From a virus (taxonomy: Duplodnaviria; Caudoviricetes), in the IMG/VR virus record IMGVR_UViG_3300006169_000009, positions 42,056 to 106,055 of that record: 64,000 nucleotides of DNA; one strand, written 5' to 3'. Below, one piece after another: positions 1 through 64,000 of this stretch (position 1 is the first letter of the stretch; each line of letters starts with the position of its first letter). The notes beneath the pieces are model-generated. The model was not told the DNA's origin. It saw nothing but the letters and a program-made list of their open reading frames with translations, and did not search any database. The position numbers were made by a program, and so were the translations under genes.

Positions 1-102
1 GCGATGCGGAAGATGGGACGGCCATCACGACGGTGGCCAAGGATCTCGTCGGCCAGGTGGCCGAGGGGTGTACGGGTACTACGTGCCACGACTATTCTCC
101 GA

Positions 103-1824
103 TCAGTCATTCTGCGGGCTTCGGCGCTGCGGCAACTTGGTGCCGTAGGCCTGTGTCACGATGTCCGACATGAGTTGCCCCATCTCGGCTGACTGCTGAC
201 CTCCCATTGCCGGAACCGGCGGTCCTGGCGGTGTAGCCGGAGGGCCAGAGTCTGGGCTAGATCCCGAAGACGATCCGCTGTCTCCTCCTGCGGAGGTGAC
301 CTGCTGCGGTCCTTCTGCCGGAGCCAAGCCCGTAGCAGCGAGAATAACAGCCGAGATCTGAGACTTCAGCATGTCCAGAGCGCCCTGCTCCTTGGCATCG
401 GTAACCAGTTCCTCGAAGATCTCCTGCATCTTCTCGTCGGGGAACTCCTCGCCCAACTCCTTCAGAGCACCACGCTTGGACTCCAGGCCCAACTGCATCT
501 TCATGGTGATCTCGTTCAACTTGATCAGCGCGTCTACCGGCAGCGGAGGTGGCCAGTGGATGACGGTCTCATACGTCAGGGGGTCGGATGGGTCCAGCAC
601 AGTCGGCTGGCCCTCCTCGATCTTGCCCTGGGTGAACGGGTCGTAGATCAACTTGTCCTTCTCGAACAGGAACAGCGTTCGCAGGCAGAGTTCGTTGATC
701 TTCTCCAGACCCAGCGAGTAGGTCATCTTCTTGGTGTTGTAGCGCTGCATCATCGGCTGGTACTGGATCGCCAGTGCCACACCGGAGGTGTTGGAGATCG
801 GCTGCACCTGACCCAGCGCAGTCTCTGGCACGCCGGTCATCTCGTGCATGCCGCGCTTCAGGATCTCCAGGTACTCGTTGGCAGGGCCGACCGCCTCGGA
901 GCCGCCCTCCAGGTTGTAGACGCGGGCCTCCTTGGGAGGGATCGACCAGACCTTCTTCGGCCCCTTCTCCAGGTTGGAGGCCTTGGCTCCGGTGATGATC
1001 GTGACCGGCGCAGCGTGGTAGTTGATAATGTCGCTGATCTCCAGGGCCTTCTCGTTGTACTCCCGGTTCAGCCCGATGATGTCCTGGATGTCTCCCAAGC
1101 CCCACGGAGACGAGGAGATCCGCACATTGGGGATGTGGACGACAGGGATGTGGCCCAGCGGGTTCGGACGCTGGTCCATGATCTCGTCGTTGACGTACTC
1201 CTCGATGGTCTCGTCGGTCAGGATCTCGGTGTAGGTGAAGACCTGCCGAGTCCCTTCCTGGGAGGTACCCCAGAAGCGGTACTTCAACTTGAAGCGCAGC
1301 AGCCGCTCACGGTCGTGCGGGTGCCACTCAGGGAAGCAGAAGGCGGCGTTGAGCGGGAGGATGCGAACGCGGCCAGGGTGGAAGTTGCCAGCCGGGTCTT
1401 GGTAGGCAGGGTCGTAGGCGATCTTGACGAACACGTCCCCGGAGACTCCGCCCTGCTGGCCCATCTCCCACAACACCGACTCCTTCTCGTTGTCGGTCTC
1501 CCAGATCCGCTTCAGCAGGGCTGGGATGATGTGCTCGGTCAGGTGCGGGCTCTTGAAGTGAACGCCTCGGGAGAACGTGAAGTTGTTGATGAAGTCAGCC
1601 AAGGCGCGCACGTAGTTGAACGTGATCTGCGGCTCGCCCGCTTCGCGACGATATGCCCAGTGATGTCCAAGATAGAAAGCCCAGTTCTGCGCATATCTAT
1701 TCAATCTAGGACCGTGGACCTCGAACTCTTCGTCGGCCAGTTCCACGAGACCAAGCGGCGAGATCGAGACTGTGAGGTCTTGACCCGCCGCACGCATGCT
1801 GGGACTCTGGAAGTTGATCGCCAT
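103..1824 (-). CDS. Phage portal protein (SPP1 gp6-like)
   Basis: 573 aa; portal-like motifs (NPLGHIPVVHIPN, GLGDIQDIIGLNREYN, NTSGVALAIQYQP); lies in the same module as the terminase. Confidence 0.9.
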   Translation of the reverse strand: MAINFQSPSMRAAGQDLTVSISPLGLVELADEEFEVHGPRLNRYAQNWAFYLGHHWAYRREAGEPQITFNYVRALADFINNFTFSRGVHFKSPHLTEHIIPALLKRIWETDNEKESVLWEMGQQGGVSGDVFVKIAYDPAYQDPAGNFHPGRVRILPLNAAFCFPEWHPHDRERLLRFKLKYRFWGTSQEGTRQVFTYTEILTDETIEEYVNDEIMDQRPNPLGHIPVVHIPNVRISSSPWGLGDIQDIIGLNREYNEKALEISDIINYHAAPVTIITGAKASNLEKGPKKVWSIPPKEARVYNLEGGSEAVGPANEYLEILKRGMHEMTGVPETALGQVQPISNTSGVALAIQYQPMMQRYNTKKMTYSLGLEKINELCLRTLFLFEKDKLIYDPFTQGKIEEGQPTVLDPSDPLTYETVIHWPPPLPVDALIKLNEITMKMQLGLESKRGALKELGEEFPDEKMQEIFEELVTDAKEQGALDMLKSQISAVILAATGLAPAEGPQQVTSAGGDSGSSSGSSPDSGPPATPPGPPVPAMGGQQSAEMGQLMSDIVTQAYGTKLPQRRSPQND

Positions 1825-1833
1825 AGGCTAACC

Positions 1834-2595
1834 CTACCGTCTTACCGGCTTCAGCAGATTCTGCAACTCTCCGACACTTCGCTGACGAGGGATGTCTCCG
1901 AATAGACGATGTGCGTGGTATGCCTCTACGTCGGTGGGGTCCTCAGTCTCCTCAACATGCTGACCGACCGTACGGCCAGAGAATAGATCCATCTGGTTCT
2001 TGTGTACTTCCGGCTGGGTTACTTCCTTCTTCCCGAAGGCGGCGTCCCAACTCTGGTTGAGGTACTTCTCGTGCTCAGGAGTCCCGTACCGAGGTTCTAC
2101 TGGGTCGTCGTTCCGAGGATGGTTGACGTCCTCTGCACCCGCACTGACGTGCTTGAACTGATTCCAGTTGACCGGAGGAAGCGTCCCCTGGCGACCCGGC
2201 ATGACATCGATCCGTCCGGTCGCCTTGAACGCCGGAGCGACCCACTCCCGTAGATCGTCGTGATGTTCAGGGTTATGAGACGGAGACGCTGGGTGATAGT
2301 GACCTGGCTTCATCGCAGGGTTGGGGTCTACCTGGAGCACATGAGCACGACCCGGAGGCTTATCCGCGTAGCCTGCCTTCACCGCGCTGTCCTTCATCAC
2401 GTGGGCCTGCTTGGCGAACTTCCAGGCGATGTTCTCACTCTCCGAAGCGTGGGCGACCTTCATGGCGTTCTGACCTTCGGAGGGACCCCTGCCCCAGACA
2501 CTATTGCCGGTCTTCTCCGCAGGCAAGACCCTGCCGCCCTCGGCCATGATGTCGTGTGTGGTCCCGTGAAAGAAGGAGCCCCTACGTCCTTCCAT
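1834..2595 (-). CDS. Arr-like ADP-ribosyltransferase-fold protein
   Basis: FFHGT...GGRVLPA...AWKFA...RAHVLQVDP pattern resembles Arr; clear paralogue of 51427..52089. Confidence 0.55.
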   Translation of the reverse strand: MEGRRGSFFHGTTHDIMAEGGRVLPAEKTGNSVWGRGPSEGQNAMKVAHASESENIAWKFAKQAHVMKDSAVKAGYADKPPGRAHVLQVDPNPAMKPGHYHPASPSHNPEHHDDLREWVAPAFKATGRIDVMPGRQGTLPPVNWNQFKHVSAGAEDVNHPRNDDPVEPRYGTPEHEKYLNQSWDAAFGKKEVTQPEVHKNQMDLFSGRTVGQHVEETEDPTDVEAYHAHRLFGDIPRQRSVGELQNLLKPVRR

Positions 2596-3196
2596 AGCCG
2601 CTCTGCGGATGGCGAGGCTTCAACTCACCCGCAGCCTCCGCGATGCCCTTGCCCTTGACGGCCATGACCCGCACGAGGTTCGCCTGGTAGGACTCGGCGT
2701 AGTGGTTGGCGTTCAAATGGGAGGTGTCGCCCTGGGTCCGCTGTGCGGTACGGAACTGCGCGTTGGTCCGGTTCTTGGCCAGCCGGTTCGCCTCGTTCCA
2801 GGTCGAGGTCTGCTTCTGGTTGCGGTAGAAGTCGTGGACCTCCTTGCGGGCGCTCTTGTCCGCATGGCTCATGCCTTCCCAGCGGTCAGACTCAGCGTAA
2901 CCGTGGGTAGTCATGGAGAAGGTGCCTCTCGGCCCGTTGAAGTCTCCGCTGTAGTTGCTGCGATCATGCAGCAGGCCGCGACTCGCCAGCGTGTTGACCT
3001 CGCTGGTACGAGCACTGCCGAACTCAGAGCGCTCGTCCGCGAACGTCGGACCCTTGCGAGGCGTGTTGCGCGAGGCGTACGCCTGCCCGGTCTGCGCGTC
3101 TCCGGTACGGCGCACAGACGGGTTGGCGTTCTGGTCCTTGAACCTCTTCGGCGGCCCCGGTGCCGTTCCTGGCCAAGGGGCTTCTCCCCTAGCCAC
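2582..3196 (-). CDS. Hypothetical protein
   Basis: 204-aa ORF overlapping its neighbour, in operon-like arrangement. Confidence 0.7.
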   Translation of the reverse strand: MARGEAPWPGTAPGPPKRFKDQNANPSVRRTGDAQTGQAYASRNTPRKGPTFADERSEFGSARTSEVNTLASRGLLHDRSNYSGDFNGPRGTFSMTTHGYAESDRWEGMSHADKSARKEVHDFYRNQKQTSTWNEANRLAKNRTNAQFRTAQRTQGDTSHLNANHYAESYQANLVRVMAVKGKGIAEAAGELKPRHPQSGYGRT

Positions 3197-3199
3197 GGC

Positions 3200-3616
3200 T
3201 CAGTCCTCGACTTCTGCCGGGTTCCGACGCTCGTAGCGCGCACCGGTCGGGTTCGGACGGCCTCGGTTGACCTGCTCGTACTTCAGCGCGGCGAAGTCGT
3301 TGTTGGAGCCGTGACCGAACTCACCGAGATAGGTTGGAGCCTCGACCCAGGCGGCGGAGCCGACGTGGGCGCGCTCGCGCATGGTCTCCTCGGGGTACTT
3401 CTCGTACACGTTGCGGTTGTGGTTGGGACGGCCCGGCGCAGGCACGTAGCCCTGCATGACGCCCTTGGTGAACTCGTCGGGGACGTCGGTGTCGGTCGCG
3501 ATCCCCTCTTCGAAGCGCAGCGGGCCACGCCGGGAGTTGTTCTGCCCGAACTTCTCCTCGTAGACGTTCCCGACCTGCTCAGGGAACTGAGGGTTCGGGG
3601 CGAGGTTGTCAGCCAT
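3200..3616 (-). CDS. Conserved phage protein, probable virion component
   Basis: Start re-assigned to MADNLAPNPQF (AGGAAGG upstream); GPLRFEEGIATDTDVP motif; near the portal. Confidence 0.7.
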   Translation of the reverse strand: MADNLAPNPQFPEQVGNVYEEKFGQNNSRRGPLRFEEGIATDTDVPDEFTKGVMQGYVPAPGRPNHNRNVYEKYPEETMRERAHVGSAAWVEAPTYLGEFGHGSNNDFAALKYEQVNRGRPNPTGARYERRNPAEVED

Positions 3617-3669
3617 GCTCTTTACCTTCCTCGGCGGATGCGCATCTCTAGCCATTGCCAGGATACTAC

Positions 3670-6600
3670 TCAGGTTACGGGATGCCACACTCCGTCCTTC
3701 AGTACCCGAAGTTGCACGACCTTGCGGCGCTTGCCGTTGATGACTACGAACGGTCGCGCAGCGTGACGTACGCCGTCCATGAACACGGCCAGAATCTCTC
3801 CGACCGTCAGAGTGTTGACGTTCCAGCGGACGTCTAGGTTCCGGGCCAACTCCTGCTCGATGTGCCACATGAGGTCGGCATCGGCCAGGACCAGTCGTAC
3901 AGCATCCCAGCCGAACTCGATCTCCCGGTTCTGGACCTGACGGGTGTTCCAGGCGGCGTTCAATACAAGCGCCACAGCCTGAAGTGTGTGCCAAGAAAGG
4001 TACAGATCGTTCTCGGCTCGCTGCTGGCTCTCCCAGCCTGCCGCAAGATCCCGTAGCAGCCGCTCACGGACGTCCCAAGACAGGTCCGTCTCCTTAGCAG
4101 CCCAGCCGATCGTGTTCCACAAGGCCTCCAGGCTCAGGCCGACCAGTTCGAGGCCCTCGGTGTTCCACAGCAGTTCGGCATCCGAAGCCTGCCGCTGCAG
4201 CGCCTGCCAGGCCGCCTCCACCTCGGTCCCGGCCAACTCGTTCGAGGACCAGACCTGATCCAGGCTCTTCCCGACCTTCTCCTGGATCTCCCAGGAAGTG
4301 ATCAGTGCAGCCGCCAGTGCCGTACGGGAGTCCCACAGCAGGATGGAGTCGGCGCTGATGTTGGCCTCGATGTTCCACTCGATCACGCTCTGTGACTGGG
4401 CTACCTCCTGCGCGGCCCACAGCAGTTCAACCGCCTGCGAGGCCAGCGCGGAGACGTTCCACAGCGACTCGTAGTCCTGGCTGATGATGTCGAGCACGCC
4501 CCACTGAGCCGCAAGATCGGACAGAGTCTGGGCCAGCAGGTTCCAGACCAGGCTCACGTCCTGGTCGACAGCCTCCAGGACGTTCCAGAACAGGTCCACG
4601 CCAGCGGCCACCGATGCGATGTTCTGGACGTTCCACTCCAGGCCGACATCGTTACCCAATCTGAGAACGACATCCCACAGTGCGCTCAGTCCGTTACCGA
4701 CCGTAGCGTAGGCGTCCCAGCGCAGGTCACTGGTCTGGTTGATTGCAGCCCGTACGTCCCACGGAGTAGCCAGGGGGTTGTTGACCGCATTCAGCGCATC
4801 CCAGGATCCGGCGAAGTCCCGGCTGATCAGGCCCAGGGCGTTCCAGATAGCCGCTGAGTCTGCTGCCGCCAGAGCCTGGTCGTTCCACACCAGCGCAGAG
4901 TCTGCATTCTGCATAGCGAGCGCGTTCCAAATTGCCTGGTTGCTCAGCCCGGCCACGGCGTAGTCGTGCCAGATCGCCTGGTGGTCGGAGTTGACCGGCA
5001 CGCTGACGTTCCACAGTGCCTGCACTACCTGACTTGCGGCTGCGTAGACCTCCCACAGCGCCTGGCTGCTCTGCCCGACCAAGGCCGAAACGTTCCACAA
5101 CTTCTGGTTGCTCTGTCCGACCGAGACCAACGTGTCCCACACGTACTGGCTGCTTTGGTTGACCACAGTCGAGATGTTCCACAGAGCCTGGTTACTCTGG
5201 GTCACTAGACTGTTGAGGTTCCACAGAGCCTGGTTGCTCTGGTTGACTGCCGCGTAGACGTCCCAGACCTCCTGGACGTCAGCGTTGACCAGGCTTTGGA
5301 CGTTCCACTTCGCCTGGCTGGTCTTGCCTACCGACTCCGGGATCTCAGCAGCAGTGACCACCACGTTGCGGAACTGGGTCCGGGTACCGGCTGCGCCGAA
5401 CCAGACGTAGCCTCCTCGCCCCTGAGCCGTGTGCGTGGACGTGACGTTGGTGCCCAGCGTGAGGTTGTCCAGCCGGATCGAGGAGCCGGTCACGGTGATG
5501 CGGAACGTGTACCACGTGTCCAGCGTGAGTGTGCCTACGGTCGCCCAGGCGTCCACGACAGGGTCGGTGCCGTCTCCAGCCATAGCCCGGACCTGGAGGT
5601 TTCCGTTGCGCCGGAAGACACACGAGTAGCCCTGCCAGGTCGGGTTGCCGTCCGCGCCTCCGGCGAACCCGACCGTGTCCTCGTCCGCGAACGCGACCGT
5701 GAAGTTGGCGACCGCCGAGAATGACTCGACCATCTTGGCCTCGAAGTCCAGCGTCCAGGTGTCGTGGAAGGCACTGCCTCCGATGGGAGACATCCAACCC
5801 TGAAGGATCGCGGACTCCACCGAGGCCACGCCGATCTCGTTGTCGATCCCCCAGCCGTCCGGGGCGGTGAACTCACCGACCGTCGATCCGCCGTTGATCT
5901 GCCCACCGCTGTAGTACCCGTGGAACCACTCCTGGTCGGCGTACGGGTCAGCGGTCAGCCTGGCCTTGCCCGAGACGTAGGGAGCATCATCGGTGATGAT
6001 CCCGTCCGCGCCCATCTCCCTGGCCGCGTCCGCACTGGTCTTGTCGTTGATCGTCCACATCCACACCTCGATGCCTGCGGCATGCATGGAGTCGACGTAG
6101 GACTGGTCGACGGTGCCGAACTGAACGTTCTCCTGCACTGCCCCATCGGCAATCGGCACAGACGGGTTCGTACCCTGCGGGTCGCGATTCGCCAGCGGAT
6201 ACCCAGCCGTACGACAGGCGTCCTGGTAGGACTTGGTGAACGCTGGGATGATGACGTTGTCCTTGATCTGGACGTACTGGTCCAACAGATCGGGCAGCGC
6301 ATCTCCTGCCGCCTGGCTCTTAGGCTCAATGGACAGCAGAACCTGATCGGCGTAGAGAGTGAGTACTTCCTCCAACTTCGCCATCCGGTACACGCCCTGG
6401 TATCCGGGGTTGAGCAGGGCAGCAGGCTTGTACTGCAGTGCGTCCAGGGCTGCGTCCGTGGACGTGGCGATGGTCAGGTTCGATGTCATCAACGTGCCGG
6501 TCGTAGCGTTGTGGTGGCAGTACAGGGTGCCGTCGGCAGAGAGGTGGACGTCCATCTCCAGGCAGTTCGTGGTGCCGTCGGCCATGCAGGCGGCCATGGC

Positions 6601-7389
6601 CTCCAGCGTCTCGTCCGGGTACAGCAGGGCTCCCGAACGGTGGTTGCTCCACCACGTGCCGGTGTGGGTGTCCCGTAGGTTGACCGGGCCGCCTTCTGCG
6701 GTCCCCGGCTTGATCTCTACGGCCCAGGTCAACTTTCGCGAGGACTGCGTACAGTTGGCGTTGACTACCTGCTGACCGTCAAGGCGGTACTGGGTGAAGA
6801 ACTGCGAGGACGGCGTTCCGGTAGAGATGATCGCGCCAGGCATGGTGTAGCCAGAGCCCGCGCTAGGCGTGACCGAGGTCGTGTTGACCGAATGGAACCC
6901 CGCCGTGGCGTTGCCGGATCCGATGGCGTTGGTCAGCGTGACACCGAACGGGTCAACGGTCTGGTCACTGCTTTCAGCCTGGACGACAGCGCCAGAGCCG
7001 TTGGTCCCGCTAGTGTCGGCGTTCTCCCACTGCATTACCGACCAACCACAGATCATCTGCACCGCAGAGTGCGTGAAGGTCAGCGCCCCGGCAGTCGGAG
7101 AGGCTCCCATGGCTCGGAACAGTGTTAGGCAGATGTTGCCGTTGGCCGACATCTGAGAGCCGATCTTCTCCCAGGTCAGCCCGCAGCCGGTCATGGTGTC
7201 CGTAGGTGCTGCTGTACCGGAGGTACCTCCGGTCTCCACACCGACCAGAATCAGCGCGTTGGCCGCTGGCGTGATGCTCGCAGTGCTGTGGGAGGCCTGG
7301 TCCGCCGTAGACCAGTCCTGCGTCAGTAGTGTGGGGACGAGTGTTAGCGGCCCAGACGGCGGAGCCTTCAGCAGGGTGAGTAGCGACAT
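3670..7389 (-). CDS. Large virion fibre-like protein with glycerophosphodiester phosphodiesterase (GDPD) domain, beta-sandwich domains and C-terminal Trp repeats
   Basis: GDPD motifs HR..G..YPDET, LEMDVHLSADG..YCHH, IEPK, WTIN, GADGIITD; about 36 Trp-centred 14-aa repeats in the C-terminal 500 aa. Confidence 0.8.
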   Translation of the reverse strand: MSLLTLLKAPPSGPLTLVPTLLTQDWSTADQASHSTASITPAANALILVGVETGGTSGTAAPTDTMTGCGLTWEKIGSQMSANGNICLTLFRAMGASPTAGALTFTHSAVQMICGWSVMQWENADTSGTNGSGAVVQAESSDQTVDPFGVTLTNAIGSGNATAGFHSVNTTSVTPSAGSGYTMPGAIISTGTPSSQFFTQYRLDGQQVVNANCTQSSRKLTWAVEIKPGTAEGGPVNLRDTHTGTWWSNHRSGALLYPDETLEAMAACMADGTTNCLEMDVHLSADGTLYCHHNATTGTLMTSNLTIATSTDAALDALQYKPAALLNPGYQGVYRMAKLEEVLTLYADQVLLSIEPKSQAAGDALPDLLDQYVQIKDNVIIPAFTKSYQDACRTAGYPLANRDPQGTNPSVPIADGAVQENVQFGTVDQSYVDSMHAAGIEVWMWTINDKTSADAAREMGADGIITDDAPYVSGKARLTADPYADQEWFHGYYSGGQINGGSTVGEFTAPDGWGIDNEIGVASVESAILQGWMSPIGGSAFHDTWTLDFEAKMVESFSAVANFTVAFADEDTVGFAGGADGNPTWQGYSCVFRRNGNLQVRAMAGDGTDPVVDAWATVGTLTLDTWYTFRITVTGSSIRLDNLTLGTNVTSTHTAQGRGGYVWFGAAGTRTQFRNVVVTAAEIPESVGKTSQAKWNVQSLVNADVQEVWDVYAAVNQSNQALWNLNSLVTQSNQALWNISTVVNQSSQYVWDTLVSVGQSNQKLWNVSALVGQSSQALWEVYAAASQVVQALWNVSVPVNSDHQAIWHDYAVAGLSNQAIWNALAMQNADSALVWNDQALAAADSAAIWNALGLISRDFAGSWDALNAVNNPLATPWDVRAAINQTSDLRWDAYATVGNGLSALWDVVLRLGNDVGLEWNVQNIASVAAGVDLFWNVLEAVDQDVSLVWNLLAQTLSDLAAQWGVLDIISQDYESLWNVSALASQAVELLWAAQEVAQSQSVIEWNIEANISADSILLWDSRTALAAALITSWEIQEKVGKSLDQVWSSNELAGTEVEAAWQALQRQASDAELLWNTEGLELVGLSLEALWNTIGWAAKETDLSWDVRERLLRDLAAGWESQQRAENDLYLSWHTLQAVALVLNAAWNTRQVQNREIEFGWDAVRLVLADADLMWHIEQELARNLDVRWNVNTLTVGEILAVFMDGVRHAARPFVVINGKRRKVVQLRVLKDGVWHPVT
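3820..5320 (-). repeat. Coding tandem repeat, 14-aa (42-bp) period with invariant Trp
   Basis: e.g. QSNQALWNLNSLVT/QSNQALWNISTVVN; W-to-W spacing 14 with occasional 16. Confidence 0.9.
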
Positions 7390-7392
7390 GGG

Positions 7393-8013
7393 CTACTCGA
7401 TGCTGAATACGGCGAGCGCAGAGTAGGAGTACGACAGACCGGTGATGTTCTTCAGCGCCATGCCTTCGCCTTCTCGCAAGACGAAGTCGGTGACACGCTC
7501 TCCATCGGTGGGGAGGATGTTGAAGTACGGCATGAGGCCGACAGCCGGGAAAGTCTCTTCGGGGTTCAGCGGGATCTCGAACCACGTGAAGGCTACCGTT
7601 CCGCCTGCGGTGTAAGAATGCGCAGCAGTGATCTGCGAGGGGACTGCTGGGTTGTTGCTGTCGTGGGCGCGGATCGTGATCGCAGTGTTTGAGGTCGTAC
7701 CCACTGCCGAGGTCTTCTCCACACGCCAGGTCTGGCTGACGCCTGTGACCGTCGACTGCGAAGGCTGGATGAACAACTTGCGGACCTTCACGACCTTGCC
7801 GGACCCCGAAGCGTTGAACAGGTGCAGGTAAACCTTGTTGGACGCTGCTGTGATCGCGCCGGAGTACGCCGAGTAGGTCGGGATGTCTCCGATCAGGTTC
7901 CCGGTAGGGTTGGCCGGGATAAAGACCTGATACTCCTTGCCGTTGATCAACTGGGTAGCGACAAGCGCCCCTGACCCAGGGGTTACGGCTACGGAGTCGT
8001 TGGCCTCAGCCAC
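7393..8013 (-). CDS. Probable virion structural protein
   Basis: Thr/Ser/Ala/Gly-rich, beta-rich; co-oriented directly upstream of the fibre gene. Confidence 0.6.
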   Translation of the reverse strand: MAEANDSVAVTPGSGALVATQLINGKEYQVFIPANPTGNLIGDIPTYSAYSGAITAASNKVYLHLFNASGSGKVVKVRKLFIQPSQSTVTGVSQTWRVEKTSAVGTTSNTAITIRAHDSNNPAVPSQITAAHSYTAGGTVAFTWFEIPLNPEETFPAVGLMPYFNILPTDGERVTDFVLREGEGMALKNITGLSYSYSALAVFSIE

Positions 8014-8031
8014 GGTTCACCACCTTCAGGA

Positions 8032-8571
8032 TCACGCAGCGGTGTCGCCCTCGACCCGCAGGGTCACGCCATCGTTGTTGAGGGCTGCCGAGTTGGTGGC
8101 TGTACGGCGTACCCAGACCGCCCGAACCTGGCCCGCTGCGAGGTTGCCAATGGACAGGCCTGCGCCCTTAGTGGTCGGGGAGGAGAAGGTCTGCGTGGAC
8201 GGAGCGGTGTTCTCGTCCGCGACCTCCTTGGCCTGCGCGGAGGCAGAGCCGACTGCCGAGGCTGCGGTGGTGTCGACCGAGATGGCCGCGTTGGCTCCGC
8301 CCGCGACCTCCGAGACCATCCACACGACCGCGTTCTGCAGCGTGAGGGTGGCGTGGGAGTTGTGGATGAAGATGCAGCGGTACTCCGCCTCGCTGGCCGC
8401 GTTCTCATCACCGGAGATGACGTCGAACAGGTTGTGGAGCGTGGCGGTGGTGATCTCAGTGGTCGAGACGTACTTGCCCAGAGAGCCTCCAGCCGTACCC
8501 GCAGTGCTGTTCCCCGCCGACCCGGAGGTCACCGAGTACTTGTACTTGATGTCGGAAGATGCGATTGGCAC
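8032..8571 (-). CDS. Probable virion structural protein
   Basis: 179 aa, NLFDVISG...YRCIFIHN...AVWVRR pattern; structural context. Confidence 0.6.
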   Translation of the reverse strand: MPIASSDIKYKYSVTSGSAGNSTAGTAGGSLGKYVSTTEITTATLHNLFDVISGDENAASEAEYRCIFIHNSHATLTLQNAVVWMVSEVAGGANAAISVDTTAASAVGSASAQAKEVADENTAPSTQTFSSPTTKGAGLSIGNLAAGQVRAVWVRRTATNSAALNNDGVTLRVEGDTAA

Positions 8572-8580
8572 GGGGGACTC

Positions 8581-8781
8581 CTATTCCTCACTCAGTCCGT
8601 ACTCTACCCACAAAGATCCATCGGGCTCGTCCCCAGACGGCTCCGTGCCCACAGGAACAGTGTAGACGTGCGCGCTCGATGACTGCACTGTGTTACGACC
8701 GGGCGCAACCACTACGGGGGTCTCACCACGCAGAACCTTGTCCTGTGAGGAGGACCCGCTATAGATCACCTGATTGCTCAC
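8581..8781 (-). CDS. Hypothetical protein
   Basis: 66 aa; overlaps the upstream gene stop by 4 bp. Confidence 0.55.
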   Translation of the reverse strand: MSNQVIYSGSSSQDKVLRGETPVVVAPGRNTVQSSSAHVYTVPVGTEPSGDEPDGSLWVEYGLSEE

Positions 8782-9524
8782 GTCGTCACCTCAGGATCCA
8801 CGGTGACGAAGCCCTCCACGAAGCGGATCGCGTCTCCGTCACTGTCGGTCAACTTCAGGTCGTACCGGTACTTCCCCGGAGGCAGGGCCGAGGTGTCCTC
8901 ATCCGACATGAACAGGTCCACGTTGCCCTGCTGGTCCAGCGTGATCCCGGCACTGTCATCGAGGTCCAGGACCACCGTGGACCCGCTCTTGGCCTGCATC
9001 TTGGCGGTCCAGCCGGTCATGTCCATGCCAGTGCCGTCCCGCAGCCACTGGAAGTGCTCACGCCAGGTGGCTCCCTGGTAGATCGTCAGATCCTGGTCGA
9101 ATGGGAAGTCACTGTCCGGCTCCTCATAGGGGGCACTGTTCGAGGCAACGAGCGCGGCCATGGTGGTGTCTGCGGTCAGCCCGGTGTCGAACTCCAGGAT
9201 GTCGGGGCCGACCCGCTGGCGTACGTGGTACTTCCAGCCCTCGGTCTTTACCAACTTGGTCTCGAACTTGCCGTTGTTCAGCGTCTTGGTGACCGGGTAC
9301 AGTGCGACCTGGGTGTCACCGACAGTGACGGTCTTGACCGAGGGCGTGAAGGACACCCGTCCCCAGGGCGCACGACTCCGATACGAAGAGTAGTCGCCGG
9401 TCACGGTGACCAACTCGATTCCCTCGGGCGGAACGAAGTCGTCGGTGTCCAGGGGCGGGTACGCCATGTTCTGCGCGGTCCAGCCAGGGGTCTCCCACGC
9501 GTCGTCGTACTGTCCTCGGGCCAT
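8778..9524 (-). CDS. Ig-like fibre-attachment/BppU-like structural protein
   Basis: C-terminal DLTIYQGATW...DMTGWTAKMQ...YRYDLKL...EGFVTVDPEVT pattern. Confidence 0.6.
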   Translation of the reverse strand: MARGQYDDAWETPGWTAQNMAYPPLDTDDFVPPEGIELVTVTGDYSSYRSRAPWGRVSFTPSVKTVTVGDTQVALYPVTKTLNNGKFETKLVKTEGWKYHVRQRVGPDILEFDTGLTADTTMAALVASNSAPYEEPDSDFPFDQDLTIYQGATWREHFQWLRDGTGMDMTGWTAKMQAKSGSTVVLDLDDSAGITLDQQGNVDLFMSDEDTSALPPGKYRYDLKLTDSDGDAIRFVEGFVTVDPEVTT

Positions 9525-9533
9525 GGGTCTAGC

Positions 9534-11111
9534 CTACCGTCCGTAGAACGGAGAGGCGGAGACCTCCACAGCAGGCGTCTGGAACTCCTGTGCGATGATG
9601 CAGGCCATCGCCAGGCTGTCGGGGTAGTCATCATGCGCGTCAGTGGCTCGTGGGGCCTGAGCGAGGAAGTACGGGCCTTGGAAGTTGGTCTCCAGGTCGC
9701 TCATCTGGGTGATGAAGCGCTTGTAGGTCTTCAGCCGCCGGGTCTTGGCGTGCGCAGGCCACCCGATCTTGGTCCGGTTGATCAGTTCGGTGAGGTGCTT
9801 CCAGCGCAGCGACTGATCGGGCAGGCCACTGCCACAGGGGACGATCTCCACGTGGGGCATGAGCGTGCGCAGCCGGTCGATGACCACATCTCCCAGGCCT
9901 CCCTCGTCCACCGCGATGGCGAACACCCAGTAGTTGGCCAGGAACTCCACGATCCGGTGGTACTGGTTCTCCCAGTCTTGACCCGACAGGTCCAGCCAGT
10001 TTAGGATGCGGTGATGGTAGTACCCGAACTCGTCAGGGTGGTCCCAGTCGACCCACACCACGGTCACGATGGTGGAGTCGGTCTTGCGGGCCGGGTCGAT
10101 GCCGACCACGACCGGCGAGAGGTTGAACGAGTGCAGGATCTCCATCGACACATCGCCCAGTTCTTCCAGGCGCTCGGACGTGGTGAACATCCCCTTGTCC
10201 AGCAGCCAGTGCAGCCGGTACGACATGCGGAACTCGTCCGAGTCCTCTCCAAGGCGCAGCATCTCCTTGCGTACGAACTTCAGGTAGTTCTTGTTCCACT
10301 TCGCGACTTCCTTCCAGTCGGCCTCGAAGTGGGCCTCCCGGTGTCCGCGCTTGGTCGCCTGCCGCTTGTTGAACTTGATGGTCTTGTGGAAGACCCCCTT
10401 GGTGTAGCCGGGCGTCCCGATGAAGACCATGGTCGCGTTGGTGGAGGCACCCATGGGGCCGATGGACTTGTTGACCACTGTCTCATCAGCGTCCTGACAC
10501 TCATCGATGAGCATGAGGTGGTAGGTACGCCCTTCGATCTTGGCTCGTGGGTGGCATGTCTGACGGCGGACCAGGCTGTGACTGTTGACCAGCACGATGG
10601 TCTGCTTTCCACGTCCCTTGGCCGCTCGGTCATCGATGTCTGGGTCCGCGAGCAGTTCCTGAGCCCGCTCAGAGGTAAGACGCTCCACGATTCGCCCGAA
10701 GATGATGTCGGTCTGGTCGTCGGTCGGGGCGAAGCAGCCGACCCACATGCCCTCCTTGAACTTGTCCAGCAGGTTCGGGAAGACCTTGGCCAGCACCGGG
10801 AGCATGATCATGCAGGCCGCCACTACGTTCGCCACCGTTTCGGACTTGCCGGACTGGCGACTGAACAGGGCGGTCAAGGTGGCCCCATCACCGAGGATAA
10901 GCGACTCAATCAGCGCTCGGGCGAATGGGCGCTGGTAGGGGTACAGCGGGTGCCCCGACAGTTCGTCGGTCACGTCGAGTAGGCGGTCGCAGATGAGGTC
11001 TACGGTCTCCTTGGAGATGTCATCGTAGAGATGCTCCTCGACTTCACGCGCATGGCGTTCCTCGTCGGTCTCGTCGGTGTATTCCTCACCAACTTCGAGC
11101 ACGTCGGACAT
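9534..11111 (-). CDS. terL: Terminase large subunit
   Basis: Walker A SRQSGKS, Walker B LIDECQ, GTPG motif, nuclease VGIDPA and DDYPDS motifs. Confidence 0.93.
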   Translation of the reverse strand: MSDVLEVGEEYTDETDEERHAREVEEHLYDDISKETVDLICDRLLDVTDELSGHPLYPYQRPFARALIESLILGDGATLTALFSRQSGKSETVANVVAACMIMLPVLAKVFPNLLDKFKEGMWVGCFAPTDDQTDIIFGRIVERLTSERAQELLADPDIDDRAAKGRGKQTIVLVNSHSLVRRQTCHPRAKIEGRTYHLMLIDECQDADETVVNKSIGPMGASTNATMVFIGTPGYTKGVFHKTIKFNKRQATKRGHREAHFEADWKEVAKWNKNYLKFVRKEMLRLGEDSDEFRMSYRLHWLLDKGMFTTSERLEELGDVSMEILHSFNLSPVVVGIDPARKTDSTIVTVVWVDWDHPDEFGYYHHRILNWLDLSGQDWENQYHRIVEFLANYWVFAIAVDEGGLGDVVIDRLRTLMPHVEIVPCGSGLPDQSLRWKHLTELINRTKIGWPAHAKTRRLKTYKRFITQMSDLETNFQGPYFLAQAPRATDAHDDYPDSLAMACIIAQEFQTPAVEVSASPFYGR

Positions 11112-11162
11112 ATGGTACCCCGGTAGTAGGTTCTGCGAGTACTACCAGGGTAAAGGCAAACC

Positions 11163-11435
11163 TCAGGCGGCTCGGATCTCCCGTGCGCTGAGGATCTGTG
11201 TCACGCGCTGCCTAGTGATCCCGAACACGCTCGCCAGGTCGGTCTTGGTGGGCTGAGCGTGCGCGTAGACCGTCTCCAGGACACTGTCGCGTTCCTCGTT
11301 CGCGCTGATGGGGTAGTCGTCTGCGCAGAGGTCAGTGCAGAAGGCTCTAAAGTCCATCGGCCCCCGGCACAACTTCTGCCCACAGCCTCGGCAGTGGACG
11401 TCGACCAAGGCTTCACTCTCCAGTGTCGTTGTCAA
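11163..11435 (-). CDS. Zn-finger/HTH DNA-binding protein
   Basis: CRGC...FCTDLC plus LASVFGITRQRVTQIL HTH; TTG start after GGAGG. Confidence 0.65.
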   Translation of the reverse strand: MTTTLESEALVDVHCRGCGQKLCRGPMDFRAFCTDLCADDYPISANEERDSVLETVYAHAQPTKTDLASVFGITRQRVTQILSAREIRAA

Positions 11436-11712
11436 CAGGCACCTCCGTAGGTCCGGGGTTTGCGGGGGTCGCCTCGGGCTGAGGCGCAGCGGAGCCGGAG
11501 ATGCTGAGCATCGCGATGGTGACTTCTTCGAGCGCGGAGGCCGGGATGAGCACACCCCGCCCGTACTTCTCGATGGAGGGCACGTAGTCGCGGATCTCGG
11601 CGTAGTCGGCCCACGGGGTGTGGAGGATGGAGACGTGCAGGTCCAGGTCCGGGGCCTTGGCGACCTCGACCAGGATCTCTCTGCGTACGTCGTCGGTGGG
11701 GGCGTCTGTCAT
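11413..11712 (-). CDS. Hypothetical protein, possibly PC4-like ssDNA-binding
   Basis: YAEIRDY...KYGRGVLIP resembles the PC4 pattern; start re-assigned to MTDAP. Confidence 0.4.
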   Translation of the reverse strand: MTDAPTDDVRREILVEVAKAPDLDLHVSILHTPWADYAEIRDYVPSIEKYGRGVLIPASALEEVTIAMLSISGSAAPQPEATPANPGPTEVPVDNDTGE

Positions 11713-11744
11713 GAGGTCAACTCTCTCATGTGGAAGGGGCACTG

Positions 11745-11966
11745 TCAAGCCGGTTGCGGGCACTGGTGGGGACATCTGTGCGTGATGGGGACGTTTCGCT
11801 GCTGCACGTTGATGCAACCTCGGCTGGTCTCGGACGGATGGCACTTTCCGGTAGCACACCAGCCGCAGTTGGTGGAACCTACGGGTACGTCGTAGCCCAG
11901 TATCTCGTTCATGGGCTTGGGGAACGTCGGCTTGGGCTTGGTACGGCGCTTGACGTGGCGGGTCAT
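11745..11966 (-). CDS. Small Cys-rich protein
   Basis: CGWC..C..C motifs; TAGAAT -10 six nt before ATG. Confidence 0.5.
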   Translation of the reverse strand: MTRHVKRRTKPKPTFPKPMNEILGYDVPVGSTNCGWCATGKCHPSETSRGCINVQQRNVPITHRCPHQCPQPA

Positions 11967-12208
11967 ACGTCCATTCTAGCCCGCAGAGCGTCCACCACGC
12001 CAGCCATACTGGAGATTCCTTGCGAGGCTTCGAGCAAAGACTCCGGCGAACGCTCCCGGCGGTAGTCGCTGAGAGCCTTCACGATGCCGTTTCCGCACTG
12101 ATCGGCCCAGTCGAGGATCATGTCCTCCGGCATGCGCTGTACGCGCTTCCTGGCCCGGGCTCTGAGCGCGTCAGACCCCTCTGAGCGCTGGAACAGAGCC
12201 CGAATCAC
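11963..12208 (-). CDS. Hypothetical protein
   Basis: Coupled by 4-bp overlaps to both neighbours. Confidence 0.6.
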   Translation of the reverse strand: MIRALFQRSEGSDALRARARKRVQRMPEDMILDWADQCGNGIVKALSDYRRERSPESLLEASQGISSMAGVVDALRARMDV

Positions 12209-12579
12209 GACTTGTCCTTGTCCAGGCCGAGATAGGAGAGCACCATCCACTCCTTCTCGGGGTCGTTGTCGGCGGCCTTGGCCACGTTGGCGCGAACCTG
12301 ATCACGGATGTGAGGGTCTTCGAGGTCTACGTCGGGGCTGAGGTCGACGGTGAAGCCTGCCACGGACGCCAGTTCGGCCTCTTCGGCGCTCAGTTGCCTG
12401 TCGAACCAGAATCCCAGCACCAGGCCGTAGTTCGTGGGCCACAGACGGACGATGACGCTGTACGGCGAGCGCCGGAACGGCGGATCCTGCTCGGTGGTCT
12501 CCGCGAAGTGGATGATCGGGGCGTTCTCCAGCCGGATGACGTGCCAGAACAGCCGCTTCAGGTCGTGGGTGATGGCCAT
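12205..12579 (-). CDS. Hypothetical protein
   Basis: 124 aa; leaderless-type TAGGGT upstream. Confidence 0.6.
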   Translation of the reverse strand: MAITHDLKRLFWHVIRLENAPIIHFAETTEQDPPFRRSPYSVIVRLWPTNYGLVLGFWFDRQLSAEEAELASVAGFTVDLSPDVDLEDPHIRDQVRANVAKAADNDPEKEWMVLSYLGLDKDKS

Positions 12580-12589
12580 GAGCGCGACC

Positions 12590-13033
12590 CTACCAGAGCC
12601 GGGCGTACGGGTAGAAGTTCAGCGTACGGTTGATGGCTCGACCGGGGCTCTTGACCCTCTTGAAGTTATTCCAAACCCGAGACGGGACGTTGTAATAGGC
12701 ATACACGGCTCCGTCCCGGAATCGGACGAACAGAGTCTTCTGCGGAGCATAGTAGCCATACGCCTTGGTGCGTGGCCGGGGCGGGTTGATCGACGGAGAG
12801 GGCTGGTAGGGCATCAGCAGGGAGTCATCGCCGTCACGAGCCCGCTGCAGCGCCTCCCGGAGGTCGTCTGGCATCTGCCGTTCGGCCTCGGACTGGGCCG
12901 TCTTCTGCGAGGCGTAGTCGACTGCCCGTGAGGCAGTGGCTACGGGGGTAGTACGAACGCCCTCGCCCCCAGCGGCCTCCTTGACCTGCTCAGCGGCCTC
13001 GCGAGCGCTGCGTACGCGCCTTCTACCGGCCAC
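12590..13033 (-). CDS. KTSC domain protein
   Basis: YGYYAPQKTLFVRFRDGAVYAYYNVP..VW..F....SPGRAIN matches the KTSC consensus. Confidence 0.8.
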   Translation of the reverse strand: MAGRRRVRSAREAAEQVKEAAGGEGVRTTPVATASRAVDYASQKTAQSEAERQMPDDLREALQRARDGDDSLLMPYQPSPSINPPRPRTKAYGYYAPQKTLFVRFRDGAVYAYYNVPSRVWNNFKRVKSPGRAINRTLNFYPYARLW

Positions 13034-13107
13034 TGTGTGCTCCCATTGCAAGACCCCAGCCCATAGCACAATGCTACAGGCCGGGGCCTACTTCCGACAG
13101 GGGTGGA

Positions 13108-13668
13108 TCAGGCCTGCGGAGCGGGCTCGTCCTTGTCGTCCACGACGGCGACCGGAACCTGAGCCAGGAAGAACGCCGGGTCGGTGACCCCGCCGTCCAG
13201 CATCCCGCTCAGAGTCGGCAGTTCCTCGGGGAGGACGTACTGGCCCGGCTCGGCCTCCACGCCCACCAGGGCGGGCTGCTGAGCGGTCCAGCCGACCGTC
13301 ACGTCGTCGTAGTCGGCGCTGCGGTAGCGCGGCTTCAGGAGACCCGTGTCCTCGCCGGTCTCCTCCTTGGCCTTCTCGTCGCGCTCCTTCTGGAGGCTCT
13401 CGACCAGGGCGGCCTTCTCCTCCGGGGTCTGCCCGGCGGATCCGAAGACGGTGATCTCGCGCTGACCGCCCTCGCCCTCGGCAGGAGCCTCTTCAGCCTG
13501 CTCCTTGGCCTCGGCGTCGGTGGTCGACGTGGTCACACCGGAGTTCAGCGGCTGGGTCGAGGTCGCGGAGCCGTTGGTCTTGGCTTCGTCGGTCGTCCCC
13601 TTGGCTTCACCGGCCTTGGGATCGGTGGTCGCGGCGGACGTTGCCCCGCCATTAGTGTTCTCAGCCAT
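13108..13668 (-). CDS. Acidic low-complexity hypothetical protein
   Basis: 186 aa; AAAGGA RBS. Confidence 0.65.
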   Translation of the reverse strand: MAENTNGGATSAATTDPKAGEAKGTTDEAKTNGSATSTQPLNSGVTTSTTDAEAKEQAEEAPAEGEGGQREITVFGSAGQTPEEKAALVESLQKERDEKAKEETGEDTGLLKPRYRSADYDDVTVGWTAQQPALVGVEAEPGQYVLPEELPTLSGMLDGGVTDPAFFLAQVPVAVVDDKDEPAPQA

Positions 13669-13811
13669 GGGGACTGATCCTTTCGCTCTGTGCTGTCCAG
13701 CCTACCGGATGGACTTCGCCAGTTTCATCCTGCTCACGCCCGTGCGGGCAGTTCGGCCCGTGCATTACGTACTGACCGCCCACCATGATGCACTTGGTTA
13801 CGTACACCAGC

Positions 13812-13979
13812 CTACTTCCAGTGCTGAGGAACGCACTCATCGCAGAAGCGCAGCACCTCGTGCTTCACGCCGTCTGAGACGAACGTGGCGTCCCGATCCG
13901 GGTGGTTGGCGCACTTGCCCTTGTCCTCGGACTTCTCCTCGGCCTTGGGCTCGCTCTTGGCCTGCGGCTTCTGTGTCAT
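13812..13979 (-). CDS. Small Zn-finger-like protein (below the ORF-track cutoff)
   Basis: MTQKPQ...CANHPDRDA...FCDEC...WK*; GGAG upstream. Confidence 0.55.
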   Translation of the reverse strand: MTQKPQAKSEPKAEEKSEDKGKCANHPDRDATFVSDGVKHEVLRFCDECVPQHWK

Positions 13980-13988
13980 GGCTCCAGG

Positions 13989-14411
13989 TTAGCCCAGAGA
14001 GGGCGTACCGTGCAGAATCGGGTCCAGATGCGGGGGCCGGTAGTTCGGTCCCTTCAGGATCTTCCCGAAGTTGTCCCGCTGGATGATCCCCCGGCTGTCC
14101 ACCTTGGACATATTGGACCGGTGGACCTCCTGGAAGACCCGCTGACCAGGGATGTCGAAGAGGTCATCGACCGCGTAGGTGACGTACTTCAGGTCTGCGG
14201 ACTCCTTGGCGATCTTGGACAGGTCTCCAGATCCGTTCTGGGCGTCCAGCAGTTCGTCCATGAGTTCATTGAACTCCTGGCGGAGCAGTTCCATGCGTAG
14301 CCGGATCAGTTGCTTGCGCTCGACTTCGTCGCAGTCGACCCACCGCTTGACGTTCCCAGCGACGTGAAACTCCCGCAGCGAGCCCAACGGGGCGTACTGG
14401 GCCTCAGACAT
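13989..14411 (-). CDS. MazG-like/PRA-PH nucleotide pyrophosphohydrolase
   Basis: QEFNEL...KESADLKYV...VHRSNMSK...GKILKGPNY. Confidence 0.85.
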   Translation of the reverse strand: MSEAQYAPLGSLREFHVAGNVKRWVDCDEVERKQLIRLRMELLRQEFNELMDELLDAQNGSGDLSKIAKESADLKYVTYAVDDLFDIPGQRVFQEVHRSNMSKVDSRGIIQRDNFGKILKGPNYRPPHLDPILHGTPSLG

Positions 14412-14616
14412 CGATGGTCTTCCCGTACTCCAGAGACTCCGGGTCCAGGTGGGCGTACCGACTACGGATGTAGGCGTCCCCGATCTCGATCTGGTCCTTG
14501 ATGTTGACCAGCCGGGTGCCGTCGGGGAACAGACCCATGAGGCGCTCGTCCTTCCGCTCCTTGGCCTCTCCGGTGACTCCGGCGTGCTCGCTCCAGTGCG
14601 GTCCGTGCATGGACAC
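14404..14616 (-). CDS. Hypothetical protein
   Basis: 70 aa; overlaps the MazG-like gene start. Confidence 0.5.
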   Translation of the reverse strand: MSMHGPHWSEHAGVTGEAKERKDERLMGLFPDGTRLVNIKDQIEIGDAYIRSRYAHLDPESLEYGKTIDV

Positions 14617-14648
14617 TGTCCCTTCTCTCGTGCGCGTATGGGGGTAGT

Positions 14649-15473
14649 CTACCTACCGAGGTAGGCGCGGAACATCTCCAGTTCGCGGGTGCCCGGCCCC
14701 AGCGGCGAGGACTCGTCCCCGAACGTCTGGATCCGGCTGTTGTAGTAGGCCACCACGGTCAGGAAGTCCTCGTTGGCCTCGAACAGGTCCAACTTCTGCT
14801 GGAAGACCTCCGGCCCCTGGTCGCGCCCGAACTCGCCCAGACCTACACTACGTACGCCGCGAGCGCTCAGGTAGTTCAGCATCCGCTGGATCTCGTGCGG
14901 CTCTCCGTAGTGGTCAGCGCCGAAGAACGGGCACGTCCGTACCAGCGAGGCTGAGACCCAGGAGTTGACAGCGCCCTTGGAGCCGTTGTACCAGTCGGCC
15001 CAGAGGTACCCGTTGAGGATCGGGGTGAACACGGTCCTGTTGGTGAACCCCATCAGCCGGTTGATCCGCAGGAAGGCCTTGTTGAAGTCGTCTGGGCGGA
15101 CATCTCCGACCGGCTCGTGGAAGAAGGTGGTCAAGACGCGCCCGTTGTACTTCGCGTAGCGCCGCCCCTTGGCCTTGATCTGGGCGTCATGCTTCCCGGC
15201 CAGGATCGCGGCCACGCCGCCGGTCGGAGGCTTGAACGAGACCCAGGGAGTCCGACCAGCGGCCAGATCCTTCTTGATCTGCGCGTCTTCCTTGGCATCG
15301 TCGGCCCACTGGAAGTAGGTCCGGTTGAGGCCGACCGGCCCGGTAAGGTCTGTTGGCCCGTGAAGGCCCACGAGTGCGGTTGTCACTGCTGCTCCCGGTG
15401 GTTGTACGAGGTTGGGCACTACGATAGCGGCTGCTGCGACTCCAGCCGCCTTGAAGAGGTCTCGGCGGTCCAT
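14649..15473 (-). CDS. Tat-signal glycoside hydrolase-like protein (GH26/clan GH-A-like)
   Basis: MDRRDLFK + hydrophobic stretch; FFHEP acid/base motif, GADHY, GLGEFG nucleophile motif. Confidence 0.6.
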   Translation of the reverse strand: MDRRDLFKAAGVAAAAIVVPNLVQPPGAAVTTALVGLHGPTDLTGPVGLNRTYFQWADDAKEDAQIKKDLAAGRTPWVSFKPPTGGVAAILAGKHDAQIKAKGRRYAKYNGRVLTTFFHEPVGDVRPDDFNKAFLRINRLMGFTNRTVFTPILNGYLWADWYNGSKGAVNSWVSASLVRTCPFFGADHYGEPHEIQRMLNYLSARGVRSVGLGEFGRDQGPEVFQQKLDLFEANEDFLTVVAYYNSRIQTFGDESSPLGPGTRELEMFRAYLGR

Positions 15474-16678
15474 CAGTCGAGCCAGATCCGCGACTCGTAG
15501 GTCACGAACCCGACTTCAGGGTCGATGAAGTGCAGGCGCTGACTCGGCAGTGAGGTGCCTGCGACGAACTCTCTGGCGTACTCGTTGTCGGACTCGGTGG
15601 ACCCGGCCATGTAGACCGATCCGCCGTTGGCCATGTTCAACGTCATGTTTTGGTGGTAGTGGCCGATGTACATGTCCCGGAAAGGCTCGGTGACCCCGCT
15701 GGCCCAGGCGTTTGCCTTGCGGACGATGCCGTAGGCCGGGGTCTGGCCGCCGAAGGACTTGATCTCGTCACCGTGGACGGCGATGGCGTTGTAGTTGCCG
15801 ACCGAGAAGTGCTGGTACCAGTCGTCGGAGACCTGGAAGTTCTTGATTCGCTTCTCGTGGCGCAGCCGGTCCTTGACGATCTGGTAGATGATGCGGTCGA
15901 CGTTGTCGGAGGGCTTGTAGTTGTCCGACTTCTTGCCGATTCGCCCGTGGTTGCCCCACTCACAGACCACATCGACGGTCTCGTAGGTCTCCAAAGCCTG
16001 CTTGATGACGTATTCCTCCAGCGCCACGGTCGCGAAGACCTGCTCGAAGAGAGTTGCGTCGACCTCCCACTCCTGACCGGGGAAGATGCAGGCTCCTTCG
16101 AGCATGTCACCGGTCAAGAGCACGATCCCGTGCCGTACGGGGTGGTCGGCGCGCATGATCTCGGTGATCTGCTGAGCCTTGGAGACGTACTGCTTGACCC
16201 GGCGCTCGCAGACGGCACTGTCGTAAGTCGACGTCACCTTGCCGTTCTGCCAGTCGGTCAGGTGCCACAGCGCGACTTCGGCGGTCTTGTTCTTACGACG
16301 GTCGGCCTTCGGCTTGGGAGCGACGACAGCCGCTGTCGCCTCGGCGGCGTCGTGGGAAGCGTCGTAGACGGCCTGGATCAACTTCGCGCCGCGCTGCTTG
16401 GACTCACTCAACTGCTTGAACAGGCGGGCATTGGCCTCTCGATACGCGACGACCTGATCTTCGGGACTCAACGTCTCCTCGACGTCCTCGACGTCGCGAA
16501 TGACGGGAGCCTCGGGCGCTTCCGTCGCACCGTTGGCCGGGAACCGGCCCCGGTACCGTCGCACGGACGCCTCAGAAGTACCCAGCCGGGTCGCCGCCTC
16601 GTAGTTGTTGACGCTTGCGTCGGCCAGAAGCGCCTTGACGTCATCGTCGCTCTCGGCGCGCTGGAAGATGTTGGGCAT
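15473..16678 (-). CDS. Calcineurin-like metallophosphoesterase with N-terminal HTH
   Basis: TDWQ, GDMLEG, GNHG, HGD and GHYH motifs; start re-assigned to MPNIF. Confidence 0.85.
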   Translation of the reverse strand: MPNIFQRAESDDDVKALLADASVNNYEAATRLGTSEASVRRYRGRFPANGATEAPEAPVIRDVEDVEETLSPEDQVVAYREANARLFKQLSESKQRGAKLIQAVYDASHDAAEATAAVVAPKPKADRRKNKTAEVALWHLTDWQNGKVTSTYDSAVCERRVKQYVSKAQQITEIMRADHPVRHGIVLLTGDMLEGACIFPGQEWEVDATLFEQVFATVALEEYVIKQALETYETVDVVCEWGNHGRIGKKSDNYKPSDNVDRIIYQIVKDRLRHEKRIKNFQVSDDWYQHFSVGNYNAIAVHGDEIKSFGGQTPAYGIVRKANAWASGVTEPFRDMYIGHYHQNMTLNMANGGSVYMAGSTESDNEYAREFVAGTSLPSQRLHFIDPEVGFVTYESRIWLD

Positions 16679-16876
16679 CGTCTCTCCAGTCGTAGGTGTC
16701 AGGGCGACTCTATCTCGATGGGCGGACAGGCGCAACCCTAGAGTGGAACTCGATCTCGTGGAGGTACAGGTCGGTATAGCCCTGCGCGTCGTCCTCGACG
16801 TCCTCGGACCAGTCCTGTTGCGGGCACTCGAAGTGCTTCACCCTTCAACCGTACTCCTAGTCCGATATAACTAGCA

Positions 16877-16910
16877 AGACCCCGCCCGGGTGGTTCCGGG
16901 ACGGGGCCTC
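16877..16910. terminator. GC-rich intergenic hairpin
   Basis: ccccgcccgg..ccgggacgggg inverted repeat. Confidence 0.45.
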
Positions 16911-17036
16911 ACTGTTCATTCTGTCAACTCAATAATCTCTACGTCCTGTGGTGCGGTATGGCCTAGACCATGAGTCTGCCCTCCTGGTTGACGACTCGGC
17001 GTCTTGTTACCAAGATAGAACCGCCAGGCCGGGCTG

Positions 17037-17285
17037 TCAACCCTCCTGGATGTACCCGCGTGCAGCACCGTCGATACGGGCCGCCGAGAGCGCGCAGGCG
17101 GTAGGGCCAGAGCCCCAGCCACGCTCCTGGGTGGTGACCTTGGAGCCAGCGCGCATGGCGTCGGAGAGGGTGTACTTGGTCAGCACGCCCATCTCGATCT
17201 CACCCAGTTCCGCCTTCAGGGCCTGGGTCGCCTCCGGCCAGATCTCCTCCGTGGTCTTGGGAGTCTGCTTCTCCGTGGTGCTCAT
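17037..17285 (-). CDS. Hypothetical protein
   Basis: MSTTEK start after GAGGAAG. Confidence 0.65.
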   Translation of the reverse strand: MSTTEKQTPKTTEEIWPEATQALKAELGEIEMGVLTKYTLSDAMRAGSKVTTQERGWGSGPTACALSAARIDGAARGYIQEG

Positions 17286-18330
17286 CTGCTTCCTCACTTT
17301 CAGGGTTCTGGAACGACAGGTCACAGTCTAGCGTCTCCAGCCAGTCTGCGATAGCCTCTCGCGTCCACTTGTGGGTGTCGTTGAGATGCACGACTAGGTT
17401 GACGACGTAGTTGGTTCTGGGCATGGAACAGAACGTCTTTCCCTTGTTCTTGCGTACCGGACACTTTGCCTTGGCGGTCTTCAGCGCAGGGATGGCCTTG
17501 ACCAGTGCCCCGGTCATCGGGTGGTCCTCGTCGGTGTAAGAGGCTCCGCTATTGGCGGTGTACGGCGTCAACTTCGCCTGGTCTGGCGTGATGGTCTTCT
17601 TGGGCTTGTACTCGCCCTTGTGGACCACCAGCGGGAGCGCGTGGTCGAGGTTCGGGATCTGGTTGGATACCGTGGTGGGGGTCAGCAGACCCTCGATGAG
17701 AAGGTCGACAGCGGCCTCAGCCTGATGCTGGGCCAGACCGTGCTCCATCACGAGCCAACCGATCAGTTCCTGGGGATCGGTGGTGCCTACATGGAAGTGG
17801 AACTTCTCCGGGTCCTCATCCACCGGCTCCTCCATCTCGATGTTCGGGCTGCAGTTGTCGTAGGCAGTGAACGTGCCCATCTGTCGAAGAACGTGGACCT
17901 GTTCAAGAGTGTCCTGGACAGCCTCCCAAGGCTTGCCGTCAGTCCAGTCGCACACGAATACGATCTTCGATCCTGGTCGAAGACCGCGCAGTCCTCTCGG
18001 GTGATAGACGAACTTCGCGTCCAGATTCGTGCGAAGGTTGCGAACCTCACACCACAACTTGAAGCAGTTGTAGTTCATAGCCACGACGTAGTAAGGCTCG
18101 GGGGTGCGGAACAACTTCAGGCCCAGCAGGTTCTCCCACGTGTCGTGCTTGTGGGTGTTGGGCTTCATGTCGATGAGGACCTTCAGGCTGGCGTGCTGCG
18201 CAGGAGTCATGACGAAATCAACCGATCCACCAGTCTGGTGATTAGAGACAACCCCGCCGTACTTGTAGTCCTTGTATCCGACGGGCTTCCATGGCGAGGA
18301 GATCTGGTACAAACCATAAGACTGGGACAC
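17200..18330 (-). CDS. Hypothetical multi-module protein
   Basis: GTG start after GAGAGGAAG; C-terminal HLNDTHKWTREAIADWL motif. Confidence 0.6.
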   Translation of the reverse strand: MSQSYGLYQISSPWKPVGYKDYKYGGVVSNHQTGGSVDFVMTPAQHASLKVLIDMKPNTHKHDTWENLLGLKLFRTPEPYYVVAMNYNCFKLWCEVRNLRTNLDAKFVYHPRGLRGLRPGSKIVFVCDWTDGKPWEAVQDTLEQVHVLRQMGTFTAYDNCSPNIEMEEPVDEDPEKFHFHVGTTDPQELIGWLVMEHGLAQHQAEAAVDLLIEGLLTPTTVSNQIPNLDHALPLVVHKGEYKPKKTITPDQAKLTPYTANSGASYTDEDHPMTGALVKAIPALKTAKAKCPVRKNKGKTFCSMPRTNYVVNLVVHLNDTHKWTREAIADWLETLDCDLSFQNPESEEADEHHGEADSQDHGGDLAGGDPGPEGGTG

Positions 18331-18377
18331 TGCTTCCTCTCTCGTGCGCGTGGTGGGGTACTCAACAGTGGAGCCAG

Positions 18378-18455
18378 TGGAGATGGCGGGACTCGAACCC
18401 GCGTCCGCCGTCAGTCCGCATGCGGTCTTCCGACGTCGAACTACCATGCATCCCC
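18378..18455 (-). ncRNA. ssrA: Minimal tmRNA-like RNA (tRNA-like domain only)
   Basis: GGGGATG/CATCTCC-A acceptor with G3.U70, stemless D-loop ending TTCGAC, GACGCGGG-TTCGAGT-CCCGC T-arm; only about 29 nt where the mRNA domain would be. Confidence 0.75.
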
Positions 18456-18639
18456 AGGTGTGGGATTAGGACCGTGGCTTCCGGCCCGACACCCACGACG
18501 GAGAAAAGGAGTGTCCGTCACACCCCCGCCCATATAGCAGGACGGATGCCCCTGCGTTTCGTCACGCTGATGCAGGGTTCGCGGCCAGTGATTATCGCTC
18601 ACAGGATTCAAGCGCCTGGGAGCCACCCAGGAGTCTGTG

Positions 18640-18822
18640 TCAGCGCCGACGGCCCTGACAGGTGTTGAGGTGACCCAGCAAGGCCGGGCCGCCGATCTTG
18701 ATGAACGCCCCGCAGTGCCAGGGGCAGGCCCCGGTAGTGCGCTTGATGCCCATCTTCTTCATGTACGCGGCCATCTCCTGGTCAGACTTGGAGCGCGTGC
18801 CACGACGGTCGTTTGCGGACAT
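18640..18822 (-). CDS. Small Cys/His protein
   Basis: CPWHCG...HLNTC; AGGAAGGA RBS. Confidence 0.6.
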   Translation of the reverse strand: MSANDRRGTRSKSDQEMAAYMKKMGIKRTTGACPWHCGAFIKIGGPALLGHLNTCQGRRR

Positions 18823-18902
18823 TGGCAGTCCTTCCTATGAGTAGTTACCTACTCATGGAGACCACCAGCCTTTCCAGAGAACACTTGTCTCCTCTCGTGG
18901 GA

Positions 18903-19049
18903 CTACTTCTTGCGGCCCTTCTTGGCCTTCGCCTTCTTGGCGTCGGCGTTGCTGATGGCCGCAGCCTTGGACTTGCTCATGCCCTTGGCCTTCAACGCGT
19001 CGTACTCCGAAGGCTTCTTGATGCTCGGGCCGTGATCCTTACCTGGCAC
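18903..19049 (-). CDS. Small basic protein (host-like PGPSIK...YEAL...GMSK.KAAAI.N family)
   Basis: GTG start after GAGGAG; HGPSIKKPSEYDALKAKGMSKSKAAAISNA. Confidence 0.6.
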   Translation of the reverse strand: MPGKDHGPSIKKPSEYDALKAKGMSKSKAAAISNADAKKAKAKKGRKK

Positions 19050-19083
19050 TGTCCTTCTCCTCTCAGACATGGCCAGTGTAGCG

Positions 19084-19156
19084 AGCCCCTGACAGGATTC
19101 GAACCCGCATTTCGCCTGAGTCGTATTCAGGTGCCTCTCCGTTAGACTACAGGGGC
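19084..19156 (-). tRNA. tRNA-Arg(ACG)
   Basis: Cloverleaf; anticodon arm cctga-atACGac-tcagg. Confidence 0.85.
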
Positions 19157-19157
19157 G

Positions 19158-19231
19158 TGGAGATGCTTCCCGGAGTCGAACCGGGGTGAACGGGTTTGCA
19201 GCCCGCCGCCTAGCCTCTCGGCCAAAGCATC
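19158..19231 (-). tRNA. tRNA-Cys(GCA), CCA encoded
   Basis: Cloverleaf; ctGCAaa loop. Confidence 0.9.
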
Positions 19232-19235
19232 TCGG

Positions 19236-19319
19236 TGCAGGGTGAAGGACTCGAACCTCCAAGGTCAGATGACACCTGGTTTACAGCCAGGGACGCTACC
19301 AGTTACGCTCTAACCCTGC
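19236..19319 (-). tRNA. tRNA-Tyr(GTA)
   Basis: Cloverleaf with long variable arm; ctGTAaa loop. Confidence 0.9.
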
Positions 19320-19321
19320 GG

Positions 19322-19396
19322 GGTGGCGGACGGCCCTCGAAGCCGCTAATCGACAGATTCACAGTCTGCCCGCTCGTCCACTTCGCGTTCCGCCAC
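19322..19396 (-). tRNA. tRNA-His(GTG), divergent T-arm
   Basis: gtggcgg/ccgccac acceptor; ctGTGaa loop. Confidence 0.75.
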
Positions 19397-19398
19397 AG

Positions 19399-19469
19399 TG
19401 CTCCCAGAGGGATTCGAACCCCCAGTCACGGTGTGTAAGACCGATGGTTTGCCGTTAACCGACAGGAGC
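19399..19469 (-). tRNA. tRNA-Val(TAC)
   Basis: Cloverleaf; ctTACac loop. Confidence 0.85.
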
Positions 19470-19540
19470 AAACGGGCTTGGGGTGTCGACTGGTCCCCGC
19501 TTCACGGATTCAAACCGATGGACGAGCCCCGCGCCCAACG

Positions 19541-19612
19541 CGGTGAGTACGGGGATCGAACCCGTGGCCTTCCGGCTGACAACCGGCTGCGCTGCCTCTG
19601 CGCCAACCCACC
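19541..19612 (-). tRNA. tRNA-Asp(GTC)
   Basis: Cloverleaf; ttGTCag loop. Confidence 0.85.
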
Positions 19613-19617
19613 TAGCG

Positions 19618-19691
19618 TGGAGAATGAGGGACTCGAACCCTCCAGGCCGCGATCTTGCAAGGATCGCCCGGGTAACCCGTGCCCATTCCCC
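19618..19691 (-). tRNA. tRNA-Ala(TGC), atypical D-arm
   Basis: G3.U70 acceptor; ctTGCaa loop. Confidence 0.8.
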
Positions 19692-19692
19692 T

Positions 19693-19768
19693 TGGCTGAT
19701 CTGGTAGGACTCGAACCTACAACCCCCTGATTAACAGTCAGGTGCGCTGCCAATTGCGCCACAGACCA
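19693..19768 (-). tRNA. tRNA-Asn(GTT), CCA encoded
   Basis: Cloverleaf; ctGTTaa loop. Confidence 0.92.
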
Positions 19769-19773
19769 ATGAG

Positions 19774-19846
19774 TAGCGGTGACGGGATTCGAACCCGTAG
19801 TACCCAGATTATGAGTCTGGCGTGTTGCCGATTACACCACACCGCG
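19774..19846 (-). tRNA. tRNA-Met(CAT) with C1:U72 mismatch
   Basis: Cloverleaf; ctCATaa loop. Confidence 0.88.
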
Positions 19847-19851
19847 ATGCG

Positions 19852-19924
19852 TACGCCCAGTAGGACTCGAACCTACAACCCTCTGATTAAGAGTCAGATG
19901 CTCTACCAATTGAGCCATAGGCGC
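19852..19924 (-). tRNA. tRNA-Lys(CTT)
   Basis: Cloverleaf; ctCTTaa loop. Confidence 0.92.
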
Positions 19925-20022
19925 ATGTTGCTGACTTGCCCAACAAGGTTGTGCCACGTTGTTGGCGCTTCCGCAGGGCTAGGCACGTTAGAGCCCCCGC
20001 ACCGACTGTCAGCGAGCCGTCG

Positions 20023-20096
20023 TGTCCTCGGAGGGACTTGAACCCCCAACCTGCAGGCTCTCGACCTGCCGCCTCTGCCGATTGGGCTACGAGGAC
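20023..20096 (-). tRNA. tRNA-Leu(GAG), C33, short variable loop
   Basis: gcagg-tcGAGag-cctgc anticodon arm. Confidence 0.8.
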
Positions 20097-20173
20097 AAGC
20101 CCGGACGTCTCCGGGTCGTTCTCATTACGTCGGGTGGCTCCACACCGGCTCGTCAGCCGGGATCACCCGAGGG

Positions 20174-20247
20174 TATCCGTGGAGGGACTCGAACCCCCAA
20201 CATCTTGATCCTGAATCAAGCGCCTCTGCCAGTTGGACTACACGGAC
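20174..20247 (-). tRNA. tRNA-Leu(CAG), short variable loop
   Basis: cttga-ttCAGga-tcaag anticodon arm. Confidence 0.85.
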
Positions 20248-20334
20248 ATGCGTGGGGATACCATTCGCCCCACCACCAGGCTCTACAATCCCATTCCACC
20301 TCGGCTCCCGTAGGCTTCGGCCCTGGCCCTTACG

Positions 20335-20418
20335 CGGAGAGAGCAGGATTCGAACCTGCGGGACGCGAGGCCCACTGAGTTAGCAACTCAGCGCAATAAA
20401 CCGCTCTGCCACCTCTCC
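20335..20418 (-). tRNA. tRNA-Ser(GCT)
   Basis: Long variable arm; ttGCTaa loop. Confidence 0.9.
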
Positions 20419-20494
20419 TGGACCCCCCAGCAGGATTCGAACCCGCAACGCCCGGCTTAGAACACCGTCAGTCTATCCGTTGACCTATAGGGGG
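20419..20494 (-). tRNA. tRNA-Arg(TCT), CCA encoded
   Basis: gtTCTaa loop; canonical T-arm. Confidence 0.8.
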
Positions 20495-20498
20495 ATAG

Positions 20499-20573
20499 TG
20501 CGCTGCTCAGGGCTCGAACCTGAAACATCCGGGGTTTGAATCCGGCACCTCTGCCAAATTGGGTCAGCAGCGC
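20499..20573 (-). tRNA. tRNA-Leu(CAA), short variable loop
   Basis: ttCAAac loop. Confidence 0.82.
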
Positions 20574-20692
20574 GTGTGCGAGTCTGCAAGCGCACTCGGC
20601 GCGTTATCGGTGCTTCACGTACCGTCGTCAGGCCAAAGGCTTCTTTCCCTCTTCCGTCGAAGAGGATCGAGAACGGTAACTTGCAGACCCAG

Positions 20693-20776
20693 AGGAGGGT
20701 AGAGGGTTCGAACCCCTGCCCCGAAGGACACTCCAGTTTTCTAGACTGGTCGCCAGCCACTCCAGCAGTACCCTCC
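20693..20776 (-). tRNA. tRNA-Ser(AGA)
   Basis: ccagt-ctAGAaa-actgg anticodon arm; long variable arm. Confidence 0.8.
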
Positions 20777-20780
20777 GAAG

Positions 20781-20853
20781 TACCCCCAACGGGATTCGAA
20801 CCCGTGTTAGCGGCTTGAAAGGCCGCCGTCCTAGTCCACTAGACGATAAGGGT
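20781..20853 (-). tRNA. tRNA-Glu(TTC)
   Basis: ctTTCaa loop. Confidence 0.9.
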
Positions 20854-20854
20854 A

Positions 20855-20930
20855 TGGCAGTCCGTGCGGGAGTCGAACCCGCGTCACCTGGCTGAGAACC
20901 AGACATCCTGGGCCACTAGACGAACGGACC
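20855..20930 (-). tRNA. tRNA-Glu(CTC), CCA encoded
   Basis: ttCTCag loop. Confidence 0.9.
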
Positions 20931-20995
20931 AAGTGCTGTGGCTTGTCGGACCAGAGCATGAGTCAGCAGGCCCGAGTGGACCTCCAACACCGGAG

Positions 20996-21069
20996 TTGGG
21001 GTGGCAGGGCTTGAACCTGCGCATCCGTGCTTATCAGGCACGAGCCTTGACCGACTTGGCTACACCCCA
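20996..21069 (-). tRNA. tRNA-Ile(GAT)
   Basis: ctGATaa loop. Confidence 0.88.
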
Positions 21070-21074
21070 TCGCG

Positions 21075-21146
21075 CTCCTCCCCAAGGACTCGAACCTCGA
21101 CCGGATGAATCAGAGTCACCCGTGCTGCCAATTACACCAAGGAGGA
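21075..21146 (-). tRNA. tRNA-Gln(CTG)
   Basis: ctCTGat loop. Confidence 0.9.
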
Positions 21147-21252
21147 AAGACGCGGACCCATGGCACTACATGGGCTACCCGCTCTGACCACCCCAGGTCT
21201 GCACCGTCCTCTGTGCAGTGTTCAGGCGAGGACACCTTGGGGGAGTGCGCAG

Positions 21253-21326
21253 AGCCTCGTGGAGGATTCGAACCCCCAGCGCGCTGATTACTAAACAGCC
21301 GTTCTGCCAGTTGGAACTAACGAGGC
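21253..21326 (-). tRNA. tRNA-Thr(AGT)
   Basis: gctgt-ttAGTaa-tcagc anticodon arm; canonical D and T arms. Confidence 0.8.
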
Positions 21327-21400
21327 ATGCGTACCGTGTTCGCGAAGGGCGGTACAACCCCTCCTCTAGAACGCCGCTTGTGCGACGGTGCGATCATACG

Positions 21401-21472
21401 AGCGCCGCAGGGGACTCGAACCCCCACCCTATGCTTGGAAGGCATCGATGCTGCCATTAACACCAACGGCGC
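21401..21472 (-). tRNA. tRNA-Gly(TCC)
   Basis: ctTCCaa loop. Confidence 0.88.
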
Positions 21473-21658
21473 GTGTGTCGGGGACGCAGCGCGGAAACGA
21501 GGGGCGTGATCAGTCTCTCGCATGGACCTTGCTTCGCCAGGAGGCAGCGTTGACGCCCCCGACTTTTATCACCATGACCCAACCCTTCGGTTGAGTAGTT
21601 GAAGCGCGGAGTGGAAGACATCCGCCGTGGGGGCGTAGTTTGTGGCCCCGCGCTTCTG

Positions 21659-21731
21659 TGCCGCCCCGAGGACTCGAACCTCGGCCTCCCGGTTTTCAGC
21701 CGGGCGCTCTACCTGTTGTCGCTAGAGCGGC
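21659..21731 (-). tRNA. tRNA-Phe(GAA)
   Basis: ctGAAaa loop. Confidence 0.88.
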
Positions 21732-21790
21732 ATGAGCGGGTCTAGGGTTGTCGACACTTAGCCCCATCGAGGGGGACTCTAGGCCCGCAG

Positions 21791-21864
21791 TCTGAGTGGG
21801 AGGATTTGAACCCCCGACCTCCTGAACCCAAATCAGGCGGCATACCTGGCTTGCCTACACTCAG
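21791..21864 (-). tRNA. tRNA-Pro(TGG)
   Basis: ttTGGgt loop. Confidence 0.88.
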
Positions 21865-21967
21865 ATCGACAGGGCTTGGCAGGCCCTGTCATGGCTCCAC
21901 TGTTGAGTTCTCAATGTGCAAGTGGTTCGGGCTTCCACCTCCCGGCTTCTTGCCCGCCCACGAGAAG

Positions 21968-21997
21968 ACCTTAGCGCCGCCCAGTTCGGCCTGTCAA
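21968..21997 (-). promoter_or_regulatory. Sigma70-type promoter for the tRNA array
   Basis: TTGACA-N18-TAAGGT upstream of tRNA-Pro. Confidence 0.6.
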
Positions 21998-22009
21998 GAG
22001 GTCTTCTAG

Positions 22010-22084
22010 CCCCGGTGTGAGGAATCGAACCCCAGCAGCAAGAGTTTTGGAGGCTCTCCGTCGTACGCCACCGACTGCACCGGA
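22010..22084 (-). tRNA. tRNA-Trp(CCA), divergent
   Basis: ctCCAaa loop; GGTTCGATTCC T-arm. Confidence 0.7.
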
Positions 22085-22253
22085 TTGAAGGATGACACTG
22101 CTTCGGTTTACCACGGGTCTTACGCGGTCTCTGTGCCTAGAGACGGCTGCCCTGTCAGAACTGGTTCTTGTCCCAGGAGGTCGACGCGAGCATGCCGCCG
22201 ACCGGTCGGTGACCGGTGGCTTCGCGAATGCTCTCGAACGTCATGAGACCAGG

Positions 22254-22841
22254 CTACGCCCACTCCGGCTGTAGTGTCAAATGCCAGAGGTCGATCTTCT
22301 CCGCGAACTCCTTCAGGCCGGTCACGCGGTACCTCGCAGGCCAGTCCTCGTTCTCGTTCCAGGGCCGGTTGACGAGGTAGGACGGAACCCCGAACGCACT
22401 GACAGCGGTCGTGTTGCGCACGTGGTCGTCTACGAAGGCATCCAGTCCCAGGTTGTAGGCCACGGCTCCCTTCTTCTGCGTAAAGTGCAGGGAGTCGTGA
22501 GGAATCGCCTTCTTGCGCAGCCACAGGCGCGTGTGCTCGCGGATGAGGTCACCGTCCTGGAAGTAGCCTCGGGCGGTGATCAGGTGGATCTTGTGTCCCC
22601 GGCTCTTCATGCGCCGTAGGGCGGCCACGGCTCCGGGTACCACCGGCAGGTCGAGCAGGTAGCCGCGCAGCAGCGCCTTGTGCAGAGTGTCGTACCAGAC
22701 CTGGTCCTTGCAGCCGTACTCCTCGTAGGGGGTCCAGGTGCGCGGGGTGACACCGTTGGTAATACCGGCTTGGACGCAGGCGTCGTGGCTACCGTAGTAC
22801 CACTCCGCCACGACGTCATCGATGTCGACGCCGATGTGCAT
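22254..22841 (-). CDS. HAD-superfamily 5'(3')-deoxyribonucleotidase (NT5C-like)
   Basis: MHIGVDIDDVV, LITAR, FVDDH and RPWN motifs; start re-assigned. Confidence 0.85.
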   Translation of the reverse strand: MHIGVDIDDVVAEWYYGSHDACVQAGITNGVTPRTWTPYEEYGCKDQVWYDTLHKALLRGYLLDLPVVPGAVAALRRMKSRGHKIHLITARGYFQDGDLIREHTRLWLRKKAIPHDSLHFTQKKGAVAYNLGLDAFVDDHVRNTTAVSAFGVPSYLVNRPWNENEDWPARYRVTGLKEFAEKIDLWHLTLQPEWA

Positions 22842-22842
22842 G

Positions 22843-23163
22843 TCAGGCTCTCTTCGTCGTGCCCTTCCGGGCGGTGGTGGCAGGCTTGGCCGTGGTCTTC
22901 TTGGCGGGCCTGCGGCGCTGCCGTGTCTTGGTAGCGTCCACCAAGGTAACCACACTGAGGGTGAACTCGTCAATCTTCCACAACTTGCGCCAGCGGATCG
23001 TACCGTCAGGAGTGGTGATCTGGATGTACTCGCGCTCCAGTGCGCCGGAGAAGATCGGGTCGTACAGCGCGTGGGCCTGAGCCAGCGTCTGCACGATGTC
23101 GAACGTCTCGCTGGTCCCGTCCTCATACCCGAGATACAGTCGGGTTCCGGTCAGGGCTTCCAT
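22843..23163 (-). CDS. Hypothetical protein with basic tail
   Basis: GAGGAG RBS; K/R/T-rich C-terminus. Confidence 0.6.
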   Translation of the reverse strand: MEALTGTRLYLGYEDGTSETFDIVQTLAQAHALYDPIFSGALEREYIQITTPDGTIRWRKLWKIDEFTLSVVTLVDATKTRQRRRPAKKTTAKPATTARKGTTKRA

Positions 23164-23345
23164 GGCCCCAGGATACTCCTCAGAGGGAGCCGTCGGCTAC
23201 CCCGTCGATGAAGTGGTCCGGGCTCGGAGGCGACTCGCTACCCTCCGTAGCGAAGGCTACCCACCAGCGCTTGCGCACAGCGACTTCCTCGGGGTCCATC
23301 TCGGCCCCGGCGGCACCATGTGCGAAGTCAGCCAGTCGCATGCCT

Positions 23346-25702
23346 CTAGCGTACAGGGTCGACCAGTGAAGGCCGTGGTCTTACAGTCGGCCTGTTCAGG
23401 CCAGAGGCTTCAGCAGAGCACGTGCAGTGCCCGCCTCGGTACGGGAAGCGCTTCGGGCAGCCCTGGAGGTGGAAGGTGACTTCCATCCCCCGTTCCTGCC
23501 ACGGGGTTTGCTTGGTCGTCATGTAGACCATGGTAGTCCTTTCGGTCTATGCGCTGATGAAGGTGTCATAGTCGTCAGGCGGCTTTGGTCTACGTCCGCC
23601 CTCGATGTACTGGTCAGCCTTCCAGATCCCGCACATGAGAAGCCAGAACGAAGTGAAGATCAGCGCCACTGCCACCTTACCCAGCAACTCGCTCTGCAGC
23701 AGCCCGGCGAACCAGATCACCGCGATCAGCGCGCCCATGGCTACTGCCGCGAATCCGAAGTAGGGGTTGGTGGGTGGTTCGAAGCGGGTACGGCTAGGGA
23801 GTCGGGTTCTCATGAGCCTCTCGTAGTTCCTTCTGAGCATCAACCACGGCCTGCAGCGTGATGGCGTTGTTGGCCGCCGTACGCCAGCGCTCGTACCAGA
23901 AGTCGCGGTCGTCCTCTAGTTCACTGATGGTGGGCTGGATGGCCTCTTGGATGGACCGGGCCAGGGTACGGTCGTTGTACCCGGCCTCGAACAGCACCAG
24001 GCTCGGGAGGGTCCGAAGGATGGTTTCGGTCAACTCATCCTTGTTCACCGGCATTGGCACGGTTTACCTTCTTTCGAAGCCACTTGCGCATGAGACGCTC
24101 AGGCGTCGGTGTCAGGGCGAGGTGTGCCCACTGGATCCACGTCATTGTGATCGTCCTCTCGCAGAAGGCGAGCCTTAACCCTACGGTACGCCTCGATCTT
24201 CTCGTCCACGTCGTGTACATCGGGGTTACCCCGCATACGCTCGAACCAGGAGATGTCGCGGTCGATCTGCTTACGCAGAGTAGTCACGATCTGACGTACA
24301 CCGCGCTCGACCTTGTCCTCGTCGTAGTCCGCGATGTCAGGCAGTTCAGTGGGCCGCCTTAACTTCCGCAGAAGTTTAGGCGACTCCCAGAACGAGCCAG
24401 CGTCGAACTCGATGCTCACAGAAGCACCATCCCCAGGACCAGGGCGATGACTAGCACCGACAGGACGGTCTGATAGACACGAGCGATACGCAGGCTGGTG
24501 CGCAGCCGGTCGACCTCACGGGTCTGCAGCGCTACCCGGCTCTGAGAGGCCAGGTACCGCTCGTTCTCCCGCTTCCAGTTGGCGTGTGCGGTACGACGCT
24601 GCCCGCGCATGAAGTTCATCTCGCGAGAGTGCTTCAGCCCAAAGACCATCTGGTCGCGGGCGTACTCCTCGGAGAGATCACCTCGCACCTTCCCGAAGTC
24701 GTAGACGATGTCGCGGAAGGTCTTGTTGAAGTAGGCGGTCTCTTCCGGCGGTACGGACGGCAGTGGCTCAGCCATGGGTTTCCTCTCGGGTGGGTGCTAC
24801 GAGCCTACTGGAGGAATGGTGCTCTGTCCAGGGACGTAGACGGTTTCAGTAGTGATCCGGCGTACCCGGAACTCCCAGCCGCTGTCGTGACGCTGGCTGA
24901 ACTCGAAGCGCTGGCTGCAGACCGCAACCGCCTCTTCGTAGTAGTAGCGCGAATCGGTACCTCGCCACATACGGTGATGCTCGATGTGATCGTTGAGGTT
25001 GCGGTGCTCGACCGTGTAGTACTCCTCGCGGTCACTTCCAGCGGATTCGGGCGGCGTTGAAGCCTGAAGCATGGTCTCCACCGTGTCCTCTCTTCCTGGT
25101 GCAGTAGCGCCACTGCTCAGCGTCGTACATGTCCTCGCAGCGGTCGTTCATGTGTGGCTGGACGGAGAATGCCATCTCCTGGTCGATCAGGAGGTTCTCG
25201 GCCTTGCGAGCCTGCTCCTCCATGTCCTTGGCCCAGGCTTCGAGCCACTCCAGGAAGGCGAACTCCGACACCAGCGGTAGGGTCTCGGGCTTATCCATAC
25301 CGCAACGGTAGCGGCTCTCCTACTTGCTGTCTAGGGGTCGTACCCAGGAAGGGCACGGACATCCGTCGATCCGGCAGAACCCGTGCGGCTGCTGATGGTC
25401 GATGCGCTCATGATCGCAGTCGGAGTTCGCACACCGGATCGACCAGCGTGCGGTCATCCCGTTGGACTTCCTCGTCACTTCGCCGGGACTTCCTCGATTC
25501 GAAACACGTCGAGGGTCTTAGGTTCGACCCGGAACTGCTGGGCCACATGGTTGATGGCCTTCTGGCCCGCGTCCTTCTCGTTGAAGGCCCACAGGTTGTA
25601 CGACCCCTGCAAGCCGTCAGGCTCGCTGCTGGGCTCGTACACGATGACGCTGTACTCTCTCATGCCACGACTCCTCATCGCCTGCTCGGTGAACGCCAGC
25701 AT
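23346..25702 (-). CDS. Run of small hypothetical genes (23346-23522, 23547-23813 membrane, 23794-24060, 24099-24419, 24416-24775, 24797-25081, 25032-25298, 25475-25702)
   Basis: Co-oriented, abutting or overlapping ORFs; no family recognised. Confidence 0.55.
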
Positions 25703-25912
25703 CTACACAGCGTACCCTCTGTCCGCCTCTGAGAGCCCGCCCCAGACGCCGTAGCGCTCCGGGCGGGACATTGCCCAGAAGGCACACTGCGAGCGCTCAG
25801 GGCAGCGCATGCAGAGCCTCTTGGCTAAATCTGACTTGCCTCCGGGCTTGGGGAAGAAGATCTCAGGGTCGGTCTGGGCGCACAGCGCTCCCGGCAGTTC
25901 CGGGACGATCAC
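25703..25912 (-). CDS. whiB: WhiB family transcription factor
   Basis: C.QTDPEIFFP...AKRLCMRCPERSQC...YGVWGGLSE. Confidence 0.93.
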   Translation of the reverse strand: MIVPELPGALCAQTDPEIFFPKPGGKSDLAKRLCMRCPERSQCAFWAMSRPERYGVWGGLSEADRGYAV

Positions 25913-28900
25913 TGGGCCAGGACTTCCTCGGTGATCCGGGCCAGACGGTAGGCTCCGTTGCGGCCCACCTTGCGCTCACGGGCGTTGGCCTTGACCACCC
26001 AGGTCTTCTCGAACTCCACGTCGGAGGGAGAGACCGTCTCCACGTCGGTCCATGGGTCGGTGAGCCTTTCCCGGAACTGCAGCATGACGGGGGCTTGCAC
26101 CGTCGGGATCTCGTTGTCTGGACCACCCAACGTCAGCGTGGCTCCCGCAGGCAGCGAGATCTCGCTGTGGGTGACGGTGACGTTCGACCAGGCATGTAGG
26201 CGGCCTCGTGTCGTACCTGGAGCGCGGCCCTTGTGCAGACCTTCATGCCCCCACTGCAGGCAGCACTTGATCTCGGGCTCTTCGGGCTTGGTGGAGGGGC
26301 AGGGGTCGGGCAGCATCAGATCTCCTCGCGAAGTCGGGTCTTAATGTCCTCGCGAAGCGCCTCGGCATGCTTGTCGGCGGAGACGTCGAGGATCTCGGAG
26401 AGGTTGTAGTTGCGCTGGGTGGTCTTGTCCACGATCAGCAGAGCCTCCTTGAAGGCCTCCCGGCGTACCCAGTCTACGTAGGCGTCCAGTTCGGCCAGGA
26501 AGCCGACCACAGTGGTTCCGGTCTTGGCCGTACCGTCACGTCCGTGTGGACGGTGTTCAAGCAGGCCCTGGGGCTTGTTCCACATGCCGGTGACCAGCAG
26601 AGGTGCGACGTGGTGGTGTGGGTGGGTCATACAGATAGGTTCCCCTTTCGGAGACTATCTGTCAAGACCCCTACCAGGAATGATGGCGGTGTCTGTGCCC
26701 GTGCGGGATCCGGTGCCACCAGCGGCGATAGAAGAAGTAGCCCGCCACTACGGCAAGCGGCAGCAGAAGCAGGGCAGCAATCAAGATGTCCACGTTCGGA
26801 CTCCCTGTCAGCCCCCAAGACACTGAGCGACCGGGCAGTCAGCCCAGATCGCGATGAGACTGAGGATCGACAGCATGGCTCCGCCGATGCCGACTACGGT
26901 CCCGAAGACATACCACCAGCCGGACTTGTCCTTGTCGAAGTGCTTGCTCATGAGCCATCCCGCGACCATGGTGTTGGCAACGAGGTATGCGACCAGCAGA
27001 ACGCTCGCGAAGATGTTCATCCCCACGCTGTCGAAGAATGCGCTCCAGTCCACACATCCAGCCTACTCCCAGTGGCGGGACAGGAAGTAGCCAGCGACCA
27101 GGCAGCAGATAGCGGCTCCGCCGAGGACGAGGAAGGCTACCCACCCCATCAATCCGGGTCCTGGTCGTCGTAGTCGTCCAGCGTTTCGATGTCGGTGGGG
27201 TCGACCCGAGGGACGTAGATCTTGCGGACCTCGACCTCGGGCACCGGCTCCTCATCACTGAAGGTGATGGTGTGCTGTACGCCGCGTGCCCAGCGTGTGG
27301 TGATCTGCCAGCCCTGGACGGTCATACCACTCGCTCGCTGTGCGTGCGCTCGACCAGCCGCAGGTTGCTGGGGAGGTGGATCGGGTCGTAGGCGACCTGA
27401 TCCTGGTAGAACCGCTGGGCTCGTGCAAGGTTGAAGCGACGAGGCACCGCGACGTAGTCGTACCACTCGCTATCCCCGGGATTCCGATTCTGGATCATGT
27501 AGGTGGTCCAGCCTTCGCGGGTGTGCGAGGGGACGGTGCAGATTCCCTCGGAAGTAAATTTCACGTCCCCGGACTGGACTGATCCCACGACCGGCTTGCG
27601 GACCATTCCGTTGACTACCTCTTCCAGGTAGGCTAGGCGGTCTCGCAGATCCTGCTCTCGCTGCTCCAGGCTGATGATCCGGTTGTGATACCGCTCATGT
27701 GCCTGACGGTCGTAGGCGATCATGTTGCGAGCCTTCTGGTCAATTGCCATAGTGCTGTCTCCTCAGTTCGTTGGCGACCTCGTAGAGCGCGTCCCCGCGC
27801 TCGTGGCGGTTGTAGGCGTGCTCGCGGGTGGCCTGGGCAACCAGCGCCTCGCGCACGATCCGGTAGCGCTCCTCGCTCAGCAGCAGGGTATACCGGTCCG
27901 GCATCGAGGAGTAGGTGTCTCGCAGACTTCGGAAGAACGACCTCACGAAATACCCTCTTCACGCATGCGCTCATCCTTGGCCGCACCTCGAAGCACATCG
28001 CAGATGACAGCCTCGGCGCGAGCAATCGCGGCTTGCTGAGCCTCTCGACACTCACGAGCCGTTCCTATCGACACATCCATGAGGTCGACACCGCGAGCAC
28101 GAGCCTCATCGCCGTAGAAGCGCGTGATCAGCCCGTCGTTGAATCGGAACAGGTATCGCTCATCCGAGCGATAGTAGGGCACAAGATCGATGATCTCCGG
28201 GTGCTCACGCAGGTAGCGGCGTACCGCTTGGTAAGCAGGACACTCCACGAACGCACTCAGTCCCCGCTCCCACGGATCGTCCTCGGCGTTCTGAATGTCG
28301 CAGTATCCAAGATTCATCGCAGCCAGGATTCCGCCTTCGAGACACACCTTGCCGGACTTGGTCTCCCACGATCCCTGGGTCAGGTTGCCCTCTATCTTGT
28401 CGGCTGAGGCCTCCAGAACCTGAGAGGTAGGGATGTCGCCGGGGTGGAACTTGGCGCGGAGTTCGTCGTCGTAGTTCATCGAGAAACCTTTCGGTAGGGG
28501 ATGACGACGGCCACGTGGCCGATGTCGAAGATCAGCGCCTGCATCGGTTGCTGGGTGAACGGGCCGTAGAAGATGTGCGAGCGCTTCTCCACACCCCAGA
28601 ACGAGGTGTGCGACCACCACTCAACGACTGGCAGCCGACGGCGTACGGATCGCAGGAAGACCGAGACGGGGTGGAACGAGGGAGTCATCGTGCTCTCTCC
28701 CGAAACAGGATGCCCTCGTTCTGCATCTCGCTGACCGCGTCCTGTCTCGCCTCAGGATCTATGCCAGCGCGCTCCAGCGCTCGATAGACCTTGGTCAGGG
28801 TCTGCTCGTCGTAGTATGTCGACTCGATCATGCAGGCTCCTTTGTGCGGGGGTCGATGATGCCGAAGGCGCTCACCAGCCGGTCGATGGTCCAGGAGGCG

Positions 28901-29148
28901 GTGGCGTGGCCAGGCGAGTTCGGGTACTCGACCAGATCCTGGGCCAGCAGGGTGGCGATGTCGGCGGCAGCACGCTGGTGGCGGGCCTCGTCCATCTTCA
29001 GACGGCGACCGAGGTTGTTGGCCAGTCCGAACAGCGCGGCCTCGATGGTCTCTCCGTAGCCGGTGACACCGTTCTTGGAGGCCTCGAACTCGGAGCGCTC
29101 GTAGATCCCGGTTCCTCGGCGGTGGTGGGTGATGGTGGTATCGGTCAT
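25909..29148 (-). CDS. Run of small hypothetical genes (25909-26316, 26316-26630, 26808-27053 membrane, 27149-27325, 27322-27750, 27740-27946, 27943-28479, 28476-28688, 28685-28831, 28828-29148)
   Basis: Chain of ORFs coupled by 1-11 bp overlaps. Confidence 0.6.
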
Positions 29149-29154
29149 GGGTCC

Positions 29155-29229
29155 ACAGTAGAGCAGCCCTCGGCGCAGCGCAAGAGGTTCTTCCACGCTC
29201 TTGACAGAAAGCCAAATGCGGGCCATCGT
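29155..29229. promoter_or_regulatory. Divergent leaderless sigma70-type promoters
   Basis: Minus: TTGCGC-N17-TACTGT-N6-ATG(29148). Plus: TTGACA-N17-CATCGT-N6-ATG(29236). Confidence 0.75.
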
Positions 29230-29235
29230 AGAGCC

Positions 29236-30997
29236 ATGACTGACGACCGCCACGGGACGACCGTGGACCCGCGCTGGGTGGAGAAGGGTGCACAGGCGCT
29301 ACTGGCGGACGCTGGTTGGAAGTCTGCCCACGACGCTGCCCGCGCTGTCCTCGCTGCCGTGCTACCCGACGTGCGCCCGGTGGTGGACCGCGAGACGCTG
29401 GTACGCGCCATGCCATGCCATCCCGACTGTGGCTCTCATCTCCGTGATCCTCTGGACGTTCGCTACCACAAGCACTCCTGCGATACCTGGCGCAGACGTG
29501 GCGCGGACGCTCTCATCGCCTCCGGCATCTGGCAGGACGCCGCCGACGTGCGCCGCCAGATGGCCGAGGCGCTGGCGGACGCGACGGAGTGGACGGTGCT
29601 CGGACACCCGGGTTGGCCAGGATGCGCTCCCACCTGGCGGCACCGAGAGCACGCCGAGGAATTCCTGGCGCGATACCCACATCCCGAGGCCCAACTCGCC
29701 TGGCGCTACCGGAGCGAGTTTACCCGCATCGCCCGCGAGACCGGCGAAACCAATACCCAAGGCCAAACCCAAAACCCGGGAGGTACCCCCTGATGCTGAA
29801 GATCCCCTACAACCCCTACCCCGAGCCCTCCAACGAGGGCGTCCCCGATACCGCCTACAAGACTTTCGAGGCCGCGATCCGCATCGCTCGTCGCCGGGCG
29901 TACTACAAGAACAGGCGCGTCCAGGTCTCCAAGCGAGACGTCGGTCGGGGCCGCAACTGGATCGTCCAGGTGATCCGATGAAGATCGGGCGGCGCACCTG
30001 GCTGCGCTTCCGTCGTGACCAGACCGACTCGACCCGCTCCTGGCACATCAGCCTGGTCCACAACACCGTCAACGAGCCAGCGACGTACCGCGTCCATGAC
30101 TTCGTGCTGGGGGCTCGCATCGTGGAGCCTCAGATCCCCGACCGCTGGCATCGAGTGCATGCGCGCTGTCAGCGCTGCGGAGAGCGCCGCCTGGTCTACC
30201 ATGCCGTGTTCATGGACGACCTGAACATCGGCCCCTGCATCCCCGACCGAAAGAAGGAAATCCGGTGAGCATCTTCAAGCGCAAGACCTCCGACTGGCAG
30301 CAGGCCCGGCGGGCTCAGCATCGGCCCGCGCCGGTAGAGGTACACGGCCTGCAGCCCATCTACATCCGCAACCACTCCGACGGGATCGTACGACTGGAGT
30401 GCGAGGTCACCCCTTCTGTGATCATCCCCGAAGTCGGCGCGGTGTTCACCGCCCGAATCGCCCGCGTCATCCGCGAGGTCACCGATGAGTGAGCACCGCC
30501 GCCCCGTGCCCCTGGTACGCCTGTACGGCACCGTGTGGTGCATCACGTGCCAGCACCCCCACATTCCCGATATTCCGGCGGTCACCTTCCGCTGTGCCTC
30601 CGAGTGCGGGTTCGGCTCCTGGTCTGTCGACCTGGCCGGTATCCACGCCGACATGTACCCCGACCATCTCGTCTACCCGATAATCCATACCGTGGTCGCT
30701 GAGCAGGAGCAGGGAGGCATCTACTGATGGACCTGGAGAACAACGGCAACGTGTACGTGTGCGAGGAGAAGCACTTCACCTTGGCATACCGAAATCCAGG
30801 TCAGTGCCCTGTGTGCTTCTGCCCGACGTGGTTCTGGCGTAAGGCAGCATCCTGATGGACAAGGTGCTCATGTTCTGGCTGGTCGTCTACGCGCTGCTCT
30901 GGCTCTACCTGGCCGCTAAACCCTAATGGATATCGTCGTGTTCGGTGTCGTAGTCGTGGTGGCGGGCGTCGTGGGGCTCATCGCTACGTGGCGCTGA
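29236..30997 (+). CDS. Plus-strand operon of small genes (29236-29793, 29793-29981, 29978-30268, 30265-30492, 30485-30727 and tiny downstream ORFs)
   Basis: Translationally coupled TGATG/ATGA junctions downstream of a TTGACA promoter. Confidence 0.65.
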
Positions 30998-31508
30998 CAC
31001 TGGTGAGTGTCGAGTCAGTCAGACACTGGGGCACTGCCTAATCGATATGCCCCCCCAAATTCCGGGCACTGCCTTATGGGGGCATCAAAAACATATCCGA
31101 GGGACCAGGCCACCCCCTTCGGCCCCAGGAAAAGATTTAACGGTGGGGGGTCTTGACAGCCTACATGTCAACCCCTGTGTCACCAGGTGGACAGACGCCC
31201 TGCTCGCCCCGAGTTTGGCCGCCATATGGATTTGGGGTTGACAAGGAGGGGCCTAGTTGCTCCATATGCGGGAAGTAGGGGGCTGGCTGACAGGAGGCAC
31301 TGTGGAGTGGGGGCGCTGGGAGAGCGTGGTTGAGTGGCCTGGACACGGGTGGGGTGTTGGGGATATGCAGTTACTCATGGCCGCTGCTCCGCAGCAATAT
31401 CGTATTGCTCATCAGGCTCAGCACACACAGTCGGGCAGTCAGTCTGAGAGTGACCGGTGCCACGCAGATGCACACCTGCCTGCTCGCATAGTGTCTGGTC
31501 GGTGTCTC

Positions 31509-34500
31509 TCATTGGGTACTCTCGCCTTCCCCCAAATTGCGTCCCAGGCTGTCATCGAGCGGGGCTGCCATGGAGAGCGAGAAGTCGTGCGCCCAGTCTT
31601 GGGTGTAGTTGCACAGCCCGCTTCCACAGAACCAGCCCGCACGAGTAGGCACCAGCAGGGCCTCACCGATATGCTGCGGCTCCGGGCATGTGTATGGGTG
31701 GAACTGGTCCTCGTTCTGCCAGCGCAACAGGCTCTCGACCTGCTCACGTGTCCACGGTGCCTTGACCTTCATGGTGTACTCTCGCCTTCCCCGGTTTCGG
31801 TTTCGGTCCAGCGCTTGCGTGTGCAGGGGACATGGTCACGCTCACAGTCAGGCGGGCACGGCGGTGGCCCTTCACGCAGCAGGTACTCCACAGCGCTGTC
31901 CGGGTACATGTCCCATGAGCCTGTCATGTCTTCTTCACCTTCTGCTCTCCCACGATCTTGTGTGCGGCTGCCCAGTGGGCTCGCTCAACGCGCAAAGCGT
32001 AATAGCGCTCCTGGCAGTCGCATGGAAATGTGCCCGGACACCAGCCCAACTTGTGGGTGACCAGCAGATGCTCGACACGTACCCACAGCGGTCCTGGTGG
32101 GGCTGTGTTGATGATCTCTTCCAGGCGTAGCCGGTAGTCAACATCAGAGGTGTTGGTTATGGACACGGTCATGATGGATGCTCTCGCCTTCCCCGGTTTC
32201 GGTTTGCGGGCTCTCAGGTAGCAGCGTGCGCTGGTATGCATCCCAGACGAGGATGGTCATGCTCTTGCCGCCTCTCTTAGCCCGGCTCATGGTGGTAGGA
32301 GCGCCAGGCCGGTATTGCCATCTGCGCAGCACCTCAGCCTGCCAGGGGAGCAGATCGATGCCTAGATGGTCTCGTGCCCATTCCACGATGTCGGGCGTGG
32401 TGGTCACAGGATGCCTCCGGCGAAGATGACCACCAGCGCACCGAGGAGACAGAACAGGATGGTCGCACCGCTGGTGATCATGGTGGCCTCGAACGATGTC
32501 CTGCGCCGGTATGCGTGTGGGCCTGCCAGTAGCCTTCGGCTCGTCTCGTCCCCGAACTTGGAGATGCTGTCGAGCAGCAGACGGCACATCTCGCAATATC
32601 CGTTTGCGGCCAGAGTGAGACCATGGGCTGCCAGCCCGTCAGCGTCCAGGTAGCATCCGACGCATGAGGTGTGTGTAGGCGTGGCCGATCCCCACGCTTG
32701 GGTCACGATGTCGGTCAGGATGCTCTCACTCTCCTGGATCTGCCGCACGTACCCGCCCATGGAGTAGGTGTGACCGCTCATGATCATCGCTGCCACCTCC
32801 AGGGAGCGAACTGCTCGGCCCAGTACTGGCGCTCCTTGTTGAGCAGCGCGTCGTGGTACTCCTGGCTCATGATCACGGTGGTGCCGCCACCATGCGCAGG
32901 GTCGGTGGAGAGGTATGCGTGTGTGGGCACACCAGGCTCAGGGCCTACCTCCTGGCCCAGCCATTCGAGCACGTCAGCCAGCCCATGGCGCACGATGCGA
33001 CGTGCGTCCGTACCAGGGCTCGGGTAGATGGGGAGCATAGGCGAGATGACCACGGGGATGGCCGCTGGCTCATACACGCTGAGGCGGCCTGTGATCGTGC
33101 CTTGGATGTGTGGTGGTGTATGGATCATGGTCGTGGGTAATCCTGTCTGACCTTGGAGGCGGCATCCAGCATCTGGCCGGATCTGTGGTTCTCACTCACG
33201 ATGCGGCGAGCCTCAGCCTGCTTGTGGATCAGGCCACGGTGGAACGCTTGGTTGCGGGGCTCCTCGAACCATGGACCGGTGTCGGGTGCGTTGGTGAGGC
33301 GGTCACGTGCCTGTGCCAGTGCTGCCTTGCCTGCTCCCTGTGGCCCCTTGTGCTGCCCGCTTCCTACGCCAGCCTCCTGGCGCATCTCCTCACGGGTCAG
33401 TGGGCTCTGGTACCTGCTCATGCTCTGCTCCTACTCGCATTACTCGTGTTGCCGGGTAGTTCGTAGTTGGTGGGGTTGGGCTCGTGCGGTCCCTTGACGT
33501 CCCCGAACTGGGACCTGTTCACAGGCGGGTCGGTGTGCTCACGGTCATGGTCGATGGTCTGGTCAGCGGTGAGCCAGCGTGTGGTCCCACACCCAGGGCG
33601 AGCACACTGGAAGCGTGCCTTGCCGTACCCCTGGCGAGGCTCCATCTTGCGGTAGTCGCTCACTTCTGTGTCTCCCCATAGTTCGGGTTCGGGTCAGGCT
33701 GCATCTTGGCGTGGTAGGTGTTGTTGCACCTCGGGTCATAGACCCTGATCACGCGCACCAGCCTGCCGTCCTCGCCCTCGGCGGTGCTGTAGATGCAGGT
33801 ACAGGTGGCCATGGCCCTAGTCTCTCACGCGTGCGTTGACTCTGTCGATAACGACCTGGGCACGCCGAGACGGCTGAGAGGTCATGAACCCCTTGCCCTT
33901 GCCGTGCCAGTGTGGCACCGGGTTGCGGAACTGGGCCTCTGTGGGGTCCAGGAATGTCCCGTCGGGGCCTCGCAGGTACCAATGGCTCTCACCCTCATGC
34001 TGGATATGCATGGGCGTCCAGCCTGCGTCAGCGCCTCCCAGGAGGTGGTACAGCGCCTCGCTCGCCACGTAGCAGTGACCGGTCAGCGGGTGCGCTCCTG
34101 CGGCCTGCCTCTCCTGGTACAGGGTGCGCAGCAGGTCCAGGCTCAGCGCCTCCTGCACCACGCGCACCAGGCTGTCGAGCAGCATCTGCCTTCCTGCTTC
34201 GGTCAACATCAGGAGTACGCTCCTGACGCTTCGATGAGCCACATGATCGGCGTACCCAGCGTCAGGGCCATCGCAGGGAACATCACCAGCATGGCGGGGA
34301 CGAACTGGTGCGCCATCGCCAGCAGCCAGAAGATCCCCCACACGATGCAGAGCACCACGAGGTAGCCGGTCATGACACAGCCAGCCTGACTGCACCGACC
34401 ACGGTGGCGATTATCATCCACAGGACGAACGAGAAGGCGATCCCATAGAACCAGGCGCGGGGGCTCATGATGCGTCCTTACGTGCCACGACCTTGCCGTC

Positions 34501-35038
34501 CCGGATGCAGACATCCCCCTCGACCTGCCCATGCAGGTAGTTGCAGACGCCATCGAACTGGTCGTCACGAGTGCGCTGGTCGTGGGCGGCGAAGACCAGC
34601 ATCGCTACCAGCGCCAGGAACAGACCCAGCACCATCCAGCCGATGACCTTGCCCCAGGTGCCTCGATCCACCTTGACGCTGCTCATGACCACACCGCCAC
34701 ACCGGTCTGCCACGGAGCCTTGTGGCCTGCCAGCACGTGGTCACCCGTGCGCAGCAGGACCATGCGCCTGGTGGGCGAGGCCGACGGGTGCCTGGCCATG
34801 TCACCCAGGTAGAAGGCGGTCTCAGCCTTCATCTGCTCGTAGATGGTCTCGGTCATCCCAGGTCTCCGTTCTTGATCATCTGCTCTGCGTCGGCCATGCA
34901 GATCCGCACGCTCTGCGGGAACTGCCTCTTGATCTTCTCCCAGCGCTCGTCGGTCATCTCACGTGGAGACTGCGAGCGCTGCTGGTAGATCTCTCGTGCG
35001 ACCGCCTCGACGGTCAGGTCGCTGCCCTGAATCTCCAT
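31509..35038 (-). CDS. Run of small hypothetical genes (e.g. 31509-31772, 31924-32172, 32404-32796, 32784-33128, 33125-33421, 33418-33663, 34465-34686, 34853-35038)
   Basis: Coupled minus-strand ORFs; several Cys/His-rich or membrane. Confidence 0.55.
33817..34185 (-). CDS. Papain/transglutaminase-like fold protein
   Basis: GHCYVASEALYHLLGG...HWYL...LDPT, a putative Cys-His-Asp triad. Confidence 0.5.
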   Translation of the reverse strand: MLLDSLVRVVQEALSLDLLRTLYQERQAAGAHPLTGHCYVASEALYHLLGGADAGWTPMHIQHEGESHWYLRGPDGTFLDPTEAQFRNPVPHWHGKGKGFMTSQPSRRAQVVIDRVNARVRD

Positions 35039-35445
35039 CAGACACCGGTCCCGCTGCTGTTGATCCAGTCGTTCAGGGCGGGCTTGTGCTCGGGGCAGAA
35101 GCCCAGCACGCTCATGGCGATGATGGTGCCAGCCGCACGAGGACTCACACCGGCTTTCATAGCGATGCCGAAGATCTCGTCCACCGTGTACTGGCTGCTG
35201 CTGACGTCGAGCATGTCGCAGTTGGACTCGGCCAGGCTGCGCAGGTCGGACTCGGGCACCGCTGCCAGGCTCGGAGCCTGCTGGTAAGCGAGATCGATGG
35301 CTGCCTGCTCACGGTCGAATGTGGGCTGGGGCTCGGGGTCGGAGTAGAACTCACGAGGTGCCGGAGCACCCGGCTCGCTGTCGCTGGAGCAGCCTCCGAC
35401 GACCAGGGCCAGCCCTACGGCCAGTGTTGCGATGATGCTCTTCAC
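35038..35445 (-). CDS. Lipoprotein (DUF732-like)
   Basis: Signal peptide with lipobox VGGC; C-terminal FCPEH. Confidence 0.65.
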   Translation of the reverse strand: MKSIIATLAVGLALVVGGCSSDSEPGAPAPREFYSDPEPQPTFDREQAAIDLAYQQAPSLAAVPESDLRSLAESNCDMLDVSSSQYTVDEIFGIAMKAGVSPRAAGTIIAMSVLGFCPEHKPALNDWINSSGTGV

Positions 35446-35512
35446 GGTGGTGGTTCCTTTCAATGGTGGTTGACGTCTCATTGTCTCATGCGCAAGGGCT
35501 ATCTGTCAGCCC

Positions 35513-36340
35513 TTACGAGGTGATCCTCTCCAGTGCCTCGACCAGCAGGCGCACCTCGATGGGCTCGGCCCTGTGTCCCTTGTTGAGCGCGACCCTGACG
35601 TTGATCAGGGCCTCGGCCTCACGGTCGCTCAGACGATTCCTGGCGATCCCGTACTCCTCGGTGACCCGGTTGCCGACGTACTCGGGCAGGACGTAGATCT
35701 TCTGTCCTCCCCGCTTGTCGGCCAGCCGGGAGATCTGGCCATCCTGGTGGAGCACGCTCAGTTGGCCGCTGGCGACCCCGTGGTGGCAGTCGAACAGCAC
35801 ACTGGTCTCGCTCCAGGTGAGGCCTTCGCTGGTGAGCGCTCTGAGCGCTTCCAGGATGCCGTCCTGGACGCTCTGCTCGGTGCCGGGTGTCCTACCCCTA
35901 CGGCGTGCGTCCTCGCCTCCTGTGGCCCTGGTGGCGCTGCGCAGGGCAGCCTTCACGGCCTTGGCTACAGCCTCCGGGAAGTAGGCCTTGGGTAGGCCGG
36001 TGATCGTGGACCAGACGTCGTCTTGTGCCTCTAGCCCGTGGTGGCTGGCTGCCCATGCCAGGGCGTCCTCCAGGTGCTGGGCACGCAGACCGTTGTCCAT
36101 GATGACGAAGGTCTTCTGGGCATCCCGCTTGGCCCAGGATGGCTCGGAGCGGCCACGGACGACCAGCCAGGCCGGATCGACCCCACGGCTGCGCTTGCGG
36201 TAGGTGACGTATACCAGCGGGCCGACACCACGACGGCGAGCGAACGCCATCACGTCATCTGGGCTGGTGATGCCCAGGTGGGCCTTCAGGCTGTCTGCTG
36301 CGTTGGTCACGATGCCTGCGCTCCTGACCCGATCCCCCAT
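35513..36340 (-). CDS. Hypothetical protein with C-terminal winged-HTH
   Basis: GLTWSE...HHGVASGQLSVLHQDGQISRL. Confidence 0.55.
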   Translation of the reverse strand: MGDRVRSAGIVTNAADSLKAHLGITSPDDVMAFARRRGVGPLVYVTYRKRSRGVDPAWLVVRGRSEPSWAKRDAQKTFVIMDNGLRAQHLEDALAWAASHHGLEAQDDVWSTITGLPKAYFPEAVAKAVKAALRSATRATGGEDARRRGRTPGTEQSVQDGILEALRALTSEGLTWSETSVLFDCHHGVASGQLSVLHQDGQISRLADKRGGQKIYVLPEYVGNRVTEEYGIARNRLSDREAEALINVRVALNKGHRAEPIEVRLLVEALERITS

Positions 36341-36956
36341 GCGCGGTGCAGGAGGTCGGCGTAGTAGTTGCGGAAGTCGGACTCCCGGACGACCATGTAG
36401 ATGACGTCCGGGAACGCCTGAGCCTGGTCGGCGGCGATGGCGTCCTGCACGTCCTTTACCGGCCTGCGTCCCTGCTCGTCGTGGACCTGGGTCAACGCCA
36501 TGGCCGGGTGAACGTGAGACCGGTGGTAGGCCACGATCCAGCGGTTGCGCGGGTCGTGCTCGGGGCAGTAGAAGTAGCCTAGGAACTCGTTGGGCTCACC
36601 ACCGAGGTCATACTGGTGGCAGGGCGTGAACCTGTCATCGCTCTTGACGCAGCGCCAGCGGATGCTCATGCCTCAACCCCCAGACGCGCCATCTCCTTGT
36701 CGTAGGCCGCACGCACCGTGTCCTGGACGTGCTCGGGAACCTCGGAGAGGCCGAGGCCGACCAGCGTGCGCTCGCTGCGGCCCATGCTGCCGTCCTTCTT
36801 GGCCGCGAACGAGTGGCCCTCACCGCGCCAGCGCTCGCCGTTGTGGGAGAAGGTGAGGCTGTAGATGAACACCGGCCCGGAGACCCGGTCATCGATGAAC
36901 ACCGGCTCATCGAAGTCGATCTCGACGGTGATGCGGTGGTGGGTGGCTACGCGCAC
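36307..36956 (-). CDS. Two small hypothetical genes (36307-36669, 36666-36956)
   Basis: Coupled ORFs after GAAGGAG RBS and a promoter. Confidence 0.6.
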
Positions 36957-37038
36957 GGTGTGTGCTCCTTCGTGTGGTGGAGGTTCCAGTGTCTCATGGG
37001 GAAGGGGCTCGCGTCCACCCCTTCCCTGAAACCGGGGC

Positions 37039-37983
37039 TCAGAACTTGCTGGCGCACACCGGCCCGATCCCGGCCTCGATGCTCTCCTCGTTGGTGAGGC
37101 GGCGACCGCAGGCCACGCAGGTCCCGTACAAAGCGCCGAATTCCTTGGCCTGCTCCAGGGTCATCTTGTGCTCGGGGGTCAGGCCGACCTTGCGCACGCC
37201 GCCCGCGTACTCCCAGGAGCCGTTGCCCTCCTCGTCCAGCACCAGCCGCTTGGCGTAGAGGTTGGTCCCGGCCAGGTTGTACTGGACCTTGTAGACCACG
37301 TCGTCCTTGCGGTAGATGCCGTCCTCGACCTCGCTCTTGGCGACCATCTTTCCGCTGCGGTGCTGGACCATCTCGACCGGCTTCTTGCCGACCCGCTTCA
37401 GCGCGTCGATCAAGTCGCTGGTGTCCTTGGCGGTGGGGTGCGCGCCGTTGCGGACGTGCTCGACCTTGGCCTGGTCCGCCTCGCTCAGCGCGGCCACGTT
37501 CTGGCTCTCGACCAGGCTGCGCAGGAAGCCCAGGGCCTTCTCGGAGGCGAGGCGGGGCTGGTCGGCCTTCTCGTTCTTCGGGAGGAGCAGCAGCCACTCG
37601 ATCAGGTCGGACGCGTGACGCAGGTTCAGCGTACCCTGGCGGAAGGCGGCCAGCGCGACCTGCTCGCCACCGGTCGCGGGGATCACGCGGGTGTCGATCA
37701 GGTTCTGGATGAAGCGAGCCTGCTTGTCGGAGACGGTGCGCACCCGGCATACGCCGTACTGGTTGCGGTGGATCTTGCCACCCTCGGGGCGCTTGCGGTT
37801 GGGGTCGTGCTCAGCGGCCACGTTCTTGGTGTCCTCGATCACCACGCCGCCGAGGTACTTCTCCAGCAGCGCCTGCGCACGCTCCAGGTCGGCCTGCGCG
37901 CCCGGCTCGCCGTTCTCGACAGCGGCGGCGCACTCCTCGACCGCCTCGCGGGCGATCTCTACCTGGAAGGTGGTGGCAGTCAT
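37039..37983 (-). CDS. DUF6011-like Zn-ribbon protein
   Basis: C-terminal CVACGRRLTNEESIEAGIGPVC; repeated (A/V)S(D/E)KQ/A modules. Confidence 0.75.
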   Translation of the reverse strand: MTATTFQVEIAREAVEECAAAVENGEPGAQADLERAQALLEKYLGGVVIEDTKNVAAEHDPNRKRPEGGKIHRNQYGVCRVRTVSDKQARFIQNLIDTRVIPATGGEQVALAAFRQGTLNLRHASDLIEWLLLLPKNEKADQPRLASEKALGFLRSLVESQNVAALSEADQAKVEHVRNGAHPTAKDTSDLIDALKRVGKKPVEMVQHRSGKMVAKSEVEDGIYRKDDVVYKVQYNLAGTNLYAKRLVLDEEGNGSWEYAGGVRKVGLTPEHKMTLEQAKEFGALYGTCVACGRRLTNEESIEAGIGPVCASKF

Positions 37984-37990
37984 CTGGGTA

Positions 37991-38042
37991 GTCCTCTCTG
38001 TGGTGTCCCACCATTGTCGCATGAGGAGAGGACAGCGCGCAA
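37991..38042 (-). promoter_or_regulatory. Early promoter plus start-associated sequence
   Basis: TTGCGC-N18-GACAAT; 22 bp identical to 45823-45844. Confidence 0.7.
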
Positions 38043-38482
38043 GCAATCCACCACAGAAACTTACGCGCTGTCCTCCCGGTTCACTGAGCGAGGCGGGCTC
38101 GCTCGCGCTCGGCTCCCACCCCCTTCCCGAGACGCTGGTCCAGGAGAGCGACCTGCTGCTCAGCAGTACGACCCTCACGGGCCTCCTGCCGCTCAGCGGC
38201 CTCCTCCCGACGGCGAGCCTTGCGGATGCGGTCACCGGGGTTACGCACCACGGTCTCTCGCATCTCGCCGTAGGTCTCGACCTGGATCATCAGAACATCC
38301 TCCGACCGGCTGGACGTGTGGGGGCTGAACGGCGTCCCCTCCCGTTGCTGTAGCCGCGTCCTCGCCCTAGCGGCGTGGAGCGTCCGCGACCGTTGGCCAT
38401 GGTGGTGGCCTCCTCTCTGGTTCCGGCTGAGTGCCGGTGGGAGGAGCACCTCCAGGCATCGGAGATGCTCCCCCACAGGCCG

Positions 38483-39589
38483 TCAGGCGTGGCTCTTGCG
38501 GTACCTGCGAACCGAGGCCTCGCTGGTGCGGTAGCCCAGTTCCTGGATGCGGCGAGCAGCGGGCTTGTGGCCCTCCTCGCTGCGCAGGATGCGGCGTACC
38601 CTCGGGTCGTTGTCCGCGATGTCGAGCAAGGTCACCTTGGCCTGCTCGTAGCCAGCCTCAGCGTCCGAAGGCTGCACGTCCTGGACCCCGTTGTCGGCGT
38701 CGAGCGAGTCCTGGACCTCGTTGAGCGTGGCCAGCGCCTCGCCGTCCTGGCGAGCGTAGACCTCGGCCAGCGCAGCGTCACGGTCGGTGGAGTCGAACGT
38801 GCGGACGCTGTACTTGTCCGAGGTGGCGTGCAGGACCCGGTACCGGCAGGTGCGGAACTTGTCACCGGCTCCGCCCCCGACCACGTCGCGAGGGTTGACC
38901 TCGACCACGAGCAGCAGTTGGGTCGAGCCGGTGTGGAACGTGGAGGCGTACGACCAGGTGCCGACGTGCAGCCCGTAGGAGCAGTCGTTGGTCTTGGACG
39001 AGTCGACCTCGGAGCGAGGGACGGTCACGACCGCACCCAGCGGGTTGGGGATGCGACCCGACTGGGGCTCACCGTCCACGAACACCTGGGTGGTGCCGGT
39101 CGACCAGGACAGGTTCAGCCCGTCGGTGCTGTCGACGCTCTTGTACCCGATGATCTTGCCGTCCCGGGTGAGCGTGACGTCCTCGGACTCGACCCACTCC
39201 CAGAGGCTCTCGCGCACCTCGGGATCGGGGTTGGACGAGAGGTTCTCCAGGAAGTTGACGAGGCTGTCGACGTCAGCGTCCTGGTCGGCCCGGACCAGTT
39301 CGACCACACGGTCGGACAGAGCGGAGCGAACCGGGTCACCGTCGAAGAACAGGCGGCCACCGGAGTAGGAGACGCGCTCGCTCAGCGACTGGAGGTGCAG
39401 GCCGATGGTGGTCTCAGCGTCGAGCAGGCGGGAGACGTAGGCCTCGTCGTGGTCGGCCTCGGGCGTGCGCTCGAAGTAGTCCTGGACCGCCCCGAACTTG
39501 GGGTGGGTCTCGGAGATGGTCGCCTGGACCGAGGACCCGATGACCACGAGTGTGGTGGAGTCGCCGTAGGCGAGGGACTGATACAGCAT
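38483..39589 (-). CDS. rIIB: RIIB-like protein
   Basis: FLENLSSNP...GKIIGYKSV...CSYGLHVGTWSYA...VEVNPRDVV...KFRTCRYRV. Confidence 0.85.
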   Translation of the reverse strand: MLYQSLAYGDSTTLVVIGSSVQATISETHPKFGAVQDYFERTPEADHDEAYVSRLLDAETTIGLHLQSLSERVSYSGGRLFFDGDPVRSALSDRVVELVRADQDADVDSLVNFLENLSSNPDPEVRESLWEWVESEDVTLTRDGKIIGYKSVDSTDGLNLSWSTGTTQVFVDGEPQSGRIPNPLGAVVTVPRSEVDSSKTNDCSYGLHVGTWSYASTFHTGSTQLLLVVEVNPRDVVGGGAGDKFRTCRYRVLHATSDKYSVRTFDSTDRDAALAEVYARQDGEALATLNEVQDSLDADNGVQDVQPSDAEAGYEQAKVTLLDIADNDPRVRRILRSEEGHKPAARRIQELGYRTSEASVRRYRKSHA

Positions 39590-39714
39590 GTGGGTTGAGC
39601 CTTTCGTGTGGTGGATCGGATGGATGGTGCTGTGGTGCGGGGGTGCTCCCGTCTCTGCCAGGGACATCGGGAGCCTTGCGTGCCTGGCCAACCCCTTGAA
39701 CTACCAGGATGAGG

Positions 39715-39748
39715 GGTGGCAAGTCTCGGTGTCAAGAGGCTTGCCACC
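39715..39748. promoter_or_regulatory. Inverted repeat overlapping a TTGACA promoter between rIIA and rIIB
   Basis: ggtggcaagtctc/gaggcttgccacc; minus-strand TTGACA-N18-CATCCT. Confidence 0.55.
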
Positions 39749-39761
39749 TCCCGTTCGTTCT

Positions 39762-41909
39762 TTACTCCTCCTCTCCGCACTCGCAGTCGTCCTCGGTGAC
39801 CTCGCACGTGGGGCACACGGCGATGGGCGAGGTGCTGTTGATGTAGGTCACGGCGTGACCGTGAGCCTTCGGCATGCGCCGGGCGTAGTAGGAGTCAATG
39901 GCCTTCAGCAGTGGCCAGTGCTCCTCGATGTTGACGTACAGCGACTCACCCGAGACCACGTCCTTGGAGACCACGTTCCACCGGCTCAGCGATTCGATCT
40001 CGGCCAGCCGGTCCTCGTAGAGGTCCACGATCTCCTCGGCATCCGCCAGCGCCCGGAAGGGAGCCAGGAACGTCTCGTTGGTGATGTCATCCCAGACCTC
40101 GGCCAACCGGTTGCGCCAGTTACGCAGCGCGTTGTTCTCGTAGTTGCTCATGGTGGCCTTGGCCTTCAGGATCTCCATGTCGTCCTCGGACAGGCTCTGG
40201 GCCTGCGAGGCTGCGTACTCCTGGAGCACCTTGGGACCGTAGACAGCCTCGGGCACCCGCTTCAGCAGCGCGTTCTCCGACTGGGTCGGGTACAGCGTGA
40301 TGACCGTGTAGCCCTTGGTGGCAGCCTTGACCAGCGCGTCGTTGGACAGCCAGCGCCTGTGCTCGGTCCAGCCGTCCTCGAAGTAGAGGATCGGGTCGCC
40401 GTACTCCAGGATCTCGCTCAGCGGGGTACGGTCCTCGACCTCGCGCTCCGCGCCGAAACCCTCGGTGTAGTGGGCCTCCGAGACCCGAGGCTTGCCGTCG
40501 GGGGTCACCCGCAGGCTACGCAGTTGGGCCTTGAACTCGTCCACGGTCCAGGTCTTGACCGGAGCCGTCTTGCCGAACGAGAACCAGTCGACCTTGCCCC
40601 GGCTCTTGCTCGTCTGGAGGACGTACTTGGGGACCTCGGGGTGCTCTTCGAGCATCTTCTTCAGGCCACGCAGAGGCTTCTCCGGCTTCTCCACGCCCGT
40701 GACGACCAGGACCCGGTCGGCGTCGTACGCGTTACCGATGACGAAGTCCTTCTGCGGGTCACCCACGACCATGGTCGCCCGGTTGTAGTAGCGCTTGACC
40801 ATGCCGTACCCGAACAGGTCGGTCTTGACCTCGCCCAGGCTCTTGCCCTGGTAGGTGAGGTCATCGCCCTCGAACCCGAACATCTCCAGCAGCCCGGCCT
40901 GGTCCTTGCGGACGCGGCTGGCCTCGAAGTAGGAGCCAGCGGTGTCGACGGCGATCTGAGCGTTGCGGGTCAGAGTCGCAGCAGCCTTGGTGACAGCCTC
41001 GCGGATCGCCTTCAGCGTGCGGCTGGTGTCGCTCAGCGCCTCACGGCTGGGGGCGATGTTGACCGCACCGATGGGGACCTCGAAGAGGACTCCGACCTTG
41101 CGGCTGTACCCGTTGGAGAGCACGTTGGCGAGCCGGTGGGCATCACCCTGGAGACCGCCAGCGACCTTCTCCATGATGTCCTCGGAGACCGGGTACGCGA
41201 CCGTGCCCATGAGCACCCGGACCCGGTTGTTGGCCGTGGTGTACCACGTGGTGTCGTCCAGCGTGGTGGTCTCGGGGTGCTCGAAAAACGACTCGGGAGC
41301 CTGGCCGTCAACCAGGACGGTACCCGGCTTCCAGGTGGCAAAGAACTTGTAGGCCTCGGAGTGGGTCTCGCGCACGCTCTTGACCGGCAGGTTGACCTCG
41401 ACCCCGTTGGGCTCGTCGGTCAGCCCCTCGCTCAGGACCGTCATCTGGCCCACGTGGTCATCGTTGAGCGCAAACAGAACCTTGGCCTCGAAGCCGTCCT
41501 TGCGCCCGGTGACGATGAACTGGCTGCCCATGGTGAACGCAGCCTTGGAACCGATGCCCAGCGCGCCGACCTGCTCGTCGCTGTCGCGCTTGGTGCTCGC
41601 ACCGTAGGTACCGAAGACCTTGATGATCTCGTCCTTGGTCAGCCCGGTGCCGAAGTCGCGGATGATGAGGTTGCTGCCCCAGTCGCCCGGCAGCGTGACC
41701 TCGATGGGCCGGTGCGTCATGAACGCCTCGATGTGGGAGTCCCACGCGTTGCAGGCGTACTCCCGGATGACCGCGAGGGTCCGGTTGGAGTACTGGTTGC
41801 TCAGCACGGACATGATGTGCCCGATGCCGTCTCCGTCGATGCCCATGGACGTGGCACCGAGGGAGGAGATGTTGCCGGTCGTCTCGACCTGGCCGGTGAT
41901 GTTCTTCAC
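39762..41909 (-). CDS. rIIA: RIIA-like protein (GHKL/HSP90-like ATPase N-terminus)
   Basis: YSNRTLAVIREYACNAWDSH, IRDFGTGL, GASTK, GALGIGSK; adjacent to rIIB. Confidence 0.88.
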   Translation of the reverse strand: MKNITGQVETTGNISSLGATSMGIDGDGIGHIMSVLSNQYSNRTLAVIREYACNAWDSHIEAFMTHRPIEVTLPGDWGSNLIIRDFGTGLTKDEIIKVFGTYGASTKRDSDEQVGALGIGSKAAFTMGSQFIVTGRKDGFEAKVLFALNDDHVGQMTVLSEGLTDEPNGVEVNLPVKSVRETHSEAYKFFATWKPGTVLVDGQAPESFFEHPETTTLDDTTWYTTANNRVRVLMGTVAYPVSEDIMEKVAGGLQGDAHRLANVLSNGYSRKVGVLFEVPIGAVNIAPSREALSDTSRTLKAIREAVTKAAATLTRNAQIAVDTAGSYFEASRVRKDQAGLLEMFGFEGDDLTYQGKSLGEVKTDLFGYGMVKRYYNRATMVVGDPQKDFVIGNAYDADRVLVVTGVEKPEKPLRGLKKMLEEHPEVPKYVLQTSKSRGKVDWFSFGKTAPVKTWTVDEFKAQLRSLRVTPDGKPRVSEAHYTEGFGAEREVEDRTPLSEILEYGDPILYFEDGWTEHRRWLSNDALVKAATKGYTVITLYPTQSENALLKRVPEAVYGPKVLQEYAASQAQSLSEDDMEILKAKATMSNYENNALRNWRNRLAEVWDDITNETFLAPFRALADAEEIVDLYEDRLAEIESLSRWNVVSKDVVSGESLYVNIEEHWPLLKAIDSYYARRMPKAHGHAVTYINSTSPIAVCPTCEVTEDDCECGEEE

Positions 41910-41980
41910 GCGCCCTCCTGAGGCTCTGTGGTGGTGTGACTCTTCGAGTATGGGGCCTAGCGCCGACAAGCGCAACCCCT

Positions 41981-42576
41981 TTACCGATATTGGTTACGTG
42001 CCCTTGCTCGGGCCAGCCAGGTCAAGTTGCGAGCAGCGGCTCGACGCTCCGGGTGAAAATAAGGTGACCCGTCACATGTCCAGCCAGGCTCGGCTCCGCA
42101 CGCAGTACACGCGATCTGGAGAGGAGAGACCGGAGGCGGGTCGGTGACCTTGTGTCTCGCCCAGCCTGCCAGCCCTCGGGCGACCACGATCACGCCCCAC
42201 AGGCCGACGAGCGCGATGATGAAGAGGATCACGATGATCCCGGTGCCTGCGGCTTCCATCACTCACTCTCCAGGTGACAGGTGCAGTAGTCGACGCAGAA
42301 CCTGCGCTGGTTGCGGCAGCCTCGCTTGACCCGGTACTCGTCCCGGATCTCGCGAGCCTCAGCCATCTGCGCGCCTACCCCGTACGTGTAGTGGTGGGCC
42401 GCACGTGCATCCCGTTCCGCCTGGGCCTCACGAGCACCCGCCATGAGAGCGAACACAGCACCGATAGCCAGCATCTCCGGCAGAGGAGAGTCGTACGAGG
42501 CCTGCGCAGGCTGCATCGGCGGCGGACTGCCGGTCATGTACGCCATCGCAGTGTCCTGCGCGTACTGGTTGTTCAT
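41981..42576 (-). CDS. Two small genes (41981-42262 membrane/Zn finger, 42259-42576)
   Basis: Coupled ORFs; CTACGAEPGWTC...HPER motif. Confidence 0.55.
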
Positions 42577-42648
42577 CGTGGCACTCTCCTCGGTTGGGAG
42601 CGAGGAGCGGGGGATGCGTGATCACCCCGCCCCTCACTGATCATGGTG

Positions 42649-43560
42649 TCAGTACTGGGCCTTGAAGTTCGGGTCACCGAAGTGCCCGCTGCGTACCTGC
42701 TTCTCGACCCGCTTGCGCGCCGTGGCGAGCGCCTTGTCGTAGTCATACTCGACGCCCTTGGCCTTCAGCGCTGCCCGGCAGGCCACGATGTTGGCGAGCC
42801 AGGATGCGCCGTCCGGGTGGCTCACGCCGTAGAGGCAGAGCGAGGAGAGGTCGCTGGCGATGGCGTTGGTGACAGCGCGAACGCTCTTGAAGACCTTGAT
42901 CTTCGCCCGCGAGCCGTACTCGGAGTAGCCCTCAACCTCGACCTTGGCCTCGTCGGCAGCCTGACGCTTGGCCTCACGCTCGGCGCGAGCGGCCTGCTGG
43001 TCGCGCTCGACGTCCGAGAAGATCTGCGTGGGCCGCGAGAGCACCTCGACCGGAGCAGACGGGTAGCAGACGGTACAGGCGCGCTCCCCGGCCTTGGCCA
43101 CGATCTCGTCCTCGTCGGCACCGGACAGGTCGGTGACCCAGTAGTACTGGGTGCCCGCGAAGCAGGTCGAGCAGAAGCGGTCCTTGTGGACGTGGCCGTT
43201 GGACTGGGCGACCAGGAAGGCACGGGTCCAGCCACCACGGCGAGCGAACTCGTTGTCGAGCACGCCTGCCTCGCGAAGCCGGTCCTGGAGAGCCGTGCGC
43301 GCAGTGGCCAGGTCATCGATCACGTCATCGGCCCGGCTGCTGCCCTGTGCAGCGCTCCGCCATAGGTTGCGCATGACCTCCTCGTGGTCCTGCTCCCAGC
43401 CCCCGAACCGGTTCTTGGTGTCGCCCACGGTGCGGTGCGCCCGGTCGACTGCCCGGCTGATGGCGTCCTCGGCCTTGGCGATCTCGCCGTTGAGGCGGGC
43501 CAACTCGGTGTCGATCTCGACGGGCGTCTGCTCGGCCAGCGGTGTGGTGGTCTGCGTCAT
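42649..43560 (-). CDS. Conserved phage hypothetical protein with Zn-binding motif
   Basis: HVHKDRFCSTC...ACTVCYPSAP; leaderless promoter TTGCGC-N18-CATACT. Confidence 0.7.
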   Translation of the reverse strand: MTQTTTPLAEQTPVEIDTELARLNGEIAKAEDAISRAVDRAHRTVGDTKNRFGGWEQDHEEVMRNLWRSAAQGSSRADDVIDDLATARTALQDRLREAGVLDNEFARRGGWTRAFLVAQSNGHVHKDRFCSTCFAGTQYYWVTDLSGADEDEIVAKAGERACTVCYPSAPVEVLSRPTQIFSDVERDQQAARAEREAKRQAADEAKVEVEGYSEYGSRAKIKVFKSVRAVTNAIASDLSSLCLYGVSHPDGASWLANIVACRAALKAKGVEYDYDKALATARKRVEKQVRSGHFGDPNFKAQY

Positions 43561-43601
43561 GCCTCCAGTATGAGGCATGGGCACCTGGCCGCGCAAGGGG
43601 T

Positions 43602-44030
43602 TTAGCGGAACTGCTGTCCATTCAGCATGGCGGACCCGGAGTCCATCTGCTGCTGGAGGCCAGCCATGCCGGGTCGCTGCTTAGGCTCGCGAGGCCGAGA
43701 CATCCATGCCCACTGGGCCTGGTTGGCAGCGAACGATCCGACCCTGGTGCGTGACATCTTGTCGATGCCCTGGTAGGCGGACATGCCTCGGTCGGCCCAG
43801 CGGCCAGCAGCCTGCTGGACGGCTCCGGGGGCTCGGTGTGCAGGCGCAGCATCCTGCATCATGTGGCGACCGGCTCCCAGCGCGCTGCGGGCCATGCCGG
43901 TGCCCTCGCTGGCTCCCAGCCCGGCTGCTGCCCGGCCTCCCTGGAACGATGCGGCTCGACCAGCGGTGCCTGCGACACGGGCGATCATCGGCGCGGCCCG
44001 CGCTACTCCAGCGATGATGGCAGGGATCAT
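43602..44030 (-). CDS. Ala/Gly/Arg-rich protein ending LNGQQFR
   Basis: GGAGG RBS; low complexity; C-terminal QF motif. Confidence 0.6.
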   Translation of the reverse strand: MIPAIIAGVARAAPMIARVAGTAGRAASFQGGRAAAGLGASEGTGMARSALGAGRHMMQDAAPAHRAPGAVQQAAGRWADRGMSAYQGIDKMSRTRVGSFAANQAQWAWMSRPREPKQRPGMAGLQQQMDSGSAMLNGQQFR

Positions 44031-44061
44031 GTCACACCTCCAGCCTCCATGGTAGCCGGGA

Positions 44062-46118
44062 TCAGACCTCCAGGTGAGGCCGAGGAAGGTCGGCCACCGG
44101 CTCACGGATGCAGATGCAGACCTCCCGGACAGCCCGGTACTCGGCCTTGCCCGACTCCTCGGCGTTGTGCAGACGCACGTTGTCCTCCGCGATCTGCTGG
44201 ACCGGCTCTCGGTACAGGTCGTACCAGTCCCGCAGCGTGGCGGGCACAGAGCGCTCCTCGCCGCCGTCCAGCACCCGGCGCTGGACGACGAAGTTCACGA
44301 CGGTGGTCTGCTCCATGGCCTCAGCCTACGCTCCTCAGTCCGGGATGACTACGGCTCGCCGGTCGGCGGGCGCGTCTGTTGCGATGTACTTGTGCCACGA
44401 GGCCAGGTTCGCCTTGCTTGCCTTGATCCTGGCCCGCAGCGCGTTGCGCTCGGCGCGGGTGTGCCCACCTCGGGCGAGCAGCGACTCCAGCGCGGCGATC
44501 TCGTCCAGCCTCTTGGCGATCATGTCGCCCGCGCTGTCCATGCTGGTCTCCTCACGCCGGAACGGCGAGAGGTAGGCCGGGCCGGGCCGGTCCGCTGTTG
44601 GCGAGAACCGGCTCCGGGTATAGGCGCGAGCCATCAGACGCCCCGCGCCTTGCGACAGCGCTCGCACGCCTTGTGGCTACGCTGCCCGCTGGGGAGGTCC
44701 GAGGGGCTGAACCGGGCCATGCGGCGGGCATCGCGCCCACACATGGTGCGCGGGTAGGCTGCGCCTCGGTTGAGGTCGTGCCAGACGGTGCTGCCTCCGA
44801 ACGAGCGAGCAACGGTGGGGGTGGTGGTCATCGTCATGGCTCCAGTATGGAGGATGGAAGGGGTCTCGCGCCAGCCCTTTCGCAGAGATGGCGCGAGACT
44901 TTACCTCAGTCCTCGTCCTCCTCCTGGTCGCCCTCGAAGTCGATGAAGGCGTCCAGGTGCAGGGCGGTGATCACTTCCCTGGCCGAGATCCAGGTCTGGC
45001 CACGGAACTCCACGCCCTCGGGCAGGTCGATCCGCTCGTCCAGGATGTCCTCGAAGAGGAAGCCCTCGGGGAACGGATGGGCGCTGGCAGCGATCTCCAG
45101 CGCCTCCTCGGCCACGCTGAGCATGCTCGGCGGCGGGGGCGGGAAGAGGTTGGTGGCGAGGTGGGCGCGAAGCCCGGCAGTGCCGAACTCTGCGAGTCCA
45201 GCGGCAACGGTGTGTCCCATCAGGAGGCCTCCCGGTCCTGTCGGAGATCTTCACGGGTCTGCTTGGCCTGACGCTGCGCCAGCGCCTTGGTCTTGTGCTC
45301 GGAGTCCTCCATGCCGTCCACCAGGACGACCCAGGCTCCTCCGATCTTCTGCACGGACACGCGGTGCGGAGGCACCTCGATGCCGGAACGTAGTCTCACG
45401 GTCAGTCCTCCTGTCGGACGGGTTCGGGGGTGGGGAGGCCGACAGCGGCCACGAGGACCGCCATCAGCACGGCGAAGACGAGCACGGTGATCATCAGACC
45501 TCCCTTGCCAGGACGTCAACGTAACGCAGTTGGTCGACCGCGCCGTTGATGACGTAAGTACGGACGTCCTCACGGATGGCTGCCCTATCCGGGCCGACTC
45601 CGTAATTCTCCTCCCACGCCTGGGGGTCGATGTCGACGGTGAACGAGACCTTGACCTTCATCAGGCCTCACCCCTTCCAGAGGGGACGCGGCGAACGCTC
45701 GCTGCCCTGCGCCGGGCCACGAACGCGGCCTGCGCCGCTTCAATGCGGGCGCGCTTCTGAGCCTGCGTCTCCGGGCCACGGGGGCGGAGCGCCTTGGTCA
45801 CCTGCTGCTGGATCATGCGGTGGTCCTCTCTGTGGTGTCCCACCCATTGTCTCATGGGCAAGGGCTGCGGCGCAACCCCTTTCACAGATTCCTTCGAGCG
45901 CGCCTGATGCTGTTGAGCGTGAGCCCGTGCTTGCCTACAGCCTCGTGCAGACGTCCCTCGACCCAGGAGGTGTCCAGGTCACCAGCCGCCTTGTCGGTGT
46001 TGTGCCGCCAGACCTCCAGCAGCGCCTCCGAGACCAAGGCGCTGGCATCCTTCAGCCTCTCCTCGGCCTGCTCCAGGTCGGCTCGAAGTGCCTGCATCCT
46101 GGCTCCCTCCACGCTCAT
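44062..46118 (-). CDS. Run of small early-type genes (44062-44316, 44335-44634, 44634-44837, 44906-45220, 45220-45399, 45661-45817, 45882-46118)
   Basis: Coupled ORFs with individual promoters or RBS. Confidence 0.5.
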
Positions 46119-46287
46119 CGGAACGCTCCGGGTCGGATGTCGAGCGGCAGCCCGTGCTCGGCGGCGACCTGCTCGGCCACCTCGCGGTGCCGGATCGTGT
46201 CGACCAAGGCGACCCGGCCAGCGCGCACCAGCAGCAGTTCAGTGACCTGACGGTCGCCGTGCCACTGAGCCACGAGACGGGCGGCCA

Positions 46288-46812
46288 TCAGTCGAGCCTG
46301 CTCTGGCTGTAGGCCTTGACCCCGGCCTCACGCAGGACGCCCGCGAAGGCTGCGGCGTGAGCGGACTTTCGCTCGATGGACTGGCGGTGCTCGGAGACCC
46401 AGACCTGGATGCCACCGTTGTAGGCTGCCCTGCCGTGTCCGGCCTTGACCAGCCAGCGAGCGAACGAAGAGTTGCCGGGCCGAACGAGCACCCATGCGAA
46501 CCCGCACGGACCGGCAGGCTCGACCCAGCGCTCGACCACGGGGCTGTTGTCGTCCAGCGGATTGGCGTGGCGCTCGACCACCATCGTGGTCGGGGTGACC
46601 GCCTCGGCAGCCTCCATCCCCGCCTTGTGGGCGCGGGCGAAGAGGTCGGCGTGGGCAGCGGTGCGGCTCTCGCGAGCAGCGTCCTGGCTCGCGATCATGC
46701 GCTTCCAGCGCTCGCGGGCCTCGGCCTTGTGGGTGACGCAGTACTTCGACTTGCCGCTACGCGGCTGCCTGCAGGGAGCCATGTCCCAGGCGCATGTGGT
46801 GGAGTCGGTCAT
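46288..46812 (-). CDS. Conserved phage hypothetical protein (CGFAWV motif)
   Basis: GPCGFAWVLVRP...QSIERKSAHAAAFA; leaderless promoter. Confidence 0.7.
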   Translation of the reverse strand: MTDSTTCAWDMAPCRQPRSGKSKYCVTHKAEARERWKRMIASQDAARESRTAAHADLFARAHKAGMEAAEAVTPTTMVVERHANPLDDNSPVVERWVEPAGPCGFAWVLVRPGNSSFARWLVKAGHGRAAYNGGIQVWVSEHRQSIERKSAHAAAFAGVLREAGVKAYSQSRLD

Positions 46813-46818
46813 GAGACC

Positions 46819-46882
46819 AGTGTGGGGCATGGATCGGATCTGCGCAAGGGGTTTGACAGATTGCCTCGCGATGCCTCACCAT
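46819..46882. promoter_or_regulatory. Divergent leaderless promoters
   Basis: Minus: TTGCGC-N17-CACACT-N6-ATG. Plus: TTGACA-N18-CACCAT-N6-ATG(46889). Confidence 0.7.
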
Positions 46883-46888
46883 GGACTC

Positions 46889-47161
46889 ATGACCACCACA
46901 CCTGTCACCCGCACCGTCGAGATGGTCTTCTCGACCCTCCAGGGACCGCGCTTCAACGAGCACCGACACGACGCGGTCGCTCTCTTCCGGGCCGACCTCG
47001 ACCGAGACGCCATCGTGGAGTCCCAGTCACAGGCCTCGGTCGTGAGCGCGGCCTTCCGCGTTCGCTTCGCCAGCGAGGCCGAGGTCGACAGCCTCGTGGC
47101 CCGCGCTGCCCAGGCCGCAGGCGGCTGGGTCAACTTCGACACCGTGGTCTGGGGGAGGTGA
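46889..47161 (+). CDS. Hypothetical protein
   Basis: ATG six nt after the -10 box; 90 aa. Confidence 0.6.
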   Translation: MTTTPVTRTVEMVFSTLQGPRFNEHRHDAVALFRADLDRDAIVESQSQASVVSAAFRVRFASEAEVDSLVARAAQAAGGWVNFDTVVWGR

Positions 47162-47549
47162 CCCCGGAACGGCTGAGCGAGGACGTCGCCCACGAGAGGA
47201 GAGACCGCCCGGCGTACTCGCTCAGCCGTTCGAACCCGCCTCTGGCTCCCAGCAGGACCCAGCCGTCGTGCCGGAGCAGCGGGACCGCTGCGGTGTCGCA
47301 AGGCAGGATCCAGCCGTCCTGCGCGGCCAGGTCTTCGTGGGCGTGGATCCAGCGGTGGCACTTGACACAGACCAGCACGAGGTTGTACAGCCGGTTGCGC
47401 CCGCCCTGGTCCTGACGGTGCCGGTGGTGGCGGCTGCCGTCTTCGAGCGCCGGACCCAATTGATGGATGATTCGTCCGCATCTCTCGCATTGCCCGTCGG
47501 CCCGAAACCATAGAGCCTTGCGCTGCGAGATCTTGTTGGTGTTACGCAT
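47130..47549 (-). CDS. HNH endonuclease
   Basis: CERCG...HHR...GG.N...NLVLVCVKCHRWIH. Confidence 0.85.
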   Translation of the reverse strand: MRNTNKISQRKALWFRADGQCERCGRIIHQLGPALEDGSRHHRHRQDQGGRNRLYNLVLVCVKCHRWIHAHEDLAAQDGWILPCDTAAVPLLRHDGWVLLGARGGFERLSEYAGRSLLSWATSSLSRSGVTSPRPRCRS

Positions 47550-47550
47550 C

Positions 47551-47671
47551 GATTCGTCCGAGATTCGTCGTGCAGCCGGGGCCGGATTCGTTGAAGATTC
47601 GTCGGCAGATTCGAGCCCGGATTCGTTGAAGATTCGTCGTGCAATCCAGGGCCGGATTCATACAAGATTCG
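47551..47671. repeat. Phased GATTCG iteron-like array
   Basis: Nine copies (one GATTCA) at 47551, 47562, 47585, 47596, 47608, 47620, 47631, 47655 and 47666. Confidence 0.85.
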
Positions 47672-47843
47672 TCCCGTAACCCTGGCAGTGGAGGCAGTCC
47701 GCACCGTCATCGTCCTGCCCGGATCCGTAGCACCGCTTGCAGTCGACTTCACGCCGGACGAACTCACCCTTCTCGGGGGCTCCATCGTCCGAACCGTTGT
47801 GAACGTCGTTCCAGGCCTCTTCGTGGCTGTACGAGTTACTCAC
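47658..47843 (-). CDS. Small DnaJ-type Zn-finger protein
   Basis: CKRCYGSG...CLHCQGYG. Confidence 0.6.
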   Translation of the reverse strand: MSNSYSHEEAWNDVHNGSDDGAPEKGEFVRREVDCKRCYGSGQDDDGADCLHCQGYGTNLV

Positions 47844-49308
47844 CGACTACATGCCCTTCTACGATGTCCTCGGCCATGGGGTCGGCCTCTACTGGTCCCG
47901 GCAGGGCCTGGGCTCGCTCGGAGGCTCCGGCACCGAACATGCGCGAGAGCATGCCGGGCTCACCTCCTCCGCCTGCAGGGCCACTGCCACGCCCTGTGAT
48001 CGAGATCGACCATCCCTCCTGCTCCATCTCGTGCTTGGCCTTCATCATCTTGTTCAGCCGGTCGATCTCGGTGGAGAGGTTCGGGTCGGCGTATCCGCCC
48101 TCCAGTTCTTCCGCAAACCGCATGAAGTAGACACGCTGGGTCTGCATCTCGATGAGCCCGTTGTGCATGTCGATGAAGTCCTGCTTGGTCCGAAGCGTGA
48201 CCGGGATGTTGTACGCACAGTTAGCATCTTCCTGGAACTCGGGGCACTTCGAGGACAGGAAGCAGGAGTTGCACATGCGCTGGGAGTCGCTGCGGATGTT
48301 GACCTTGTTGGTCTCGACAGTCTCTCCGTCGACCTCTTCCTCTGTCCTGGTGACCCCCAGGATCGGCAGCGTCTTGCTCGGCTCACGGGTATTTCGAGTT
48401 GCCAGGCTCTTCCGCGTTTCGTCCGAAGGGTTATCAACTGCCTCCCCCTCGGATTCCGCGTTCTCCGCTGTCAGCGAAACCTGGGGGTTAGCAACTCGAC
48501 CCTGTCGCTTTTCGATGTCTTCGACCAACTTGCCCCAACTCCACGCTGAGAGCCTCAGCACCTCGGTCGGGTCGTCGTTCTCGATCTTGACGTGGTCGAA
48601 CCCGTTGCGCTCGAACAGCGTGCGGTGCTGCTTACGGGCACGCTCCTTGTAGTCCTTGGGGTAGCGCTTCAACTCCCGGCCAGTCCAGATGATGGTGTCC
48701 CCATATCGCTGCGGAGAAAGCCACGAGGTGCTGCTCACGGAGTTCCACTTGATGGCCGACATCTCATCGACCTTAGTCATCGCTACGCCGTGCAGATGAC
48801 AATCGAGCGAATTGAGATGGGGTGCCAGATTACGCCCTCCGATAGCCGTAGCGAGAACACCGACGTTGAGATACTTCTCGGACAGTTCCCGAAGTGCATC
48901 GAGTCCCCACTCGGGATGCCACAGTGGCATGAACTTGTCTCGTGGCAGGTCATCGTAGAAGTCCTCTCGCTGGTTTTCGATCCACTCCCGGCCCAGGCTG
49001 AGGGCATCGAACTCAGTGACCATCTCGACAGTGTCGATGTTGGCGGCCACAAAGGTCTGGTAGGCGTCCGAGATCGCCAGCAGGTCGGCTTGGCTGTACT
49101 TGTCGTCCTCGTCCTTGTTCACGGTGTAGGCACCAGAGTCGATGAGGATGTTGGTTCCGTCAGGGAACTTCTCAGCGACCTTCCACCCAGCCGTGTTCTT
49201 GACACGCCGCTGCAGCCCGATGAACGACAGCGCCACATTGGTGACATCGATCTCGCGCAGCACCTTGCGATGGCTGGGGACCTCAGCCCCGGCGTAGTAC
49301 AGCCTCAC
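47836..49308 (-). CDS. tRNA-guanine transglycosylase (TGT)-like protein with C-terminal Cys-rich domain
   Basis: ILIDSGAYT, PLWH, HLHGVAMT and SVSSTSW motifs; CNSC....KCP.......C. Confidence 0.6.
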   Translation of the reverse strand: MRLYYAGAEVPSHRKVLREIDVTNVALSFIGLQRRVKNTAGWKVAEKFPDGTNILIDSGAYTVNKDEDDKYSQADLLAISDAYQTFVAANIDTVEMVTEFDALSLGREWIENQREDFYDDLPRDKFMPLWHPEWGLDALRELSEKYLNVGVLATAIGGRNLAPHLNSLDCHLHGVAMTKVDEMSAIKWNSVSSTSWLSPQRYGDTIIWTGRELKRYPKDYKERARKQHRTLFERNGFDHVKIENDDPTEVLRLSAWSWGKLVEDIEKRQGRVANPQVSLTAENAESEGEAVDNPSDETRKSLATRNTREPSKTLPILGVTRTEEEVDGETVETNKVNIRSDSQRMCNSCFLSSKCPEFQEDANCAYNIPVTLRTKQDFIDMHNGLIEMQTQRVYFMRFAEELEGGYADPNLSTEIDRLNKMMKAKHEMEQEGWSISITGRGSGPAGGGGEPGMLSRMFGAGASERAQALPGPVEADPMAEDIVEGHVVGE

Positions 49309-49796
49309 TCTGGCTCCTCGCTCAGGCGGTTGTCCCCGACCCGCAAGGCGGTCTGGTAGTCCACGGTGGCCCGCAACTGGTCCCAGGGCTTGGCTTCTCG
49401 CTCAGCGTCAGGGCGGAAGTCGGGGTGGCTGTACTGAGGGCTCAGGAACAGCAGCACCGGCACGCCCTGGTCCATGAGGTGTGCGGCGATCTCGGGGTCC
49501 GGCTCGACCACGAACTCTACGTTGGCTCCGATGGCTCGTACGCGTGCGATCTGAGCCAGCCTGCGCTCTGCCAGCGTGGCTCCCTCAGTGACCCGCAGTG
49601 GGTAGATGTCGGGGTCGGGGATGAGGTTGTTGGCCTTCAGGAACCACTCGTCGCGCTCCTTGTCTGTGGTACCCAGGATGGCCGTGCGAATGCCTGGGGA
49701 CACTGCGCGGAAGAGGGAGATCCCCTGACGGATGATCGTTTCGGTGTTCGGCTTGCGGATGACCCCGTCGAGCACGAACACACCGGTTGGACTCAT
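49305..49796 (-). CDS. HAD-like protein (degenerate motif I)
   Basis: VFVLDGVIR...EWFL...FVVEPDP; coupled to the TGT-like gene. Confidence 0.45.
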   Translation of the reverse strand: MSPTGVFVLDGVIRKPNTETIIRQGISLFRAVSPGIRTAILGTTDKERDEWFLKANNLIPDPDIYPLRVTEGATLAERRLAQIARVRAIGANVEFVVEPDPEIAAHLMDQGVPVLLFLSPQYSHPDFRPDAEREAKPWDQLRATVDYQTALRVGDNRLSEEPE

Positions 49797-49837
49797 GGCC
49801 CTATCCTAGAGCAGGGGCATGAAAGGTGTCTACGCCC

Positions 49838-50344
49838 ATGTTCGGTGACTTGTTCGGAGGCCTCCCCCTCCACCCGCTCGTTGTCCACGCTGTGGTGATC
49901 TTCCTCATCGCCGCAAGCCTGGGCGTGGTCGTGCTGGCTGTGCGTCCCTCTCTGCGCCATCGCTACGACTTCCTGCTCGGCCTGGTAGCCGTGGCCGGTG
50001 TGCTGTTCACCTGGCTGGCCGTGGAGAGCGGCAACGTGCTGACGCAAGTACCAGGACTGGGGCGTACGGCGCATGCCGAGGGTGGCACGCTGCTGTTCAT
50101 CATCACGATTCCGTGGGCTGTGCTGGTGCTGGCGATGGTCATCCTGGACCACTGGTGGATGGTCGACAAGAACAAGCACGGGACGCTCTACCGTAAGGCT
50201 CACCTGTCCCAGCCGTGGTGGCTCACTGCCATCTGTGTGCTGGCTGTGCTCGCCTCGGTGCTCGTGATGGTGCAGACCGGAATCGTGGGTCACAGCGGAG
50301 CCGTAGCATCGTGGGGAGATGTCAACGTAGCCCCGTACGAGTGA
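49838..50344 (+). CDS. DUF2231-like membrane protein
   Basis: GLPLHPLVVHAVV...H...GHSGAVASW; four TM segments. Confidence 0.8.
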   Translation: MFGDLFGGLPLHPLVVHAVVIFLIAASLGVVVLAVRPSLRHRYDFLLGLVAVAGVLFTWLAVESGNVLTQVPGLGRTAHAEGGTLLFIITIPWAVLVLAMVILDHWWMVDKNKHGTLYRKAHLSQPWWLTAICVLAVLASVLVMVQTGIVGHSGAVASWGDVNVAPYE

Positions 50345-50378
50345 TCATCAGTACCTCAACCCCACCCGAGGTTGCGGT

Positions 50379-50723
50379 TCACTCGTTTCCCCACCAGTTC
50401 ACGTCGAAGTGTGTGTCTCCTCGCTGCTTGGCCGCTGCCAGCCGGTGATGTCCCTCACCGATGTAGACCTTGCCTTCGTGTTCTACCAACTCAGGCCGCT
50501 CATCACCGTACATCGGCACACCCCCAGGAGCCTTGTAGCCTCCCGAAGCGTAGTCGTCCACCCGGTTCTTGAAGATGTTGCCTTGGCCGGTGTGCAGTTC
50601 AATGTCAGCAGAGACACTGCGCCGGGTTGGGGTGCCTCGGCGTGCGGCGTTGGCCTGTGAGTGTGCCTCGCTGGTAGTCAACTTCCAGCCGAACTGCAGC
50701 GGGCTCAGCAGGTTGCGGTTCAC
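50379..50723 (-). CDS. ParB/Srx-like domain protein
   Basis: PELVEHEGKVYIGEGHHRLAAA; N-terminus MNRNLLSPLQF. Confidence 0.7.
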   Translation of the reverse strand: MNRNLLSPLQFGWKLTTSEAHSQANAARRGTPTRRSVSADIELHTGQGNIFKNRVDDYASGGYKAPGGVPMYGDERPELVEHEGKVYIGEGHHRLAAAKQRGDTHFDVNWWGNE

Positions 50724-50733
50724 GCCCCTCGCC

Positions 50734-51276
50734 TCATGGCAGTTGGATGTGGTCACCGATATGGATCGTGTACGGCGGGTGCAAGCCGTTGATGCGGGCC
50801 AGGTTCTCCCAGGTCGTGTCGTTGAGCGCCGCGATCTTGCTCAGCGTGTCCCCCGAGACCACGACATGGGTCTTCGGAGGCGGAGGGAACAGTTCAGGCA
50901 GGTACGCCTTGAACGCCCCGTTGTTGAACGTCGACCAGGCGGTGAAGCCGTTGCCGAAGACCTCCTGGCGGTGCAGGAAGATCTCTCGGGCCGACTTGGC
51001 GGCGAAGTCGGGGTCGAGCAATCGGAAGGCGTCTCGGGTCTGACCGGTTCGGAAGTGCTCACGCAGCGAGCGGATCTGCCAGAAGCCGTAGGAGTAGCCC
51101 CACTTGTCGTTGGCCAGCGCCTGGTCGCCCACCATGTCGGCGTCTGCGAAGGTCTGGCCGTCCACCTCCACGGGGGCCTCGCAGAGCGCGAGCGCGCCCA
51201 TGATCTTGGCCTGGCGGGGTCCGAAACCGTTGACCCTGGCCAGCCGCTGTACCTGGAACTGGGTAAAGAGGTTCAT
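50734..51276 (-). CDS. Lysozyme-like domain plus LysM protein
   Basis: ALALCE...SYGFWQIR...FTAWST; LysM HVVVSGDTLSKIA...LARINGL. Confidence 0.8.
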   Translation of the reverse strand: MNLFTQFQVQRLARVNGFGPRQAKIMGALALCEAPVEVDGQTFADADMVGDQALANDKWGYSYGFWQIRSLREHFRTGQTRDAFRLLDPDFAAKSAREIFLHRQEVFGNGFTAWSTFNNGAFKAYLPELFPPPPKTHVVVSGDTLSKIAALNDTTWENLARINGLHPPYTIHIGDHIQLP

Positions 51277-51307
51277 GTGCCCAGTGTAGTGGCCCTGACA
51301 CCAAGAA

Positions 51308-51340
51308 GCCCCAGCCCCGGGAACTGGAGGCTGGGACTGC
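51308..51340. terminator. Intergenic hairpin
   Basis: cccagcc-N12-ggctggg. Confidence 0.45.
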
Positions 51341-51426
51341 TCGGAGATGGCGGATCACCCCCTCAGGTCAGGCTCGGAGCGGATATCTCGAATCCCCATC
51401 TTCACCTCCCCTGCGGGCGTGTGTCT

Positions 51427-52089
51427 CTAGGTTATCCTCCCGAAGCGGTTCTTCATGTGCTCCATGCCAGGCAGCATCGGGTCCTTGGTGCGCAAGGCTG
51501 CCAGCGGAGCACCTACCGCGTCTCCGCGCTCCATGGATCTAGCGAGATCCTCCTTGGCGGCCTGCCTGCGCATCTGCCCGTTCCAGTGGTCACCCTCGTG
51601 TGAGTACTTGTGCCCGAACTGCACGCTCAGGTTGGTCGGGTGGTTGGCGTCCTCGTTCTCCCGGAACAACCCTGTGTGCTGGACGTGGTTGTTCCAGTTG
51701 ACCTCGGGGAAGGTCCCCTGCCTTCCCGGCATGATGTCGTGGCGCTGGGCTACGTCGAAGTGAGGGGCCTTGACCTCGCCGGGGATGGACTTGTCGTGTC
51801 CCGGTGACTGCGCCTCGTTCTGGTGTACGGCGTACACACGGGCTCGCGGGTTCCAGTCGTGCTCGTTGGAGGTGTGAACCACTCTGTCGTGTGCGAAGTT
51901 CCATGCCCGCTCCTCGTCAGGCACTGCCCAGGCGTGCTTGTTCGCGGCCTCCCCACGACTCTGACCAGTGCTTCCCCAGTACGATCCCTTGCCGTGCTCC
52001 GAGGCAGGCAGCACCTTTCCTCCCTCCACATCCATGGCGGTGCCGTGGTAGAGGAACTGCTGGGAGTTCAGGTGGTCACTAGCGCTCAT
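51427..52089 (-). CDS. Arr-like ADP-ribosyltransferase-fold protein
   Basis: LYHGT...GGKVLPA...AWNFA...RARVYAV; N-terminus MSASDHLNSQQF. Confidence 0.6.
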   Translation of the reverse strand: MSASDHLNSQQFLYHGTAMDVEGGKVLPASEHGKGSYWGSTGQSRGEAANKHAWAVPDEERAWNFAHDRVVHTSNEHDWNPRARVYAVHQNEAQSPGHDKSIPGEVKAPHFDVAQRHDIMPGRQGTFPEVNWNNHVQHTGLFRENEDANHPTNLSVQFGHKYSHEGDHWNGQMRRQAAKEDLARSMERGDAVGAPLAALRTKDPMLPGMEHMKNRFGRIT

Positions 52090-52507
52090 GTCCCCAGCCT
52101 CCTTCCACCACGTTGGCCTGGAACTGACGGCCCTGCAGCATCGCCGCAGCAGCGCGATGATGGCCGCTTAGAAGCAGGTTTGTTCCATCATCCCTACGGT
52201 AAACCACAGGATGTTCGTTACCTGCGAGATGTTGGTCGGCATAGACCTTGCCCGGGTTCTCCATGTAGTGCTTGACCCCGGCTCGGGTGATCTGGCCCTG
52301 GGTGGCCTTCAGGTCCCGAGGATCCACGTCCTGCATGGATGGGCTCTTGATCGCGTCCAGCACCTTCTGCTTCTCGTAGTCGTGGCGCTTGGTGCTGCGC
52401 GTGGCCTGTCCCCAGGGGGTGCTCGTGGTTGGTGCCTCGTCCGGGAAGAGGATGTTGAGGTCGTGCTTCCCGTGCAGGTACTTGAACTGCGGGCCGAACC
52501 TATCCAT
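52079..52507 (-). CDS. ParB/Srx-like domain protein
   Basis: VDPRDLKATQ...PVVYR...LLSGHHRAAA; N-terminus MDRFGPQF. Confidence 0.7.
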   Translation of the reverse strand: MDRFGPQFKYLHGKHDLNILFPDEAPTTSTPWGQATRSTKRHDYEKQKVLDAIKSPSMQDVDPRDLKATQGQITRAGVKHYMENPGKVYADQHLAGNEHPVVYRRDDGTNLLLSGHHRAAAAMLQGRQFQANVVEGGWGHER

Positions 52508-52806
52508 CAGTCCTCCCGCAGATCGAACACAGGCTGCTGACCCTCGTGGACGGCGACGATGTTCTCTGGGGGAACGTGACCCATAACAAAGATCCCCTTG
52601 CCGGGGTGATTTCCGTGGACCTGATGCTGGATGTGCTCCTGGCCGACCTTCATCTCCAGCACGTGTGAACCGAAGCCCTCGGCGTCTTGGAAGCGCGAAG
52701 ATGTCATCCCTCGGGTGAGACCCTTCTCCTGGATCCCCGCGAGGTTTCGCTTCTGGGTGCCGTGGTACAGCGTGAACTGCGGTCCCAGGTGCTCAGTAGC
52801 GCTCAC
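52507..52806 (-). CDS. Minimal ART-fold (HGT-type) protein
   Basis: LYHGTQKRNLAGIQEKGL...VLEMKV...HVPPENI; N-terminus MSATEHLGPQF. Confidence 0.6.
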   Translation of the reverse strand: MSATEHLGPQFTLYHGTQKRNLAGIQEKGLTRGMTSSRFQDAEGFGSHVLEMKVGQEHIQHQVHGNHPGKGIFVMGHVPPENIVAVHEGQQPVFDLRED

Positions 52807-53192
52807 GTCATCCTCCTGATCTCCTTATGCGCCCGCAGGGTGGCGTCAGCATTCTCCTGGTACCGAACCGGAACCGGATCGATACCCAGTTCATGAGCCA
52901 CAATGGCACGGTGATGGCCGTCTTCAATGTAGAAGTGCGATCCTCTCTTACTCAGAAGCACTGACCCAGGAAACCCTTCAGACTTGACCTTGTTCTTCAA
53001 GTTGTCCAAGTACTGCGAGGCTCCTCCCGCATCACGATGTCGCTGATCGAACCCCGCTTCTCCCGACACCAATGACTTACGCAACCTTGGAACGCTGGCC
53101 TCATGCTCTCCACCACTGTGAAGACGCCGAAACTGTTCAAGAGGCATGCTCTCGTGCTTCCACTGTGCTCCCAGGTGCTCAGGTGCGCTCAC
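52803..53192 (-). CDS. ParB/Srx-like domain protein
   Basis: YIEDGHHRAIVAHELGIDPVPVR; N-terminus MSAPEHLGAQW. Confidence 0.7.
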   Translation of the reverse strand: MSAPEHLGAQWKHESMPLEQFRRLHSGGEHEASVPRLRKSLVSGEAGFDQRHRDAGGASQYLDNLKNKVKSEGFPGSVLLSKRGSHFYIEDGHHRAIVAHELGIDPVPVRYQENADATLRAHKEIRRMT

Positions 53193-53329
53193 GTCGACTC
53201 CTGATCTCCTCTAGCCCCGGTCGATACAAGGGCATCTTTACCTCAGGATGCGGCTCGGCCTCTTCTTCGTCAAGACGAGCAGCAGTTCCCATCATGTTCG
53301 TGCGTACGTCCCAGTGCGGACGACCAATC

Positions 53330-54346
53330 TCAGTAGCCATACGGGCCTCCACGATGGACCAGGGCGGCCTGTCTCAGGGCCTCCGGGGCTCCCAGCAGGG
53401 GATGACCGTACAAGGCCGTCTCCGCCTGCTCACGGGCCGCTCCCTTGGCCTTGGCGATGCCTGCCAGGGCCTGGATAGTGCCGAAGCGCTTGTGCGCCTG
53501 CCACCTAAAGTTGTAGAAATCGCCATAACCCTGCCCAGAGGGTGCGAAGGCCTGCTTGCGGCCCAGGTGAATGTCATCGAACATGGTCTTGGCCTGGGTC
53601 GACAGCGCGTTGACCTTCGTCACAGCATTCAGCCAGCCCGGCGTACCCTCATTCGCCACGGAAAGGGCGTTGGCCGCAGAGTTGTATTCGTCCAAGATTC
53701 GCTGCGCACTCTGGCGCTCATTCGCCACGTAATCCCAGTACTCAGCCGGGTGAGATTCCTCTGGGTTCTCCCCGAGGATTGGTGGCCGAACCGTCCAGCC
53801 GTCGTGGGTGAGATCGTAGGCGGCGTAGGGCTTGATGTCGCGGATGTCGGTGCTGTGGGGGTTGACGTAGAACGTCACCTCGAAGGCTCCCGGCACCGGC
53901 TCAGCGTTGCTGGGGAACTTCACCGCTGCGGTCTGGGGCCACAGTTCGTCCTTGAACGCCCGGTTGAAGATGTCGGCCATGTCCTCCTCGCCCATGCCGA
54001 CGTAGTCCTGGTTGTACTTGAAGAACTTCGGGAAGTCGACCCCGATCAACACGTCCAGGTCGCCGTTGGACCGGTTGGCCGCCCACTGGTAGGAGATGCC
54101 AGAGCCCGCTACCCAGGCGGTAGACCACTTGCGTGGCTGATTGTAATGAGCACTCCAGTAACCATAAAGCGTGCTAAGGATCCACGTACGAACCGTTGGG
54201 CTGAACGAGGTGCCCTCGGTGAACAGGCGAGGGTCCAGGTGGCTCTCGGGATGGCTGAAGTAGCCGGAGCCGCCCTCCTGGGCTTCTACCGGCCCCAAAA
54301 CCTTCGCCGCCTGGTGCAGGAAGTAGTTGTAGCCCTCGGTCGCCAT
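53330..54346 (-). CDS. Pol-beta superfamily nucleotidyltransferase
   Basis: AGSGISYQW...GDLDVLIG (GS + DxD) and EVTFYVN; start re-assigned to MATEG. Confidence 0.75.
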   Translation of the reverse strand: MATEGYNYFLHQAAKVLGPVEAQEGGSGYFSHPESHLDPRLFTEGTSFSPTVRTWILSTLYGYWSAHYNQPRKWSTAWVAGSGISYQWAANRSNGDLDVLIGVDFPKFFKYNQDYVGMGEEDMADIFNRAFKDELWPQTAAVKFPSNAEPVPGAFEVTFYVNPHSTDIRDIKPYAAYDLTHDGWTVRPPILGENPEESHPAEYWDYVANERQSAQRILDEYNSAANALSVANEGTPGWLNAVTKVNALSTQAKTMFDDIHLGRKQAFAPSGQGYGDFYNFRWQAHKRFGTIQALAGIAKAKGAAREQAETALYGHPLLGAPEALRQAALVHRGGPYGY

Positions 54347-54511
54347 GTACTCAGGGTACCGGCTAGCGCCCTTGCTCCTCTGCCAGGTCCAGTCGACGGC
54401 GTACCTCAGCAGCCGCCTCGACGGCCTCCAGCGAGTCCGCGATGCGCTCCAAGGCATCCGCGATCCTGGCGGTGTCCTTCTGCCAGGGGGTGAGGTCAGG
54501 CAGGCCCAGAT

Positions 54512-54931
54512 TCATCGCTGCGGGCCACGGAGATCTCCCAGCGAGGCCATGTCCTGGGCGTACTGCTGTTGCTGCCGGATCTGGGAAGCGATTGCCATCT
54601 GCGCGTTAATGTTCTCCTGGGCTGTGGCCTGAGCCTGGAAGTCCCGGAGAAGCACCGCCAGCGCGCCGTAGACTTCATCCGCACTCGGGATGTTCTCCCG
54701 GACGTACTGGACTCCGAGATCCGGGGTCACCTGTACGGTGCCGTCGTTCTGGACGAAGACAGTGAAGGCAGTGCGTACGGCGAGGCCCTCGGGCGTGTCG
54801 TGCTCAGGCGTCTCTTCGGCCTGAGCGTCGATCTGAGCCCGCTCCTCGTCGGTCAGGCTGTCGTAGTCGAGTTGCTCGGGCTGTCCGTTCTGGACCGCAC
54901 GCAACTTGGAGAGATCAGGAATGTCGGGCAT
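54512..54931 (-). CDS. Hypothetical protein
   Basis: AAAGG RBS; acidic. Confidence 0.6.
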   Translation of the reverse strand: MPDIPDLSKLRAVQNGQPEQLDYDSLTDEERAQIDAQAEETPEHDTPEGLAVRTAFTVFVQNDGTVQVTPDLGVQYVRENIPSADEVYGALAVLLRDFQAQATAQENINAQMAIASQIRQQQQYAQDMASLGDLRGPQR

Positions 54932-55439
54932 CGAGGGCCTTTCGGTTCTGGGCCTCTTGGACGAGGCTGTGGACGGGGCAGAACTCACAGAGCCAGCGCT
55001 TGGGACCAGACTGGCCGGGCACGAACTTGCTCATGCCCTCCTCCTTGCGCTCGCCCTTGGTGTCGGGGGTGAGCAACTTGGAGTCGCTCTTGTAGTCGGG
55101 GCAGGCACGGTTCTTGTTGTGCCGCTTCCAGCACGCGAAGGCGTCTGCCACGAGGTTGTTCTTGGTGTCGTAGAAGGTGTGGCCCAGCCCCGTCTCGCCG
55201 CCTCCCAGACGCTGTGCGATCTGCTCGCTGATCTGCTGGGAAGCCGATGGGTCCTGCCAGTGTCGCTTGTCGACCTTGAACAACTGGCCGATGTGAGCAG
55301 GAGCGTGCGGAGGCTGGTGACGCTCCGCCAGGACGTACGACAATATGGTGTCGTACTCCGGGGGTCCGTTGAAGTCCGGCAACTCCTCGATGGTGCGACA
55401 GTCCTTGCACGCGAGGAGGCGGATCTGCTCATCAGGCAT
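54915..55439 (-). CDS. Conserved Cys-rich phage protein
   Basis: IRLLACKDC...CW..HN....C.DY...LCEFCPV; TAGGCT -10 upstream. Confidence 0.7.
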   Translation of the reverse strand: MPDEQIRLLACKDCRTIEELPDFNGPPEYDTILSYVLAERHQPPHAPAHIGQLFKVDKRHWQDPSASQQISEQIAQRLGGGETGLGHTFYDTKNNLVADAFACWKRHNKNRACPDYKSDSKLLTPDTKGERKEEGMSKFVPGQSGPKRWLCEFCPVHSLVQEAQNRKALDARHS

Positions 55440-55480
55440 GTGTGCGAGCCTACACCATCAAGGGGTTGCTACGCCAGCCC

Positions 55481-55975
55481 TCAGTTCCACGACATGATCT
55501 TGCGCCCGCGCTTGGTACGACGTAGTCGCTTCGCCAGACGGTTCGCCTTCGCACGGGTTCCCCTGTACCAGAAGTGCATGTCGTCAGGGCTGTTCCAGTT
55601 CCCGCCCCAGCCGATCTGGCCTCGGTAGCGGAAACGCAACTTGGCCCGGATCTTGGCTACCTGCCAGAGGTAGAAGGTCCGGCGTACACCCATCGGGTGC
55701 TGGGTGGAGTTGAGGTCTACGGCGATGGCTCGGGCATGGTCGCTGATCTTGCTGCTCGGTCCACGGATGCTGCGGATCGCCCAGCCCCACTCATCGAAGA
55801 CACCGCTGTTGAGGCGCTCGATGGTCTGGTGGAAGTTGAGGATCCAGTGCGCCATGATGAATCCGACGTCACCGTTTCGCATGACGACGTTACGGTCGGC
55901 CCCATTCTCGAACTTGAACCGCCAGTTCTTGGTGTACCGGCTGGAGTAGATTACCGACCAGTCGCGCGCCGCCAT
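55481..55975 (-). CDS. M15-family Zn peptidase (endolysin-like)
   Basis: R.IRG....SDHARAIAVDLN...WGGNW...DDMHF. Confidence 0.85.
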   Translation of the reverse strand: MAARDWSVIYSSRYTKNWRFKFENGADRNVVMRNGDVGFIMAHWILNFHQTIERLNSGVFDEWGWAIRSIRGPSSKISDHARAIAVDLNSTQHPMGVRRTFYLWQVAKIRAKLRFRYRGQIGWGGNWNSPDDMHFWYRGTRAKANRLAKRLRRTKRGRKIMSWN

Positions 55976-56127
55976 CGGTCAGCCTGTCTCCACCGTGGTG
56001 CGCACGTTGGTCACAGACTGACGTCGAGACTCCGGCACCAGCACGTTGAGCACGGCATTGGCCACGCGTGCGCCGGGTACGTCGTTGAGTTCGCCCTTGA
56101 CCTCGAACTCCACGGTCACGGTGTGCT

Positions 56128-56781
56128 TCATCGTGGCTTCAGCCCCAGACGGCGTGCGGAGGTCTTGCCGATGCGACCGTCCGCGTCGTTGCCACGGAAG
56201 CCGATACGGCGCTGGAACCGGCGCACGTTGTCGCGGGTCTGGTCGCCGTAGTAGCCGGTGACCTTCTGGTTGTAGCCCTTCTTGCGCAGAGCGCGCTGGA
56301 CACGGCGTACGCCCCAGTTGCGCTTACCCGGTCGTACTTCAGACAGGTCGATGGCGAACTTGACCTTCCACCACTTCTTCTTCGGCTTGGACGCTCCGCC
56401 CTTGCCGATGTAGGTCCCGTTCATGTCCTCGGTCCAGCCGACGAAGTTCAGACCCCAGCGAGAGGTCAGACCATCGATGGACACGTGGGCCACACGGCCT
56501 GCTCCGCCTGCGTCGGTGCTCCAGCACATGCCGTTGCCGGTGGACAGCGCCACGTGACCGTAGCCGCGAGAGCCACCGGTCCAGAAGACCGGCACGCCGC
56601 GAGGGCACTGTGCGCCACGGTTGGCGAAGTGGCGGTGGCGAGCGCCGTACCACTGTGCCGAGGCGGAGCCGAAGCCCCCACCCAGGCCGAAGGCGGTACG
56701 GACGTACATCTGGCAGTAGCCGACAGGCCAGCGCAGGTGGTTGCGAGCCCAGGCGATTGCCTCGTTGCCGGATCTAGGCAT
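56128..56781 (-). CDS. CHAP/NlpC-like peptidoglycan hydrolase with PG-binding domain
   Basis: GYCQMYVR...GHVAL...GWTED; VRRVQRAL...TGYYGDQT..NVRRFQ...ADGRIG. Confidence 0.8.
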   Translation of the reverse strand: MPRSGNEAIAWARNHLRWPVGYCQMYVRTAFGLGGGFGSASAQWYGARHRHFANRGAQCPRGVPVFWTGGSRGYGHVALSTGNGMCWSTDAGGAGRVAHVSIDGLTSRWGLNFVGWTEDMNGTYIGKGGASKPKKKWWKVKFAIDLSEVRPGKRNWGVRRVQRALRKKGYNQKVTGYYGDQTRDNVRRFQRRIGFRGNDADGRIGKTSARRLGLKPR

Positions 56782-56925
56782 CGGGGTCCTCCTCCTGAGT
56801 GTCCTGGGCGGTGTCATCGCCCTGTCCTGGACCGTCCTGGTAGTCGCCTACCGGCTCGTCCAGCGACTCGATGTCGTGGTAGGTGTCGGGGTCGTCGTAG
56901 TCGTACCCCTCGACCGGCATTTCCG

Positions 56926-57664
56926 TCATGAGGAGATCCTTCTCACAAACTCGGGGGTTGCGTGTAGTAGTCCGTCTGGTGTCACCTTGACCTGCTTCTC
57001 AGGTCCGGTGCCGTAGAACGAGTCGGCCAGATCAGCCAGGTTGGACTCACCAGCGTTGTCGGTGACTCCGCCCCGGTTGTTGATGACCTTCTTGTACTTG
57101 CCGTCGGTGGAGCCTTCCGAGAAGTTGTTGTTCATGCCACGGCTTGCGGGGTAACTCATGAGTAGCGTCTCCCTTCGCCGTTCCGGCTCGTACGGCGGTC
57201 GTTGAACAGATTCGCCAGAGGCGGCCCGGCTCCGTCCGCGTCGTACCGACGTCGGGTGTTCCGCTTGACCTTGTTGTTCGCGGACGTGTTCCGACGACGG
57301 TCAGTCGACTTCAGGGCTGGTCTCTTGCGCATCGCCCCACCATTCTCTCTCAGAACACCGGCAAAGATGGAGTCGAGGACCCCTCGTAGCCACTCTTGCG
57401 ACCAGAGAAGTCGTGACGTTCGTACAGGTTGTCCAGGGTTGCTACGTCCTGGATCCTGATGGGATCCGTCCGGTATCCGAACCTGGGAGGGAACAACTTG
57501 ACCGGGATCGGCGGACGACGGAGGCGAACAGAGTCGGCAGGCTCACCGAGGGTTGCAGACAGCGCCTCGCCCGTCAGTGAGTCCTCGTAGGACTTCGCGC
57601 CTTCGCTCAGTACGGGGGGAGTCTGCATCCACGGTGCGTCCGTGTAGATGCTGCTGGCTTCCAT
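56926..57664 (-). CDS. Small hypothetical genes (56926-57159, 57350-57664)
   Basis: Coupled ORFs with GGAG RBS. Confidence 0.55.
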
Positions 57665-57673
57665 GTCTCCAGA

Positions 57674-59248
57674 CTACCCTCGTGCGCGCCGACGTCTTGC
57701 CGTGTACATGGCCTCGTGCTTGCGCAGATCCTTCTCCTGCTGGGCCGGAGTCATCTGCTGCTGAGACAGCGCAGGGTGGACGCCCTGGGGCTCACCGCCG
57801 ATGCGAGAGGATCCCGGAACGTGGGCTCCGAACAGCGCCTGCTGGCCCGGTGCGGGGGCCTGCCGTGCCTGGTGCTCAGCGTGCGCTTCGGTCTGCAGTT
57901 CCGACAGGCGCGGAGGGTGGTACTCGGACTCCTTGCCCGCCTTCCAGCGAGCCTGAGTCCAGCCGACCTCCTGGACAGCGGTGGGAGGAGTAGGCATGGA
58001 CTTGTCCTCAGTCAACTTCTTGGCCCCCACCTGGGTAGCCCGGTTGTTGAAGGCATGCAGCACGGCCTCGGGACCCGCGTACGGCTCATCGGGCTTCTTC
58101 TGGTTCTTGCTGGTCCGGTAGTTGTGGACCCCCTCGCCCACGCCCTTGGGCGGGTAGGAGACACGAGGAGTGGAGCCAGCGGTCTTGATGACGCTGGTGC
58201 GCCCACGCTCTCCAACCAGTTCGTTGGACTGCCCGTAGGAGATCGAGTTCTGCCAGGTGTCCTCGACAGTGTGGGCGTTCTCGTGCAGCAGCGGGTGGTT
58301 CTTGTTCTGCCCCGGATACAGGTCGAGCGCGCCCTGCTCGCCGGAGATCTTGCCAGACCGGATCATCGCGTTATGGCGCGTACGGGTCACATGCTCGACG
58401 TGAGCAGACGTGTTCGGCACCGCATTGCGAATCGTATGCGCGTACGACCACACCTTGGGGGCACCGTGAGGGTTGATAGCCTCGTCCGGGTGGACCTCCC
58501 CCATCAGCACCCGCTCGGCGCTGGTGATGTTCTGGTCGCGAGTACCACCTCGGGCGACCTCGTACAACTCCTTGTGGATGCCCTCAGAGCCCTTGACCTT
58601 GTCACGGAACGAGGGAGCGGACAGGTGGGCCACCGTCCCACGAGGCAACTGGTCAGCACGCACGGTCTGACCGACGTGATGACTGATGTCGACCTTGCCC
58701 TTGCTGGACGCCTTGACGTGCGCTGCGGTCTCGGGGGTGACGTGGACCGAGTGGTGACTGAACGTGTTCATCAGACCCTTGACGGCGGCCTTCTCGTTCT
58801 CCGGGCTGTTCTGCGGAGACATGACAGCAGAGGCGGTGATCGCACGGTCAGGGTCTACACCGTGCTGATGTCCCGCAGCCGCGATCTCACCGTGGTGCCG
58901 GTAGTACCAGCCGGTGCCAGAGGGGGTATCCCCTGGAGTCTCCTGCTCTGCCTCCTTGACGAGGTTCGCCCGACGGGTAGATGCGTGGGCCACTGTCACC
59001 GGCTTGTCAACGATGTGCTCCTGGACGGCTCCCAGAGCCTCGGCGGCCTTTCGTCCTGCGCTGCGGGTGGCAGGAGTCGAGCCGCTGACCGACTTCTCCT
59101 TCTCCCGCTGCTGTACCTCAGCGATGTTGGAGGAGAGGTTCAAGCCGGAGGCCCGCATGTTGGCGTCAAGCGCCTTGCGGCCACCGGTAGAGAGGTCGCT
59201 CCACTGAAGCGCACGGCCCTGAGGAGGCGTGTCGAACTCTCGCGCCAT
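57674..59248 (-). CDS. Large hypothetical protein with a WY...AVMSPQ helical domain (possible DNA-glycosylase-like fold)
   Basis: GWYY...ITASAVMSPQNSPENE, PKVWSY, VEDTW, AVQEVGW motifs. Confidence 0.5.
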   Translation of the reverse strand: MAREFDTPPQGRALQWSDLSTGGRKALDANMRASGLNLSSNIAEVQQREKEKSVSGSTPATRSAGRKAAEALGAVQEHIVDKPVTVAHASTRRANLVKEAEQETPGDTPSGTGWYYRHHGEIAAAGHQHGVDPDRAITASAVMSPQNSPENEKAAVKGLMNTFSHHSVHVTPETAAHVKASSKGKVDISHHVGQTVRADQLPRGTVAHLSAPSFRDKVKGSEGIHKELYEVARGGTRDQNITSAERVLMGEVHPDEAINPHGAPKVWSYAHTIRNAVPNTSAHVEHVTRTRHNAMIRSGKISGEQGALDLYPGQNKNHPLLHENAHTVEDTWQNSISYGQSNELVGERGRTSVIKTAGSTPRVSYPPKGVGEGVHNYRTSKNQKKPDEPYAGPEAVLHAFNNRATQVGAKKLTEDKSMPTPPTAVQEVGWTQARWKAGKESEYHPPRLSELQTEAHAEHQARQAPAPGQQALFGAHVPGSSRIGGEPQGVHPALSQQQMTPAQQEKDLRKHEAMYTARRRRARG

Positions 59249-59249
59249 C

Positions 59250-59780
59250 TCAACTCCAGTTCGGTAGCAGTCGCTTCATCTTCTCACGACGCTCGGGGTT
59301 GACCATGAGGTTCTGGTCGTTGATGTTCACCCTGCGTGCAACCGCGTTCAACTCCTCAGGCGTGAGGAGGTGGTTCTTGCCGAGATGGTTGATCTGCTCC
59401 ATGGCGTTGGCCGCGCTCGGAGGCTGCCGCCACTTCAGGCCCCGCGCCTCGTACTCCAGCGCGATGTTCGGGTTCACGACCTCGTTCCAGTAGTAGTCCT
59501 GAGGGTCGATCCGCTCACCCTTGTGGACCCCGCGCTGGTAGGAGCGCTGCGTGAGCCGTGACTGGACGTTCTGCAGGAGTCGGTCGCCCCGGCGGCTGTT
59601 GACGTTGCCCAGGTACCCGTCCGGGTACTCAGCCTGAGGCGTACGCCCGGTCGCCATAGATCTCCGGGCATCGATGATGGAGCGGTAGCCTGCGAGAGGG
59701 TTTCCACCGCCGCCTCCGTGCGCGGGAGAGCCGGGCTGGCTCACGCCGTTGACGTTCAGGTACTGCCAGGACTCACCCAT
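59250..59780 (-). CDS. Conserved phage protein
   Basis: TPQAEYPDGYLG...RSYQRGVHKGERID; GAGGTGAG RBS. Confidence 0.7.
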   Translation of the reverse strand: MGESWQYLNVNGVSQPGSPAHGGGGGNPLAGYRSIIDARRSMATGRTPQAEYPDGYLGNVNSRRGDRLLQNVQSRLTQRSYQRGVHKGERIDPQDYYWNEVVNPNIALEYEARGLKWRQPPSAANAMEQINHLGKNHLLTPEELNAVARRVNINDQNLMVNPERREKMKRLLPNWS

Positions 59781-59783
59781 GGC

Positions 59784-60347
59784 TCACCTCTTGTGTGCGC
59801 CAGCCTTGTGCGACCCCGCTACATGCTTGCCCTGGTACCGATGCTTGGGAGCATCGGTCTGGGTGCCGGAGCCGCCCTTCAGATCCGGGGTCGGCGTCGT
59901 CCCCGAACCAGACGAGACCGTCGGGTTGGCTGGGCTGCTACGGGTCGCCTTGTGCGCGCCCGCCCGATGAGCGCCAGGAGCCGTCTGAATATCACGCTGA
60001 CCTCCGAGGTCGTAGATGGCCTGCTCACCACGCTGGCGAGCAACGGTCTTGGCCGTCAGCCGGTCACTAATGTACTGGCTGGCGTCCATGATGTACTTCC
60101 CGCCGTGTGCCCAGGAGCCCTGGTAGATGTCCCCATGGCCCGCGTCCTGCGGGAAGTGCTCCTGGATGGCGCGAGCGTGGTCGTGAACGGCCTGGGCGTG
60201 GAACTGGTGGCTGGCCAGCGAGCGCTCCGGCATCGCTCCGCCGACCATGAAGCCGTGCGGAGGGGGAGGCAGCATCGTGCGAGCATGCCGAGAGGCACCG
60301 CCGTTGTTGACGGTGTCGTCTACGAACTGCTGGTCATCGATGCTCAC
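59784..60347 (-). CDS. Hypothetical protein beginning MSIDDQQF
   Basis: GFMVGG...YQGSW...MDAS...EQAIYDL; low-complexity tail. Confidence 0.65.
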   Translation of the reverse strand: MSIDDQQFVDDTVNNGGASRHARTMLPPPPHGFMVGGAMPERSLASHQFHAQAVHDHARAIQEHFPQDAGHGDIYQGSWAHGGKYIMDASQYISDRLTAKTVARQRGEQAIYDLGGQRDIQTAPGAHRAGAHKATRSSPANPTVSSGSGTTPTPDLKGGSGTQTDAPKHRYQGKHVAGSHKAGAHKR

Positions 60348-61016
60348 TGCTGGACCTGGCCGTACTTCCTCTTGTCCCAGAAGTCCCGGTTTCCGACCGA
60401 GGACGGCACGAGGCGGACGTTGCGCTGCAGTGCGCGTGCCTCGGGAGCCTCGGGGTAGACGTGGCTCATCTGCGGAGCGCCCTTGTGACCCATGCGCTCC
60501 AGTACGTCCGAACGGTTGGTCGCCGTCCCGGCATCCGGGATGGAACCACCCTTGCTGTTGTTCTTGCGGACGTTCTTGACGTTGGGCGACTGCTTCTCGG
60601 TGGCACGCACACGAGACGCCGAGGTCCCCATGGTCGGGAACTGCCCCTTCGAGCCCTTGGTGTTGGTCTCGTCGGACAGAGGCATGCCCTTCAACGGATT
60701 CTTCTTACCCACTTGGCAGTCCCATCTGTGGCTGGGGCAGCAGCCCCTTGTTGGTGTCCTTGCGCATCCACAAGGACTGGTCGAACGTGCTCTGCGATTC
60801 TCCAATTCCTGATCCCGGTGCTCCGTAGAGCCTGCGCTGCGCGTCGTTTGTCCCGTATCCGTTGTTCGTAGGCGGTGCAGCGTCGAGCACAGACGTTCGC
60901 TTGTACTGAAGCGGGGAGATCGTGTGCGAGGCCGGTGCTCGAACCGACTCAACACCCGACCCGAACGCGTCCGAACGACTCCCAGCGGGGGCAGGACTGC
61001 CCTCGGGGTGACTCAT
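60344..61016 (-). CDS. Two hypothetical genes (60344-60712, 60705-61016)
   Basis: Coupled ORFs; starts re-assigned. Confidence 0.55.
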
Positions 61017-61069
61017 GAACGCGCCTGGTCGCCCAGCGCCTAGCGATGCCATGCACTCAGGATAGCGCC

Positions 61070-61369
61070 TCAATGCGCGAAGACCCGAAGGATGACAGCA
61101 GAGCGCTCACCGTCGTCCATCTCTACGGTGGTGAAGCCGGGACGGCAATACAGAACCAGGGATCGAGCCGCCACGAACCCCTGAGCGATGGCGATAGCCT
61201 TGACTGCCTGGTTCACCGCACCGGCCCCGATGGCACGGAGAGTGACCTCCTTGCCGTCGTATACCGCATATGAGATAGCCGAGGCCAGCGACTGGCACGA
61301 CGAGCGGGAGGCTACGCGGAGTACCACCTCGTGCTTGGGTCGTTCACGTGCTGCCGTTGAGTGCGTCAT
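61070..61369 (-). CDS. spoVS: SpoVS family protein
   Basis: VLRVASRS...LASAI...LRAIGAGAVNQAVKAIAIAQGFVA...RPGF. Confidence 0.92.
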   Translation of the reverse strand: MTHSTAARERPKHEVVLRVASRSSCQSLASAISYAVYDGKEVTLRAIGAGAVNQAVKAIAIAQGFVAARSLVLYCRPGFTTVEMDDGERSAVILRVFAH

Positions 61370-61410
61370 CTTGTGCTCCTGAGGGTCTCCGTCTCCCCAG
61401 AATAGACGGC

Positions 61411-61947
61411 TCAGAGGTCAGGGTCCGCCTTGCGGACGGTGGCCAGCACCTCGCGCTCGTACTTGGTCAGGTTGCTCGAATCGTCCCACAGCGCCCGTCC
61501 CAGTTGAGCCAGGCCGTACGCGTCCGCTACGTTGTCGTTGGAGAAGTCGGCTCCCCACTTCTTGTACACACTCAGCAGGATCTGGTTCTTCCCGACTCCG
61601 GTGCCCTTGCCGGTGATGAACTTCTTCAGCGTGGAGGGAGCCACCAGGATGGGGTCGCGCCCGATCCAGTCGTATACCACGGAGTTGACCAGTCCGCCCA
61701 GTTCTCCGGCCATCTCCCGGCCCTGACGAGAGGCCATGGAGTATCCCTCGCGCAGGATCACGACCCGATCAGCGGAGGCTGCCGGGACGACGTTGTCGTA
61801 CAGCCAGTCCTCCACGGCGTACAGCCGCTGTGTCTTCCACTTGGTCTGGTCGAACTTGCCCAGGAAAGACTCGTAGCCGTCCTCGTGCAGAACGACCGCG
61901 CCGAAGCCGGTGTAGGACTGGTCGAGCCCGACGTAGTCAGTCGCCAT
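61411..61947 (-). CDS. ruvC: RuvC-like Holliday junction resolvase
   Basis: VGLDQSYTGFG, REGYS, PSTLKKFITGKG, NDNVADAYGLA. Confidence 0.85.
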   Translation of the reverse strand: MATDYVGLDQSYTGFGAVVLHEDGYESFLGKFDQTKWKTQRLYAVEDWLYDNVVPAASADRVVILREGYSMASRQGREMAGELGGLVNSVVYDWIGRDPILVAPSTLKKFITGKGTGVGKNQILLSVYKKWGADFSNDNVADAYGLAQLGRALWDDSSNLTKYEREVLATVRKADPDL

Positions 61948-62075
61948 AGAACGGACTCCCGGTATAGCGCCAGCGTCCAAACCACGTGAGATGCGCGGTG
62001 TGGAACTCGCCTTCCAGGCACTCACTGTCGTGACACTTACGAGTGCTGAACTTGCCCATGAGCCAGTGCCACCAC

Positions 62076-62696
62076 TCAGGCATTGTTCAAGTCCTCCAGC
62101 ATCTCGTAGACCTTGTGCTGAAGGTCTTCGACCGTCCCGTCGTTGGCGATGTAGGCGTCGAAGGGCCAGTCATCCAGCGCCTTCTCCGACTCGTGAGCGT
62201 TGACAGCGGTAACGCCGGGGCGCTCTACGCGGACGATGATCCCACCCTTGCGCTTGATCCAGCGAGCCTCGTTGGGGAACCGGCAGTCGGTGAACACGAA
62301 CAGGTGGGAGTGGGTTTCGTTGACCTGAGCGGCCACCTTATTCACCCAGATGTTGGGGTCCAGCCAACGCCCGACTTCGGTCCCCATCTTCTGCTGGATA
62401 CGCCGGACCTCCGGGAAGCGCCTCTTGGCGTCGTCCCATCCATTGCGGTCGATGATGTCGGAGAGACGGTCCCACTCATCTCGCCCGAGAGGGATCAGCG
62501 GGTCCAGACGCAGGCAAGCCTCGCGCAGAACGTCCGCGAAGGACATCCGCACATGCCCGTACAGTTCCCCGATGACCTTGCCGGTGGTGTCCTTGCCCGA
62601 CTGGGCGTACCCATTCAGCCCGATGAACTCTGGGATGAACATCTCCTCCTGCCATTCGGCGGGCATGTTCGGGTCAGCGTACAGGCGTTCGGTCAT
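62076..62696 (-). CDS. Deoxynucleoside monophosphate kinase
   Basis: IGLNGYAQSGKDT, SFADVLR, QKMGTEVGR, TDCRFPNE, HESE. Confidence 0.9.
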   Translation of the reverse strand: MTERLYADPNMPAEWQEEMFIPEFIGLNGYAQSGKDTTGKVIGELYGHVRMSFADVLREACLRLDPLIPLGRDEWDRLSDIIDRNGWDDAKRRFPEVRRIQQKMGTEVGRWLDPNIWVNKVAAQVNETHSHLFVFTDCRFPNEARWIKRKGGIIVRVERPGVTAVNAHESEKALDDWPFDAYIANDGTVEDLQHKVYEMLEDLNNA

Positions 62697-63607
62697 CGGT
62701 AGGTCGTTACCTTTCTCTGGGTCTCAACGGTGGTCCGCAGGCTACGCCAGCCTACGAGGTTGCCGACTCGCGGCAAATGATCAGTGGGGACGGTGTACCG
62801 GTCACCGAAAGTGAGCGCTCGCTTCTGCCGATTCTTCTTCCACGGAGTGGCCACGTGCTCCAGCGGGCTCCAGTGAGCGGGGTCAGCCGCAGTCAGCCTG
62901 GTGTACAGGCTGAGGTCGGCCTCAGGATCGGCGGTGTCGGAGTCGAACGGCTTGTACGAGACACGGGCACACCGTGCCGCGCTGATCTCGGCATGAGTCC
63001 TCCAGAAATCATCGATGTCCTCGAAGCCGATATCGTTCTCCACTGCCTGGCACGTCTCATCATCGTCGGCGTATGGCAGATGCCACTCACCTTCGTATAC
63101 GTTCAGAGGCTTGCTGGCCGCGTACGCTACCCGCATCTGCTCAGCCGCGTGCTTGATCTCAGGCTGAGCCAACGGAGAGCAGCGCTGGTCAAAGAAGTTC
63201 TCCCAGCCGGTGGCGGTAACGACCACGGTGTGCCACATGAAGGGCTCCAGCAGCCGGTTGACCACGCTCTTGTGGACCTTCTGCCCCACCAAGTTCTGGG
63301 CGTGCCAGACAGCCTCCATGGCCGCCTCGTGCCACTCATCCTGGGCTGCTCGCTCGTCAGTAACGTCCTCGCCGCCCTGCATGCCCTTCTGCTCGCCCGG
63401 CCACTTCAGTGGGTAGGCGGGCGCACGCATGATGTTCTCGATCTGCCGGGTGACCGGGATCGCACGCGACGAGGCACTGTTACGGCTGAACATCCGGTGG
63501 GTATTGAACTCGGCCAGGACGAAGCGATGGAACCGGACCTCGAAGGTAGTGAGGCGCTGGCCGTACTCGGACAGGGAGTCGGCTACGACCTTGGCATACC
63601 CGCTCAC
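62693..63607 (-). CDS. thyX: Flavin-dependent thymidylate synthase
   Basis: EFNTHRMFSRNSASSRAIP, NRLLEPF, SAARCARVSY, HWSPLEH. Confidence 0.88.
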   Translation of the reverse strand: MSGYAKVVADSLSEYGQRLTTFEVRFHRFVLAEFNTHRMFSRNSASSRAIPVTRQIENIMRAPAYPLKWPGEQKGMQGGEDVTDERAAQDEWHEAAMEAVWHAQNLVGQKVHKSVVNRLLEPFMWHTVVVTATGWENFFDQRCSPLAQPEIKHAAEQMRVAYAASKPLNVYEGEWHLPYADDDETCQAVENDIGFEDIDDFWRTHAEISAARCARVSYKPFDSDTADPEADLSLYTRLTAADPAHWSPLEHVATPWKKNRQKRALTFGDRYTVPTDHLPRVGNLVGWRSLRTTVETQRKVTTYR

Positions 63608-63843
63608 TCCCAAGCCTCCAGCACTCGTTCCTCCGGGATGTACTTTCCGCGCAGCAATGGAGTGTCGGCAGGTACCTCAATCGGCCCCCACACCAACTTC
63701 CTCTGTCGCTCATCGATGGTGCCGGTAGTTGCCCAGTGCGCAGCCTGGCTTTCCTTTTCGAAGCACTGAACCGGCCACTGGTCGGTCCTCTTCCCCAACC
63801 AGATCTGCTTGGGTCGTTGACTCTCAGCAAAGGGGTGGGTCAC
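63604..63843 (-). CDS. Hypothetical protein
   Basis: 79 aa; coupled to thyX. Confidence 0.55.
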   Translation of the reverse strand: MTHPFAESQRPKQIWLGKRTDQWPVQCFEKESQAAHWATTGTIDERQRKLVWGPIEVPADTPLLRGKYIPEERVLEAWE

Positions 63844-64000
63844 TTGATCACCCTGTCCAGGATCTTGTCGACTCGTGCGCGCTCCAACTTCAGCGCCTCG
63901 ATGACTGCAGGCTCAGCACGGTTGCCGAAGATGCGGTCGAGCGCGTGGTAGAGGGTCTCCGCCATGGGGATGGGGAGGCTCATATGTGCGGGGGGCTCGA

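Follow-up and report, generated by a model that had tools for sequence, protein, structure and literature searches.

AlaRS recognises G3·U70 together with A73, and canonical tmRNA (SsrA) carries both within its tRNA-like domain (TLD), with a 7-bp acceptor stem, a T-arm and a stemless D-loop. Attached to this are an mRNA-like domain, which holds the resume codon and tag frame, and the pseudoknots PK1-PK4. SmpB binds the elbow of the TLD, with its Trp122 in a pocket formed by A15, U17 and A334, while G19, stacked on C18, lies against a leucine patch; the G19C change abolishes SmpB binding, and helix H2 (P2) points outward between the ribosomal subunits (PMC8363625). A tmRNA reduced to the TLD has been described in mycobacteriophage DS6A, in the section of Hudson, Lau and Williams 2014 (PMC4131195) that deals with it and that cites Mao et al. 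2009. In the published record the phage TLD-only tmRNA is a single curiosity, that of DS6A. According to the relevant passage of the 2025 tmRNA database paper (PMC11915505), which cites Mao et al. 2009, a TLD-only form inhibits endogenous tmRNA in E. coli; the corresponding passage of PMC4131195 likewise cites inhibition from Mao et al. 2009, with chargeability not required.

The locus described here lies in a 64,000-nt stretch of DNA (the window). This stretch covers bases 42056-106055 of an IMG/VR virus record of 106,055 bp, which CheckV rates complete and which we assign to an uncultured Streptomyces-type phage. The original prediction was of a 78-nt tmRNA stripped to its tRNA-like domain, and each hallmark it listed (G3·U70, A73, a stemless D-loop ending UUCGAC, and GAC before the T-arm) is present on the minus strand. 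From 18455 to 18378 on that strand the element reads:

GGGGAUG-CAUGGUAG-UUCGAC-GUCGG-AAGA-CCGCAUGCGG-A-CUGAC-GGC-GGAC-GCGGG-UUCGAGU-CCCGC-CAUCUCC-A

Its parts are as follows, R1 being the family covariance model.

18378-18455, minus strand: gene of the mini-tmRNA (TLD-only), 78 nt, running from G1 (18455) to discriminator A73 (18378) (Rfam RF00023 and R1)
18449-18455, minus strand: 5' strand of the acceptor stem, GGGGAUG, with G3 at 18453; 7/7 pairs with 18379-18385
18378-18385, minus strand: 3' strand of the acceptor stem, CAUCUCC (U70 at 18381), and discriminator A73 (18378) (sequence reading, family alignment)
18435-18448, minus strand: stemless D-loop analogue, CAUGGUAGUUCGAC (Rfam alignment)
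18407-18434, minus strand: P2-like stub helix, 4-6 bp, register ambiguous (fold, palindrome search, Rfam alignment)
18403-18406, minus strand: GGAC before the T-arm, its A corresponding to E. coli A334, which lies in the pocket for SmpB Trp122 (Rfam alignment; PMC8363625)
18386-18402, minus strand: T-arm GCGGG-UUCGAGU-CCCGC, with a 5-bp stem and UUCGAGU loop (sequence, Rfam and family alignments)

G3 (18453) pairs with U70 (18381) in the acceptor stem. The D-stem is absent, and the UUCGAC that ends the D-loop (18440-18435) is, in the Rfam alignment, the equivalent of E. coli U16-C21, including the SmpB-contacting U17, C18 and G19; together with A334, the equivalents of these contacts (PMC8363625) are all present in the RNA. 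Between UUCGAC and GGAC, 28 nt stand in place of the pseudoknots and tag ORF, as predicted in the form of a short hairpin: the stub helix encloses an A-rich internal loop and a CCG-CAUG-CGG hairpin (18416-18425). The register of P2 differs by method. In the Rfam alignment, GUCG pairs with CGGC and the helix directly abuts UUCGAC and GGAC, while R1 and the minimum-free-energy fold both pair GUCGG with CUGAC and leave GGC bulged. The z-score of the element in single-sequence folding, -1.6, is unremarkable. CCA is not encoded (CUG follows A73), which is normal for this operon because just 4 of the 25 neighbouring tRNAs encode it.

The search with Rfam RF00023, one of the checks proposed with the original prediction, supports the assignment: a global match to model positions 1-374 scores 54.5 bits (gathering score 47; E ~1e-18), with 308 interior model positions replaced by 14 nt. 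This match is lost or degraded on very short stretches, owing to truncation handling by the Rfam search. ARAGORN, also proposed, called 25 tRNAs in the window and did not call the mini-tmRNA. R1 was built from 20 members of one length class, with the window and DS6A excluded; it scores the element at 61.4 bits (E ~1e-13) and the best true tRNA in the window, tRNA-Ala at 19617-19691, at 19.5 bits.

Other RNA classes were considered and rejected. The element is not a tRNA-Ala (RF00005): it has no anticodon arm or D-stem, drew no ARAGORN call, and has tmRNA as its best Rfam clan member. A split or two-piece tmRNA (RF01849-51, RF04321) is unsupported because a permissive Rfam pass found no second tmRNA-like piece in the window and no tag-like frame ending [LVIA]AA-stop was found on the operon strand between 18300 and 22000. 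The whole phage record has one strong RF00023 match, and a weak RF04321 match covers the T-arm region only. A bacterial Y RNA (YrlA) acting with Ro60 was set aside on the lack of a TROVE domain in the phage and on the free acceptor ends with their alanine identity set.

How does the element compare with the described systems? The TLD and the first P2a pairs of canonical SsrA (RF00023) align with it position for position. In contrast, the ~308 positions that hold PK1, the resume codon and tag ORF, H5 and PK2-4 are missing from the window element, so it has neither an mRNA-like domain with resume codon and tag frame nor PK1-PK4. The CDS-less organellar tmRNAs of jakobid mitochondria and Mallomonadaceae plastids (PMC11915505), compared by description, are also approximately a TLD without a tag frame, but they are cellular, are products of reductive evolution and work with a dedicated SmpB that is imported. 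The DS6A element and the homologous loci discussed below, which are unannotated or lie under a CDS, are located at:

JN698994, 28478-28560: TLD-only tmRNA of DS6A (tmRNA Website tmID 11587 / Phage__Mycobacterium.9)
PP725410.1, 17023-17265: homologous locus in GiJojo (gp44)
KX925554.1, 97140-97220: homologous locus in BRock
OR725492.1, 18155-18234: homologous locus

The DS6A RNA shares with the window element the 7-bp acceptor stem, G3·U70, A73, a stemless D-loop ending in GAC, the T-arm, a short P2, the A-rich loop with a CCGCAYGCGG hairpin (CCGCACGCGG), a length of ~80 nt and the lack of a tag frame. It differs in having GUCGAC for UUCGAC and GCAC for GGAC. DS6A, a temperate mycobacteriophage of 60 kb, has its copy by itself between lysis and replication genes, not as the last gene of a tRNA operon, and unlike the window phage it encodes RtcB. 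The element described here thus lacks the tag frame and pseudoknots of canonical tmRNA and has every DS6A-type feature that could be examined, namely a TLD of 60-90 nt with a short, hairpin-closed P2, no tag frame, and one covariance model shared with DS6A and other members; it is therefore of the DS6A-type TLD-only form. The predicted determinants of alanylation and of SmpB and EF-Tu binding are present in it. It belongs to the same family as the DS6A element, and that it is a functional TLD-only (“mini”) tmRNA gene is part of our best explanation, which we hold with moderate confidence.

Megablast found no near-identical phage record, returning one irrelevant 53-nt match, and blastn of the element against cultured phages matched the T-arm regions of full-length tmRNAs only; such full-length tmRNAs occur in other actinophages. 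By terminase, the closest cultured relatives of the phage are five Streptomyces phages of ~113 kb, BRock, Alone3, LuckySocke, GiJojo and pSt2308, with ~60% identity. With the Rfam model, BRock, Alone3, GiJojo and pSt2308 each give one ~80-nt tmRNA match, within the tRNA region, and no full-length tmRNA; the LuckySocke copy was found by blastn. R1 scores are 53-80 bits for four of these Streptomyces phages and 55.5 for DS6A, with the window at 61.4. All five phages resemble the window in having a ~78-nt element in the tRNA region, an inner GCCGCAYGCGG hairpin and compensatory changes in the acceptor stem. They differ in that their tRNA arrays are interrupted by CDSs. The Alone3 copy seems weakened: it has CACGAC and a single mismatch in the T-stem, and the Rfam model gives it 36.8 bits. 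GenBank annotates nothing at this spot in BRock and Alone3, and in GiJojo it lies under the “hypothetical protein” CDS gp44. Genes for a Ro-like RNA-binding protein and for an RNA ligase are likewise present in BRock-group phages.

The family extends well beyond these phages. A first scan of viral contigs used a pattern of UUCGAC, 10-40 nt, and GGAC plus the T-arm core, so that conservation of UUCGAC, GGAC and the T-loop in this set is forced by the search; the acceptor stem was unconstrained. It yielded at least 120 loci. Among the 120 listed, 113 can be closed by a perfect 7-bp acceptor stem into molecules of 75-81 nt, which include 80 distinct sequences; G3·U70 and A73 are present in all 113, and ~96% have C at the next position. 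As a control, the same pattern was run on the genomes of 185,579 bacterial and archaeal species, where it again matched at least 120 loci. The pattern does not itself force closure, because only 4 of the 120 genome loci listed close; the remaining listed matches are pieces of ordinary tmRNAs. Judged by these scans, the short closed form is essentially viral. A looser viral scan, fixing only G1-3, GAC, the T-loop core and TCCA, added at least 95 new loci and ~50 or more extra distinct closed molecules that are not tRNAs. In this set the A334-equivalent base is A in 43/50 sequences, the tetramer before the T-arm is GGAC in 22/50, and the D-loop is mainly YUCGAC-like. Together, the two scans found at least ~160 contigs with closed 70-81-nt versions. 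The original prediction had called such a form rare, not unprecedented; the DS6A precedent holds, both elements belonging to one R1 family, whereas the rarity does not survive these counts.

Several features of individual loci were seen along the way. Five loci (L277, L278, L283, L330 and L332) have GCAGGAC for UUCGAC, AGAC before the T-arm and a different inner layout, and may represent a distinct mini-TLD lineage. At L063, positions 5905-6228 on the minus strand, a 324-nt tmRNA predicted by ARAGORN and a closed 80-nt mini form have a common 3' end; the prediction may be spurious, or the two may be nested. The loose scan also returned viral tRNA-Ala-like genes of 68-71 nt with a UGC anticodon loop and a reduced or absent D-arm:

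L316, 2288-2355: short tRNA-Ala-like gene
L260, 1047-1117: short tRNA-Ala-like gene
L346, 344-413: short tRNA-Ala-like gene
L292, 1424-1494: short tRNA-Ala-like gene

Is the structure maintained by selection? The 20-sequence alignment underlying R1 was not fitted to the structure, because it comprises one length class and has no gaps. In it, 94.5% of cells form standard pairs, compared with 70% for shuffled partners and 40-50% for slid ones, and changes on both sides occur in every one of the seven P2 pairs and in two of the three pairs of the inner hairpin. When 85 distinct sequences are aligned to R1, pairing holds in 95.7% of cells, and double-sided changes are seen at 17 of 22 pairs. There is no variation at G1-C72, G2-C71, G3·U70 or A73 in any of the 85. 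These patterns of covariation indicate that the RNA structure is under selection across the family. Since the AlaRS identity set is invariant, and a pure SmpB sponge would not need it, the alignment also suggests that charging matters for the family.

The same data bear on whether the element is a dead remnant, either derived by deletion from a full-length phage tmRNA or left as an ssrA attP fragment. In favour, fragments of ssrA are found in phages that integrate at that gene, and full-length tmRNAs in other actinophages. However, the 5' and 3' halves are both present and perfectly paired, more than 125 distinct family sequences keep a uniform length of 70-81 nt with compensatory changes, and relatives show no random decay at the locus. 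An attP fragment was rejected on the same pairing of its halves and on the lack of a PF00589 (tyrosine) integrase in the window phage; in DS6A the integrase lies 10 kb from the mini-tmRNA. We consider a dead remnant barely credible.

In the window phage, the mini-tmRNA is on the same strand as the 25 tRNA genes called by ARAGORN and is the last RNA gene of a tRNA operon of about 23-24 tRNAs. The features around it are:

22009-22084: tRNA-Trp, outside the inverted-repeat bracket
21892-21908, minus strand: 5' arm, 27 nt upstream of tRNA-Pro, of a long-range inverted repeat with perfect 17-nt arms
19083-21864, minus strand: 24 co-oriented tRNA genes inside the bracket (ARAGORN, Rfam tRNA matches)
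18903-19070, minus strand: gene for a DUF7218 protein, 55 aa (Pfam PF23855, E=1e-14)
18360-18376, minus strand: 3' arm of the 17-nt repeat, starting 2 nt after A73
17200-18330, minus strand: 376-aa ORF with a likely GTG start at 18330 and a GAGAGGAAG ribosome-binding site, 47 nt downstream of the RNA

The two repeat arms are 100% complementary in a repeat search, and by our own calculation ~5e-4 such pairs are expected in 4.1 kb. On a minus-strand transcript the resulting 17-bp long-range stem would enclose everything from tRNA-Pro through the mini-tmRNA, an arrangement reminiscent of the processing stalks of rRNA operons. A search of the BRock, GiJojo and Alone3 loci did not find the 17-nt bracket. 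The stretch from the 5' arm to tRNA-Pro (21865-21891, minus strand) contains a perfect small hairpin, GACAGGGC-CUGCCAA-GCCCUGUC. A promoter and terminator scan found none passing near the mini-tmRNA or at the head of the operon; a promoter-like site seen by eye, TTGACA-18-TAAGGT at ~21996-21967 on the minus strand, failed the scanner rule.

The DUF7218 gene occupies part of the 627-nt spacer between tRNA-Arg and the mini-tmRNA, and a second ORF at 18640-18822 (60 aa) has no family match. For the 376-aa ORF, no match was found in Pfam, PHROG or the ESM Atlas. A naive call of this ORF, 17200-18447, begins at an ATG inside the mini-tmRNA. Searches of the phage found no genes for SmpB, TROVE/Ro, RtcB, a CCA-adding enzyme, RF-1/ArfB, Pth or a tyrosine integrase. 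Without its own SmpB, CCA enzyme, RF-1/ArfB or Pth, the phage would need host partners.

Across the family, tRNAs within 1 kb of a mini-tmRNA are on the same strand in 64 of 65 cases. No general protein neighbour was found to recur next to family members. One group has the mini-tmRNA among capsid, protease and portal genes, and others have it among replication genes (helicase, primase, endonuclease VII). A large subgroup (L083, L086, L093 and ~20 other IMG/VR loci) has it between a prohead serine protease gene and an HK97-type major capsid gene, on the same strand and within the late structural operon.

These positions raise the question of whether the element serves as punctuation, providing an RNase P/RNase Z site that splits the tRNA operon from the downstream mRNA, with the excised RNA itself having no role. 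Its location 47 nt upstream of a co-oriented ORF would suit this function, as would the same-strand site between prohead protease and capsid genes in ~20 other phages, where cleavage would separate the two mRNAs. Yet G3·U70, A73, UUCGAC and GGAC are conserved although unnecessary for cleavage, any of the 25 adjacent tRNAs could supply cleavage sites, and the genomic contexts of the family are heterogeneous. Hence, we regard a role in processing alone as very improbable.

We propose instead that the mini-tmRNA is a host-matured, alanylated, SmpB-binding competitor of host tmRNA that suppresses tagging, a mechanism towards which the evidence leans. The RNA would be transcribed as the last member of the tRNA operon, enclosed by the 17-bp long-range stem, and would be excised and trimmed by host tRNA-processing enzymes. 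A host enzyme would add CCA, and host AlaRS would charge the product with alanine through G3·U70 and A73. The UUCGAC...GGAC elbow would then bind host SmpB, allowing the mini-tmRNA to compete with host tmRNA for SmpB, EF-Tu and stalled ribosomes. Because it has no resume codon, tag frame or pseudoknots, it cannot serve as template for a degradation tag, and as a result of the competition ssrA tagging would be suppressed in the infected cell. We infer that the RNA is expressed, processed and charged, that it binds SmpB and that trans-translation is affected.

The original prediction offered two functions, an SmpB decoy that inhibits host trans-translation and a tag-free rescue RNA. These may be taken as the two leading readings, and the decoy has indirect experimental precedent in the inhibition that PMC4131195 and PMC11915505 cite from Mao et al. 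2009. However, the inhibition as given in PMC4131195 needed no chargeability, so the strict conservation of G3·U70 and A73 is not explained by simple titration of SmpB. That conservation may point to a role at the level of the ribosome.

What would such a role be? In tag-free rescue, Ala-mini-tmRNA with SmpB and EF-Tu would enter the empty A site of a stalled ribosome and accept the nascent chain. The peptidyl-RNA would then be released by host Pth, ArfB or drop-off, or more alanines would be added in further rounds; ribosomes would be recycled and phage proteins left unmarked for degradation. Several observations fit: the alanine identity elements, unneeded by a pure sponge, are invariant in 85/85 sequences; the EF-Tu-binding acceptor and T arms are intact; and the stub P2 is compatible with H2 pointing between the subunits (PMC8363625). 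Furthermore, CDS-less tmRNAs are kept alongside SmpB in some mitochondria and plastids, where they are thought to be helpful (PMC11915505). Against this, the sole experiments cited in the relevant passages of PMC4131195 and PMC11915505 report inhibition, no phage release activity (RF-1/ArfB, Pth) was found, no conserved protein partner lies beside family members, and without a resume codon there would be nothing to decode after translocation. We therefore consider tag-free rescue unlikely.

An alternative target for a tmRNA mimic is host defence. As an anti-defence decoy, the RNA would occupy a host factor other than SmpB, candidates being SmpB-like sensor domains (the SPB domains of CoCoNuT systems), RNase R, and nucleases directed at tRNA or tmRNA. 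Some defence systems contain SmpB-like domains for which tmRNA binding is predicted (PMC11090510), and in one phage anti-CRISPR the agents are t(m)RNA fragments, which bind to Cas10-Csm and RNase R (PMC11662646). Carriers of the mini-tmRNA often encode RNA-repair or quality-control genes, such as RtcB in DS6A and the Ro-like protein and RNA ligase of the BRock group. This support is purely circumstantial, however. Neither Ro nor RtcB is present in the window phage, no defence or anti-defence neighbour recurs across the family, and conservation of the alanine identity set would be left unexplained. We judge a decoy of this kind improbable.

Taken more broadly, a charged mini-tmRNA may act on the ribosome, by template-free rescue that adds C-terminal alanine(s) and no ssrA tag, or may decoy SmpB-like defence sensors or RNase R. 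We entertain this tentatively as an alternative to competition with host tmRNA; it would explain the invariant alanine set in more than 85 sequences despite charge-independent inhibition.

Our analysis goes beyond the literature searched in the family's size and confinement to viruses, in its presence in cultured Streptomyces phages, in the invariance of the alanine identity set, and in the terminal position of the window copy in a stalk-bracketed tRNA operon. Surveys of phage tmRNAs based on ARAGORN are blind to the TLD-only form, and a CDS called over the RNA is a recurring annotation error. The form is nonetheless common in phages: the family is large, virus-specific, under selection and mostly unannotated. 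It probably interferes with the rescue-and-tag system of the host. Unannotated copies in cultured Streptomyces phages that grow on S. lividans provide a tractable system, which makes it testable what a message-less tmRNA does and why viruses tamper with ribosome rescue.

Follow-up and report, generated by a model that had tools for sequence, protein, structure and literature searches.

A modular N-terminal peptide on unrelated small enzymes of a Streptomyces-type phage and its possible role in head loading

The cargo peptides of encapsulins are usually C-terminal and carry a GSL-type motif. In T4, a conserved CTS alone is sufficient to load diverse internal proteins into the prohead (PMC3012670). 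Polyvalent proteins are predicted to be delivered by the virion (PMC5512222). ADP-ribosyltransferases (ARTs) are enriched in myoviruses, with about 44% in packaging contexts (PMC9503650).

In this study, a peptide of about 11 residues ending in Gln-Phe was analyzed on five neighboring genes for small enzymes in an uncultured Streptomyces-type phage. The window, that is, the whole stretch of DNA analyzed, was 64,000 nucleotides long. The peptide is a real tag, restricted to N-termini, modular, and selected at the peptide level.

The tagged cassette and selection on its peptide

The proteins of genes A, B, C, D, and F, on the minus strand between 50379 and 53192 of the window, begin with versions of M-S-A-x-[DE]-H-L-[GSN]-(P)-x-Q-[FW] (Table 1). 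The original prediction of a related N-terminal peptide on five genes in less than 3 kb was confirmed, and the genes are at the positions given.

Table 1. Features of the tagged cassette, positions in the window, and tagged genes near head genes of related contigs
Feature	Position	Strand	Description
Inserted island	49797..53329	.	A-F and a plus-strand membrane-protein ORF (49826-50344)
Gene A	52803..53192	-	129 aa; GTG start; tag MSAPEHLGAQW, linker of ~45 aa with low confidence, ParB/Srx domain (DGHHR)
Tag codons of A	53160..53192	-	11 codons
Gene B	52507..52806	-	99 aa; GTG start; tag MSATEHLGPQF, then T-LYHGT; putative mini ART-like protein
Tag codons of B	52774..52806	-	
Gene C	52079..52507	-	142 aa; short tag MDRFGPQF (Phe replacing Leu), then ParB/Srx-like domain (SGHHR)
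Tag codons of C	52484..52507	-	8 codons
Gene D	51427..52089	-	220 aa; tag MSASDHLNSQQF directly before LYHGT; Arr-like ADP-ribosyltransferase
Tag codons of D	52054..52089	-	12 codons
Weak terminator-like hairpin	51309..51329	-	Between D and E
Gene E	50734..51276	-	180 aa; SLT_3 lysozyme-like and LysM (Pfam); within the cassette, untagged
Gene F	50379..50723	-	114 aa; GTG at 50723; tag MNRNLLSPLQF, then ParB/Srx-like domain (EGHHR)
Tag codons of F	50691..50723	-	
Gene G	1834..2595	-	253 aa; untagged D paralogue, 40% identical; starts MEGRRGSFFHGTT
L104			Tagged genes immediately following the portal and following the capsid gene
L138			Tagged genes on both sides of the portal, and following the capsid gene
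G002			Tagged gene directly before the portal
L094			Tagged gene between terminase and portal
L168, L018			Tagged genes 0.7-1.7 kb before the terminase

The GTG start of B overlaps the TGA stop of A, and the RBS and tag of these two genes share about 85% DNA identity. A-D look like a single translationally coupled operon, and E and F may be separate from that transcript unit. The hairpin between D and E was considered weak because one site was found against 2.7 expected in shuffles. The start of F was taken as 50723, as in the public protein collection (P0052); the longest ORF begins at 50756. The NRNL..QF variant of its tag also occurs in P0120 and P0159. D has a conserved C-terminal LPGM motif. 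B has a single homologue, P0030 (70% identical), in which the tag, MSADEHLSPSQF, has the other spacing, LGPQF being exchanged for LSPSQF. Gene E begins MNLFTQF and was considered as a sixth tagged gene, but its orthologues begin NLLTQxQV without a conserved QF, so it was classed as untagged. The island is flanked by a conserved gene of 375 aa (53330-54457) and a gene of 163 aa (49305-49796). In both the relative G001 and Streptomyces phage BRock these flanking genes adjoin each other, and a single tagged gene occupies the equivalent site in contig L167.

The N-terminal enrichment expected of such a tag was found. A six-frame count over the whole 106-kb genome gave seven occurrences of the strict pattern, [LF][GNS][APS]Q{1,2}[FW], and four of the seven were the starts of A-D. 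The looser core, L[GSNQT]x(1-2)Q[FW], was observed at N-termini four times against 0.17 expected in the phage under study (P = 3e-5) and seven times against 0.11 expected in G001 (P = 4e-11).

Across contigs, the Leu of the tag was encoded by CTG (13), CTC (14), CTT (2), and TTG (1); codon use also varied at Gly, Ser, and Pro, while the residues L, Q, and F were constant. Residues are fixed while codons vary, which indicates selection on the peptide and not on the mRNA. The two tag spacings, each in frame at the exact N-terminus, lead to the same conclusion. In an alignment of 12 ParB-like sequences including C and F, M1, L7, and Q10 of the tag were conserved equally with G92, H94, and R95 of the catalytic motif G-x-H-R, which were invariant in 12/12 sequences. 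The residue after the Q-F or Q-W was variable. In the models of A and D, the tag and linker form a predicted disordered N-terminal extension.

Carrier folds and distribution of the tag

Foldseek assigned A to the ParB/Srx fold, with matches to Spo0J (1vz0), ParB (7bnk), and sulfiredoxin (6ky4); a PHROG profile was also ParB-like (E 1.3e-4). The AF2 model of A had a pLDDT of 85-90 in the core and below 52 for residues 1-50. D was an Arr-like ART, matching 9iaf and 2hw2 in Foldseek (E ~5e-4, probability 1.00), with Tpt1 and cholera-type ARTs as the next matches. In its model, residues 1-12 are coil (pLDDT <50 for 1-6) and residues 13-17 form the first strand, whose H-G-[ST] motif (H15, G16, T17) is invariant in the D family. 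Sequence searches against the PDB gave no match for A, C, or the D family. The common GHHR motif, together with weak BLAST matches to A, marked C and F as ParB/Srx-like; the link between C and F had E 1.7e-5. The ART label of B, which is shorter than Arr, came from the LYHGT strand and from weak profile matches over residues 6-33 (PHROG RNA 2'-phosphotransferase, E 0.003; Pfam, E ~0.09). The unrelated catalytic folds proposed in the original prediction were thus upheld by Foldseek for A and D and by motif for C and F, and the ART assignment of B is putative. In both ARTs, LYHGT starts within one residue after QF, as had been described.

Among the relatives, proteins of at least four unrelated kinds begin with the tag: ParB/Srx-like proteins, Arr-like ARTs, GNATs, and several orphans. 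This range and the retention of residues despite synonymous changes strongly support the proposal of a modular label on unrelated folds. A total of 31 tagged genes were found in 8 related contigs, with 3 more in L167/L168. Counted by gene, the clusters were ParB-like (11), GNAT (7), and ART (6), with 10 singletons; these counts include two untagged ART paralogues and, among the singletons, the untagged gene E (the other nine are tagged). Each tagged protein is a single domain of 53-258 aa. The tag was present in 27/27 homologues of D and at the N-terminus of 46/57 small ParB-like representatives (50% clustering). The PLRFEEG family has a tag-like N-terminus, [LI]APxPxFPE, but its Gln is not conserved, and the family was therefore left out of the tagged count.

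The best matches of the ParB-like profile were internal domains of 1,000-5,000-aa proteins. These giant proteins also carry Arr-ms, NUDIX, 2H, and ParB_N domains, and the giant polyvalent-type homologues have the same domain start, HPNVDHYR or SGDY, without the tag. Cellular ART relatives from Saccharibacteria MAGs are also without it. The original statement that no description of the tag was known agreed with our searches: none of 50,697 cultured phage records matched the cassette, D, B, or two tagged ParB-like proteins at the DNA or protein level, and no description of the tag was found in the literature searched. In IMG/VR, single-protein locus searches gave no match, two specific tag DNA patterns occurred at 3 loci each, and the loose DNA pattern was mostly chance among the matches listed.

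Head-gene neighbors and possible functions of the tag

Tagged genes adjoin terminase, portal, or capsid genes in five related contigs (Table 1). Head genes are neighbors of about 12 of the 28 tagged genes with known context, and these synteny counts are small and not independent. These neighbors, together with a domain repertoire matching that of virion-delivered polyvalent proteins, are circumstantial support for packaging. Several observations argue against it. The cassette of the studied phage is about 39 kb from the terminase and head genes, just downstream of endolysin-like genes, and the tagged genes of G001 and L167 are outside the head module too. Gene G, an ART gene immediately upstream of the SPP1-type portal gene (103-1824), is untagged; the portal-adjacent ART position was also found in L003, L004, L009, and L138, and the untagged or degenerate-tag ART paralogue was portal-adjacent in every case. 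No tag was found in BRock, the nearest cultured relative (portal 59% identical), despite the head genes common to both phages.

At close to even confidence, we favor M-[ST]-A-x-[DE]-[HN]-L-[GSN]-(P)-x-Q-F as a transferable N-terminal address tag that docks enzymes non-covalently inside the assembling head. The tag would be a short linear motif on a flexible leader, placed by this lineage of ~106-kb Streptomyces-type myoviruses on small stand-alone effector enzymes. The cargo would consist of ParB/Srx-like NTPase/nucleases, Arr-like and mini ARTs, GNAT acetyltransferases, and orphans. We infer both the destination, the virion, and the receptor of the tag; the docking partner would be an interior head component (portal, scaffold, or capsid protein). 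Packaging of the tagged proteins in the head is plausible, and the docked enzymes would then enter the host with the DNA. Such an injected arsenal would be plug-and-play, and any gene gaining about 11 codons would be shipped with the DNA.

In the studied phage, conservation of the capsid protein starts at residue 1, and the scaffold is a separate coiled-coil protein of 299 aa. Co-folding of both with the product of gene B, using custom alignments, gave a score of 0.00, which is neither for nor against binding. A conserved internal motif of the capsid protein, LTA[ST]QF, was considered as a target of mimicry and rejected because the tag-less BRock has it too. Comparison of presence and absence between G000 (the studied phage), G001, and G002 and BRock gave no convincing receptor candidate, which also counts against head docking; the two proteins it yielded were a WhiB-like protein and one of 158 aa that is poorly conserved and sits in a block otherwise conserved in BRock.

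The prohead-protease processing suggested in the original prediction was not supported. Peptidase_S78 and ClpP-type domains had no match in the phage genome, nor did the MuF domain (PF04233, SPP1 gp7-like), for which controls were positive; the S77 profile had no match in any control genome. The tag also ends in Q-F, which is not a known protease site. Since a prohead protease was not detectable, the tag is probably retained, not clipped.

The most probable alternative, although rather unlikely, is docking to a non-virion partner. The modifying enzymes would be gathered at one site or complex in the infected cell after ordinary expression, by a host hub (for example, a chaperone or the machinery for transcription, translation, or replication) or by a phage-encoded hub or immunity protein. 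The cassettes of the studied phage, G001, and L167 fit this explanation: they are located away from the structural module, in the kind of variable island where host-takeover or anti-defense genes are typically found. The form of the tag, two hydrophobic anchors and an invariant Gln on a disordered leader, is that of a short linear motif, and G, the ART likeliest to be packaged, is without it. However, the repeated insertion beside portal, capsid, and terminase genes in relatives would be left unexplained, as would the tag loss of the same ParB subfamily in giant polyvalent-type proteins. The tag is also not known to match the consensus sequences of bacterial clamp-binding motifs (QL[SD]LF), SSB tails, or ClpX N-motifs.

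The tag could instead be a regulatory N-terminal signal, such as a degron, or a signal for processing or timing, that restricts the lifetime or activity of enzymes with potential toxicity, or a conserved translation-initiation context. ART, GNAT, and ParB-like nuclease/NTPase folds are typical toxin folds, and the DNA likeness of A and B covers the RBS and the first 11 codons of translationally coupled genes. This explanation is improbable: the codons are free to vary across contigs with the residues fixed, a protease partner was not detectable in the phage, and cellular homologues facing the same toxicity problem are without the tag.

It is very improbable that the common 5' end serves mainly as a junction at which recombination swaps effector bodies, as in polymorphic-toxin cassettes, with a functionless peptide. 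The invariance of L, Q, and F across at least 46 clusters (50% identity) and the in-frame position of both spacings at the exact N-terminus argue against it, and 33 bases with frequent synonymous differences are a poor substrate for homologous recombination. In its favor are the DNA identity shared by the A and B starts, cassettes hypervariable in number and content, and the upstream gene in L167, whose 3' end encodes DHLGPQF and then a stop, like an exchange relic. Ordinary paralogy, in which the N-terminus belongs to each catalytic domain, would suit the ARTs, where QF abuts the first strand and Arr presumably has GPFYHGT at the corresponding place, but it is effectively refuted by the identical peptide on ParB/Srx, GNAT, and orphan folds, by the position of the tag outside the confident fold in both models (A and D), and by its absence from cellular ART and polyvalent-type ParB homologues.

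Comparison with known loading systems

If the tag is a virion-loading signal, short modular capsid addresses would have arisen separately from the T4 CTS, and in a lineage without a detectable maturation protease. It would also account for the delivery of single-domain effectors (ART, GNAT, and ParB-like) by actinophages in the absence of MuF or polyvalent fusions, and would give a simple rule for spotting injected effectors in metagenomes; the tag is already present in at least 46 clusters of ParB-like proteins and in several further families. A tag that docks inside the head would be the first signal of its kind outside the T4-like and giant phages, and a possible tool for packaging foreign protein cargo in the capsids of Streptomyces phages or other actinophages. 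If the partner is a host hub, the tag would still be a new and experimentally tractable viral short linear motif.

Like the CTS of T4 (IPI-III, Alt), the tag is a short N-terminal peptide that is the sole common feature of unrelated small proteins, one of them an ART. The T4 peptide has a Glu-terminated gp21 site (hydrophobic-x-Glu), whereas the tag ends in L-x(2-3)-Q-F. With no prohead protease detected here, clipping is improbable, and packaging of the tagged proteins is putative. The lineages are also unrelated: the phage studied here is a myovirus of actinobacteria whose portal is of the SPP1 type and whose coiled-coil scaffold is a separate protein.

A retained tag would be nearer to the cargo-loading peptide of encapsulins than to the T4 CTS. 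Like the encapsulin peptide, it would be a short disordered terminal peptide, kept on the protein, by which diverse cargo docks inside an HK97-fold shell without proteolysis. The tag differs in being N-terminal, and its binding to the capsid protein is putative.

Polyvalent proteins and MuF- or portal-fused effectors (Iyer, Burroughs, Anand, de Souza, and Aravind, 2017; PMC5512222) have the same repertoire of ART, ParB/Srx, and GNAT domains, with NUDIX and 2H in the large homologues, and the ParB-like domain found here is nearest to domains inside multidomain proteins of 1-5 kaa. In the tagged set, each domain is a separate tagged protein of 100-250 aa and not part of a multidomain polypeptide, and unlike MuF-fused effectors, the studied phage has no MuF domain in its genome. 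The tag would serve single-domain proteins as covalent fusion serves polyvalent and MuF-fused effectors. It may be a protease-independent docking peptide for the head interior, with the separate small enzymes forming a "polyvalent protein in pieces", a tentative description that is somewhat more doubtful than probable.

Tagged genes and the folds of their enzyme bodies

Five minus-strand genes with related N-termini had been described in the original prediction, and the starts of A, B, C, D, and F were all found as given there. The tag is a peptide of about 11 residues ending in Gln-Phe/Trp. Neighboring genes in A–D overlap or abut and are therefore translationally coupled. D and E, the sixth gene of the cassette, are separated by 150 nt with a weak hairpin. 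E (SLT_3 and LysM; start MNLFTQF) was rejected as a tag member because its orthologues start NLLTQxQV.

Coordinates of the tagged genes and other features (window numbering unless stated)
Feature	Position	Strand	Start or description
A	52803-53192	minus	MSAPEHLGAQW
B	52507-52806	minus	MSATEHLGPQF
C	52079-52507	minus	MDRFGPQF
D	51427-52089	minus	MSASDHLNSQQF
F	50379-50723	minus	MNRNLLSPLQF
G	1834-2595	minus	Arr-like ART paralogue of D, 253 aa, without canonical tag
Portal gene	103-1824		
138-aa family	3200-3616 (genome 45255-45671)	minus	between terminase and portal
GDPD protein	3670-7389	minus	1,239 aa, tail-protein-like, glycerophosphodiester phosphodiesterase (GDPD) domain
DpdA-like protein	47836-49308	minus	DpdA/queuine tRNA-ribosyltransferase-like; PHROG 887, E 6.5e-67
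524-aa protein	57674-59248	minus	weak DUF7178 match

The model of A has a ParB/Srx core, predicted with confidence, that resembles Spo0J, ParB, and sulfiredoxin. For the model of D, the top match was rifampin ADP-ribosyltransferase Arr; Tpt1 and cholera-type ADP-ribosyltransferases (ARTs) followed. The ParB/Srx and Arr-like assignments proposed for A and D were thus borne out. C and F had a GHHR motif in common and weak similarity to A. B (99 aa) is a putative ART, the LYHGT strand and weak profile matches being its sole pointers to that fold. The tag lay outside the confident fold in both models: residues 1–50 of A had pLDDT <52, and residues 1–12 of D were coil, followed by a strand at 13–17. 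At the C-terminus, D homologues conserved a D-x-x-LPGM motif followed by basic residues (window about 51460-51480 in D); a 306-aa baseplate-hub-like protein adjoining the tape-measure gene ends LFPGM (genome 34005-34019).

A transferable N-terminal peptide

The results firmly showed that the peptide is real, N-terminus-specific, and transferable, and that it was added by the viral lineage to stand-alone effector-type enzymes. A six-frame search of the genome turned up the strict pattern, [LF][GNS][APS]Q{1,2}[FW], seven times, four of them at the starts of A–D. The looser core, L[GSNQT]x(1-2)Q[FW], was observed at four N-termini of this genome versus 0.17 expected (P = 3e-5), consistent with the terminal enrichment anticipated. 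The motif was also kept in homologues: M-x(0-4)-L-[NG]-x-x-Q-F-LYHGT opens 27 of 27 homologues of D in the database. In the sole homologue of B, LSPSQF, the other tag spacing, replaces LGPQF. Across 12 ParB-like proteins (25% mean column identity), tag residues M1, L7, and Q10 were conserved like the catalytic G, H, and R.

In related contigs, series of genes open with this start and continue into different bodies. At least seven tagged genes stood in tandem in L006/L007; the complete genome G001 (107 kb) had seven and G002 (108 kb) three. Contigs L138, L104, and L168 had three each, L094 two, and L018 and L167 one each. After removal of the first 16 residues, the proteins clustered as ParB/Srx-like (11), GNAT (7; Pfam Acetyltransf_1), and ART (6, two of them untagged paralogues), with 10 singleton clusters comprising nine tagged genes and untagged gene E. 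One tag on unrelated folds, as originally proposed, was therefore strongly supported. In L167 (1660-1728), the gene preceding the tagged gene encodes DHLGPQF at its 3' end, with a stop 10 codons on; this stretch resembles a remnant, reduced to the tag, of cassette exchange or deletion.

At E ≤ 1e-3, the ParB-like profile picked out 3,515 proteins from a set of 1.84 billion cluster representatives, and tags were tallied in the best 150. The strict tag began 46 of the 57 small proteins (≤ 200 aa) and 0 of the 93 large ones (up to 5,005 aa). The large proteins examined combined the ParB-like domain with Arr-ms, NUDIX, 2H phosphoesterase, ParB_N, or DUF7178. Their internal ParB domains started with HPNVDHYR or SGDY as in the small proteins, without a preceding L..QF. 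Since the large fused homologues are tag-less and most of the small ones tagged, the tag is present precisely where there is no covalent attachment. Distant cellular ART relatives (Saccharibacteria MAGs) had other N-terminal extensions and no tag. DUF7178, weakly matched by the 524-aa protein of the window, also occurs in P0042, a 1,649-aa ParB-containing polyvalent-type protein.

The phage and the placement of tagged genes

The source record (106,055 bp, IMG/VR virus) is rated 100% complete; the window spans its bases 42056-106055. G+C content is about 63%, and almost every gene lies on the minus strand. A large terminase, SPP1-type portal, coiled-coil scaffold, HK97-type capsid protein, and tail sheath are encoded. 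Among cultured phages, the BRock group of Streptomyces myoviruses (PMC7453282) is the closest, with 59% portal identity. The GDPD protein may be a teichoic-acid-degrading tail enzyme. Every relative keeps the 138-aa family at its position (gp155 in BRock). Its members carry [LI]APxPxFPE as an N-terminal motif and PLRFEEGxxTDTD as an invariant one, and Pfam and PHROG gave no match.

The cassette is an insertion that splits a pair of genes (375 and 163 aa) adjacent in G001 and BRock; it lies downstream of endolysin-like genes and about 39 kb from the terminase. The single tagged gene of L167 occupies the same site. Just beyond the 163-aa gene, downstream of the island, lies the DpdA-like gene, which suggests 7-deazaguanine modification of phage DNA. 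In relatives, tagged genes often adjoined packaging and head genes. L104 and L138 have them immediately behind the portal and behind the capsid gene, L138 also near the portal; in G002 they immediately precede the portal, in L094 they separate terminase from portal, and in L168 and L018 they lie within 2 kb upstream of the terminase. About 12 of the 28 tagged genes with known context adjoined packaging or head genes, compared with a terminase-to-capsid block of about one-tenth of the genome; these counts are low and lack independence. G lies immediately upstream of the portal in this phage, L003, L004, and L009. About 60 residues extend its C-terminus, and it is likely a head-associated ART; its L138 counterpart starts MRNLQRKQFHGT. 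ARTs are enriched in myoviruses, often in packaging contexts (PMC9503650).

Possible role of the tag and comparison with known systems

The tag was tentatively taken to serve head loading, acting as a docking peptide that is not removed and that functionally replaces polyvalent/MuF fusion. The tag would be retained and would dock stand-alone enzymes in the head, instead of covalent fusion. S78, ClpP-type, and MuF domains were not detectable and the residue after F was variable; therefore, protease processing was without support, and the predicted prohead-protease step was not upheld.

BRock has the head genes in common and no tagged genes, which does not fit head loading, and no receptor candidate was found by gene presence/absence comparison. 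Residues ~88-95 of the capsid protein (genome 40900-40940, shortly before the window begins) contain an invariant, tag-like internal NxLTA[ST]QF-SITVAEQGYAVAV; it is also present in tag-less BRock, so the likeness is probably coincidence.

Docking of the enzymes to an intracellular hub of host or phage is rather unlikely, and a regulatory signal is improbable. Little credence goes to ordinary paralogy or to a junction that serves recombination alone. A and B also have the RBS region in common. Among 31 tags, Q was invariant and F fixed (W twice); leucine codons were CTG (13), CTC (14), CTT (2), and TTG (1), and Gly, Ser, and Pro codons also varied. With residues fixed and codons variable, selection acts on the residues, not on DNA or mRNA.

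The large ParB-domain homologues examined have an architecture of the polyvalent-protein type set out by Iyer et al. (PMC5512222). Among known systems, the T4 capsid targeting sequence (PMC3012670) comes closest; the tag, with the head loading that we infer for it, departs from that sequence system in motif, apparent protease independence, and phage lineage.
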